A stretch of DNA of 64,000 nt. It comes from Thalia democratica (Eukaryota). Of the stretch, positions 1 to 64,000 are shown in pieces (within the stretch, counting starts at the first letter, position 1; each line of letters opens with the position of its first letter). The notes below the pieces were generated by a model. The model made no database searches and had not been told where the DNA came from. It saw only the letters and a program-made list of their open reading frames with translations. A program made the translations under genes and the position numbers. Where the stretch lies: contig OZ241831.1 in assembly GCA_965202585.1 (NCBI GenBank), forward strand, positions 17,174,001 to 17,238,000, in the 5' to 3' direction.

Positions 1-2011
1 AAAAACTAATTGGGCGTGTTAATTGTTCTTATGTAAAGTTAATTAGTTTACCTTTGGTTAGCTAGGTATAAGTAAAAGAAATTAGTAGATTACGTAAACA
101 AAATTTCATGGTAAAAAAAGTGTATAAAAACTTTAATGGAAAGATATTATAAAATAACAAAACCAAATTTTTGCTTCAAAAACATAAAATAATAACAACA
201 GACATTACAAATCGTATAGAGCTTTTTGTTAATCTTTTTCCAGTGAAAAAGTTGGTACTTTGCTGATGTCTACAGGTATTCATGACTTCGTTTCTTCTGT
301 TGATACAGTTCCTTTTCTCCTTTAAAATTGTTAGGGTTACTGTTATATAAAAGTTTGCAAGTGTCTTTTCTTTGTCTAATTTTTCAAATTTGTCTGATTA
401 TTTTCCAAAAGATGTCATATTCTTGGTTTTTTTTAATTTGTGAACCTTTTTAGATAGTTTGATTGAGTTCATATATTTTAGATGGTTCTTCTGATTTGGG
501 TTAGTCTTAAATGTTGTTTTATGCACTGCGATTCTTTTTTTGACTTCGTTTTCTCTTAGACCTATAAATACTTTATTGTCGTTGTTAGACTATATTTTGG
601 CTTCATGTATGACATTTTCTTTTCTACATTTATTGTTTTTTAATGAAAATTCGTGTTTTTTTTCTGCAGCTGCACTTTTTTGAACTATTTTTATCTTTAT
701 TGGCTGAAGGATCTTTGAGTTATGACGTTTTATAATGTTTTCAATGTTAATCATGAAAACATTAAAAATTTCTTTATTTTACTGTTTTCACCAAAATGTT
801 TGTTTTTTATGTTGATGAAATTTCTGCCTATGTTTGTTTTTGCCTTGTCATATGGGGGACTAAACCACAATATTTTTGTTTTCTATTTTTACCTTTTTTG
901 GTTGTGATATTATTCTTATCGATGTATTTAGACTTTTTGCTGTATCTACATCTTTGTTGTATTCGTTATTTGTTTGGTTTTCTGTATAAATGGATTGTTC
1001 TATTTCTTGAACTTAGGTTTAGATAAAGGTAATTTATTTAATATGCTTGGTTTTCCAATTCAATTTTAATCCCTTTTTGTTTGCATATTCGTGCATTTTC
1101 TTCTTGATTTTTGTGATATCTGGTCCACTTGTAATTTTTTCAAACGCTATAAGCCCATCATCTCAATAATTACCGACTTTTATTACATTTAGTTTATTTT
1201 TTATACCATTTAGTATGTATAAGCATACTATCTCGTAAATTTCAGCAATGTGCTTTCCTCCCATGGTTACGTCAAATAGTTTATTGGTGTTGTTATTGTT
1301 TGTTTTCATCCAAATTTTCTGTTGATGGTAAAGTACGGATTTTGTTGCACTCATTACTACTTTGATTCTATGATCTTCTATTTTTTCATATAGTTGTCCG
1401 GAGGTTAATGCTTTTCTTAGAAGGCTTTCACTGATGCTGGGATAAAAATTGATGATGTCGAATTTAAGCAGTTTATATGTATATTTTTCTAAGTTTTTGA
1501 ACCAGGTTAGGACCTCGTCAGAGCTTATCTATTGATTAAATTCTTTTTTGCTTCGTAATTGTTTGTTTATATTGTCGATTATTCTCTTACTAATAATTCA
1601 CAAACTAAAAAAAAGCCAATAATATAAATAATCAAGCAAATCCAAAAAAACAGACAAGGTAAAGACACCTGCAAACTTTGTATAACAGAGGCCCTAACAA
1701 TTTTAGAGGAGAAAAGGAACGGTATCAACAGAAGAAACGAACTCATGAACACCTGTAGACATCAAGCAAAATACCTACTTAAAAACTGGAATAACAAAAA
1801 TAAAATGCTCTATACAGTTTGTAATGTCTGTTGTACTTATTTTTATGTTTTTGTAGCAAAAACTTGTTTTTGTTATTTTTTTATGTATTTTCGTGTAAAT
1901 TTTTAAAAACTTTTTTTTTTCCAAGAAATTTTGTTTACGTTATCTACTAATTTCTTTTACTTATACCTAATTAACTTTACTTAAAACAATAAACACGTCT
2001 AATTAGTTTTT
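1..2011 (-). mobile_element. Penelope-like retroelement (decayed RT + GIY-YIG endonuclease) with ~400-bp inverted terminal repeats
   Basis: Minus-strand fragments: FDVTMGGKHIAEIYEIVCLYIL (PLE RT, cf. FDVTMGSFDGAEICELVG), Y*DDGLIAF (YRDDG motif), VFIGLRENEVKKRIAVHKTTF and NCINRRNEVMNTCRH (GIY-YIG). Stops and frameshifts present. 1-~405 is the reverse complement of ~1625-2011. The left end coincides with the window edge. Confidence 0.88.
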
Positions 2012-4718
2012 TAATTTTCAATATAAATACAGCCATATGTAGTGATTTTGCAAGATTATTTTGACTGAAGAGCACAGGTAGTAATACCACTGAAAACCTC
2101 TAGTTTTAGAATAAACTTAAATCTTTGAATTGTTAATCTAATGCTCTTTAAAGTTTTTTAAGTTGAGCAGAGTTCTATTTGATTATTTTAAAGTGTTTGA
2201 ATATAAATCTAAATATAAAAAGGAAAAAAAAACTGTTAAACTTAAAAAAATATTATAACTAATTGTTCTAATAGAACTGTTCAAAATTCAGATTATATGC
2301 TAAAAGTTTAATTCGGTTTAAAAAACTTAAACTTAAAAAAAAATTTAAGTTACCTAAATTACTATTTGTTATAAGTTTCTAAAACTTTGGTTAAGGTTAA
2401 GAGTAAAGGTTAAAAAATGTATGTAAAATCAGTTGAATATGTAATAATTAGTTTTATTACTGTAATAGTACTATTACTCATAGTCATAATCATAAACTTA
2501 AAAAAATATTCTGAGAAAGAACGATAAGTTTTAGTGCACTAAAACTTACTAGAAAAGTTTAGCCCTGAAACTTATTAAATACACTATGATGTTTTTATAT
2601 TAAACTAGGTCTTTAATTAAATTATTTTTTGAAACAATCACTTTTTAACATACTTTAATACAAAATATTATTTAATTATAGATTTTTCAATAAGCTAAAA
2701 AATAATGAAGTCTTTTTTGTTTAAGTCTAGTTTAGTGAAAAATTTTCTTTCATATCAAAATTTGTCAAGATTAGATAATTGACGGTCTAAGTTTAAGAAC
2801 TATTATTATTGTTTTAGTTAAAGTTTATTAAATGACAAAAAAATGCTTAAAATATTTGGTCTTAGGACCTGGTGCACGAAGAACCTTTCGGTTATCGAGT
2901 ATAATAAACATAATATTTACAATTTTTAAATTTAAACGAAATTCAAGTTCAGGTAACTATAATAAAAATGTTTTGTTATCCTATTTGAGCCTCGTTCTTT
3001 TTACTTCGTTTTTAAAATCACAATGTTTTAATTGTTAGTTATATTGTTTGTTACAGTATTAAAAGTTTTTGATAAAAAAATGTTAATTTTTCTTTTGGTA
3101 AACAAATGGCTACTTTTCAAAACTGAAGACTAGTTCACAACCCTGTGAAAATTTGACATTAAGTTAACAAAGCTAATTGTTATAATCCTATCTTTAAAAT
3201 TTATAAAATGTTTTAATTGCTTTATTTTTAGAATTAAACTCTCAATAAGAAACTTAACTTTCAAATCTTATACTAAAAAGCAACACGAAAACTTTCAACA
3301 AAAAAAAATGTTTTCAAACGTTTCAGTTAATAGCAAGTTTTTACTAAAGAAGCGCTAAACTAACACGTTTTAAATAAACTTTATATACTGTTTATCACGG
3401 GGTCTTCAACCTTTTTTAAAGCTGTGAACAGTAAATTACAGGAAAATAAGAATGAGCACTAGAGTGCTTATAAAGTATAATATTTTGTAACTTTAAGATC
3501 TTACTATTCTAAATTCATGAAAAATCCTACAAATTCCTCGTCAAAGTTTAATGTGAGTTCATGAAATTTTAAGGAAGGCTTGGCTCGGTTTCCTAAAAAA
3601 AAACAATGTTTACTGTATGAAACCTTAAAATTTGTATTTTCACGTTTTTGCTTAAGATAGTTTCACATTTTTAATTTGCGATTGTTTGAAAAAAAAACAT
3701 TGAGCAGAATTAAAGACAGTTTGCCGAAAGTTTCACGGAGGTTTTTAATTTTTTATACTATTTCATTAATTTGATAAGTTAATAGATTTTTTTAATCAAG
3801 AACTGTTTTTCCGTAAAACTATCTTCAAATCGTCTTAAATTTCGCACAGTTTTTCTTTGTGATAGTTGCGACATGTAAAACTATTTTTAGCTAAAAACTT
3901 GAAGGTAAAAATTATAATGCTCTATACAGTAAAACTTGGAGTTGTTTTTAGAAAGCCGAACTAAGCCTTCATACAAATTTCTTCAATACTTATTAAACTC
4001 TGCATAAAATTATTTATGATATTTTATAAGCTTGAAAAATTGAAGAGCTGTAAGCTAAAAAATACCATATTTTATAATCATTCTTATATGCACACTAGAC
4101 TATATAAACTCTAAACATATAAAGTATTATATAACAGCGCCATTTTGTTATGTTTTTAGTGTCTTAATATATAAACAAAATATTATAAACTATTAATTTT
4201 TGTTTTAATTAGCCTTTTTCTGAAAAAAAAGGTCAAAATGAAAATGCATTTTTTTTTCACCTTACATAATTTTCTTTGAACAGTAAAATTTTATATACAC
4301 ACCGTAAAAATCACTACTCTTAAGTATAACTACATTTATTTAAGTATCAAATACTAACTTTGTAACTAAGCTATTGAGTGACAAAACTTATATTTTTTTA
4401 ACATAAACTAAAAAACTCAAGTGTTTAAGGGTCTTAATAAAAAAAAAACAAGCACATATGGATAAATGTATTACAGTTATGCTCATATGAAGTTTATTAT
4501 ACAGAAAATGGCAAGAAAAGTGACTTGTACAGAAATGATGAAAATGATCAGAAAATAACAGAAATGTAAAAAAGTTTAATAGTACGTTATATGATACAAT
4601 GTGAAAAGCGTTCTTAAAAGGATATTGTACTCATTTCAACAATTAAATTTATAATATTAGTAATAATTTATACATTTTGTTCTCAGTCGTACACTGTAGG
4701 ATACTTATATTTACTTAA

Positions 4719-7700
4719 TTATTCAATGTTTCTGTTTAATCTAATTTCTCTTGCTTTCCTAGCTCTTTCAAATGTTTCTTTTTGAAACTTTCTTCCTCTT
4801 TCGATCAACATTTTTGCCCGTTGACTCGCTTGTTTAGCATAGAAGTCGTATGCTTTCATATGAGTGTATGACTAAAAAAGTTAAATCGTAATTTTATCAA
4901 AAATATATATTATATATATTTAGATACACTAAATTTCATTTCAGTAATTATCTTAGTAGTAAATCTAGTAATAGATTTTTTGTATACCTAAATAATATAA
5001 AGTAAAATAAATGTTTTTTGTTGATTATTGTTTTAAATTATTTATTATTTACTCTTAAAAACTTAGTAGTATAATTTATTTAAACTATCATTGAAAGTTT
5101 TACAAAAAAATTTATTAGAAGAACTACATTGCATTCTTCTCAGAAAAAACACTTACTGTATCTTCGACTTGACAACCGAAATCTGAAGTAGACGGAGTTT
5201 TCTCGTCATAAGTTTTACTCTGAAATTTTTTGTTTTATACAAGACTATACGGTAAACTAAAAATTATATAACAACGTTATATTGTCAAAACCACTTAATT
5301 AAGAAAGTATATCTACAATCTTTACTTTATACAAATATCGCAAGTCAAATAGAAAACTAAAAAAATATATGACTAGCAATTAATAAAATTACCTCTGTAA
5401 CATCTGCTTGACACGTGAACTCTTTCATTTTTATCTTTTTAGTCTGAGTCTAAACAACGGTTAAATATATTTTTGATAGTTTTCAGTGAGCTTTATAAAT
5501 TTATATATTATCATAACTATCATTCATAATTACTTTATCATCTATAATTATCACATTTATATTCAAACGATAATAATAACTATTAGTTGATGTTAAAAAT
5601 ACTAAGCTAAAACCGTAAAAATAACATTAATTTACTTTTTTGGTAACAAGGTCACTTTTTAGACTTTCTTTTTTGTTTTTTTCAACTGACTGTAACATTT
5701 CCTGAAGCTAGAATTAAGTTACTTTTCTTAAAACAATGTTTGAATAAATTATGTCTCTCAAATAATTAATTTTATTTTATATACTGATAAGTAAAACTAA
5801 GTTATACTCTAAAATATTACAAAATTACTGAATAAATTGAATTTGATAGTAAATTAGGCATTAGTAAAAACTAAAATATTAAAAAAAAAACAATTTGTAT
5901 CAAATATTAAATAAAAAGTAAGTTTTTTAAAGTTAGAATTTTGAGAAAACGTACAATTTTTTCTGCTTTTTCTTTTTCTTGTTTGATAACATTGTTTTTA
6001 AGATGTAATTCTTCATTTTTTACATTTAAATCTGCAACCTAAAGAATAATAAAAACTTATTAAAACAAGACCCATTATTAATAATTTATAGTTTGTTGAA
6101 CATAAAAAAGACGCTCAAAATATTTGGTCCTAGAACCTGGTGCACGAAGAATATTTTAGTTATCGAATCGCACACCACGGATACCTTTTAACGTCTTGTC
6201 CAGGACAATATATACATCTTTATACTACTAAAATAACTAATAAAAATGTTTTTAATGTGCAGTATTTTGAACTTTTAACTTTTAGTAGTTTTACTTATCA
6301 GTTTTTGTTTTATTATTTTCAAAAACTTAATTATATTAGATACAACTTTAAATGATAGCAAATTTTGAAAACATCAATTTTTTAATAACATTGTGTAAAA
6401 CACTTTATAAGTTTTATACCTAGACTTATTTATAGCAAAAAGATCTTACTCATTTAGATAAGTTTTTAGAGAAAAAATTCAGTTACCTCATTTTTTAGTT
6501 CTTTAATCTTATTCTTTTCGTTTTTGCGTTTGTTTTTAAGCTCATCAACTTTTTTTTCTAGCTTTTGTACTTGTGAATCTTTATCACTATATATCAAAAA
6601 ATTCTACTATTACCACATACACTAAAGAAGTAAAAAAACTTCATTACTATGGCTTTACTTAGTTTATCTTTTTATCATCTAATAAAGCTACATCTTTTAT
6701 AAGGTTTTAAAATGTTTTTGATATTTGTTTTTCTACAAAATATTTGAAATTTGTGTTTAGTAGTTTTTTAACTAATACTCAATGGTCTTAAACAAAATAA
6801 ATTTTGATTAAAGTGTTTTATTCATTATATAAACCTGTATCAAACTAAAACAAGGCTATGTAAAAAAGTTATATTTTTTATAATTTAATAAATTAAGCAT
6901 TTTTTATAAAGAAGATCTTAAATTGAAAGTATTTTAGATTAAACTATTTTAATCATTTATAAACTTTTATAAAAGTTTAATATGGCTGTATAGAAAAAAG
7001 ATTAAACTCATAATTTAATTATTAAAGCATTTGTATTTAAAGGAGTTCATTATCGTGACTAAAACTTATTTTTGACCTTTTTTCATTTATAGCGTTTTCT
7101 TGAAGTGTAAATATTTCATCTTCTAAAGAAAGTTTTTCATTGTTTGCCTTCTCAATTTCTAGTTGCATCTTCTTAATTCGATGTTGCAAAGCAATTATAT
7201 GCCTGTTTTTATCCTTGCCTTTAATTTTTGCTCGTATCAAGTTACGTCTAAGTCTTCTTAGGTTTGCCTGTAATTGTAAAATTTCATTTCATTTAAATTA
7301 CATACCGTAACGTAATTACTAAAATTAAAGTTACTATAGTAAGGATATAACCAAATATTTTTAGTCGATCAACTGTTGTAAGTTTTTAGTATTATTTGCT
7401 TTGACTAATAAATACTTAAACTTATCAATATAATTAAAATTGCCAGATAAAATCTATTTCATAAAATATAGGACACATCTAAAAAAAAATTTTTTTTTAA
7501 GTTTAGTTGTGCCTATTTCACAATAAGTAAGTAATATCAATTAGTATGAAATGAATAAGAAGTTAAGTGAAAAGATAAAACTTTTTTTTTATTAAACTTG
7601 TCTTTTTATTTACAAACATTGATAATTACGGTCGTCCCTTTTTACATTTATTTTTTCAAATGCTTACAAACCTTAAGTTTAATGATTCTATCTTCGCACA

Positions 7701-10700
7701 CTCTGAACATTTCCGGGCTGAGCAGATCGCACTGAGTTGCCATGGTTTCAAATGAAACTTCATCGACTAAACTCGTTGATTGCGCGTCATCCCACGTCAG
7801 ATACGATTGCGCGTCGCAGTTCTGAATGACGTCATAGTTCCTGTCGCTCTCGTCATAACCATTCATCGATTCTTCTACTTCACTCTTTGCGAAGTCATAG
7901 TCCGTGACACTGATGGTAACAAGCTTGTTTCCGTCGCGCATCGAAAGCTGGAAGTCGGAGTCGCACGAACCGGAAATTAAGCTTCCATCCGTTGTTATGA
8001 CGTCATTGCCTCGAAAGTTTATTACTTCATCCTTGTACTGACCTTGGAGCAACCTAGAATAATGTTAAGTATTATTTTTAAAGTGTATATCTTGGATTAA
8101 TTTAAAAGCTTGTTTTTTTATGTTCTAAAAATTAGAGAAACTGTTAATAAAAACTTAAAATTTTGCGTTTTATTACAAAAAAATGTAAAGTCAGAGTTTT
8201 AAATTTATCTATCTATTTGCAAACCTATTTGCAAGACTTAATCGATTGAAACTGTTGATTGATTCCAAATCAGACTCGTTAGTTTTATTGATCAATTGGT
8301 CTTTCAAGTTATTTAAACACTGGTCGAGTGTTTTCAAGAGAATTTTAATTCTTGTATCTCCCTATAAATAAACAGTTTAAACTTTACAAATCTACTTTAC
8401 ACTTGAAAATAAAAACTTATAAAACTTTTTTTTTATTTGAACTAAAGTTACATTACATAAATTGATCTGTATGAGTACTATATCGTATATTACAAGCTAA
8501 AAACAAACTTAATTTCGTACTTAATAACTTGATTTAAAAAAACTGTTTTCCAGTTATCAAAAAATATTCTTAATATTAGTATAATTTTAAAAACTTAAAT
8601 AAACTTAGATTGCATCTTATTTTACATAAGTTATCATGGAATTTCGAAAATGTAATTTTTACGTTAAAATTTTCCCTTACGTAACCAAAAAAAATCTTCA
8701 CTTATCTTAAGTAATTCAAAACAAATTTAATGTACAATTTAAATTCCAGAAGAAATTAAAAACGCTGTTCTGTAAAGTTTTTTTTAGCTAACTTTTTATT
8801 TCCATTTACTTATTTTAAAAAACATGTGCAGTATGTATTTAAAATCTTAAAATAGAATAGATTTAGAGATGCATTTTTGTTTGCAAAACTATAACAAATA
8901 GTTTAAAAACCGTAATTTAGAGGTTTTAAAAATTAGCAGTTTTTAAAAAAATAAAATATATATTTTAAAATTATTTTTTACAGTGATATTTTATTAAACT
9001 ATAAACTTGTTAAACTATTTAATCTATAAAAACTAGTTTTTAGTACGGATATGTTAAATAAGTTACGTTAAAAAAAGTTAAAAAGTAAGTTAAACAATCA
9101 CTTACGTTATTGTTTTTGGTAACTGCATCGTCAACTTCTAAGCTTTCACCTTTATGTAAATAATATTTATAATTATTCACAAAAAAATAGTGTATACAAA
9201 ATTGAAATGAAAGTTTAATATATTCAGTACAAAAAATCTGGCATTATAAAAGTTATAGTTTTAAACTGTAGATTTCTGCCATAAAGTTAACAACTGCTTG
9301 AAATTGAAGTTTTTATTTATTTATACTTTAAGTATATTTAGTCATTAAATTAGAATAAAATAGTTTAGCTAAATAAAATAACGATTTTATTATTGTTAAT
9401 AAGAAACATTTAGCTTTTCCAAGTGTATTTTCTATAGTTAATTTTTAGTGTTTTTTACCAGTAAAAACTTATAAGCTAAAACTAAAACTGTTTTTATACG
9501 TTTTAAAACAGAGAAAGGAGTAATTGAAATTAGTCTAAGCAGATGTTTGAATTTTTTGTAAACCTATAAAAATGAAGATAAGTTTGATGCGACAAAACGA
9601 ATTGCTTAAACTCAAATTAATATAAGTCAAAATATGATCACATGACTAAATAAACTGTGACCTAAAGTACAGTTTAAGTTTGATTGTGGTTGTTGTTTTG
9701 ATTTGTCTAAGCGAAAATGGCCGTATTTATAATATACAAAACTGGAAGTATTAATTTAATTTAATTGCATTAAAATAATGTTATATTAAGTTTTATTTTT
9801 CTTATGCCTGCTTTTTTAATAGTATGTAACAATGAAAATAACTTTGTTAATTATGTATTAAAAGAGTAAATAAATCAACCGTTGTTATTTTCATCTGCAT
9901 ACTGTCTTCTTTTCTCCAAATAAGTAATCAGGTCTTCGCAAACTTGCAGTAAAATTTTCTTTTGTTTGATGGCTGACCTACCTCTTTTCTGTTCAAGTAA
10001 GTTTGCAGTTGAATTAAATAAAGTGAGTTTTATTGTTTCATGTGAACTGATAAAACTACGTAGACTTAAAATTAAAAACTTATCATAAAACATGAATTCA
10101 AAAAAAAAAACAACCTTGAAACCACGTTTACAAAGATCGCTGAGATGAACTTGCAATTCTTCAACAAAGTCCATCAACCATACTTCATCATCTACATCGT
10201 CTATAATTCGCGTTTCAATAACTAAACTCTTCAGCTGTTAAATTTTTACGTAAAACATTAAACGAAAAATAATTATGTTTGGTGTAAAATAAACTTGTAA
10301 AATTGTAATATAGTTTGTTTCTGTTAAACACAATTTTCAATGACATTGGATTTACAAGACAAAACTAAAGTACGTTGAACATAAGTAGGTTTTTAAACTA
10401 TTTTTCTTAAAAAAATAAAAACAGATCATTTTTTTCTTTATCTAAAACATCAATTAAATGAATTATAAATACCTTTGTCATTGTTTCGATCAAAACTGTG
10501 TTAATTTCTTTTTCGTCGTCTTTAACATCAGTAACATTCAAAGTTGCTTTTTGTAAAGTAAAATTTCCAATATCTAATTAAATTATCATAATTATTAAAA
10601 CATTTCGGTTTGAAATTAATCTCTCAAAAACAAACTTGTATTATCTTTTTGTTGTTCTTCACTCAATTTGCTTATTGTTGACAAGTTTTCAGAGTTCTGA

Positions 10701-11195
10701 AACTCAAGTTTACTATTGTTTCTAGCATTCCGTTTAATCATATCTCTGAACTGATCAGGAGTGCTAGTTCTTGCATATCTTGCGTTTAAGCTTGAAAAAA
10801 CAATAATTTTAGTGCTTTATATTACTGTATATAACAAAGATAACTACTGATATATTTTTACAGCTAATTATAATTAAAAAACCTTTGTAAAATATTAAAT
10901 TTATATCAAAAAATAAAGTAGTTTATTTGTTTCTGAATAATTTAGTTGAATCTGTTAGCATCATAAAATCTAATTCAAGAATTTTATTAATTAAGCTAGT
11001 TTTACTTTTAAATAATTAAAAAAATTACAACCAAAATCTATATCTGAATAAAAGTTCAAAACCTGTAATACTCGTCAAGTGTTGAGCTTCTAGATAATGT
11101 AGAGGCAGGGCTTGAAACTTTTACTGGTAGCATTTTGGTCGGATAACTTTCAATTGTTGGTGCCAGACTCATTACTGGCGAAAACATAACATTTT
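4719..11195 (-). CDS. Uncharacterised coiled-coil protein, >=632 aa, >=15 exons, 5' exons not identified
   Basis: Exons in transcript order: 11195-11063, 10790-10636, 10573-10473, 10234-10115, 9988-9880, 9149-9106, 8361-8225, 8053-7672, 7267-7077, 6586-6487, 6038-5955, 5707-5636, 5449-5393, 5219-5157, 4871-4719 (TAA). All junctions are GT-AG with continuous phase and no internal stop (1901 nt). The C-terminal third is K/E-rich and heptad-like. The 9988 acceptor is the least certain. A possible extra symmetric exon lies at 9706-9662. Confidence 0.85.
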
Positions 11196-14100
11196 CTGAA
11201 AAATGATTAAAAAATAGTAACAAAACAATTATATATATACATTACAATGAAAATTCAATCAAAATTATTTTAGTATAAACGTATAATGAAAGCTAAATGT
11301 TTGAATAGGCTAATAAAACAAACATTATTTCATAGTTTCCTGTTTTTTTTCAAAATCAATACTAAAAAACATTTCTGGAAAGAAACAAAAAGTAAAAAAA
11401 TCCATATTAAATATAACATCCATTTTTAATACAGCTCTGTGTTGTTAAACAAGACAAAAAACACAACATTTACATGGAAATGTTCCTTTGGTCTTAAACT
11501 TATATTATCACGTGAGCTACATTGTTCTGTCTATAAAAGTTAATACGAAATGTATGAAAAAGTAGCCCGAAGCAGTCTTTTACTGATTTAAAAGTATGCG
11601 ATTAATGAAGCGTACTAAATTATTGATGGCTGCTATTAACCTGCATAATATGAAACATTTATACGAATGAACTATTTTTCAAAATATATGCTTCAATTGT
11701 TTAAATATAGTAAGCAGCATACAAAAGTGTAACAAAAAACTGTGAAACTTTTGTTAAAATATCTTTGTTCATATAATGCAAAAACATCTTATGCCTTATT
11801 AAAATACAACTTATTTTAAAAATGTACTTTTCATAAAAGACTTGAATAATTTATAAAGACTGTAATGCCTTTGCAATCCTTTTTTCTAATTTCATTAACT
11901 ACTTAGCAAACTATTTGTTTCGAAATTTTTAAAAGTTTTGTTTGCGTTAAATTTGCAAATACCTTTTATCACCGCCTATTTACATAAAAAATTATGTTCA
12001 GAAACTTAGGTAACGACAGGCAAAATATTTGTGTTTTAGTATTAAAGTATATATACTCTTTAAAGTAATTGAACAAATTGTGAACACTTTCTTTTACTTA
12101 TTAAATCATTCTTGTTTTTGTTATTCATTGATCATTACTTTTTGATAATTATTAGCATCTAGTAAGATCATTTATTATTAGAAATTATCAACAACAAAAC
12201 AAAGCGCTCAATTTTTTTTTTCTAAAGACCTATAAATCTTTCGGTTATCAAATCATATCGCACTATGGATACCAAACATATAACTCAGTTTAAAAACAAC
12301 TTACAAAACAATGTTTTGTTGGTTATTATGCATTATTGGTCATTAGGGTTTTTAACTCCTTAGTAAAGCATAAACTTGTAGAAACGATTAAATCAAGCTT
12401 GTATTTAACCGTTGTAAAATTAATTAAATATTAAATTTTTTTTTATGACTTTAAATAAATATACATAAAACTAAGTGCTTTTTTTAATCATAACGTTTTT
12501 AAACTTTTTATTACTTCAGCACAGTATGTAGCAGTTTACGAGATTTATGTATAAAAGTAACAAGTTTCGTTAAGTGAATAACTTTTTTAAACAAAAGATA
12601 AAAAACAACTAAATAGTTAATACGTTTAATTATTTCCTAATTTTATTGAAAAATACCTTCTTTTTTTTTTAATTATACTTTAAAAATTAGGTTTTAAACA
12701 TACCACTGTATGAACTAATATACTTTAGTTATCATGTTTGTGAACTTAGTATTATTTCTAAACATCTAAAAAGTTTTGCAGATATATTGTTTACTATTTT
12801 AGAATAATATTACAAGTATGCTTTATAACTAAAAAAATAGACATAGTAAATTTCATCAAAAATTGTTTTTTTGCTGCTTTAAATAAATTTTGTAACATTT
12901 TAGAACAATTTTTTTAAATCATTTCGAACAGATAATAAAATTTGTTTAAAAATTTAAATTAAAAAGCTAATAAGTATTTTTTCCATTTTAACAAACAGAG
13001 AAACTTAAATTCTTTTTATAACTTATAGTTTTTTTAAAAATGGGTCGGCAAACTATTTAATTTGTCAAGTATATGTGAATGAATTAAAACAAATACATAA
13101 AGACTTTGTTGCTATTTTTTAATAATTTTAAAAGTTTTAACGATCCGCAAACATTTTTTTTCTTAAATCAGGCCCTTAGCTTACCGAAACTTGATTAAAG
13201 TTTTCAACTTATTTACTCATAACAAGTTTCAAAAAACCAAGTCAACACAATCAAATTAGTTTTGTTATGTAATTATTAGAAACTTAAAACTTATTAGTTT
13301 ATCACTTACGCATAATTGTTAAATACTTGTCTATTAAATTTAAGTTTTTATTTGTTAAAATTGACTTAGATTATTTTCTTTTATGTAGTGGAAAAATTCT
13401 AACAAAAAAGCAACAACAAAGAAAGTTGAAAAACATTTCGACATTTGATTAAATTATTGTTAGAAAGAACATTTTACACTTTAGATAGTACTATAAAATT
13501 ATATAAATCTTAGCTAGTAACTTTGTATTAATATTTTTCTAAAGTATATCTGATATAAAAAATTAAAATAAGAAAAAAACAAAAAAAACTAATGAAGTAA
13601 ATAAACTAAATAAATTAACTGAAAAATAATAAATTATAAATAAAAAGTACTAATAATCTATAAATAACAAAGTTTGATAACCGAAAAGTTTTTTATGCAC
13701 CACGTCCTAGGGCCAAATTTTTTTTTTGTTGTTCAATAAACTAAATAAACGAGTAGTTCTAATAAATTGAAACAAAACTAAGCCAACAAAAAAAAGTTTT
13801 AGTAACTTTTTTTTTCTAGGCTTACTGAAAGTTTACTGAAGAGGAGTTTTAAACCTGAAAGCAAATTAAAATTATAGTTTGTACAATAAAAATTTGTAGA
13901 TTTTTCTAAACAATCATTTGATTTTTTTTAATTATTGATGCCGTAGAAAAATCACAAACTAAAAATAGATTGTGTCTTTAACCGATTTAAACATAATATT
14001 CAGTAAATAAATATTGTTATTCTGCTTCTAGAATCTAGACTATAAATATTTTATAGATCCGGCTGGTTTGAGTGTCAAAAAAATAAGCCATGTGTAGCTA

Positions 14101-14658
14101 CACTGATCAATTGAACGCCTACTATAAGTTTTATGTTATTTAGTTTGCTTTTTGAAAGCACAATCGTAAAAAGTCTCTACAGATAAACTGAAGTGCCAAC
14201 AATAATTCACAAGTCAAAGTGAACGCACGGCAGTTTTTTGTCCTATACGAAATCAACTGATATATTTGCATAAATAGAGATAAATTTTCAGTTAAGACTT
14301 TATAAATAGATTTTAAACGAAGAAAGTTATAATGACACATTAGAAACTACATGTATTAAAAAAAGGTGAAGAAAAAAATATATTAAAACATAAAACAAAT
14401 ACGTACAGTATAATTACATAAAATTGTATCATAATTTAAACTGAAAAAAATTATAAACCCTACACTATTTTGTCTTGATAGTTACATATGTTAGAAAGCT
14501 GTATAAATTAGAGGGCTCAACACTATGTGTCTAGTTAGTTATGTAAAGAAGACTGTAATAAATATGTCAATGGTAAGTTTTATCAACTGTTAAAAGTTTT
14601 GTTAAAATATAACAAGCTAAGGAATATGTAAAGAATAACGATAAGGTATACATACTAC

Positions 14659-15074
14659 GGGTGCACGACTATTCGAATTCGGACAATTCAAATTCCGACA
14701 ACTCAAATTCTTAATAAAAAATTAAAAACGGCTAAGAATAATAACGTAATGTATATTTGTCTAAAATTAAAAATGCATATATAAACCATATTAATATCTA
14801 CAGGCCATTTTTTTTGCAAAAAATTAAATATTTTTTGAGATATAGCTTTATTAAAGTAAAAAAAAATAGTTATTTTTAATAATTTTAAAATAATTTGAAA
14901 AATATTTTAGATTTTTCAAAAAAGATAAAAGTGGCTTGTAGATATTAATAAGATCTACATATGTATTGTTTTTTTCAAATTTATATTACTTTTGAGATAT
15001 AGTCTTTTTAATATTTTTTTAAGAATTTGAATTGTCGGAATTTGAGTTGTCCGAATTTGAATTGTTATGTAACC
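14659..15074. mobile_element. Fold-back MITE, Mutator-like (9-bp TSD)
   Basis: Near-complete palindrome (GAATTCGGACAATTCAAATTCCGACAACTCAAATTC mirrored at the right end), GG..CC termini, exact flanking direct repeat ACATACTAC at 14650-14658 and 15075-15083. Confidence 0.85.
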
Positions 15075-18000
15075 ACATACTACCCATTCCTAACGGTTAT
15101 ATCGTTTTTCACAACTATCCTAAAGAGCTGTAGAACTACAGTAAAACTTAACTGATAAGTGAATAAATTGTAGACATAGATTTGTCTTCTTTTATTAAAG
15201 TAGTATCAAACACATTATTTCGTTAGAATCTATGATGTAAAAGATATAAAGGCTCAAACAAAAATCTACAAAGTAATTTATTAAAATTAATAATTTCAGT
15301 TGTCTTTAAAAGTTACATTGAAAATGCGTTATAACTTTTTCAAAATGAGCTTTATTTAAAGCACAATAAAGTAAGGTAGGAGATATGTAAGGTCAAAATT
15401 ATGTAATTAAAGGAATAAATTAAAACAAACAAAATAAATAAAAATAAACACCTACGACATAAAACACAATTCCATTATATTGTGGAAAAAGTTGTAAAAT
15501 TGTATTTTTTTTATTAATCTTTTTTTTCTAATGCTTTTCAAACTTTTTTCAAGTTATACGTAATTCATGTGCTTTTTACTTTTCCAAATTTCGTGTATAT
15601 TTTTTTCTCTTAAGCTTGTAAAGGTTACTTTTAACACTTACAATTTAATTTGTATCAATTATCACAAGTACACAAAACTGTTATTATTAACATACATTTT
15701 TTAAAACTAACTAATTACTAATTTAATCTAAACACCATTTAGCAACAAAGTTTTTATAAAAATATTTTCGCACCTATTTAAAATAAGGAACATTCTATAA
15801 CAAAGCTTATTTAAACTTCAGGTTCAAAAAATTATTTTGTTTAAGTAAAAAAGGTACTATCTCATTAATTAATAAATCTGCTTTATTTTTTAACCAATAA
15901 AAAGCTCTTTTTAAATTATTATTCTTTTAATCACATAAGAATTCTTTGTCAACTATTTTATTTTCAAAATATTATTAATTTATAAATTTCTAAAAAAAGT
16001 TCACTTTTATAGCTTCTAATACTTATCAGACAAAAAAATCACAAACTTTTAAAATTTACATAATGATATTCTAAGATATTAATAAATTTTTGTTTTCTTG
16101 TATACTTTAAAATTAAAATTAAAAAAAAAACAAGTTAATTCTGAAGAAAACTCCTACAATATGTATTAGATTTTTAAACTTTACGGTTGATTAAAAAAAA
16201 AATTCAACAAACTACTTATAACTTTTTTTTTACTACTTTTTTTATAAGTTTTAGTAGAGCCAAAACCAGCTTTGTAGTACTAAAATCTTATAATAAATTT
16301 TATTTCTTTTTAACTAGTCTATAAGACTAGTGAGTGGTGATATACAAATAATTACTTAAATAAAACATTTATCGCTTATTATGAAATAAAAATCAATGTG
16401 TTCTGATTAAAAAGTTTTTGTTTACATTAAAAAAATCTAAAAAAAATTCATAAGTATTTTATTAATGTCATCCAAAAAAAAAATTGTTACGTTTCTAATA
16501 TAGTATAAGTCTTAAAACTTACTTAATGTAATCTAATCTTAGTTGTATACAACCCTTCCAGGACATAATACAAGTAATTAGTTTAGTGTTTTCTTATTAA
16601 CTAATCTTAATAAATTGAGTCAACTAAAATATTTTGTGGTTGGTAGTTATCTTTTATTTCAGTTAAAACTTACAAGGTTCGTACGCAAAGTTTTTAAAAT
16701 TTAGACTGACATTTTACCTATCCTTTGTTGGTTGGCTTCCAGTTAGGCTTGCAACCAGATGAAACGACATAACCTATTAGATTAGTTATAACTGCATAAA
16801 CTTTTTAGCACAATTTTTATACTTTTCATTTTAAAATATTTACATAATTTGATATGCAAATTAGATCATAATTAGTTTTCGGAACTTAAACTGTTATTTG
16901 AGTGCTACAGACATATTTAATGCTTCATTTTCAGAAAGCTCCCTTTCCTTAAACTTTTTAAACTTTAACTAAAGCGTAACTCACTATATGATATCGCCCT
17001 TATATAACTAATGAATTCAAGAATTTCTTGCAAAGAAGTCAGTATATTTATCTGAAAAGTACACATCTGGCAAGGAAGTTAGAATATCTACTCAAAACAA
17101 AATAAAACTAAAATTTCATTTAGAAATTCAGAAACTTTCAAACATTTGTACTGAAAAGTGCTAACATTTTGCCAACATTGCATTAATTTTAGTAAAATTA
17201 ATATTAACATTTACAAATTATTATTCAAAAAAAAAATTCACAAGTTATAATTAATTTATTATAATTTTTTTTAATTTGTTAAAAAAATATTCGCAAATTT
17301 TAAAGTATTTGAACTGCCAAATACTAAACTGACCTTTTGTCTTTAAAAATAGCTGATTTAGCCTGACGGGTACGAACCCTGTCTTGATAATAAAAATATT
17401 AAATCAAAAAGTTTTACTAAATTTAAACTATTACTACTTGTGTACTTTAAAATAACTTAGATTTTTTAGTAAGAGCAATTTTAAAAACTGTAGCACAGTA
17501 AAAAAATGGAGACTACAAATAATAAATATAGTTCAGTTATGTTCAAAACTAATTTATTAGTAAGATTTGGTTTTGACAAATAAACAAATAATCTTTATTG
17601 TAAACTTGATTTTGAGAAACTTTCAACTTGATATCATACCTATGATCAATAAATATCAAACAGGAGTAGTGAGTGACCCAAGCACAAAGATAAGTTTGCA
17701 TTTTGCTTCAAAAATTGTGTTCAGAATGATTTTTTTTTGAAGTAAAAAAATTAATAACTATTCAATAAAAAAAAACGGTTTCACTGCTACAATGTGCAAT
17801 TAAGACTTTTATATATAATTATACTTTTTTTTTTGATAGTTTTGTTTCAAGTACTATGTGAGCTTTTAGTATCAGTAGCAGTGATCTATTATATCCAGCC
17901 GGATCTCAATTTAAGAAAACAACTTTTTAAATTTTGTAAAAGCTTAAGATATGATAGTAAACTAGTTTTTAAATTTTAATGAAAATTTGTTGACGAAAAA

Positions 18001-18984
18001 ACCTATAATAAAACAATTTTACATTTATTTTGAAATTTTTATATATAACAACAAATATTTTCAATATGTTTAACGAGTTTATTGACAGGACACATAAATT
18101 ACTATGATTTACCTCTTTAAACTATCTTTAATAAGAACAAAACTAGTTTACAGATTTTTTAGTTTTATTTGTTGAGTTAACTAATAATATTAGAAGTTTA
18201 TATTGGCTAAACGGCTAATGACATTAAGTTTAGCAGTAATGCGTTTTTAATTCTAACATTGTTTCTATTAAGCTTTTTGTTGGAAAGAATAGTTTTTTAG
18301 AAATTTTATCGACTTGTTAAAAGATTTTTTTAATAAAAACTGTTTTTAGTTTAGCCACGTAAAAATAGAATTGTTACAACTTTTGTAACATTTGTTTAAT
18401 ACAAGTTTTCATCTTTAAATATATAGTCGCAAGCCGGATTTCACCTGCATATCGTATGATGTGTACCCTTAATTTATTACAAGTTGATTGAAGTGAAAAT
18501 TAATAAACCATAACTTGTTTATCTTACTTCACTTAAGTATAAAACGGAACATAATCACAGGTTAGTAACGGGCATCATACGGCTAATTGGCTGGAACTAG
18601 ACCGCCAAGCGAAAGCTTTGCGATATACGTAATTTTCATCTTGAGAACAAACTTATGCAAAGCAACTAACATCGAGCTTTCAATAAAGAAATGTGCTGCT
18701 AATGAGATCTTACGTACGTGATAGTATTTAAAAATTGATTATATCAATACAGTACAACTTTGCTTTGAAAATTTTATTAATATTTCCGACCCGCAAGAGG
18801 CTTTTCTGGTAAATTATACTGGTAAGTATCCTAAAATTTATTATAGGACTTATTATGATTAAATTAAACTAAAACTTAGCTTTTAAGTTTTTCAAAATCT
18901 AAATTTACTGGATTTTATTTTGAAAAAATATCTAGATCCAGATCCGGCCGAATCTTAACTTGAAAAAAAATCCGGATTCGGTAG

Positions 18985-19360
18985 GAGACGGATCAAATAT
19001 GTACGAAGAATTTTTTGCACGAGGGGTCATTTTGCACGAAGACAATTGTGCACGAAGGGTTATTTTTGCGCGAGAATAAAAAAAAAGTATAAAAAGAAAA
19101 GTATTTACCAACCATGGGTAAGGGGTAACATTGATAGTAAAAAAAAAAAATTAATATATAATATGTATATTAATCAAAAAAATTATAAAAATATAATAAA
19201 TGAAACATAAAGAAAACTAAGTTTCCGACCATGGGTTAAGGGTAACAGTAATAGTTAAAAAAAGGAAAAAAATTAAAAAAAAGAGAATTTAAACTCCTAT
19301 AAAAAAAGGAAAAAAAAAGTTACCGACCAAAGGTAAGGAAGGGGTAATTATGGTGATAGA
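18985..19360. mobile_element. Truncated copy of the Mutator-like MITE with TTTTGCACGAAG subrepeats
   Basis: Left terminus GGATCAAATATGTACGAAG, tandem ~20-bp subrepeats and three internal CCGACCAAGGGTAAGGG-like units, as in 36453-37100. Right terminus absent. Confidence 0.7.
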
Positions 19361-21499
19361 AAAATTAATGAAAAAAAAAATCTATTTAAAATTCAAAGTT
19401 AATCGTTTGCTGATAGAAATCCTAGTGAATTAAATTCACTGGAATATATAATAGCAAACTTAAACAGTACTCTTTCTTTATTAAACTAGCGCATTTTTCT
19501 GTAAACGGAGCTCTGTAAAAAAATAAACACTTTAAGGAAAAAATAGAATTTAAAGTAGGTTATGTGTTATTAAAAATATGAATAATTACTATAGATTAAT
19601 AATAGCTACAATAGTTAAACTCGACTATTATAAAACTATATAGTATTTGTAATTATTAAACCTTACTTATGATAAAGTATTTTTTTAATTAAAGTGCCTG
19701 ACTGTTTTTTCTAGACATAAAGAATAAATTATTTATCTTACAATGCAAGGTAAATAAACTTCTTTAATGTTAATGTATTAGAACATAACATTGTAACGAA
19801 ACTTATAAATATTTTTAATTGAACTCTTAATTACCATTTAATCTTATGAATTAGTATTTCTTTAATTTTCATTGAGTGGTTATTATTTTGACTTGTTATT
19901 TTATTTTGCATTTTACTTTACCTTATAATAACTTAGACTTAATAGTTACAAATAATATAGTTTTATAACAGTCGGATTTAACATTATATATTGTATCTAT
20001 TATTAACTATTAACCTGTAGTAACTATTCTCATTTTTAATAATACATATATGCACCTACTTTATCTTCTATCCTTTCCTTACAGTATTTTTTTATTACAG
20101 AGCTTCGTATTACAGAAACATGTGTCAGTTTAGTAAAGAAGGAATACCGTTTAAGTTTGTTATCAAAAAATAATAATAATTTTTTCAACCCGTGCAAATT
20201 GTCTTCCTGGATATTTGACACCTATTCCACTAACTAGAAGTAAAGATAATATGATAAAAAAAATAAAACGAAAATAAGTAATTGAAAAATGAGTAAAAAA
20301 AACTGACGCGAGTTTAAAAAACACTATAAACCGAAGAGATTGTGGTTTATTACATTTAATAACAGGGTTCTGTCGAATTTCCACTTTTGGACTGCGTTTA
20401 GACTACTGAAATTAAAATCAAAATTTCAGTATACATATTATATCAAAAAGTTAAATCTAAAGTCAAACCATTTTATTTCAAATTGTAACAAAACTGATAA
20501 AAGCTAAATATATTAAACTACTTAAAAAATAGTTCTTGCACCTTAGTCTATTTAGTAAATTATTTTTAAATATTATAACTCATTATTTTGTGTTTTAATT
20601 TTCAACATTTTACTAAAACTAAGAAATATACAAGAAAAAAAACTTTGAAAACATTAAAAGATAAACAACAATTTTTTTTTTGGAAATATTGAACTTAAAA
20701 TTAATTTGTTTTTCTGTGTACTGTAAACTAGTTCATATAAGTATTACCGTAATTCTTAAAATCTGGTTTAGATATAGCTTTGTGTACATATTGAATATCT
20801 TATTCAAAATTTTTAATTACTACTTATTAGCAAATTTATAATTTCCAACTCAAGAAACAAACTTGTTTAAGTTTAATTTAAAAGAAATATCTAGTAAATA
20901 AGTAACATTTATTTAAGATTGCGGTATTTTAAACATAAGCACTTTTAAACAAACATAAATGGACATAATATAAACAAAAATTTTATTCAAAGTTGTTTAA
21001 CAATAGAGCAGCTTTATTTTGAAAGACTACAGAAAAATTGTTATTTTCTGAACTTTATTAAATTTTATAAAAATAAGAAAAACATTAAAAAATTTTTCTT
21101 ACCTTTTTGAAAAAATAATGTAATGGTAATTCAAAAAATCAACAGTTATCTTTAGATAAAAATATTAAAGTAAAATTGATATACATAGTAAACTAATCAC
21201 TTATACTAACAAAATAATTATTCAAACATTTTCATAGTTACATCATTTAAAAACTAACACGATTGTTTTAAAGTTTTTGCAATGGACAAGTTCCTTCAAA
21301 ACAAAACAGATTATGTTTTTCACATTTTATCTGTCTTAAATTATTTTAAAAGCATATACAGACAATAAATGCAAAATATTTAACAAAAACACATCAACAA
21401 ACTAAACTTTTCTTTTCAATTAAAGGCTTCAACATCAACAAATGTCAACTTTCCAATTCCTTATTTTTATAGAAGAAACCATTAACATTCAGTGTAGTG

Positions 21500-24013
21500 T
21501 TAGCTCTCATCATCAACTGGGTTTCTGTGCTTGTTGAATTCGTTCACCCACTGGTTCATGGCCTTCTGAAATTCTCTGACGTGCATTGGTTTATCAGTCA
21601 TGCCCACTAACGACAGTATTTCGAGGAACTCGTCGTCTGACGCTTCAAAGAAGAGCTGCAGCTTGTTTGCTCCCGCCTGTCAGTTTCGTTCGTTAAAACT
21701 TAGAACTTTGAAATTTTTTTACTAATCGTTATGCTATTTAATAACAAATTGTTAAATTTAAAGTGTAATAATATAATCATTACCCCTTAAACAACTTATT
21801 TTTTTAGTACTTCCGAAAATAAAAAACTACTACTGTATTATTGGGACTTGTAGTGGGCTGGGCACAATAACTTCAGTTAAATAAATATTAGCTTTTTATT
21901 TTCTATTTTATTAAAAGTTATTTTTCTGGAACTTAAAGTTAAAACAAAATATATGTTTCTAAATTTTTAAACGACATTGTTTTTATTCCTATTCATTAAA
22001 TACTTTAGAGTACTTGTGGGTCTAGTCATATTTTTAAGAGAAAAAAGTATCAGGTTAAAGGTTAGTGTACAATACAAAATGCTTATTAATAGTTATAAAT
22101 ATCTATTTAAAACTTTTATTTGATAATAGAATTATAGTTAATTTAGTTTATAATGTTTGTACGTTATGACCACTATTGGGTTGTATTTTTTGTATACACT
22201 TATGAAAAAAAAAATTTAAATACACTGTTCCTAAAATTTTTATTTTCAAAAGAAAAGTTTAGACAGACTTTGCTACATATTATAAGAAAAGTTTCCTAAA
22301 AAATTGTGGTCTCTATGTAAATGAAAAAGTTTAAAAAAAATTAACATATTTTTAACTATTCAACATTTAAAGTTAATTGTTTGCTAATAAAGATCCTAGC
22401 AAAACAAGTTTACTGGAATATAGAATGACAACAAACTTCAACAGTACTTTTTCTTTATTATTCTAAAATATGTTTCATATATTAATAACATATGATATAT
22501 GTGTTAGTTTAACAAAGAAGAAGTACTGTTTAAATTTGTTATTATTAAATATAGTTTTAGTGATTTTTCAAAGACTAGTCAAACAAAAAAATGTGTTTGT
22601 AGGTTTATCTCGTTAGTTAATTAAAATAAGTATATTTTATAAAAAATTGACTCATAGGTAATACTTCAAGCTTTTATAAATAAGCCAGTGTTAATTTTCA
22701 AAACAAAATTTTTAGACCTCCTATGCTCTTAGCTATAAGTAAGCTAAGCTGTAATTTTTATATCTATATTAACTTATTACAAAATTGTTTATAAAGTTTT
22801 TTAATGACTTTTTATAATTTTGGATGACTGAAATAAATTCTAAAACATATTCTAAAATAAGCATTGTTAACCAGTAGTTATTATGGCCATCATCAACATA
22901 GTTGAGATGTTTTGCACCATCAATAATAATTCATGAACTTTACCACAAGATCAACTACAACAGCATCCGAGAAAACCTATGACCGGTTTTGTCATAACTA
23001 GGACTCATCAGGCAGGCATAGTTGCAAGAAACCGCTGTTGTGATCTACCCAAGCTGGCATAAGTAGGAAGTACTGAAGCGACCGTTTGTGGGTAAAGTTG
23101 ATAAAGTTGAGTCAGTTTTGAATAGTCAAAATAGATTAATATAATTTTTGTGCACAGTTAGGTCATTTTAAATATTAATAAATATAATTTGTGTATTGAA
23201 AACTATACTAAAACAGTTAAGTATTAAAGACCATTTTTTTACTATAACTAGTACAAAGTAAGGCTATATTTGTATTGTACAACTGATAATGATAAAAATA
23301 ATAGTCATATAAATATACTATTTTAACCCTTAAACTTTAATTTAATGAACTTCTATTTAATGAACTGAACAAAATATAATTCAACTAAATGTGCTTGAGG
23401 AAAAAACTTGATCTCAGTTTTTATATAATTTATATGTTATCTGTATTTTCTTACAGTTGCTGCATAAAAATTTAACTAGAAAAGAAAGATACAATGCATA
23501 AGTATGGAAAATTGGTATAAAGTAATTACATATAGGTAGCTTCTTTTCACAAGAAACTACTTATCTTTTAAATAATAACAACTAAGCTATGCTTCATAAC
23601 AAGTTCTCCCAAACTCATTTTTATAATTGCCCTTATTTTTTAATTAAAAAATGATCACTTCCATTTATTACAACCCCAAATTATATAGATTAAGTATCAA
23701 ATCTTTAGTAAATTGTATCTTAGGCCTTTATTTTTTACTTTCCATTACCAACCCTAGAATTTCTAGTGTAAGTTAGTTGTTTCTGCTTTACAAGCTATTG
23801 CCCTTTACTAGATGTTGCTGAATTACTGAAATTGTTCAAAAAGGAGCAATATTGTCCCATTTGAGAAACCCTGCTTCAAAAGACTTAAAATAAATTTTAT
23901 ACCAAAAAAACCTCTTTGAATTTCTGAAAGTACTCAATTAATCCAGCATTTTTCAAGATCACTTGCAAGTGGGATTCTTGAATAATAGTGTCCTGGACTC
24001 CACTTTCACTCAT
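21500..24013 (-). CDS. NAB-family NCD1-domain-only small protein (92 aa, 2 coding exons)
   Basis: Exon 24013-23912 MSESGVQDTIIQESHLQVILKNAGLIEYFQKFKE joins in phase 0 to exon 21676-21500 AGANKLQLFFEASDDEFLEILSLVGMTDKPMHVREFQKAMNQWVNEFNKHRNPVDDES*. It aligns without gaps to NAB1 NCD1 as recalled ([62 protein letters not shown]). Confidence 0.85.
22875..23110 (-). repeat. Dispersed repeat (probable PLE pseudo-LTR or retrozyme-like) containing a hammerhead ribozyme motif
   Basis: Clear similarity to 43590-43710 and 53870-54960 (shared TCAACA.AGTTGAGATGTT, GACCGGTTTTGTC, GGCGACCGTTTGTGG blocks). Confidence 0.75.
22975..23018 (-). ncRNA. Type I hammerhead ribozyme motif, decayed copy
   Basis: Minus strand reads GCCTGC-CTGATGA-GTCC-TAGTTA-TGAC-AAAA-C-CG-GTC-ATAGG. 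The CUGAUGA core is intact. GAAA>AAAA and GTCG>GTCA are CpG-type changes. Other copies supply the ancestral GGAC (54.9 kb) and GAAACCGGTCGTAGGT (43643-43658). Confidence 0.7.
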
Positions 24014-24677
24014 ATCTTTTTTATAAAATTTTCTAGTAGTTATGTAAATATGTTATTTTTTAATATTACACAACATAGATAAAAACTACAAAACACAAAC
24101 ATAATAACTTAAATGTTTTTGAAAAAATAATTCTATAACACTTAAATAAAGATATTTGTGAAAATTAAAACGAAAAACTGCAGTAAAATTTTAATGAAAA
24201 AACTGTCAACATTAAAGAGTAAGTCCTACTTGTGCTAACCAATGTGAAACTTTGAGTTTTTTGTATAAAAGCTGTGTTTTAAAACAGTTGATAGCAACAG
24301 CCATTATTTGTTGCAAACAAGCGAGCTTAAGTGACAGGGTTGCCACTTTTTGAACAAAAAAAGCTGTACTGAGTCATCCTGAGATATTTTCAAAAAAAAA
24401 TCATATTATTAACAAAAATATCTAATATCTAAAATAAAAAAGCATAGTTTTGAATGAAACAAACTGATTTAAAAGATTAAAAAATAGCAAGAGATTTCAA
24501 AAAGTATCAACTAGCCAGTGTTTTTCAAACTACTTGACTTGAAAAAAGTTCAAAATAGCCTGAGTTAGCCATGTAATATTGTCTGCTAGACAGAAATACC
24601 AAGCCTAACAAGCTTAGAGTTGCCACTTTTTGAATAAAAAAAAATTGTCCGGAGTCATCCTGACTTTTATCAAATCC

Positions 24678-25080
24678 TGTTATGGTTAACTTTAGGTGAG
24701 CACAAATATCAAGCTGAAAATATTGTACATTCAATGTCTTTTTAACCATAATTTAGGTTTAAAAATAAACGATACTTTGTTTTAAACAGGCTATATAAAT
24801 ACATAGAGAACTAAATTAATATATTATAAACTAAAATATTTAATCAATTTCATTTTACAACATCATATCCAATATAAGTTATTGTATTGATATAATCACT
24901 TTTATATTGTAAATTAAAATCAATTAAGTATATAAGTTAATTAGTTATGATATACAATTTTAATTTTATTCATGTATTTATGAAAGATAAATTTTTAGCC
25001 TAAAATTATGATTAAATAAGACATCAAATGTATAATATTTTCAGCTTGATATTGGTGCTCACCTATAGTTTACCATAACC
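24678..25080. mobile_element. MITE with GGTTATGGTTAACTTTAGGTGAGCAC termini and apparent 8-bp TSD
   Basis: ~60-bp inverted termini; flanks TCAAATCC / TCAAATTC. Related ends at ~26170-26205 and ~28384-28777. Confidence 0.7.
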
Positions 25081-28056
25081 TCAAATTCTTTTACAAGGTT
25101 TTTTAACTTCTTAATATTTATAAAAATTGAATCCTCAAAAAGTTGGTTATATAAAACAAAATTTTTCTACTAAGTTTGATTTAAAATCTATAAAAAAAAA
25201 CATCCAGAGATTGAAAATAAAAAACCTGAATTAATTATAAAATAACAAAACTATGCTGATTTAGTCTGAGTTATAAAAAAAATTATCTGAGTTATTCTGA
25301 GTGTGTTACAACCCTGCAAACTGTTCTGTATAGAGGGTTGCCATTGACTTTTGGGAAATTTTCTCAATGTTTTTAAAATTTCCACCAGGTCTTTAAAAGT
25401 ACTTGTTTTTGGGTCTATTTTTAGTTTAAGGTCATTTGTTCTTTTGTTATAAAGTTCATATATTTAAATTTTTTTAGTTTTTGTTCCGACAGAATTTTCT
25501 AAATATTGCAAGGAACATTTCCTGATAATTTGAGGTAGTTATCTCAAAAAACGTAGGAGATAGATTTTTAGTGAAATAGTCTATTTTTGCCATTTTAGTT
25601 TGCGCCTCCCATAAGGAACCTATAGTCGCCTCTTACCAGCTATATCTCAAGTAATAACACATATCTCTAAGTAATAAATATTTTTTTTGAAATTAAGGTA
25701 CAAAGTTAGAGTTGATATGCTTATAAACAGTAATTTTAAATATATATAGTTTTTAAATGATTTATTAGCAAACAGCAATTTTTTTCCTATGTCAAAATGT
25801 AATAGTTTTATTTAACTTTGTTTAATAAATAAAGTCCTTGATATTACTGTAGTGTTGTACATATAACTAAATACTAGCTTATTAATTTTAAGTAAGTTAT
25901 TGTATTTACTAAGTTAATAAGTTAAACTGAATTAATTTTTATAATTTATTCACATCAATATGTAACCTACATAAAACATAATACAAAAATAGTTTAAAAG
26001 TCGCATTGTTGAAATGACACTGTTGTATACAGTTGAAGAGTCACCTAAAATTACATTCAGTACTCAGTAGTATAAGTACATAAGCAGGGCTTTGCTTATG
26101 TACTTATTTTCAAATAAAACAGAAAATTATTTAAAATAAAGCTGAAAAATTCCTGTATATTGAATTACACTTCATATTAGTGCCCACCTAAAGTTAATCA
26201 TAACCAAAATTTATTTTGAATTTTTTTAAACTGTATCTATAAAGTATCTTGTAGCTCAGTAAAAACTATACAAAATAAGATCAAATTGTGAAAAAGTGTT
26301 TCACCTCCCTATGCCACTAAACTTAAGTTTAAGGTAAAAAACTGTGTTAAATAGTGTAAAAAAATTGAAAAGATACTGTAAAGCTAATTCAAATGTGTTT
26401 AAAAATAAAAAGATTTTGATGATAATAAAATATTTTTATCTATTAAATTTGATAGATTTTTTATGTCAAATCTAAAATTTTCTACATTTAATATTTATAT
26501 GCACGATTTGGGGCACACAATATTCAACACTATTTTTAGGAAATTTTTCCAATTTTTTATTGATATTCAATATATATTTACTACCAGGTCCAAATTTCTT
26601 CAATATTGTTTTTAAAAGTAATGAGTAATGACATCGGTAAGGTACGCACCCGCGTTAAAAACGCACTAAAAAAAATTTTTTTTCTAAAATTAAATATTTA
26701 TAAACTTTTTACAGGTGTTATAAGAGACGAAGACAAGCTTTTTAAAGCAAAGATAGAAAACGGTAACTACCAGTGACATTTCAACTACGTTTGACATTTT
26801 TGCTGTATCTAAACTTTGTCGTCATATAAATAGAAATTAGTATTTTTATGAAAAATGTACTTGACTAAAACCAAAAAAATAATTAGTTTTAAATTAAGTT
26901 TAGTTAAACCAAAATTAAAATAAACTTGTACAAGAACTGTTTTAAATACGAAATTAATTATACTTACCAGTAGATAAAAGTAATATGCAACTATGTCAAA
27001 AATTTCAACTCTAACATTTATCAAATTTAAATAAAATATAATAACACTTAACGTCATGCCCATGTATTTTTTTAATATTCATCGTTTGCTACTTTTAATC
27101 TGATTTTTCAAATAAAAACATACAAAACAGATTGTGAAGTATAGTTTGTAAGCTTGTTAGATTTATTCAAATATAAGTTAAGAAAATATTGGTTTTAGAA
27201 CTTCGTTTCACGCCAGGTCCGTTGACTATAGTTTACGGTTTCAACTTCTTTTTAAATATTCTGTAAATATAAGTTTTTACTATTAAGTGTATTTTGTTTG
27301 TGTCTATAGTTTTATAGCTGTTTAAGTCGAACCCCCAAATAATTTATTTCTCACGACAAATAACAGTAAGCTCTTTTTAACAATTTTCAAGGAATATAAA
27401 ATTTTTATTAATGAAAGTTCCTTAAAGATTGTCAAGCAGACATATAAAAACGACATAAATTTACTTATTTACAACATCAAACTACTTTATAATAACATTC
27501 TACAACAAAAAGAGCAGTGAGCAGAGTACTATAAAACGAGACGTATTATAACTCCACTCCACCCTTCTTTAGTATAACTGTTTTGATAAGTGTAGGCAAG
27601 TAGTTCTTAAAGGTGGTAATTACATTTCTAAAACAATGCGCAGACAAAACAAACATCACATAGCTGTATTGTAAGTTAATAATTATAAATTTTAATTGGT
27701 TTGAAAAGTTAATACTGTCTGTAGTTAGTCAGGTGTGGTACAAACTCCGAAGATTAAAAAATATTTGATATATCAACTTTTTTGTGAGCTATTGTTATAC
27801 GATGCACCATAAATATAAGATGTTCTTAATAAAATCACTATAACTAATTGAAAATAATTAAAATTTCGATAAATTTACTAGACTACTAAGTAGCAATCCA
27901 CTTGAAAATTAGACTCAATTTTGGGTAATCACCTAATAAAAAACGTTTTGGTTTAACTTTATATATCTTTTGCAATCTAAGGCACTTAAAAAATGACTGC
28001 TATGTTTAATTTTAATTATAAATTGAATGCAGTTAAAAAGCCTAAGCTTTAAAATT

Positions 28057-28394
28057 GGACCTGGTAAAACCAAAGAGCTTTCAATCATCGACCTACACAC
28101 CATTTTTACTTTACCAATTTTGAGTTATATAATAAAAAAAAACTTTTCTTCTTTTAACAAAAAAATCTTTATATATTTTATGTTTTTAGTTTTTGATATT
28201 TATTTTAGTTATGGACCTGGTAAAACCAAAGAGCTTTCAATCATCGACCTACACACCATTTTTACTTTACCAATTTTGAGTTATATAATAAAAAAAACTT
28301 TGTTCTTTTAACAAAAAAAATTTTCTTCTTTTAACAAAAAAACCTTTATATATTTTATGTTTTTAGTTTTTGATATTTATTTTGGTTATGGTTA
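28057..28394. repeat. Recent tandem duplication, 156-bp period
   Basis: GGACCTGGTAAAACCAAAGAGCTTTCAATCATCGACC starts at both 28057 and 28213, and the units are nearly identical. Confidence 0.9.
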
Positions 28395-29640
28395 TGGAAT
28401 AGGTGAAAATATGTTACATTTGATGTATCATTAAATCATTATTTCAAGCTAAAAAATTATCTTTTATGAAATACATAAACAAAATTGAACTTATAAATCA
28501 AAAACTAATAAACTTCTGTATTTAATTGCTTTTATTTTACAATATTAAGTGATTACTTATTTATCTTATACAATAATTTATAGTGATTATGATATTGTAA
28601 AATAAATTTGATTAGATGTTTTAGTTTATAATATATTAATTTAGTTCTTTTTTGTACTTATATAGCTTGTTTAAAACAAAGTATTATTTTTTTAGCTTAA
28701 AACTAAGGTTAAATAAGACATTGAATATATTATATTTTCAGTTTGATATTGGTGCTCACCTAAAGTTAACCATAACCTTTATTTTTTATAAGTAGAAAAA
28801 CATCTGACTCACTTTTCCCTATACAGCAATAAAAATATTTTAAAGGTCAAGCAAGCAATTTGTCATCACCTGTAATTCTACCTCCTCTCTAAAATTAACA
28901 CAAAACAATAAAAAAATATCTATTTAACTGAAAAAAATTCCCTTGGTGACACGTTTTTTGGCAAAGGCTCACAAGGTTAAAATCTCAACACTAAAAACCA
29001 CTAAATGTGGGAAAATTATGAAGCTCAAATCCCTAAGCAAGTATCTGATGATGCTACAACAAAAAACACATTAACAATCCAATCATGTGATCACTGCCAC
29101 CAGTTTGAACTCACAATCAGCTGTTGCTAACTCAAATAAGCTAATATCTAATTGAAAGTATAAAGTTCTATAAAACAATTTAAGTGTATATAAGGAAATA
29201 CTACAAGTAGGAAAAAAGTAATACTGTTTGTATTAAAAAAATATAAAAAAATTATGAAACCAATAAAACAACAATTATTAAACAAATTTGTTAGTGTTAA
29301 CTTGACATAAAACTCTAAACATAATTAAGTATAAATAATGTTAAAAATATAATTATTAATAATAAAATTCAATCGAGGTTTTTATTTTTACCACTAATTT
29401 TAATAAAAATAATAAAATATAATAAAATGAACTATCTTTAATGTAAAACAGTAACAAAAAGATAACTAATAAAATGAATAAACAATAGTTTATTTAAATA
29501 ATTTATAACAATCACTCTTTAATTAGCAAGAAAATCATAAAATAAAAGACCCACCACAATCTGCTGCCCATATAACAAGAATCAAATTTCCACACAAATA
29601 ATACATATATACAAAAGAACTCTAGATCTACTCCTGGTAG

Positions 29641-30900
29641 TTATTTAACAAAAATTTTTTTGTCAATATATTTAAAACAATCTTTTTTTAAATTTTTTGT
29701 AAGTTTCAGGGACACTAGACCACAACTTTGGACCAAAATACTTAAAGCAGACCTTGTTCTATGTCTTCTGGTAATAAATTTAATTTTCTTTGAAAACCTT
29801 GTATTGTGTGATTGAACAGGACTAGCAACTGTATATCTATTGTGCTCTACATCAAACCCTATTAAAGTTTTAGGCATCAACTTACAAATTTTTCAATTTA
29901 CACACATCATTAAATTTCAGCACACTAGTTTTTTTTTTAATCAAGGGTTTGTTGTGGTCAGGGCAGGCACACAAAAGACGTAAGGGCATAGGGGGTAAAA
30001 TACTTTTTTTTTGAAATTTGATATTATTTTATATAGTTTTTACTAATCTACAAAATGCTTTTTACAGATTATAAAAAATCAAATTAATTTTTGAGATATA
30101 GCTGGTCAAGGTCAGAGGTAGCAATAGGATCCTTATGGGAGGCGCAAACTAAAGCATCGAAAATAGACTATTTCTCTAAAAATCTATCTTCTAATACGTT
30201 TTTTGAGATAACTACCTCAAAATTTTAGGATGTGTTCATTGATATATTTAGAAACAACTTTTTTTTTTGTTTTTTTGATATTAAACTTTTTAATTTTTTA
30301 GATTTTGTTCTGACAGAATTTTCTAAATATCGCAAGGAACATATCCTAAAAATTTGAGGTAGTTATCTCAAAAAACGTAGGAGAAGATAGATTTTTAGTG
30401 ATTTCTAGTTATTTGCTGTTTTAGTTTGCGCCTCCCGTAAGGATCCTATTGCTGCCTCCAACTTTGACTGGCTATATATCAAAAATTGTTTTGATATTTT
30501 ATAATCTGTAAAAAGAATCTTGTAGCTTAGTAAAAAGTATATAAAATAAGATCAAATATCAAAAAAAGTCTTTTACCCCACCCCCCATGCCCAGAACTGA
30601 TTACTATTTTTTGCATACAAACAATTGGTTTTGAGTAACATTCAGCACTACCCCAAGCAGGTATGCGATATTGGATGTGCAGATAAAACAAAGTGTAATT
30701 TATATTTTTAAGTGTAATTGTGTCTAAATAATACCTCAATTTTGAAAAAATATAACAACTCCCAGACAAATTTTAATTTGAGAAAACTCAAATGTTTCTT
30801 CCAGTTTAGCTTACCATCCAAAACCACACTTGTTTTATACTATCACTCTGCTCAATAAGAAAACCTTCTGAATAAATTCACAATTATTAAAGTTTTATTG
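29641..30900 (-). mobile_element. Decayed non-LTR retrotransposon (CR1/L2-like ORF2 C-terminus), interrupted by a MITE
   Basis: Minus-strand peptides VVLDGKLNWKKHL, YIFSKLRYYL...NYTLFYLHIQYRIPAWGS, LKFNDV, HNTRFSKK and KYFGPKLWSSVP, with frameshifts. The reading continues across the 29984-30592 insertion. More decayed RT may extend to ~31700. Confidence 0.8.
29984..30592. mobile_element. Fold-back MITE (GGGCATAGGGGG termini, Kolobok-like) nested in the LINE
   Basis: ~280-bp inverted arms; same family as 34057-34744. TSD is degenerate. Confidence 0.8.
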
Positions 30901-33391
30901 AAAAGCAAAACTTTTGTTTATGAGTAGTTATTTAAAAATCTTAGTTAGTCATATATGTACAATAATAGAAAAACAAAACTAAAATAACTTTTAGTTCAGA
31001 ATAACTTACATGAAAAATTAACAGAAGAATAAATTTTTGCTTAAAATTTTAAGGTCATCTCATGCTATTTTATTCTTATAATTTTTAGAAATATTAAATT
31101 TCAAAAGGTTAGGTTCTATGTATATGTTTTAAAATATTAAAATTTGCATCCCCAAATATATTTATACATATAAGAAGATAAACAGTGTAAATAAACATAA
31201 ACTTATTAACATACTTATTAACACAAAAAACTATTTTTTTAAACTAAAATTTACTAATAGTTTAAATGTAACAAAATTATATTTATAATTGCTTAAGTCT
31301 AGACTTGGTCAAAGTCATTTTAATTTATTAACACACTCAAAAATGTCTACCCTTAAGTATAAAGAAAATATCAGTCTAAAACATAGCAAATATGTTGCAA
31401 CCTACTTTATTTATTTCTTTATTCAGTAAGAAATCCTTCAGATATACCTGACACCTTTTAATGTGTCTAAGTTTTTGCTTTATTTATGTTGATGAGAACA
31501 TCTAGTAAAAAAAAAATTATAAAATAATATTTAAAAAAATTATATATTAAAAAAAAAAACAGTTATATATAAATATATAACGCATTTAAAGAAAAACTAT
31601 AAACTTTCATTATAGTACAATAATGGTTTTTATAAAAAACCACATGAAAATACTGCTTCATACTAGTTTATTGCTCCATACTAGGGTTAATATGCATCAG
31701 GCTAAATAAGTCTATTTGGTTATACTGGCTAAATGGGAGGTTTTAGTTGTTCAAAAGCTTGTACTTTTGTTAAATTCTAAAATAAATTTCATAAGCATTT
31801 TTAAAATCAAGTATTAAACTGTGGTTTTCTTTTTAATAAAAAGTTTTTTATATTTTTTTATTTTAATAAATTTATTGCTATAATGTCAAGATATGTCAGT
31901 ACAAAAGCTTGGAAGTTTCTGAATGCTTGAAGAAAGCTGAGAAATTGTTTTTTATAAACAGATTATTTTTTTTACATGTTTTCTACTTTTTGCTTCTTTT
32001 GGCTACATTTTAGTGACTGCAATTATTTAGCTTCTGTTTTTGCATTTCCATCATAACTTTTCTTAATACTTATTTTAACAATTCTAATAAAACTTGTTTA
32101 TGACAAATCTACAATTATAGTTAAAAAATACTTATACAACCAAGATAGACCAAGTGAAAAGTTTCAAAACATTAATTAGAACCAACATAAAACAGCATGC
32201 CTGCAAATTGTTAAGCTTTTATATTAAGAATTATTTTTACTAGAATTCATATGAGCTTGTATATTAAAAAAGCTACTATACCTGTAACTTTATGATATAG
32301 TTTGAATAAGTAAACATTTTAAAATGAAAAAAATAAAAACTAAAATAAAGTAGCTTTGTTATGATATAACAATAAACAATAGTTCTGCAAAGTTTTAGTT
32401 GTTTTTTTAATGTTTCTATATGAAGTCAAATAGTACTAGCTCATAAAAAAAAATACTATATGACTTTTTAAGGTTAAGCTCATATGGTTGTAAATTTTGA
32501 AATACAGAAGTTTTAACTTCAATAAAAAAAGTTTCATTAAAATTAAGTATTAAAAAGTGCCTTCAAAGTTTTAGTTACAGTTACCACTCAATTAAGCTAA
32601 TTAGGATAACTCAGGCTTTTTTAAACTTTTAAAAGACTCTGGCTTCTCAAACAATTTTTTTTAATGATTTAGATATTTCTTACTTGAATATTTTTTTTTG
32701 CAAAATATTTTTTTTGTTATTGATATTTAAAGTATTAAAGCTTGATTAAGAGTAAATTTTTATATATTTGCTCATGTTATTTTTTGATTTTAATTTTCTT
32801 ATAAATTCAGGCAAACTCAGACTAGTTTTTGCTCCCTCAAGCTTGCTATTTTGCCTCAAATATTGTAAATCTTGTATGAAGTAAAAATTAAAAAAAAATA
32901 AAAAAAATAAATAGTTTTCAAGTTGAGGAGTCAGCAAAATGCTGATCAATACTAACACTAGAGCAGAAGTCTCTGACTTGCACTGTAACTTTATGATATT
33001 TTTTTAATCAATCAAAGTTAGTTTTTTATGATATAGTTTTACAGTTTTAGTTCATAACAAAATTTTGAGTAAATATCATTGTTAATTTTGTTATTATATT
33101 TCTATTAGTATAATTGTCTAAGTTATAGTGGCCTACAAAAAAAATAAATTTAGCAAATTATATTGTTTTTAAATAGTAGCTAGTAAACCCTGCTCTATTT
33201 ATATAATATATTTATTTTAAATAAAAAATTTTTTTTCATTAAATTGCAAATTAAACTGTTTTACTTTATGGGTTTATTTTAATCAAAGACATATAAAAAT
33301 TATGTTTTAACTTTTACATGTCATTGCTGAGTCACATTTTTTAAAGATCAGTAAAATCATTAAAAAAATTTTTATATTGTTTTAGCTTAAA

Positions 33392-36300
33392 ATGTTGCGG
33401 TCATTTGGAGCTTTCCTCATCAAAAACCCAAATACTTTTCTTGTTTGTCAAAATCGATGCAAGGTAAATGTAGTTAGCACAATTACTGCTGAAAAATTGT
33501 GGGACTCAGCTTCTCCTACAAAACTGAGAATTGGCAGAGGAAAGCGTGCCAAAAAAAAGAAGCGTGTTGATCTGGGAAAGGAGAAAGTTTTAGGGGAAGG
33601 TGAAGCAGGAATGGTATGGCCTGGACTAAATATCAACATTAAAGATACCCAGTAAGTTTTTGTGTTGTCTAGTTTGAGTGGTAGTAAGTTTGCAGTTATA
33701 CTAGCCACTTTTAATGTTTATATTTTGTATTGTAAAAGTTTTATTTTTTTGTTTGAAGTTTATGATTAGTTAATGTAACGCTTACTGCTAGTTTTAAAAC
33801 AACTTTACTTGAAGTATATAATGTGCTAAAATGTTAAAATTTTTATTGTAACATATCTAGTTTTTTCCAATGTTTTTTATGAGTGTCATTAAAATTGAAA
33901 ATAATTTACTGACATAACAACAGAAAAAAACAGTTATTAAAATATTTAAACTACTTTAAACATTTTTTAAAATTAAAAAAAATCTTAGTTGTTTTGCATA
34001 AAATTGTTCAACAAATAGTCATTATTTTCATCTTAAAATATTTGATTAAGTATTAAGGGCATGGGGGGGGGGGTGCACCTTGGTTTTTACAAGTTGATCT
34101 TATTTTATAGAGTTATATCTGAGCTATCAGTCATTTTTAACCGCTTGAAAAAATTCAAAGTATTTTTTGAGTTATTAGCATCAAAGTCGGTGACCTCAAT
34201 AGGTTCCTAATGGAAGGCGCAAACTAAAAATGCAAAAAAAGACTATTTCACCAAAAGTCTATCTCCTTCTTTACTTTTTGAGCAATCTTCTTCAAAATTC
34301 ACAGAAAATGTATTATTAAATTTTAAAAAGATTGAATGCAGGAATTTTTTTAATTTTGAAAATAAAAGAAATTTATTAAAAAAAACCACATATTTTTTTG
34401 ATTTTATTATCTAAAATTTTTTATTTTTATATTTCAAAATTCAAACATTCAAAGTCTTCAAATTACAAAAGGAACGTTTCCTGAAAATTTGAGGTCTCTA
34501 GCTCAAAAATTGAAGGAGAAGATAAGAGTATTTTTATTGATTTTTTAAATTTCCGAGAAATTTGACCACAAAAAACTTGCGGAATATACATTTGTATTGG
34601 AAACTTTTTATAGAAATTATAATATCTGAAAAGTTAAATATATTTTTTTAACTCTATAAAAACTGTCTTGTAGTTTGTACTTTAAACTTTAATATAAGAT
34701 ACAATGTTATTTTTAGTAAAAAAAATCTTGCACCCCCTATGCCCTTAAGTGTAATAAAATTGTAATATGAAACAATACTTCTTACAATTAAAAAATTATT
34801 AATTTAAGTAATCAGAGTTGCCATAAAACCTGGAATACTGAAAACCTGGAAAAACCTGGAATTTGAGAAATTTTGAAAAAAAATCTGGAAAAACCTGGAA
34901 TTTTAAACAACTTTTACATGTAAAGTATCGAAATTTCGATCTGTCACAAAAAATTTATTAAATAAATAATTTTTCTGTCATCATCAAAAATTTTTTTTCA
35001 TTAAAGTACACATTTAAAGTAGCTTTACAGTATTTTTCAATGTTGTTATACTCTTTGATACAGTTTTTTACCTTAAACTTGATTTAAACTAAAAATAGAC
35101 TCACAAACGTGTACTTTCAAAAACCTTTAAGAAATTTAAAAAACATGGAGAAAATTTGCCAGAAACCAATAGCAACCCTGAGTAGTGCAAAATTTTACGA
35201 TTTATATTATTCATAAAAAATTCTTAATATAGTCAATACTTTTTGTTGATTATAAAAACCGTTATGCTTCTTTGTTGAGTTTGTTTTTTAATTTATAAGT
35301 CAGTTGATTAAATATCGTTTTCAATTGTTAAGGCTTTATAAATAAAGAAAATATATTTATTTTAACTTGTATTATGATATAGAAAACAACAGTTAGCAAT
35401 GAACATGTTTAATTAAAGGTTTTTAAATTATTAAACTTAACTTAAATTGAATACTACTATTTAACCTATTACTTTTGCATTAATAAGTTTTAGTACATTT
35501 CTAGAACAGAGAAGCCAAGCTATAATTAAGTTTAAATGAATAGTTTTTAGATAAAAATTTTTCAATAGTCTTTTACCTAGGGTTCCCATTACAAAATTTT
35601 GTTCAAGTTTTAAGGTTAAATATTTTTTATAACAAATTGTTAATTATAACCTGTATAAACATGTACTCTTCAAAAGAAATTCCAATTTGAATAAGGTGCA
35701 AAGTTTTGTTTAAATATTTTTATCATTATTTAAAAATAAAACCAAAGCGAATTAGAACTACTATAACCAATTGCCAACTGTGATAAAAATATAATATTAA
35801 CAGGGTAAACAGAAAGTTTTTGGACTATAAAAAAACAGAAATATATATTAATATAAATAAAAGTTATAAGTTAGCTAACTAATAATTGTTTTAATTATTG
35901 TTAATATATAATATTCCTTTTTTAATTAGGCATTTAATTCTCTGTTTTAAATTATCAACTGAGGCGCACAGTGTTTACTGAGTGGGTTTAGCCCTATTAC
36001 TCAAAACCAATGTCTTCAAAGGAACAACGCTTGAATAAGCAACATAACCTACTTTTCTTTGAAAGCTTCCTTGAAAAATCCAATAAATTCAAATCAGGCA
36101 ATCAATTAGTTCACATTTCAATATTCTTTAATCTTGGAAAATAAGTTTGCACAAGCCACAAGCCTTGACTTTTTTTGGGAGTTGGTTGGTGCTCCATCTT
36201 GTAGGAAGGTAAAAAGCTAATCTGTGATTTTTTTTTATGAAACACTGAAACCAAAGTAAAGAAGAGAACTTAATCCCATGTTGAGCTTAGACACATGATC

Positions 36301-39300
36301 AACAAAAATCAGAGAAGACTTTCAAAATTTGCAGCAGCACTACAAAAAAACATTTTTTGTAGATAGTAAACTTTTATTATGGAGTATCAGTGACTGTTGA
36401 AAACTTTAAGGTACACTGTCATTCTGATCAATTTGTTGCAACTGATTTTTTTGGGAACGGGTCAAAATGGCACAAAGACAAAATTGCACAAGGGCACAAA
36501 ATTGCACGAAGAAAATTTTGTACCAAGAGTCAATTTTGCACAAGTTACACAATTTTGAGTAAAAAGTATAAAAAAAAAAAAAAAAACTAGAAGATAAATT
36601 AAAAAAAAAAAAAAAAATTACTGACTGATGGTAAGGGTTAGGGGTACAGTTATAAACAATAACTAATAAAAGTTATTATAAAATAATAAAAAAACAAGAA
36701 AAATGGTTAAATAAAAATAAATTAATTAAAAAGAATAAAAAAAGCTACCGACCAAGGGTAAGGGTTAGGGGTAACAGTGATAGTAAAAAAGGAAACAAAA
36801 AAATTAAGTAGTAAAAAAAAAGATCAATAAAAGAAATATAAATAAAGAAATAGTTTACTCACCAAGGGTAAGGCTTAGGAGTAACAGTGATAGTAAAAAA
36901 AAACAAGTTAATAATAAAAAAAAAAGTTAAAATAAATAAAAAAATTATATAATAAAAACAAATAAAAAATTCAATTAGTAAAAAAAAAGTCTCCATGCAA
37001 AATTGTCTGCTTGTGCAAAGAGTCTTTCTGCAAAAGTATCTTTGTGGAATTTTATGCCCTTGTGCAATTTTGTGCGTTTGTGTAAATTTGACAGCTACCA
37101 GCTTTTTTTAGCTACTTATGCTTTTCAACAGGTACTATTTTTTTCTCATCATGTAGTGTATCAAGTGAATTATTTTTGATGATAGTTTTATTTAAATCAC
37201 ACACTAACGTTCATACCTTTAGTTATTTTACTAAAAATAACATTGTATCTTATATGAAAGCCAGAAATACAAACTACAAGCCAGTTTTTATAGAATTAAA
37301 AAATCTTATTTAACTTTTGAGATATTCTAATTCTTTTAAACATTTTCCAATACAAACATATGGACAGCAAATTTTTCAGGGTCAATTTTTTGGAAATTTA
37401 AAGAATCACTAAAAATCTACCTTCTCCTTCATCTTTTGAGCTAAAGAGCTCAAATTTTTAGGAAACGTTCCTTTTACAGTTAAAAAGACTTTAAATGTTC
37501 GAATTTTAAATATATTAAAAAAAAATTTTAAATATAAAAACAAAAAAAGGTGGATTTTTTTTAATAAAATTTTTATTTTTCAAAATTAAAAAAAATCCTG
37601 TATTCAATCTTTTTAAAATCTAATAATACACTTTCTGTGAAATTTTGAAGAAGATTGCTCAAAAAAAGAAGGAGAAGATAGATTTATAGTGATTTTTTAG
37701 GAACCTGTTTAGGTCACCAACTTTGATCTCTCATATCTCAAAAAATACTTTGAATTTTTTCTAGTGGTTAAAAGTGTCTGATAGCACAGATGAAACTCTA
37801 TAAAACAAGATCAACTTGTAAAAATCAAGGTGGACCCCCTATGCCCTTAAACTATTATTTCTATTTGTCTTTTCATATTTTCATGTTAAAAAGTTATTTT
37901 GCAGTTTTTATGTTTTAAAATTTATTAAGTTAGTGCCTGCCAAACTTTAAATATTTTTTTTTTCAACTATTTCATTTTTAGGAGTAGCATAAACTCATAA
38001 AGTTGGGCTATTTTTACATATCAGTCAGCTAATAAAAATTTCAATGTATATGATAACGCACTAAAGCATAAAATTATTTTCTTAAAATGTTTAAAGTACT
38101 TTTACTCTCTTAATTTTTCAGTTCAAAATTTAGTCTATAAAGATAAACATGATTAAATAAACACTTTAAGGTTGGGAGGAGGGGGTTCAACACTTTATTT
38201 TACAAAATTTAACTTTGGCTTTTATATGAAAGTTTTTTAATTTATAAGCCAGTTTTAATAGAATTCAAAAATATCATTAAACTTAAGAGATATTTTATAT
38301 TTTGTAAAATGTTTTTGATACAAACGTATGGACCACAAATTTTTGGGGTCAACTTTCTTGGAAATTTTAAAATTCACTAAAAATCTATCTCCTCCTTCAT
38401 TTTTTAAGCAATCTTCTTTAAATTTTCGGGAAATGTTCCTTATATTATAAGAAAAAAACGTTACTTATGAATTTTAATAATTTAGATAGTTAAAGTTTAA
38501 TGACAAAAATTAAAAATAGAAAAAGAATTAATTCTTGCTTAAAATTTTTAAAGTCCAAAGTAACGTTTTTTTTTTTATTATATAGAGATTAGACTGTTAA
38601 AGTTTGAAGAAGATTGCTTGAAAAATGTAGGAGGAGATAGATTTTAAATAAAATAGTCTTTTTTGCTGTTTTAGTTTTCCCTACCCGTAAGGAGCCTATA
38701 ATGCAACCGACTTTGACCGGTCATATCTAAAACAAAATTAGATTTTTTTATAAACGGTAAAAAGGAACTTGAAGCCTATTAAAACAAGATAAATTGTAAA
38801 AAACAAGGCTAACTTCCCTATGGCCTTGATAAAATATAGAATCCCTAAAACCATTGAATAAATTATTTCATATTTTGCCAATGTTTTTTTTTAAATGGAT
38901 TTTGTAAAGAAAAACATTATCATGAAACTTAAAATTGTAAAAGCATATATTTTTGTATAGTCATATTCATTTAAAAAAGGTTTTTAAAGATATAGTTAAG
39001 TATATTTTCTTTTATATTTAAGGTGTTTTTGATAGTACTAGTTATGCATCTACACTTTTATTTTATATAGATAAGTTTAGTTTATAGATTTTAAATATGA
39101 AAGATTTTTTGCAAAGTAGTTATAAATCTTTAAATTAAAATTTAGTTAAAGGGAAGCTTTTGATTAGTATTTATTAAAAACAGTTTTTTTTTATAGCTTA
39201 ACCACAATTGTAATACAAAGTTTTTCACTTAAGATAAAGATAATAATAGTCACATCTCGCGAATCTACGCACACTGTGTCCACAGCAAAAGTGCGTCACT

Positions 39301-42300
39301 AAACAAGAGGATGTAACTAAATGAAAGGTAGCAAATATATCTACATTATTGACTGCTTTTCTATGCTTTGTTTACAAATACTTCTTTTTTGTACTATCAC
39401 GTATTGCTTTTGACTTAACTTTTTCTGTTTTGCAGTGTGAGGTAACAATTTGCTTTAGTTTTAAATACTTAAAACTAATTGTGTACCTTATTTCGAAAAA
39501 GGTAAATTTAAAATTTGTTAAAAAATTTTTTTTTTTTTTGCTAAGCTTATATGCTTACTATAAAATTATAACGCAATGTAACATAATATTTACGAACTTA
39601 AATTAAGATTAGAGCTTTTATTTTATATTAACTAATACATAGTAAATAATTATGCACTTAAAAGATAGAATATAAATTTATATTTAACTCTAACAAAAGG
39701 TCAGTTTTATTATTAAATGCGTTGATTAAAAATCATTTTTACAGATACTTGAACTATACAGCTGTAAGCTGAAATTTCCTCAAATATGTGCATACCTTTT
39801 ATAAAATTCATATATTGTAGTTTTTAGATAAATTTTACTGATTTGAACCAAATTTACAATATTAAAGAATTTCAAATTACTTTTTGTATACTTTGAGAAT
39901 TTTAAAATACGTAACTAAACGAGACTGCGTAACCAAACGAGTGCGAAGAATTGCGAGAGGTGACTGTAATTACGTTATTACGTATTGAATTTTTGATATT
40001 TCCTTTTCAATGTAATAATTAGTTGTAGAGTTTAGATTATATTTTTAATGAAACAATGAGTTGCATCAAAAATATGTTTTACTAAAACAAAGGATGCCAA
40101 TTACTTGTAAATATAATTTCTAAAACCGTTTTTTTCTTAAATTGTACAGAAGTTATTAACTAATAAAGTATGTTTGTTTTAGGAGATATCAACGCTCCGA
40201 AGAAGAACAAGCAGAATTTCTGAAACTTAGAGAAGAAAAAGAGAAGGCAAGGATTCGTCCTCCAAGAGAAAAAGTCATGGGTTGGACAGGAGCTCACTGG
40301 GGTGGTGTTTTTCTAGACCCAACTCCGAATGACCCTTTTGAAGGATTTAGAACGTCGGTTGTATTTTTGTTAACACAGTGTCAAGGTTGCCAAAGAATAT
40401 GGAATCCTGGAAAAACCTAGGTTTTGACAATCTAGTCAAAAAAAAAACTGAAACCTTGAATTTTAAAATTTTTGAAAATAACTTTGAATTTCGAACAAGA
40501 ATCACTAAAAAACCTGGAAAAACCTGCACTTTTAAATAATTTCTACATGTAAAGTAACAATTAGGTTCAAAAATCCAATCATGAAGACAAACAAATTTTT
40601 GTATCAATAGTTTTTTTTTCATAAAAAAATTTTACTAAGCTTTACAGTATCTTTTGAATGATTTTATACTATTTACAACATTTTTTTTAACTTAAAATTA
40701 ATTTAATACTTAAAATTGGCCAAAAAACTTGTTTTTTTTTTAAACCTTAAAAGATTTGCACAAAATCTTAGGCAACCTTGTCAGTGTTTATTTTTAAACA
40801 AAAATTTTATGTGTTTGAAACTAATGTAGTGTTATAAGATTTGGATATATCAAAAAAATATGTAGAAATTAATTTTTAAAACCAAGTATATTTAAATACT
40901 TTATTTGATGTAATATTTTTTATCGTTTTTAATGTAAAAGTGTATTATTTAAATAAATTATTTAATAAAAACTATTTGAACAAGAATTCATTAAAATTAA
41001 TAGCCCTAGAAGGTGAACATTATTTTATAAAATAATTTTTTAAATAAAAATTATGTATTAATCTCCTTGAACTTAACTTTAGAAGTGTAATTAATACTTT
41101 TAAAATAAACCTAAAGTATACAATTAATTAATTAGGGTTGACAAAAAACCTGGAGTTTGAAAATTTGTGCAAAAAAAAACCTTGAAAAGGTTAGAAAATT
41201 AAACAATTTTTACATATAAAATAACGAAGTTTGGATTAGTTACGAAAATCTATCATAATTTTTTTTTAGACATTTTAGAATTTATTAATTATAAAACACA
41301 TTTAAGTAGCATTACAGTATTTTTAAACCTACGGTGACCTGCCAACTAGGTACACACTTTGAACACAGCAAAATGTGCGTACCCGACCGGCAGTTCGTAC
41401 CCAGAAAATTTTGGTCTTTAACTACTAAATTAAGTCTAATACAAACATGTAAAAAACCACTAAAGTTTACAAATTAAAGCAAAATCCCCAAAAACAAAAA
41501 CTTTTATCATATAAATAAATAGCTTATTGAAAGATTGTTAGAAGTCTTTAGTTTATATTTGTTTAATAAATTTATTTATATATAAGTTTTTATTTATGTT
41601 TGTAGTTTCTATTCAACCCATACTTTTTTAAAATCCATCTTGTATCTCCTTGTACCTTTAAAATTTAAATAGAACACATATTTATGTGACTGTTAATTTT
41701 AATAAATAAGTATTTATAAAAACATTAATCATGCTTATATTTAAATGTGTTTATTCAAAAACGCTAGTTTAAGGCTCCAAAATTAAAAAAAGAATGTCTG
41801 CTAAACCAAAACGACAAACTACACTAATAGAAATGTTTTCAAAAGCATCTAGTTCTAAATAAATCTCAATTGCAATCTTCTTTATTTTCATTAACATCGC
41901 TTTTTTATACAAATTTTACATTTATGTTTCAATGTATGTAAGTGTCAATTGCATTGTTATTTAATTTCGTTAATATCGCTTTTTATACGCTTTTTGCATT
42001 TATGATACAATCGTTGGGTATGTAAACGTTAATTTCACTGTTCATTATTTTCGTTTATCTAAATTTTGTATGACTTTTCAAGTATTTTTATTCATATGTT
42101 ATAATCATTGGGTATAAAAATTTAAATTGCACTATTAGTTATTTTTTTGAAATAGATTAACTGTAACATGTATATTTAAATATTGGATTTTATATACAGT
42201 TTGTAAGTTTATAACTTTTTTTCTGGTTCCTTTAATTTTAAATTATTTTTACTTAATACAGTACAACTTATTAAGATTTTTTTTTTACATTAGTAGCTTG

Positions 42301-45300
42301 ATTTGTTTTTAATTAAAAAGTTTGTTTTAAACCAAATAAAAATTGCAATTTGTACACAGCGTTTTTCGGCTAAAAAGTGCGTATTATACCGGCAGTTCGT
42401 ACCTAGCAAGTGCGTACCTAGTTGGTAGCTTACTGTATTTAGTAGTTTACTATTTAAAACTGTTTTTACCCTAAATTTAGTTTTATACTAAACATGGACA
42501 AAAAAACTTGTAAATAAAAAAACAAAGTTTACAATATAATTTTGAAATCTAATTTATAGAGAGAAATAGCTTTGAATTAATTATTGTTGAAATACAGAAT
42601 GATTTAAGTTCTAACAAATATAATTTAAACATCCAGACTCATTCTGTCGCAGCAGCGTGTTTCTCATATGACTGGTCGTCAGGGCAGGGTTTACTCAAAA
42701 AAAGCTCAAGTTGCAGTTGGCAATGGCAACGGAGTAATCGGGTTTGGAGCTGCTTCTTCGCCGGATTTCGTATCTGCTGTCAGAAAAGCAAAGACGAAAG
42801 CAGAAAAACGCTTGCAACTGATAGAGAGGTTGTTTTTTATGTTGTTTTTATGCTATTCCTATTTTTGAGTATTTTGTTTGTCATTTGTCAGTGTAAATTT
42901 TCATTTCTAAATCCATAAGGTACACTGACCTTTTGTTTGACATTTCGCTTTCACGCATTTATTTCGGTAGGTTTGAAGAGAGAACAGTGTTTGAGGATTT
43001 GTATGTGAACCATCACCACACTTATATGTACATCAGGCAACAGCCAAAAGGATATGGACTCAGATGTCACCGAGCTGTGGCAGATATTTGTAAAATTGTA
43101 GGTTAGATTGTTGAAATGATAAGTAAAGTGTTTAATAATTCTTTAATATATAACTGTTTAACTTAGAGAGTTTAATGTGTACATTGTACAAGTTTGAAAA
43201 AAGTACAAAAGATTTAAATTTATTTAAGTATACAAATGTTTAAAACGAAAACATTATAGTTTTTTTTTAAGAATAAACTATATTAATTCTCCTCTAGAAG
43301 TAGAGATATCTATATAGTGCTTTCAAAAAATCGAAACATATAATATAAAGAAAATAAGTTAATTTAAATTAAAGTTGTGTTTTAAAATATATTACTGTAT
43401 GTTTTATAATATAAACTAGTTTATTAATCATTTTAATCACCGATTGCGTTTTTTAAAGGTTCTAATTAAAATCAATACCAAAAGTTTTGAAAAATATTTA
43501 TAGCAAAAAAAGTGTTGAAAGATTTTAAGCATTCTTAAAAGATACGGCATCGTTGCATTGTAATAAAAAAAATGTTTTAAGCAGTATTTATTTCAACCAT
43601 CATCAACAAAAATGGGATGTTTCGCGCCATCAATAAAATACCGAAACCGGTCGTAGGTTATCTCGCATGCTGTTGTTGTTGGTCGTATGGTGAAGTTCAT
43701 TATTTGTTATTTAAAAAAGTAAACATATAAATTGAAGTAATCAGTATAATTTATATTAATACTAGACTACACTGCATGACTATCAACACTAGTTTTTGAG
43801 ATAAATTACGAGCAGTTTTGTTCTATTCTTTATATGATAGCCTTTTTTTAATCAAAAACAAGCCTCTCAGCTGTCTTGCTGTGGGCAATGTATTTACGTT
43901 GAACAGCTCCTAGACAACCTGACTTCACTGATTATATCACAAATCAATAGCTTTGTGGTAAAACATCATAACTTTTTGTACATAGATAACTTTAGATTTC
44001 TTCGGTTAATGCTGACTGCCGAGTTTCAATAAGAATATGACCTGGGCATTAGTCTACCAAGAGCTTTGGTTTTATGATTGAAGTAATAAGATCAAAGTTT
44101 CTTGTCAACAAGTTTTGATTTTAGTCTACGAACTAGTCTCAATATTCGACCTGTCATAGATTGCCTCCAAAACTTTTGTTGGTGGTTTAGCGTGTCTAGT
44201 GTTGTCTGGTCCTTATTGAATGATGACGAAAACATCTAAGCTTTTATGAAGATAACATAAATATTGCTACTAATTTTATTTGACAAAACATTTCTGAATG
44301 AAAGTTATAAGTTTAATTAGTTTTGTTTACAAGATGTAACGTTAAAAGGCATTAAATCCTCGAGATCCTGATAAGCTAAGCTTATCGGAATAAATACCAC
44401 AGATGTTCTTGTGCTAAAACTTTATTTCAACTAACGGCGTTTCACTGCTCTCAAATAAGTTTAAGAACAGATCTACGGAGTCTATAAAATATTAACACAC
44501 ATTAGAAAAAAAGCAGAAAAAGCATGTATAATTATGTATAGTGTTTATGTAGGTAGTAACTATAAATGAAAATTATGGTTTAAAAACAAAGTTTGGGATA
44601 AAAACATAAAATTATAAAATTGTCTACAAAAAATACAAATTTAATAAAAGTAGGCACTAACCTCAAAAAGCTCTAAGAATAGGCAAGTTTTTAAAATGAA
44701 AATTAAATTGAGTTGTGCAGAAATGTTACGTCATAATAAATTTAACAAATTGGTCAATAATTTATATAGCTTAAAAACATGAAGTATTAAGCTTGCAAGT
44801 GTATGTAATTGTAATGTGAGTGTTGTGAAATAAATTAGTACATAAGTAGACAGAGTTATTTAAAGTAGAATCGTCGGTTGTTGGGACAAATATTCGATAA
44901 ATCTTGCCGCTTATTCAGAAGTAGGTCTTTATCTTCTGCTGCAATTACTGCTCTTTCTGTATTGCAAGTTGGGCAAATTCTACTTACTCCGTTGGATGTA
45001 TGTTTGATCTTTAAAACAATACTCCACTCCATGTTTGGCCTTTTACCGTATCTGTGAAAACAGCTCCAGACATAATTCGATAAACGCGTGCTTTGTTTTT
45101 TATTTATATTTTTAAAAGTATGTTTATGGCTAGCATATCTATCCTTGAAACTACCTGCTGTACTTCCGATATAAATTTTATCTGGGCCTTTACTTTTATT
45201 ACTTACTTAACTGCCCATTAAAAGGTAATTGTTTAATTAAAAATGTAATTTATAAAGTTAAAGTTGAAAGTAAGGGCCCAGGTAAAATTTATATCGGAAG

Positions 45301-48300
45301 ATATATACATATTTAAGTCTCGAAAGAATAAATTTATTTATATATTTGAAGTAGTTTAAAAAAGTCTGTAGTAATCAACTAATATTTTGACCTTTTGAAT
45401 GAACTTTTTTATATAAATAGTAAAAAAAAACAATATCCCAATACTTACCAGGAATCAAAGACTTATATGTGAAGACATTCGGTTCAACTACAATGTTGAA
45501 TCTTACTAAATGCTTTTTGAAGGGACTGACTATGCAGGAAACGCACCAACAGAAAGCTGACAGGCTCGGATATCATGTTGTTGAATACGACGAACTGCAA
45601 AATGGGTTTGAAACTGTTTAATATATATAAGGGAGGTTTATGTTACAATATTATCTGTATAAATTTAAAATATAAGTCTTACACTTTTTTATCTAAATAA
45701 AACTTTATCAGAATAGTTATTGGCCTTAAAGTTAAATTTGAGGTATTATAGTTAGGATAGGTGTCAATATGATAATGTTAATTTTAACCTGATACTCCAT
45801 CATTTTTCTATTGTGCTAACAAAAAAAATCTGTTAACATTTTTGATTTAAAACTAGCATATGGCTATTTAGTTTTAAGCTGTATCAAATTTGAAAAATTA
45901 AAAAAAAAGCTGGAATTTTGAACAAAAATTACTAAAAACCCTAGAAAAAACTCCAATTTAAAACAATTTTTAATGTAAATTCATATATTTTTGATTAAGA
46001 ACTGAACTACTTACTGCTCAAGGGTAAGGATTAGGGGTAAGAGTGATAGTAAACCAGCGCTACAATTATTTCCAGTCGCTCTCTAAGTCGACAGAAGAAA
46101 CCGCTTACCAATTAGCTAAACTGTGCAAAAGTGTTAACCCTTTGCAAAAGTGACTGCTCGTGCAAAAGTGACACCCGTGCAAAACTGTCAATCCGTGCAA
46201 AAATGATGCCGTTTAAAATTGTGTTTGTGCAGAAGCGACTCTGATCTTTTTTTCTTTATTGTTTTAAAATAGAATAAAATGTTTTTATTTAAAATCTATT
46301 AAAATTTGTTGATTTTTTTCAATATTATATTATAGGTTTAGACAGTTTATCCAGTTGGTTAGTGTGCATATTTTTTTAACATTGATTATAGTTTGCTGTC
46401 TTAACGTTAAAAATTTAACTAAAAATGTTTCAAAAATACTTAAGCACCAAATTACAACATTATAAATTAAATTGTATTTGCACTACAGTTTTCTCTAAAA
46501 TTTATTTATATCATACTTGTAAATTTTGATTCATACATTTATTTCAAGTTCTTTGTTTTGAATTTAAGAATTTAAAATGCTTTTGTATTAAAAAAACTAA
46601 AGAAAGTATAATCGTGACCGCTAAATAAAAAAATCTTCTTATATCTTTTATAGATATAAAATCATATATTAGTCATGTTAAAAGTGTATTTTACAATAAT
46701 TTTGAAAGTTTCAAATGATATGGGTCCAAATCTGTAGGTTCTTAATTTTATAACAAATCAAGACCCAGTTCTGGCAAAATCAGGGTTGCAACAAAACCTG
46801 GAAAGCTGTAAAAGCTAGATTTTGACAGTTTATAAAACAAAACTTGAAAAACCTTGAGTTTTGTACAAAAATCATGGAAATACAAGGATTTTGAAAACTT
46901 TGATTTTTAAATTTTTTGATAATAGTAAATTTTAGAATTTTAAGATTAAAAAAAAATTTTTAGAAGTTTTCTTGTTGTGATGAAAAAAATTATATTTAGC
47001 ATTATTTTGTTGTTGATTTTGTGTGTGTGTTGAAAAGTACAAGAAAAGTCCTCATTTTTAGACATTTTTAGTTTTGTAGTATTTTAACACTTCAACATGA
47101 ACGAAAAAAGATAATATTTTTGACCAATCAGAGAAAGAAACATATAATGTCTTATACTTATTTTATCTAAATTATATACTTTCAAGCAAAATGTGCAATG
47201 AACACAGTGCTCAACACTCAATTATCTATTGTAATGCAGTTGTTACACTACTTTTTTAAGTTTATAAGAATTGTTAGATATTAAACTGTGTTTTCAACTT
47301 GCACAACTAATCACCACTAGGCTGTGGAAAAACCAGCTTGTGTAGTTGGTTACTTTTCCAAGTAGAAACTTTACTTATGTGCTACGCATAAGGTCCTTAA
47401 GGTAAAACCCACTAGTACATAGTCAACACACAAAATCTGTAAAGTAAAGAAATAGTTGTTAGCTTATTTATTTAACTTGAATAAAATTTTAATTATACAA
47501 TCACAACAAGTTTTAACTATATTTTGTTGTTATTTATTTTATATCAACTTACTGGTTTTTGAAACATCATTTGAAAAAAATATTTTAAGAATTTAATTCA
47601 AAATTTTAATACAGGTTGTTACAGTAGAAAAAAGTTTTAACTAGCCTTACAATATCTTTCAAAAAATTTAAAGGTATCGAAAAACACCAATATTAATTTA
47701 ATATAATTTACTACTAATAATCCTCAAAAAATGTGTACTTTTAAAAGCCCGTAAGAAACGCTAAAAATCCTGAAATAAAATTTAAAAACCAAGAAAACTT
47801 TTGAGAACTAAGAAAAACTATAGCAACCCTGCCAAATTTTGATTTGAGAAAAAGGTTTTGGTCTGGCCCGATCTTAGTTTTATGGACCGGTTTGGACACT
47901 GAAAAAATAAAACATTTATATTATAAATAAGAACAGAATTAGTTATACTATTACCAGTTTTATTTCATAAGAGTCTATAAGTTGCAGACGTCTAAATTTA
48001 AAGTTATAATAATTTTTAAACTTGCCAACAAGACTTAAATTTTCTTTAACCATAGGTAAAACAATAGCTAGAATTTTTAACAGAGTTAAGAGTATTTTTA
48101 TTTTGTTGTAGTATTAGAAAATAAAATTCCAAGCTTGTTTCCCGCTAACAATATTTGTTTTGTATCATTTATATTTCCTAACGTTTTGTACAACACCACA
48201 ACATTAATTGTTTTGTTTAAAGAATTTCATTAATTAATAAAACATTAGAACTATACTTGAATGGGGTTTGTTAAGGATTATATGACGGATATTATGGTCT

Positions 48301-50821
48301 GGACTGATTCTGCGTACGCTAACTTGCCAATAACTTATATTTTTAAATCATGTACACTTAGTATTGAGTATTAATAATTATATTTAACAACAGATATTAT
48401 AGATACAAACTACTTGAAGAGTAAAATAGAAGGAATTGTTTTCAAACACAACACAAATAAAGTTAAATAACCACAATACTTACAATAACAATAAATAAAA
48501 ATGACTAGATCACTTACAAACTTTAGCGCTTCACAACGAATCTTAACAACTAAACGATTCCGAATGTTGATAACCGTTTTTATAGAAAACAAAAAAAGTT
48601 TCTCCTCTTTTAATAACAGTATTGTTTTTTTACTATAACTTGCTTACAAAGTTTTAAAGTGATATTTTCTAAATTAACTTTGATAAAAATTAGTATATAT
48701 TGTTACATAATAGCCATCATCAGTCAAAGTCACTCTTATTTGCTTTATATTATTAAAATTATTGTTCAATAGTTATTAAAATAATAACAACATAAGATAA
48801 TTTTTACAATATAGTTGTTTATTTAATTAACCAAACAATATTTTATTGTACCCATATTTTCTATTAGCTAAAACTACTGCTGTTACTATTTTATTTACTT
48901 GATTGATTAATTTTGTATTAATAAATTAAAAAAAAAATTAGTGCACTTTATTTATATAAACTGTTATCATTTATAGTTACTATTTAGTTATTGAATAAAT
49001 CGTTACATAAACCAGATATCCAAGAGTGTTGGCATCGCCATCAAATGGAACGAAGTCGGAGGAATTCAATGAAATGGAATCTTATCTGAACCAGGACTTG
49101 CTCATCAGGGAGTTCAAAAACATCGAGGGTCTTCGCAACGACGTTTGGTCGAGAGCACAGATTACTAACAACAGGTCAGTATGCATCTAACATTGTTATA
49201 AAGTTTTTAAAATAACGTATTTAATGTTTATTGTACTCCTTCCTAAATTTTAAAGATATTTTAGTATTAAAAAAAATTACTAATGTTTCTTATTTTTTCA
49301 CAATTTTCAGCATATGGTTTTTGAAACAGTTTTTTATTTTGTTAATACTATAAAAATGGTGTCTAAATTTGTTTTTGCTTTTTTTTGAGTGCTTTAAAAC
49401 TATCTGAATAATTTATAAAGAACTTCACAAAAAACTAGCATTTTTGTACTAGCTAGACAAGTTAGATAACAGATTTAGGATATAATTCATATTAGTGATA
49501 AATTATGATAGCATATTAGTTGCGTTAAACTAAACCTTCTTGATCAGTGATAATAATTTTGTTATTAGAAATATAATATTTAACTAACTCGAAGTTTAGG
49601 TTTAACTTTGTAAAACAATTTTTCTAAAAGCTTTGAAGTTTTGTTAGATAATATTTTTGATTAACCTTTTCGAAAAATATTTTTAGTGTTGCAAGATAAA
49701 CTTAAGTTAACAGTCTTTTAATCTAATACAATAAAATATTCTTAAACTTTGAGTTGTTAAAAATAAGTTTTATTATAATCTACTTCAATTTTTTAATATT
49801 CTTTTCTCAAAAAAAGATAATTTTGTTGTACCTAATAAAGCTAATCAACATTTACCTACTTATTATCAAACAGTGATAACTAAAACATTTACTTTTAATT
49901 TCCTAAGTTTTATGTTTTATAATGTATAGCTTAATCTCTTTTGACTACTTGTTATGATTTATCTAAGGGTTATTTTAACATTTAAAAGTAAAATAAAATA
50001 TTTTGAACAGGGTTGCCAAAAAAACCTGGAAACCTTAAATAAACTAAAAAACTTGGAATTTGAGAAATTTTGAAGAAAAATCCTGGAATTTTTTACAATC
50101 TTAACATGTTCAGCATATAAAATTTCGATTTGACACAAAATATCTATCACATAGATAAAAATTTTTTTGTCATCATCAAAAAAATATTTTATTAAAAAAT
50201 ACATTTAAAGTAGGTTTATAGTATCTTTTCAATGTTTTTATACTATTTAGCACAGTTTCTTACCTTAAACTTATCTTTAAACTACTCTTTAAACTAAAAA
50301 TAGACCCAAAAATGTTTACTTTTAAAAACCTGGAGAAAATTTGTCAAAAACATTTGGCAACCCTGTTTAAAGTAAAATGTATTAAAATGTAAACATTTTG
50401 TAATTTACCAACATTTGTATTTTATTTTTCTTATTAAAGTGAATTTAGCAGTTGTCTTATAAGTTATAAGTTTACTTTTGACAATTTTTTGTTTTACTGT
50501 TGTTCAATGTAATATATTTATTTATCAAATAATTACTAATTTGTATTAGTGATCTTTGTTTAATTATAATTTTTAGTTTCAAAATTACAGTATTATCTCA
50601 TGTTTCATTTTAGTTTACCTTTAGAAGTTATAGTTGATTCACATTTAAAAGTAATTGTTTTGAGTTGAAACAAAGTAAATGTATATGGTTGTTAGAATAC
50701 CAGCTTAATTATAGCTTATTTGAATAACAACAGGGGTATGCCAGTACCGCCTTGCCAAGTGATTCCTGAGGATATTACAAGCATTAAGAATCACAGACTT
50801 TATGAAGAATCTGCAGTTTAA
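33392..50821 (+). CDS. MRPS5: Mitochondrial 28S ribosomal protein S5 (uS5m), 7 exons, 384 aa
   Basis: join(33392-33651, 40183-40353, 42637-42828, 42971-43101, 45452-45605, 49016-49174, 50734-50821) = 1155 nt, GT-AG, phase-consistent. Motifs GWTGAHWGG, MTGRQGR..VAVGNGNG..GFG, QPKGYGLRCHRA, GIKDLY and QETHQQKADRLGYHVVE match recalled human MRPS5. AATAAA at 50885. Confidence 0.96.
34057..34744. mobile_element. Non-autonomous DNA transposon, Kolobok-like (TTAA TSD, RR termini)
   Basis: TTAA|GGGCATGGGGG ... CCCCCTATGCCC|TTAA with long inverted arms. Further copies at ~37265-37846 (right end plus TTAA), 38170-38825 and ~25430-25650 (partial). Confidence 0.82.
34813..35180. mobile_element. MITE with CAGGGTTGCCA-type termini (hAT-like)
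   Basis: CAGAGTTGCC...GCAACCCTG, internal AAAACCTGGAA repeats, flanks AGTAAT / AGTAGT. Confidence 0.8.
35940..37170 (-). mobile_element. Tc1/mariner-superfamily transposase relic split by a MITE
   Basis: Minus-strand HDEKKIVPVEKH (~37120-37160, cf. SDEKxFTVE), FLQDGAP (~36190-36210) and LPDLNLLDF (cf. SPDLNPLD). Many stops. Confidence 0.7.
36453..37100. mobile_element. Mutator-like MITE (9-bp TSD) with GCACGAAG subrepeats
   Basis: Inverted termini GGGAACGGGTCAAA / TTTGACAGCTACC; flanks GATTTTTTT / GCTTTTTTT; three internal AAGGGTAAGGGTTAGGGGTAACAG-like units. Confidence 0.8.
39247..39966. mobile_element. Non-autonomous pogo/Tigger-like element
   Basis: Inverted termini (C/T)AGTCAC.TCTCGC.A.T.T.CGCAC; right end followed by TA. 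Confidence 0.65.
40382..40780. mobile_element. MITE with CAGGGTTGCCA-type termini
   Basis: CAAGGTTGCC...GGCAACCTTG, starting 28 nt downstream of the MRPS5 exon-2 donor. Confidence 0.78.
41332..42435. mobile_element. Non-autonomous pogo/Tigger-like element
   Basis: TA|CGGTGACCTGCCAACTAGGTAC ... GTACCTAGTTGGTAGCTTACTG|TA. Internal peptide MSAKPKRQTTLIEMFSK resembles the KQTTLxxFF tail of pogo transposases. Confidence 0.75.
43590..43710 (+). repeat. Rearranged copy of the hammerhead-bearing repeat (3' half of ribozyme)
   Basis: Retains GAAACCGGTCGTAGGT at 43643-43658, joined to an oppositely oriented piece of the same repeat. Confidence 0.65.
44856..45090 (-). mobile_element. 3' fragment of a second Penelope-like element (GIY-YIG C-terminus)
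   Basis: WSIVLKIKHTSNGVSRICPTCNTERAVIAAEDKDLLLNKRQDLSNICPNNRRFYFK* matches the W..C..C..E...LLNKR.E/D....C tail of PLE endonucleases. Confidence 0.75.
45163..45300. repeat. Short inverted repeat (~35-bp arms), probable mini-MITE
   Basis: CTTCCGATATAAATTTTATCTGGGCCTTTACTT versus AAGTAAGGGCCCAGGTAAAATTTATATCGGAAG. Confidence 0.75.
46781..47831. mobile_element. Longer element with CAGGGTTGC termini
   Basis: CAGGGTTGCAACAAAACCTGG...TAGCAACCCTG; flanks CAAAAT / CCAAAT. Confidence 0.65.
50008..50365. mobile_element. MITE with CAGGGTTGCCA termini
   Basis: CAGGGTTGCCAAAA...TTTGGCAACCCTG; flanks TTTGAA / TTTAAA; internal similarity to 34813-35180. Confidence 0.82.
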
Positions 50822-53800
50822 TAGTGATTTAGTTAACATTAGAAAAAATGGTTCAAATATTTTGTGCACCCTATGTTTTAGTTTAATAAAAGTTAGAAAA
50901 TACTCATTTTTGTTAAAGTTTAATGATAGCGAAAAATTAGAAAACTTTATTTTATTTTTGAAACAATTTTATTTATTGTAAATAAAGAAAAATTTAATGT
51001 TGTATTGTAATTCTAAAGACGAATAAAAAAGAAATAAAAAACTTGAAATATTTGAATTATCTTAAACAAGTTTTAAAGCTAAAGCTCATTGGTCAGAGAA
51101 AAACTACAATTATAAATATGATCAAATTAACCTTTTGTTTTTAGATCTTTAAAAAATTAGTATAAATTTAACTGTATTTTTACTATTTATTTCAATTTAG
51201 GTTCAAGTTGGTACTTTAAGTTAAGACAACAATATTTCTCTAAAAATATGACTCACTGTGTAATTATAAAAATATTAGCATTTAATAATGCTTAGTTTAT
51301 TTTATTATTCTAAGCAAAACTGCTATTTAGAGTATTCAAAACTCACGTTAGGTTGTACCATCTAAAGCTTGTATTGATAATATAAGGTTTGGTGCCTACT
51401 ACATTACCATCTGGTTATAAAAACTCAAAAATTAACTTCGAAACATTAATTATAGAAAAATTTGATCCTAACTAACTGAAATCTATTAAAGATGTCTAAA
51501 ATTTTCGTATAGATTTTATTAAGTTGGTAACTTATGGATTTTATAACTTTTCATGTGATAAATAGTTAAATTCAATTCGCATTTTTGTTAATATTTTAGT
51601 TGAAAAAGTTAATACTTTAGTGACAATTTTTTTTTAATGTTTTGATTGGTCTTCAAAACAAGACATTAATTTTCATATTTTAGATAATTTAGGTTATTTA
51701 TTTATACATGCTAAAGTATTTTAAATATTTTTTTAAATATTTTGTATTTTTAATTAAATTTGAAAAAAGTAATTATTTTCACTAAAATTTCAGCCTTTTG
51801 AATCATACAAATATTACCGTTATTATTTTTGAAATTTCAAACATTTTTCATGCTAGTCTTACTGGCATATAAATTTTAAATGTCTTGTGAATCTTTAAAT
51901 CTACAGACTTAATTTTTGATCAAAATATCATAGAATGTGTGGTTTGTAAAAAAAGTCAAACAGTGCAATAATATAACAAAAATAACATTTTTAATGTTCT
52001 AGTATCCTAGACAATGACGTTAAACTGTATCCAAGTTTTGTACGACCCGATAACCGAAAGGATTTTTTCGTAGATCAGGTCCTAGGACCAGCTATTTAGA
52101 GCGCTGTTTTTGTCGTTCAATAACCTTTAAATTTAAAAATTTTCAAATCGCTTCACCAAAATTTTCTGAATTTTATCACAAAAAACATAATTTGAGTGTA
52201 TTTAATGTTTTTGTTTAATGTCTTACTGAACAAAACAGAATTTATGTTTCATTAAAGACCTACAGTAACGAGAAAAAAAGCTTTTATATTTATTGTATAC
52301 AAATAAAATTTAAACCACCTGATATTTTATACTTTTGGAAACACTTAGATTATAAACTTATAATGCTAAAAAATAAGTTGAAAGCTATAGTGTCATTATA
52401 CGATATCTAAAAATATCCGCTAAAACTGAATTTTAGTCAAAGTTATATCATCTATTTCGTATACTAATTTAACTTCTTGATTATATATGTACACATTAAA
52501 TATAGATAAACGCATGGAGTTGAGTTAAGATTTGATTTAAAAAACCTTTTTAGCTACCAAGACCTATTCAAAAATATTACTGATACCTTTTTACCATACT
52601 TATCAGAAAAAGAAATTCACCAATTTTAGTTGTTTGCTAAAGCGTATTCTACATAGTTTTTTATATAATCAAAAGCTTGAAGCTCGGTATTCTCCAAAAA
52701 ACGTTAAGTGATAAAGTCAAAACGAATGCTGTCTTCTTTCAACCTTAGAGTAGAACTTTTCAACTCTAAAACAAAAAAATTTGCAAAACAACAAAAAAAA
52801 TAAGTTTCTTTTTTTTAGTTAGAAAAGAATTGTCAAACCAGACAAAAGAGAGTTGAAAAAATACCTCTTAAGTTATTTTTTGTATAGTTCCATGTTGTTT
52901 ACATAATTTCTACTATTTTTTGCTGATATAACAGATTATTTGTTCAAGCTCTAAAATGGTTTACTGGTTATTAAACACTTTTTTTAAACGTTTACATAGT
53001 CAAGTTAAAATAATAAGAGTCGTTTTACATAAAGTTATATAATTACATAATGGTTTTAAATTTAAATTTTCAAAGTATAGTGTACTGTGTTGCTTTTCTA
53101 CAAAAGGCACCAAATTAATTCAAAATGACGGAGAAACAATTAAGTGGATAAATACTTTCAAAAGAAACTGTAATGTGTTTAAGCAAGCAATAAGTTGAGC
53201 GTAGAATTAAGTTTGACTGTTTCTTATAAAAAAACATACGTGTTTTACCCAATTACTTTTACTCATTAGATAAAAAAATTCAAGTAAAAACGGCTTTAAC
53301 TTACTGCCTACCAAATATTATTTTTTTATGAACAAGTAGTGCACAATAATTCTTGACACCTAAAATAAAAAAACGCCAATAAAGTGTTTTGTATATAATT
53401 TTAACACTATTATTATTCAAACTAATCGTGATTTTAAGTCAAGGTAGTTAAGAGTTGTAGAATATTTTTAAAATCTTTAAATGTATTTATATTAACTGCA
53501 AGGAAACACTTATCTTTATATTTATCTTAAAAAAAGTTATTTACAGTATATATTAGTATTACTATTTATCTTATGTTTTCAAGATTGCAAATCTATAAGT
53601 TATTTTTCATTTTATTTTTTTTTGCAACTTCTTTTTTTTCTAGAGATCTAACCGTTTTAGATTACTTATTAGCTTTATTTCATTTAATTCGAATAGAAGG
53701 TACTAAGCTGATTGGAATATAATTTGATATTTCATACTTAAAGACGCTTTTAATTTTAAGTTTTATAGGACCTGAAAAAGTCTGCTACGTAAAGTTTACT

Positions 53801-53869
53801 AAAAGTTTGAAAGAACTAAACATTTTTTGTTTGTAACTGTAAATATCGTTATTGTCCTTAATAAACAAA

Positions 53870-54960
53870 GAACTTTAACAAACTACCAACAACAACAGAA
53901 CCAGAGACCAAGTCCGGTTTAGTCGTTGCACTAATAATTAGGCAGGCATAGTCACAAGGGGTAGGTGTCAAACATGTACGAAGCGACACTTTTGCACGAA
54001 AACATTTTAGAACGAAGGATCACTTTTGCACGAAGGGAAATGTTTGCACGACGTCAATTTTGTATGAGAAGTCACTTTTGCAGGAAGGGTCACTTTTGTA
54101 CGAGAAGACTTTTGCACGGAATGAAAAATTTTTGTTCAATTTATTTTCTTATATTTTTAGTTTTTTTAAAATTTTATTTTTACTACCACTGTTATCCCTA
54201 ACCCTTACGCTCGGTCGTTAGCTTTCTTTTCTTCCTTTTTTACTAATTAAAATTTATTTTTTTCTTTTTATTGTTTTAGAAATTTTCATTAGTTAATTTT
54301 TATTTATACTGTAACTATTACTCCTACCCTTTGTCGGTAATTTTTTTTCTTCTTTTTTGTTTGTACTCTTGTGCAGAAATTACCCTTTGTGCAAAAATGA
54401 CCCCTAGTTCAAAAGTGATCCCTCGTGTAAAAGTTTCTTTGTGCAAAAGCGTCCCTTCGTGCATATTTGACCCGTTCCCAGTCGCGAGAGACCACTGTTG
54501 AGATCTATCCTCTTCTGGACTATGACCTTAAACTGTATCCATATGGTGGACGACTCGATAACTGAAAGGTTTTTTCGTACACAAGTTCCGAGAACCAAAT
54601 ATTTTGAATGTTTTTTTTTTGTCGTTTGATAAACAATAATAACCAAGCAGGTCAAAAACATAAGAACTAAGGCGACCGTTTGTGGACAAAGTCAAATAAA
54701 TTGACACAACTTTATTCTTCACAGCCCAACGTCTAAGAAATTGTTAGCTTATTTCTAGATTATAGTTTACGCTCGTTTAATCAGTTTTAACCGGTATTTG
54801 TTTTGGTAATTATCAACAAAGTTGAGATGTTGCACGCCATCATTGAAAAAACAATGAAATTTATCATACGACCAACAATAACAGTACCCGAGACAATTAC
54901 AAACCCACGACCGGTTTTGTCCTTACAAGGACTCACAAGGCATGTATAGTGTGAGAAACT
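53870..54960 (-). repeat. Partial tandem of the hammerhead-bearing repeat, with a nested MITE
   Basis: Two ribozyme-like blocks (53909-53949, degenerate; 54904-54945, CTTGTGA-GTCC-TTGTAA-GGAC-AAAA-CCGGTC) plus the ..GTTCAATAAA-type terminal segment. Confidence 0.7.
53959..54479. mobile_element. Mutator-like MITE (9-bp TSD)
   Basis: GGGTAGGTGTCAAACATGTACGAAG ... GCATATTTGACCCGTTCCC; flanks AGTCACAAG / AGTCGCGAG (both mismatches at CpG positions). Confidence 0.82.
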
Positions 54961-55599
54961 TGTTTTTATAAAACTTTTTTTCTAAGTTTAAACGTGTTGA
55001 TCTTATGTAAGATTTAAAAGACAATATTATCACGAAAAATACTTAATACAGTTTAAATAATCTTTTTATTGTTAATTAAATTCTTATCGTTAACATAAGC
55101 TTCAGACATTGTGATCTTATGGATTACATACAATTAAAGTGTAATACTTTATTTCTGAAACAATTTCAATGAACTTTAATTATTGATTTTTAGTTTAAAC
55201 CAACAAAAATAAAAACAAAATTAAACTATGAAAGACTGTTAATACAATTAGAAATAAACTTACTAACATAAGTAGTGATAATTTTAAAAGATAATATGCC
55301 TATTTCTAGTACAAGTAGGATATGAAATAGACGATAAAAAAACAAGTGTTACGGAGAATATAAGCCATTAGAAATTTAGATGAAACCAAACAAAGTAATT
55401 CAAATAATTTTACTACGAATAAATGCTGTTATAAAATACAAAGCAATTAAAGGATGGGTTTTATCTATTGAGTTTTTAGTACTTTAGTTAAAGATCATGT
55501 TCTGAAGGTTTTAGTAATAAACTAATTGTGTTGCTGGACTTAATACTAGGTCAGCTATATCTAATAACTTAAACATAATTAGCTGTAAAATTATTAAAC

Positions 55600-56385
55600 T
55601 AGGTTTTCCCAAAGCAGGACGACATCGCTTTTGTCGTACGAAAAGCAAAATTAAAAAGTGGTTAAGGTGGAAATCCAAACGTTACATGTTTAAGAATTGA
55701 TCAGGATTTAAAAGTAGATGCAACATTGATAAGCATAAATGTAAAAACTGATTTAATGCTTACTTCCATGAAGCTATAGTAGCGCTAGTATTTTACTGAC
55801 CTTCTATCACGATAGAGAGCTGGTCTTCTTTGCAATTTGCTGAAGTCTGGCTCGAAGAACGGTGAAATAGTATCCTTAAACGAAAAAATGCTCATTTTTG
55901 AGGCAAAGTTTAATTCAAAGAATCAAAGCGATTGCCCAACACTCCCGGATTCTCTCAAAGTATTAACCATTTATCCCAAGCAGAAACAGGCATCTTTTAT
56001 GATTCGGACTGCATTATCAAAAAATTGTAACTCTACTCTTAGTATTGTGAAAATGGTGCCAAAGTCAGCATAAATGTGTATTTTACAAATATTGACCCCT
56101 TCCTTGCTTAATATGAAGCAGCAATTAAAAAGTGATGACTTCACTTTTCAACAAGATGTTGCTGCCTCTCGTTACTCCAACATACCAAGTTTTGGTGCAG
56201 AGATAGTTTCCTGCGATTTTGGAGCAAGGAATTGTAGCCCTTTTCATCAACCGATCTCAACCAAACAAATTCGGCCTTTGTTACAGTCTTGGTTCAAATA
56301 TTGCAGACGAAGTTGCGTGCAGCAGTTGTAAGTTTCAAAGGACGAGTTGAGCGAGTAATTGCTACTGAAAAGGCAAATTAGATAT
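55600..56385 (+). mobile_element. Tc1/mariner-superfamily (maT/DD37D-like) transposase pseudogene
   Basis: SLNEKMLIFEAKFNSKN (cf. SDEK..FN.QN), NGAKV, FTFQQDVAA, FWSKEL*PFSSTDLN and AAVVSFKGRVERVIATEKG, with frameshifts and stops. Confidence 0.82.
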
Positions 56386-58123
56386 AATTTTAGTTTTTTC
56401 TTTGTTAAAGTTAAAAAAAAGGAAGCTTGTAACTTTTGTTACCATAAATGAGTATAAGTATGATGAAATTTATATTTTATGAAATTTTTTTTCAAATTTG
56501 TATGTGTGTTATACATCATCATTAGACAAACAGCTTTAAAACGTTCCATAAAAATATAGTTAAATACAAAATTAAACTTTTAATAGCATAACAAAAACTA
56601 ATAATGTTATTATTAAAGACCAGATGATAAAATAGTAAACAATTTGTGCTATTTAGATCAAAATAATTTTTTTTTTTTAAAGTTTAAAAGTTTTTTCATC
56701 TTTTACATCGTATGCTAATACTAATTTAATTCTCGTTTTTTTCTTTATAAACTAAATTTAAAGATATATATTTAATAACCTTGTGATTGTTTGAAAACAA
56801 CTAGTTTCTTTTTATAGCTTATATTTAGTTTTGAATATGAATTAAGCTTCAATTTGTTTTAATTTGTAAATGACATAAATCTTATCTTTCTAATTAGAAA
56901 AGTTTTATTTATAACTTTTAATCAACTTAATTAATCATTTGTATAAAATTGAGTTTAAAAACTCTATAAGCAGTGCAATATACTTAAGTCATACGTTTTT
57001 TTTTAGTATAATAATTTTTAGTAAACAAATAATCAACAATGTAGATTAAGTTCTAAGAAAGTTTTATTATAATTAGCGAAAATGTTTATCTTTTTTATTG
57101 TATGCTTATCTGAAAAACTGGATCATTTTATCTTATTTATGATTTGTTTACTACTTTAAAATTATGAAAATTCGATAAACTATCAAGCATGTTTCATTTA
57201 GTAACTTAAGTTGGTGGAGTAAAAAATAGTTAGTATGTGGAATTAATATAATTTTTTATTAAAAGTAGTCTTTAGTTTTAAAATAAATACCTAATTAAAA
57301 GTTTATAGAATTTAAAAAAAATATAGTTAAATTTACGAAAAATTGTTTAATTTATGATAAGCATGGTTTTTAGTCAAATAATTGACTGTTGGTTTTTAAA
57401 ATTTACTAATTAATAGTCATAAGTAGTAGTAGCGAAATGTTGTTTTACTAAATTATCTTATCAAACAGTAAAAAAATAAAAACTATAATTTAAGCTGTTA
57501 AAATGTTCTTGCTATTGATAAAAAAATGCATTTTTTGTTTATAATAATACTAATTTCAGGCTTCTCTTAAATTACTTATTAATTAGTTTAAATCCTTATA
57601 AAACTAGTATTTCCGTTTTAAAATCTTGTTGCGTGAAATTAAAAGCAAAAACTTCTTAAACTTCCCGACAAAAACATCATTACACAATATAATTATATAA
57701 ATATTAGTTTTAGTTTTAAGAACATATCTAATAATGATTTTTCCTACTCACAAAAGTGTTCAATTTATTTTTTGTGAAAACCACTTAAATGTCGCTCTAA
57801 TACTGTATACAATAACAAAGTTATATAATGTGGTTCTATTATCACAATAAAAGATTGCGAACTTATTTTTAATTAAAAATCAAAAAAATAAAGTTTTTGA
57901 TCTATTTATTTTTCTAAAGGATGTATGCTCTTATTTAGAACTATTTTGACATCTCAAAACTTATAAACTACATATAGGAATAAGCAGTACATTAAAACAA
58001 ACACACTGAACAAAAACTTTTTTAGCTGTCAAAAGAAGTGTTAATTAATTTTCCTGAACCTGTTTTCAAACTTACACCAGCATTAAGCTACAATAAACTG
58101 TGAAATTAGTTTTTTAAATTTAG

Positions 58124-60415
58124 ATGCTATCAAGAAAGTTTAAAAAGAAGGTTGTGAACTGCAAAGTGTTGAAGGAGACTGAAGAAGTTGAGCTTGTTGT
58201 TTCGAGGACCAAAGTTGCTGCGGAGGGGGTTTCGACCACTTTCGTGTTTTTGTCTGCAAATCGATCTTTGATCAACATTTGCATTGATGATTGGTGGATT
58301 TTTAAGCAGGTACCTTTTGTTAATAAAATAAAATATAAAATAAAATATCTTTAATATTTCTACGCTCCTAAATATAAACACGTAAGAATTTTGAAAATTT
58401 TGATTAGGTGAATTTACTTTATTTACTCCTTTGGCTTCTACTTACTGTTTTATTCATTGCTGTATGTTTAGATAACTTAGATTTTAGTAGTAAAAATTAA
58501 TTCTTTAAATATATTCTTATTTTAAAAACAAAAAGTTATAAAATTTGCTACCGTAAAAAAATTATTAATAAAAAAGCTACTTGATTAAATTTATAAATTA
58601 AATCAAAGTCCTTTAAAGAAACCTAATACGTAGTTTGTTTTCACATTCTGAGAATGTAACTTGTGTAAACTTTGATCTAAATTTTTATAATCGTTTTATT
58701 ACCACATTAAAAAGGTTTGTATAGAGTAAAGTATTTTTCAAAAAATAGTTTTTAATTTAAACTTAAATTTTATAAAATTTTAAGAAAAAAAACTTTAAAA
58801 GGTTAATATTTTAGCGTAAACTGTTTGTTACATGACTATAGTTTTTATAAACTGATAATTTAGAATATAAAATACAAAATTAAAATACAAATTATAAACT
58901 GGTAATGACAGGAAAAGTTTAAGTGGCCTTGTAGTCAACTGAGAACATTATGCATTGGAAAAGTTCTAAGTTTTTTTGTCCAAGAACAAAATCCAAAACA
59001 AATTTTTAGTTTTCATAACAGTAGACCTTACAATGTGAAAAAAAGTGAAGTGGTGTAAGTTTTGTAAAAATTATAACTGTTTAATTATGAATGTTTTTTT
59101 ATACTGGTACATTTTTTTCTAGTAAAATCATTAATTTTTTTTGTTTTCAAATAAAAGACAGGCATAAAAATTAAAGTTTTAGTCAAAGTTGCAATTTACG
59201 TATATTCCTATTATATTTTTGTTTAAAGTTTCTAATCCGATAAAGTTTTATGTACATTACTGGATTGAGTTTGGTGTAATGTAACAACTATACAGTTTTG
59301 TTTTAATGCATTTAGTTTTAAGTTTTACTTTTTACTTTTTTACTTTTTTATAGGTAGTTAAAACAAACTTTATATTCCTTATAGAAATACTGAGGCAATT
59401 ACAGGAATAAAAGAAGTTACCAACAGTAAGTGCGGAAATAATCTTATTGTTATCATGCACACCGCAGTTGTCGTATACCGAGTTCGTTCGTGCTGTCAAA
59501 AGAACAAGCTCTGCCATTGGCCACTGGTGATACAATACACACTGAACGGATACAGCATTGTCAGTCCGAGACTCGTGTCACTCGGTAAAGTGGTCACAAG
59601 AAGTCGCTGTTTGACGATAATGGCCACTCCTGACGTTGAGGGTCGTTGCAACGGAGTCAGACTTCACAGTGTTGAAGACAACAAACTTTGTCACAGTTTT
59701 CAAGCGTCCAAGTTTCCTTACCTTGCCTGCATTGCGCTCAGTAGAGACGCAACGCTTGTTGCAACAACGGCAACTAACGGAAAAATAGTAAAACTTTTTA
59801 ACAGTCAAGGTGTTTATTTAAAATGTAAATTTAAACTTAGTTTTTACTCATGATTTTTTAAAACCAGTTTTAAGTGTTTGTTATTTGAAAGTATTTTTAT
59901 ATCAAAGTAGAACTGTAAGCTACTAAATGTTATTTTTTTATAATAATTATTATTAAGAGGATAGTTAAATTAATCACGATATAACTTTAACAGGCACGTT
60001 GTTGCACGAGTTTAGAAGGAGCCTGCTGACCAAAGCAAGACAGATGACCTCCTTGGTGTTCAGCGCCGACTCCAAGTACATCGCGTGCGCTCGACTTAAC
60101 CAAAAAATATACGTATTCAGAGTGCTGCAAAAGCACCTCGTCGAAAAGCATAAAAGTAGGCTGTCAAAAGTGTTCCGAACACCGCTTCCTTTGAAAACAA
60201 GCTTCGATTGTGCAGTGGTTGCAGCGAGAGATGTCGGCAGCCGGCTGAAACTCGTGAGTTTTATCAACAGGAACGACGGTCAGGTTGGAGTTGTGGTGGC
60301 AGACGAGCTGTCCAACGTGCGCATTTTTGTCATTGAAAAATTCGGAATGCACGCTCCGTGCCGTAACAGCTTGAAAGTGAGAAGCGTGATGGAAGATGAA
60401 AATTACGTTTTGTAG
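58124..60415 (+). CDS. Divergent PROPPIN (WIPI/Atg18-family) WD40 beta-propeller protein, 4 exons, 391 aa
   Basis: join(58124-58309, 58912-59054, 59385-59809, 59994-60415) = 1176 nt, GT-AG, phase-consistent. LACIALSRDATLVATTATNGKIVKLFNSQGTLLHEFRRS...SLVFSADSKYIA matches the PROPPIN blade 5-6 signature (L.ATAS.KGT.IR.F...FRRG...FS.DS). Confidence 0.85.
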
Positions 60416-60872
60416 AATAAGTTGAGTTAGTGTTCTATAAAGTATCGAAGCACATTTTTTGTTTTTTACATGCACTAAAAATTTCAAGTTAGATTTAACC
60501 TCGATTGAATTTTTATTGAAAGCAGTTTTTAGGAATACACTCTGTAAAAAATTGAAAAGTCACAAGTCAAAGTTACTTGTTAAAAAATGTATTTCGTCCT
60601 GTTGCAAACTTAGAGAGGTCTCTACGAGACTATTTAATATCATTCAGTCATTTTTTATTATTGTAACTGTATATTTTGCTTTGTGTTTTGCAGACTTAAA
60701 AAGAAAAGTTTTAAAAGTTATTATCAAATTAGAAGTAATAATACGCAAGTTAAAATTTTGTTTACTTAAAAAAATAAAGCAAAAATAACAAATATAAAAA
60801 ATTGTAATAAGTAATTACTTCTTTTTGTTATACAAGTAAAAATAGATAGGTTCTTCTTAAAGTTGTTTTATT

Positions 60873-61445
60873 ATCAATACATCAAAATACGGCCATAATT
60901 TGACATAGACATAATAAGTACCAAATGTTTTAAAATATACAGAGTAATACAAAACGATAAAATTTCAGCTGAGTCAAGTGGTTCTAATAATAATTATTTC
61001 TATTTTTTACGAACAAAAACATCAAATATAGAAGGAATCCTAAAAAGAAGAATTAGTCCTTCACAAAGCGGAATGTATGGACCTGGAGTGTATCTAATTT
61101 ATAGTATTAATTATTCATATAGATACGATATAAGTATTAAAACAAAAAAAATATACTTTTTTGTAAACAGTGTAGAAAACCCTGAAAAACTACTACCAGA
61201 TAATCAGTTTGAACTAAACATAACTTTCCAAGAACATCAAGAAAATTAAAAAAAATCTATGAAAGTATATAGCAGTTTTTTAGAGAAATCTCTTAGAAAA
61301 AAGTAAAAGGGTTCATTTCAAAACGTTGACCAGCTAAATAGCTTTGATAGTTTTGGCTCACCATAGTCTGGTAGTGCCTGCTTGTTTAATTGAAGTTAAT
61401 GAAAAAGGTAATGTGTTAGATATTGTTTTAAGAAATACTTTATAG
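60873..61445 (+). pseudogene. Intronless PARP/ADP-ribosyltransferase-catalytic-domain-like (Gig2-like) pseudogene
   Basis: Open frame 60899-61249 without ATG: KIYRV...YFLRTKTSNIEGIL..ISPSQSGMYGPGVYL. Frameshifted continuation 61347-61445: LAHHSLVVPACLIEV. Resembles the HGT..GF..S..GM.G.GVYL and P.YLI motifs. The same frame continues with scattered stops to ~61600. Confidence 0.6.
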
Positions 61446-61825
61446 TTGTTTAAAAATAGGAATGTATCCAGAAAATTGAGCTACTTATATAGTGAGTCAG
61501 AAAACAAACAAAGAAAACAAGAATTAATTTTAGAATATTCGTAAATATTGGTAAGAGAAAGAAATTAGTATAATTTATCTTACAAAAATTTATTATTTCA
61601 CTTTAAAATTAAAAACTGACACTAATTTATTTAATAAACAACTTTCTTTTCAATTAAGCATCATATTTAAATTAAATGGCGAAAAAAGAAAACTTAGTAC
61701 AGAGCTTTTGCAAAAAGAGAATGGTGATTACAAGTTTATTTTGCATTTACTCAGTAAACGAAAAGCTGAAGATTGGCCAAAAGTTAGAAAGTTTTTTAAA
61801 ATTTAATGGACAACACATTAAAAGG

Positions 61826-61915
61826 TATTCGTGGTGTGCGACTCAATAACCGAATGGTTTTTTTCTGCACCAGGTCTTAGGACAAAAATTTGAGCGATTT
61901 TTTGTCGTTCAATAA
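61826..61915 (-). repeat. High-copy ~90-bp repeat end containing the palindrome GGTCCTAGGACC
   Basis: Copies at ~2845-2900, 6095-6185, 12190-12275, 13676-13740, 27190-27225, 52015-52101, 54490-54640 and here; several end sharply at GTTCAATAA. Confidence 0.75.
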
Positions 61916-62317
61916 ACAATATATATTGTACTAAAAAAAGAAGTTAAAAACTAAAACTTAAGTTCCTTTATTTAATTCGAATTAAAGTGGATAACGAAAA
62001 ATATCTTTACAAACGCTTATACTACAGATCAAAACAATAATCTTAATTCTTGGTTATATAAAGATATTTACTCAAATGTTAACTACTGTGAAGTTAGTAA
62101 CACAGTAAAAATAATTTCATTTGTATTAGTTGCATGTTCAGTTATAAATACCATTATACAGATAAAAAAAAACTTAGAGGGCTATTAGAGACAGCAGGAG
62201 AAGTTTAACAAGAGACGGAATGTTTGATAATGGTGATTATGCAAAAAAAAAAGTTCATCATGACGTGATTCCGGCATATTCAGTTATTTTGGATTTTTAG
62301 TTAATGTTGTTGTGATA

Positions 62318-63298
62318 GATATTGATCGAACATTTTACAGTTTTGTTAAAATTTATCGAGGGTTTTTACTAAAAGTGCAAAAAAAAAAAAGTTACACGTT
62401 AAACTTAGTAACTTGTACGAAAAACTAAGAAATTAAACGACATTTTTTATCTACCTAATTTGTATTTGTGCATTTATATAGACTTTTTTTTTTGAATTTT
62501 TTTCTAACTTTGAAGTTAATCATTTTTATTGTTAAAAGTTTTTTAACTAAAAAACAAAACTATACGTTGATAATTTTTAACTGTATAAAGGTCAAAAACT
62601 TTATTTTTTTTTAAAGATCATAGTTTCTTAGTATATCAGAAAATATAAAATTATTTTATGTCTTATAAAGTCCTTTAAACATAAAATAGATACTGTTGTC
62701 TTGCTATTTGTAGTTTTTAAATAGATTTTTTATTTATTTTTTAAGTTTAATGTATGTATAGAGTTGATTTTGACCAACAGTGTATTAGTTTTTGGTTACA
62801 GTGTAATGATGTTAACATTTAATTTTCTTATTTTAAAGCGTGTGAATCAATATGGAATTTTATGTAACAATAAAATCAACGGTAAGGTTTCTCAAAACAA
62901 TTTTACCGATTCCCAAAACAACATTATTATTATTCAGGGAGTTAATTTCATTTCGACGCGTATATATCAGCGTTTGTCTTTTAAATACGCGTTAGTTGCT
63001 TAGTTGGTGAATTAGTTATTCCGCGTTACGATCAAGTTCCGATTAAATTCAACGTTTTATTTCTAGTTTCAAGAATCAAGAAAACGTCTACATCGCGGAG
63101 TTGATGTTAGTATTTTATAAATATTGATCTAACATTTTATAGTTTTGTTAAAATTTATCGAGGGTTTTTACTAAAATTGTAAATTCAAAAAGTTACACGT
63201 TAAACTTAGTAACTTGTACGAAAAACTAAGAAACTAAACGACACTTTTTATCTATCTAATTTGTATTTGTGCATTTATATAGACTTTTTATTTTGAAC
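62318..63298. repeat. ~180-bp direct repeat pair (62318-62495 and 63119-63298)
   Basis: ATATTGATC.AACATTTTA.AGTTTTGTTAAAATTTATCGAGGG...GTGCATTTATATAGAC is present twice, ~800 bp apart, at high identity. Confidence 0.85.
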
Positions 63299-64000
63299 TA
63301 GACACCACTAATTTTACTTTAAGAAATAGTTGTCTAAAATCATACATATTTATAAATATTTCTATTTCAAATACTGGTAAAAGTAATTCTAAATGCAAGA
63401 AACATTTTCGCACTTAATAACCTGTGGTTTTCAAATCTCATTATCACAAGTTATTCTGGTAAAGTAATAATACACTAATGTACTTATAATATGTATAATG
63501 AAGATGATTTAGGGTGTTTAGCTTTGTAGTTTAGTATAACTATGAATAGCATAATTACTTAGAAATAGGTTCAAACTTTTAGATAACATAATAATGTGCA
63601 TTGTATATCAGTTTAGTACAAACAGTTTTTGAGACTTATTAGGCTTTATTTTAATGTCAGGTTTAAATGTGGCTGTTGTGAATTTTTAAGTAGTAAATAT
63701 CTACTATCATTTACAGTTAAGATAAGTAGAGTATCTAAGTATATATTTTTATAGGTACTTCCATGAAGATCTCACCAAAAGGACTTTGCTAATTCCTATT
63801 AAACTTTGTGAATTTTATATGAAGCTGCCAACAATGTACTTAAAACTATAAAAGCATACTTGTTTGTTATAATAATTATCTTTTCTTTTGTTGTGTTTTA
63901 GAAACCTTGAAGCTTATATTTGAGAGTTGTGGGTTGAAATTATATATAACTTTTGTACACATAGTAATCTGATTAATAATAGTTATGTTGCAGTAACAAT

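Follow-up and report, generated by a model that had tools for sequence, protein, structure and literature searches.

Gene structure and domain content

The window, by which we mean the whole 64,000-nucleotide stretch analysed here (about 25% G+C, on contig C7), carries a two-exon gene on its minus strand. Coding exon 1 (23912–24013) opens with an ATG at 24013, preceded 14 codons upstream by an in-frame stop, and its 34 codons specify the N-terminal third of an NCD1 domain (helices 1–2). It is followed by a phase-0 intron of 2,235 nt (21677–23911) with a GT donor at 23911–23910 and an AG acceptor at 21678–21677. Coding exon 2 (21500–21676) supplies 58 codons and a TAA stop (21502–21500), encoding the remainder of NCD1 and an 11-residue tail. 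The untranslated regions, as far as they are reached by RNA contigs of run X1 (described below), comprise a minimal 5′ UTR at 24014–24022 (record 4) and a 3′ UTR at 21316–21499 (record 2), both on the minus strand; neither AATAAA nor ATTAAA was found 3′ of the stop.

Joining the two exons yields a protein of 92 residues, with 10 residues N-terminal and 11 C-terminal to NCD1. Exon 2 matches PF04904 (SAM_NCD1) over profile positions 30–74 of 79 (E = 2.2e-15, 56.8 bits, against a cut-off of 24.3 bits), while exon 1 by itself is too short for a PF04904 score. Against a canonical NCD1 profile built in this analysis from 25 canonical NCD1 domains, residues 11–81 of the spliced protein match positions 5–75 of 78 with 81.6 bits, and exon 1 aligns with positions 5–29. 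As the spliced protein covers nearly the entire profile, NCD1 is complete, with the splice junction lying inside it. The original prediction of a two-exon, 92-residue ORF made up of one NCD1 domain and ending in a stop is borne out by the splice sites, by the PF04904 match above cut-off and by the profile match.

The domain, which exceeds the curated PF04904 cut-off, is homologous with the NCD1 of vertebrate NAB1 and NAB2, Drosophila Nab and C. elegans MAB-10, the NGFI-A-binding co-repressors that work with EGR-type factors. Canonical NAB proteins are about 450–600 residues long and possess NCD2 and a CHD4-interacting region, whereas the window protein has neither: only 11 residues follow NCD1, so that the NCD2 repression domain is absent, and the chain ends at residue 92 without the C-terminal CHD4-interacting region. 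In the NAB genes of many animals an intron splits the codon for the first glycine of GGDD. The intron of the window gene sits 4 nt upstream of this site and differs in phase. That both descend from a single intron is plausible.

The intron also contains, at about 22746–23139, a copy of a very high-copy repeat, on which the DNA runs reach a read depth of about 170,000; on unique DNA they reach about 65. The hammerhead-like core of the intronic copy, CTGATGAG ... AAAACCGGTC, is decayed, and other copies of the repeat have the loose-end consensus GGACGAAACCGGTCG. An Rfam scan of window positions 19000–25500 gave no match at E ≤ 0.01.

Expression and sequence constraint

Four sequencing runs were aligned to the window. 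X5, X7 and X8 are DNA, because they cover the intron continuously, and X1 is a marine metatranscriptome; marine metatranscriptomes were the only RNA datasets found to hold the window sequence. X1 covers the exons of the gene at a depth of about 100–200, together with repeats, and falls to zero on the unique intron and flanks (including 20185–21169). Exon 2 is covered by X1 records 2, 3 and 4 and exon 1 by record 4. The latter (180 nt) runs from 24022 to 23912 and continues from 21675 to 21611, with one differing letter at 21676, skipping the intron exactly at the predicted 23912>21676 junction. Record 2 (281 nt) matches the window colinearly over 21592–21316, passing through the TAA into the 3′ UTR. 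The X1 contigs are 93–97% identical to the window, so that their source is a close relative and not necessarily this species. The gene is real and expressed, the RNA coming from one metatranscriptome of that relative.

The same records bear on whether the 92-residue form is only a minor isoform, the main mRNA using a donor inside exon 2 and encoding a longer protein. The RNA consists of assembled contigs of one run, and such contigs drop rare variants, which leaves some room for this reading. However, record 2 is colinear across the stop, its coverage ends about 184 nt beyond it, and no transcript splicing out of exon 2 to further exons, NCD2-coding or other, was seen among the assembled contigs of this run. 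Homologs in other taxa (below) also end at the place equivalent to the window-gene stop. We consider a longer main product very improbable, and the predicted end at TAA 21500 stands.

Five coding differences between the runs and the window could be itemised. Four are synonymous, at 21509 and 21641 (both X1), 21518 (all runs) and 21611 (X7 and X8), and one, the X1 letter at 21676, is non-synonymous, replacing Ala35 with Thr (A35T); this tally omits another two X1 differences that fall in exon 2, as well as six that fall in the exon 1 piece of the contig. Exon 2 offers 32.7 synonymous and 141.3 non-synonymous sites. Within record 2, differences number 13 in 184 positions of 3′ UTR (7.1%) compared with 2 in 90 coding positions (2.2%), making the coding part about 3-fold better conserved. 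The pattern is suggestive of purifying selection on the window gene and is not a measured dN/dS, because the non-itemised X1 differences remain in exons 1 and 2. A scan of metagenomes for the locus returned no close orthologs; all that it found were canonical NAB genes of other animals, none more than 58% identical.

The host is a pelagic tunicate

Mitochondrial COX1 (contig C1833) reads correctly only when AGA and AGG are translated as Gly, giving the universally conserved motifs FDPVGGGDP, IGGFGN and HLAGVSSI; with AGR as Arg, RRR and similar strings appear instead. AGR as Gly is characteristic of the ascidian mitochondrial code (translation table 13). The nuclear genome holds 358 exact copies of a 16-nt spliced leader followed by GT, as compared with none of a reversed control pattern, and we take the 16-nt sequence to be the Ciona spliced leader. 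The COX1 code and the Ciona-type leader copies together identify the host as a tunicate, and it is a pelagic, salp-like one; the low G+C content and the restriction of matching RNA to marine metatranscriptomes fit a thaliacean. A search of the genome for the GH6 domain of tunicate cellulose synthase gave no match, which is uninformative on the host.

Many of the spliced-leader copies are dispersed and some form regular arrays, such as one on contig C26 that repeats about every 15 kb. At C4:56.84–56.95 Mb and on C757 lie several COX1 fragments full of stops, which are nuclear copies of mitochondrial DNA.

The window had been read at first as probably cnidarian. Mitochondrial code and spliced leader contradict this, and since the host is a tunicate, the framing of the gene in terms of cnidarian wound and regeneration responses does not apply.

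Three NCD1 genes and no detectable NCD2

A six-frame search of the genome with PF04904 found three NCD1 loci. Besides the window gene on C7, these are a long paralog at C1:17991672–17994818 (17.99 Mb; 488 residues spliced) and a second short gene at C6:40756478–40759606 (40.76 Mb; 96 residues spliced). The C1 protein consists of NCD1 followed by about 400 Lys/Ser/Asn-rich low-complexity residues encoded in a single exon, and no Pfam domain besides NCD1 was recognised in it. In DNA of 25% G+C, stops should occur about once in 11 codons and, by hand calculation, the probability of a chance ORF of the length of this exon is near 1e-19. The C6 protein, in which QSDEVR stands in place of the KPxHVR motif, has diverged the furthest of the three and could be degenerating or specialising. 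All three genes are interrupted by an intron in phase 0 at one shared position, after FK(E/Q/N), and therefore arose by duplication at the DNA level and not by retroposition. On sequence comparison the three are duplicates that arose within the lineage.

NCD2 was sought in three ways. (i) PF04905 gave no six-frame match in the genome at E ≤ 1, a search that a very divergent, intron-split NCD2 could escape; in controls, annelid and scallop NAB proteins (P0031 and P0038) scored E of about 1e-51. (ii) Ciona NAB as a protein query returned the three NCD1 loci and nothing else. (iii) The tail of the C1 paralog has no similarity to NCD2, nor to canonical NAB past NCD1. A slowly evolving canonical NCD1 is likewise absent from the genome by the PF04904, PF04905 and Ciona NAB searches.

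These searches decide against a dominant-negative decoy titrating a full-length NAB with NCD1 and NCD2 in a cnidarian, which we now regard as highly unlikely. The NCD1-only architecture that this proposal required is confirmed, but the host is a tunicate by mitochondrial code and spliced leader, and its genome yields neither NCD2 nor a slowly evolving canonical NCD1. With no NCD2 found, there is no canonical NAB for a decoy to act against.

A clade of NCD1-only proteins

An exhaustive HMMER search with exon 2 gave 374 matches among 1.84 billion representative proteins; neither exon 2 nor the long paralog's NCD1 yielded a match in word-index protein searches, and a search of the ESM Atlas returned a generic NCD1 cluster with no recorded taxa. 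The closest complete proteins, P0002 (102 residues), P0004 (97 residues) and P0005 (109 residues), come from marine plankton data as complete ORFs of 97–109 residues, contain NCD1 only and are 58–65% identical to the exon 2 query over the matched stretch. In each, a short tail that is not conserved follows NCD1, and they carry the clade motifs LFE in place of LCE and WVDxLN in place of WVxNP. P0005 is encoded on a 1271-nt transcript contig that opens on a cDNA template-switch adaptor with the 16-nt spliced leader immediately after it, and the contig therefore represents a full-length tunicate mRNA. P0004 lies on DNA contigs of 22–26% G+C, including one that comes from a Tara Oceans metagenome, and its genomic DNA has no intron, in contrast to the window gene.

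In a maximum-likelihood tree of 78 NCD1 columns (support given as bootstrap/SH-aLRT), P0002, P0004, P0005 and the three paralogs group together at 100/98 and the three paralogs alone at 96/94. The NCD1-only state is shared across this clade and is no isolated truncation. Because the outgroups to the paralogs are short, the clade seems to have been NCD1-only ancestrally, with the long tail of the C1 protein a secondary feature; the C1 gene possibly originated when a short ancestor was extended. The window NCD1 is 38–44% identical to those of annelid, tick, frog, Ciona and Clavelina; among themselves the annelid, tick, frog and Ciona domains are 77–90% identical, and that of Clavelina is 65–72% identical to these four. 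The short clade is, by alignment, fast-evolving.

That the protein is small and fast-evolving and has lost its effector domain would also be expected of a decaying NAB remnant, transcribed but without function. Yet the ORF is intact, the substitutions that can be classified are mostly synonymous, the coding part has diverged less than the 3′ UTR, short orthologs stay open in at least three other taxa and three paralogs have been retained. We judge a functionless remnant to be most improbable.

Within the subphylum, the NAB proteins of Ciona intestinalis and C. savignyi (P0188 and P0169; UniRef F6Q318 and H2YF89) likewise have an N-terminal NCD1 but are recorded with NCD2, have a slowly evolving NCD1 and fall outside the short clade in the tree. 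A protein of Clavelina lepadiformis annotated as ‘Nab N-terminal domain-containing protein’ (CAK8678239.1; P0054, 157 residues) resembles the window protein in having NCD1 only, with a short non-conserved tail; its NCD1 is however of canonical type and outside the clade, and the gene model is possibly incomplete. A further protein, P0021 (241 residues, on an ENA contig of 37% G+C), has a canonical-type NCD1 without NCD2, and no NCD2-like word turned up in the 10 kb flanking it on each side. NCD2 may have been lost in tunicates besides this lineage too (P0021, Clavelina P0054). A literature search on NAB in tunicates found nothing.

Among the matches were also four proteins of the soft tick Ornithodoros turicata (P0001, P0003, P0007 and P0008) with two to four NCD1 domains each. 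One of 256 residues has three NCD1 in tandem, and others are 1251–2790 residues long. They represent an NCD1 expansion that took place independently, in proteins without the NAB architecture.

Predicted fold

A sequence search found no solved NCD1 structure, and the fold was modelled on the homolog P0002, which is 58% identical to the window protein. The AlphaFold2 model of P0002 (31-row alignment, mean pLDDT 86) has five helices, at residues 4–18, 22–31, 36–41, 44–54 and 60–89, the last of which extends beyond the canonical domain end. The best 29 PDB matches of the model are all SAM domains (EphA, SHIP2, SAMD5, EphB2, ANKS3, Caskin and others). Against stand-alone SAM chains the target TM-scores are 0.6–0.77 with an rmsd of about 2.2 Å, although the Foldseek E-values are weak (0.2 or worse). 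P0002 is predicted to be a SAM-like five-helix bundle.

Candidate partners and proposed role

NCD1 is the EGR-interaction domain of NAB proteins, and NCD2 and the CHD4-interacting domain (CID) form the repression part (PMC2768752, PMC11554739); a CHD4-interacting C-terminal repression region has been described for NAB2 (PMC11554739). MAB-10, the NAB protein of C. elegans, forms nuclear foci and acts together with LIN-29, an EGR-type factor (PMC10584935). By pattern search and reading of the locus we identified an EGR-type gene with three zinc fingers at C7:15950450–15955200, about 1.2 Mb from the window. Its recognition helices are RTDELNR, RSDHLRT and RSDECKR, and the first finger agrees closely with an EGR1 finger sequence from the PDB search. 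The Gln-rich N-terminal exon of this gene has no informative Pfam match and no NAB-binding R1-type motif was recognised in it; the vertebrate EGR N-terminal domain PF11928 also gave no match, which is uninformative. The original prediction had set the protein against both NAB and EGR: an EGR-type gene is indeed present, but an NCD2-bearing NAB was not found. A possible decoy role is left solely towards the EGR-type factor or the 488-residue paralog.

We propose, with moderate confidence and as the reading we find most likely, that the 92-residue protein, a member of the NCD1-only clade, is an adaptor or cap which lacks the repression domain and acts on an EGR-type factor, the 488-residue paralog or both. 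Of the NAB functions, the protein would keep the two attributed to NCD1 in the literature, binding of an EGR-type factor and association with other NCD1 domains, while recruitment of the machinery for NCD2- and CID-dependent repression would be impossible for it. By sitting on this genome's EGR-type factor, or by pairing with the 488-residue paralog, it would tune the activity of the complex so formed without repressing alone.

The extent of divergence suggests another course of events. Given an identity to canonical NCD1 of 38–44%, as against 77–90% among canonical domains, EGR binding may have been lost. The stand-alone NCD1 would in that case have become a neofunctionalised SAM module, which after the loss of NCD2 moved to new partners and abandoned EGR-type factors. 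The clade sits on a long branch, nearly invariant motifs are altered in the window protein (GGDD to GANK, LCEA to FFEA and HVRRLQKAL to HVREFQKAM) and the third paralog has lost KPxHVR. Against this, the core of the domain is kept (EFLEI, LVGM, HVR, FQKA and W) and an EGR-type gene is still present in the genome. We regard such a change of partners as a real possibility, albeit not a probable one.

The adaptor or cap reading has parallels elsewhere. MicroProteins such as the Id proteins and LITTLE ZIPPER are small single-domain paralogs that poison complexes of their larger relatives. The salp-like genome resembles these systems in that proteins of 92 and 96 residues, each with a single interaction domain, coexist with a 488-residue paralog having the same domain. 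It differs from them in that the long form here looks derived and the 488-residue paralog has no recognised effector domain.

Implications

More speculatively, the NAB of salps may have been rebuilt as a three-gene system of SAM-like NCD1 proteins, in which the tail of the 488-residue protein, basic and disordered, would act as an effector or condensate former and the two proteins of about 95 residues would serve to cap or dilute the NCD1 assemblies that it forms on the EGR-type factor. We think it unlikely that this scheme holds. If true, an immediate-early transcription factor would be under the control of a naturally occurring microProtein switch, in animals with massive asexual budding.

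To our knowledge, few transcriptional co-factors of bilaterians are as conserved as the NAB proteins, which have always been described with NCD1 plus NCD2. What is seen in pelagic tunicates, a truncation and triplication of NAB across the lineage, is a variant within this known family, and an NCD1-only NAB adds a clear case to gene reduction in these animals. Three stand-alone, fast-evolving copies of NCD1 under apparent purifying selection amount to a natural experiment on NCD1 alone, one that could show the domain's own role, be it EGR binding, NCD1 assembly or something new.
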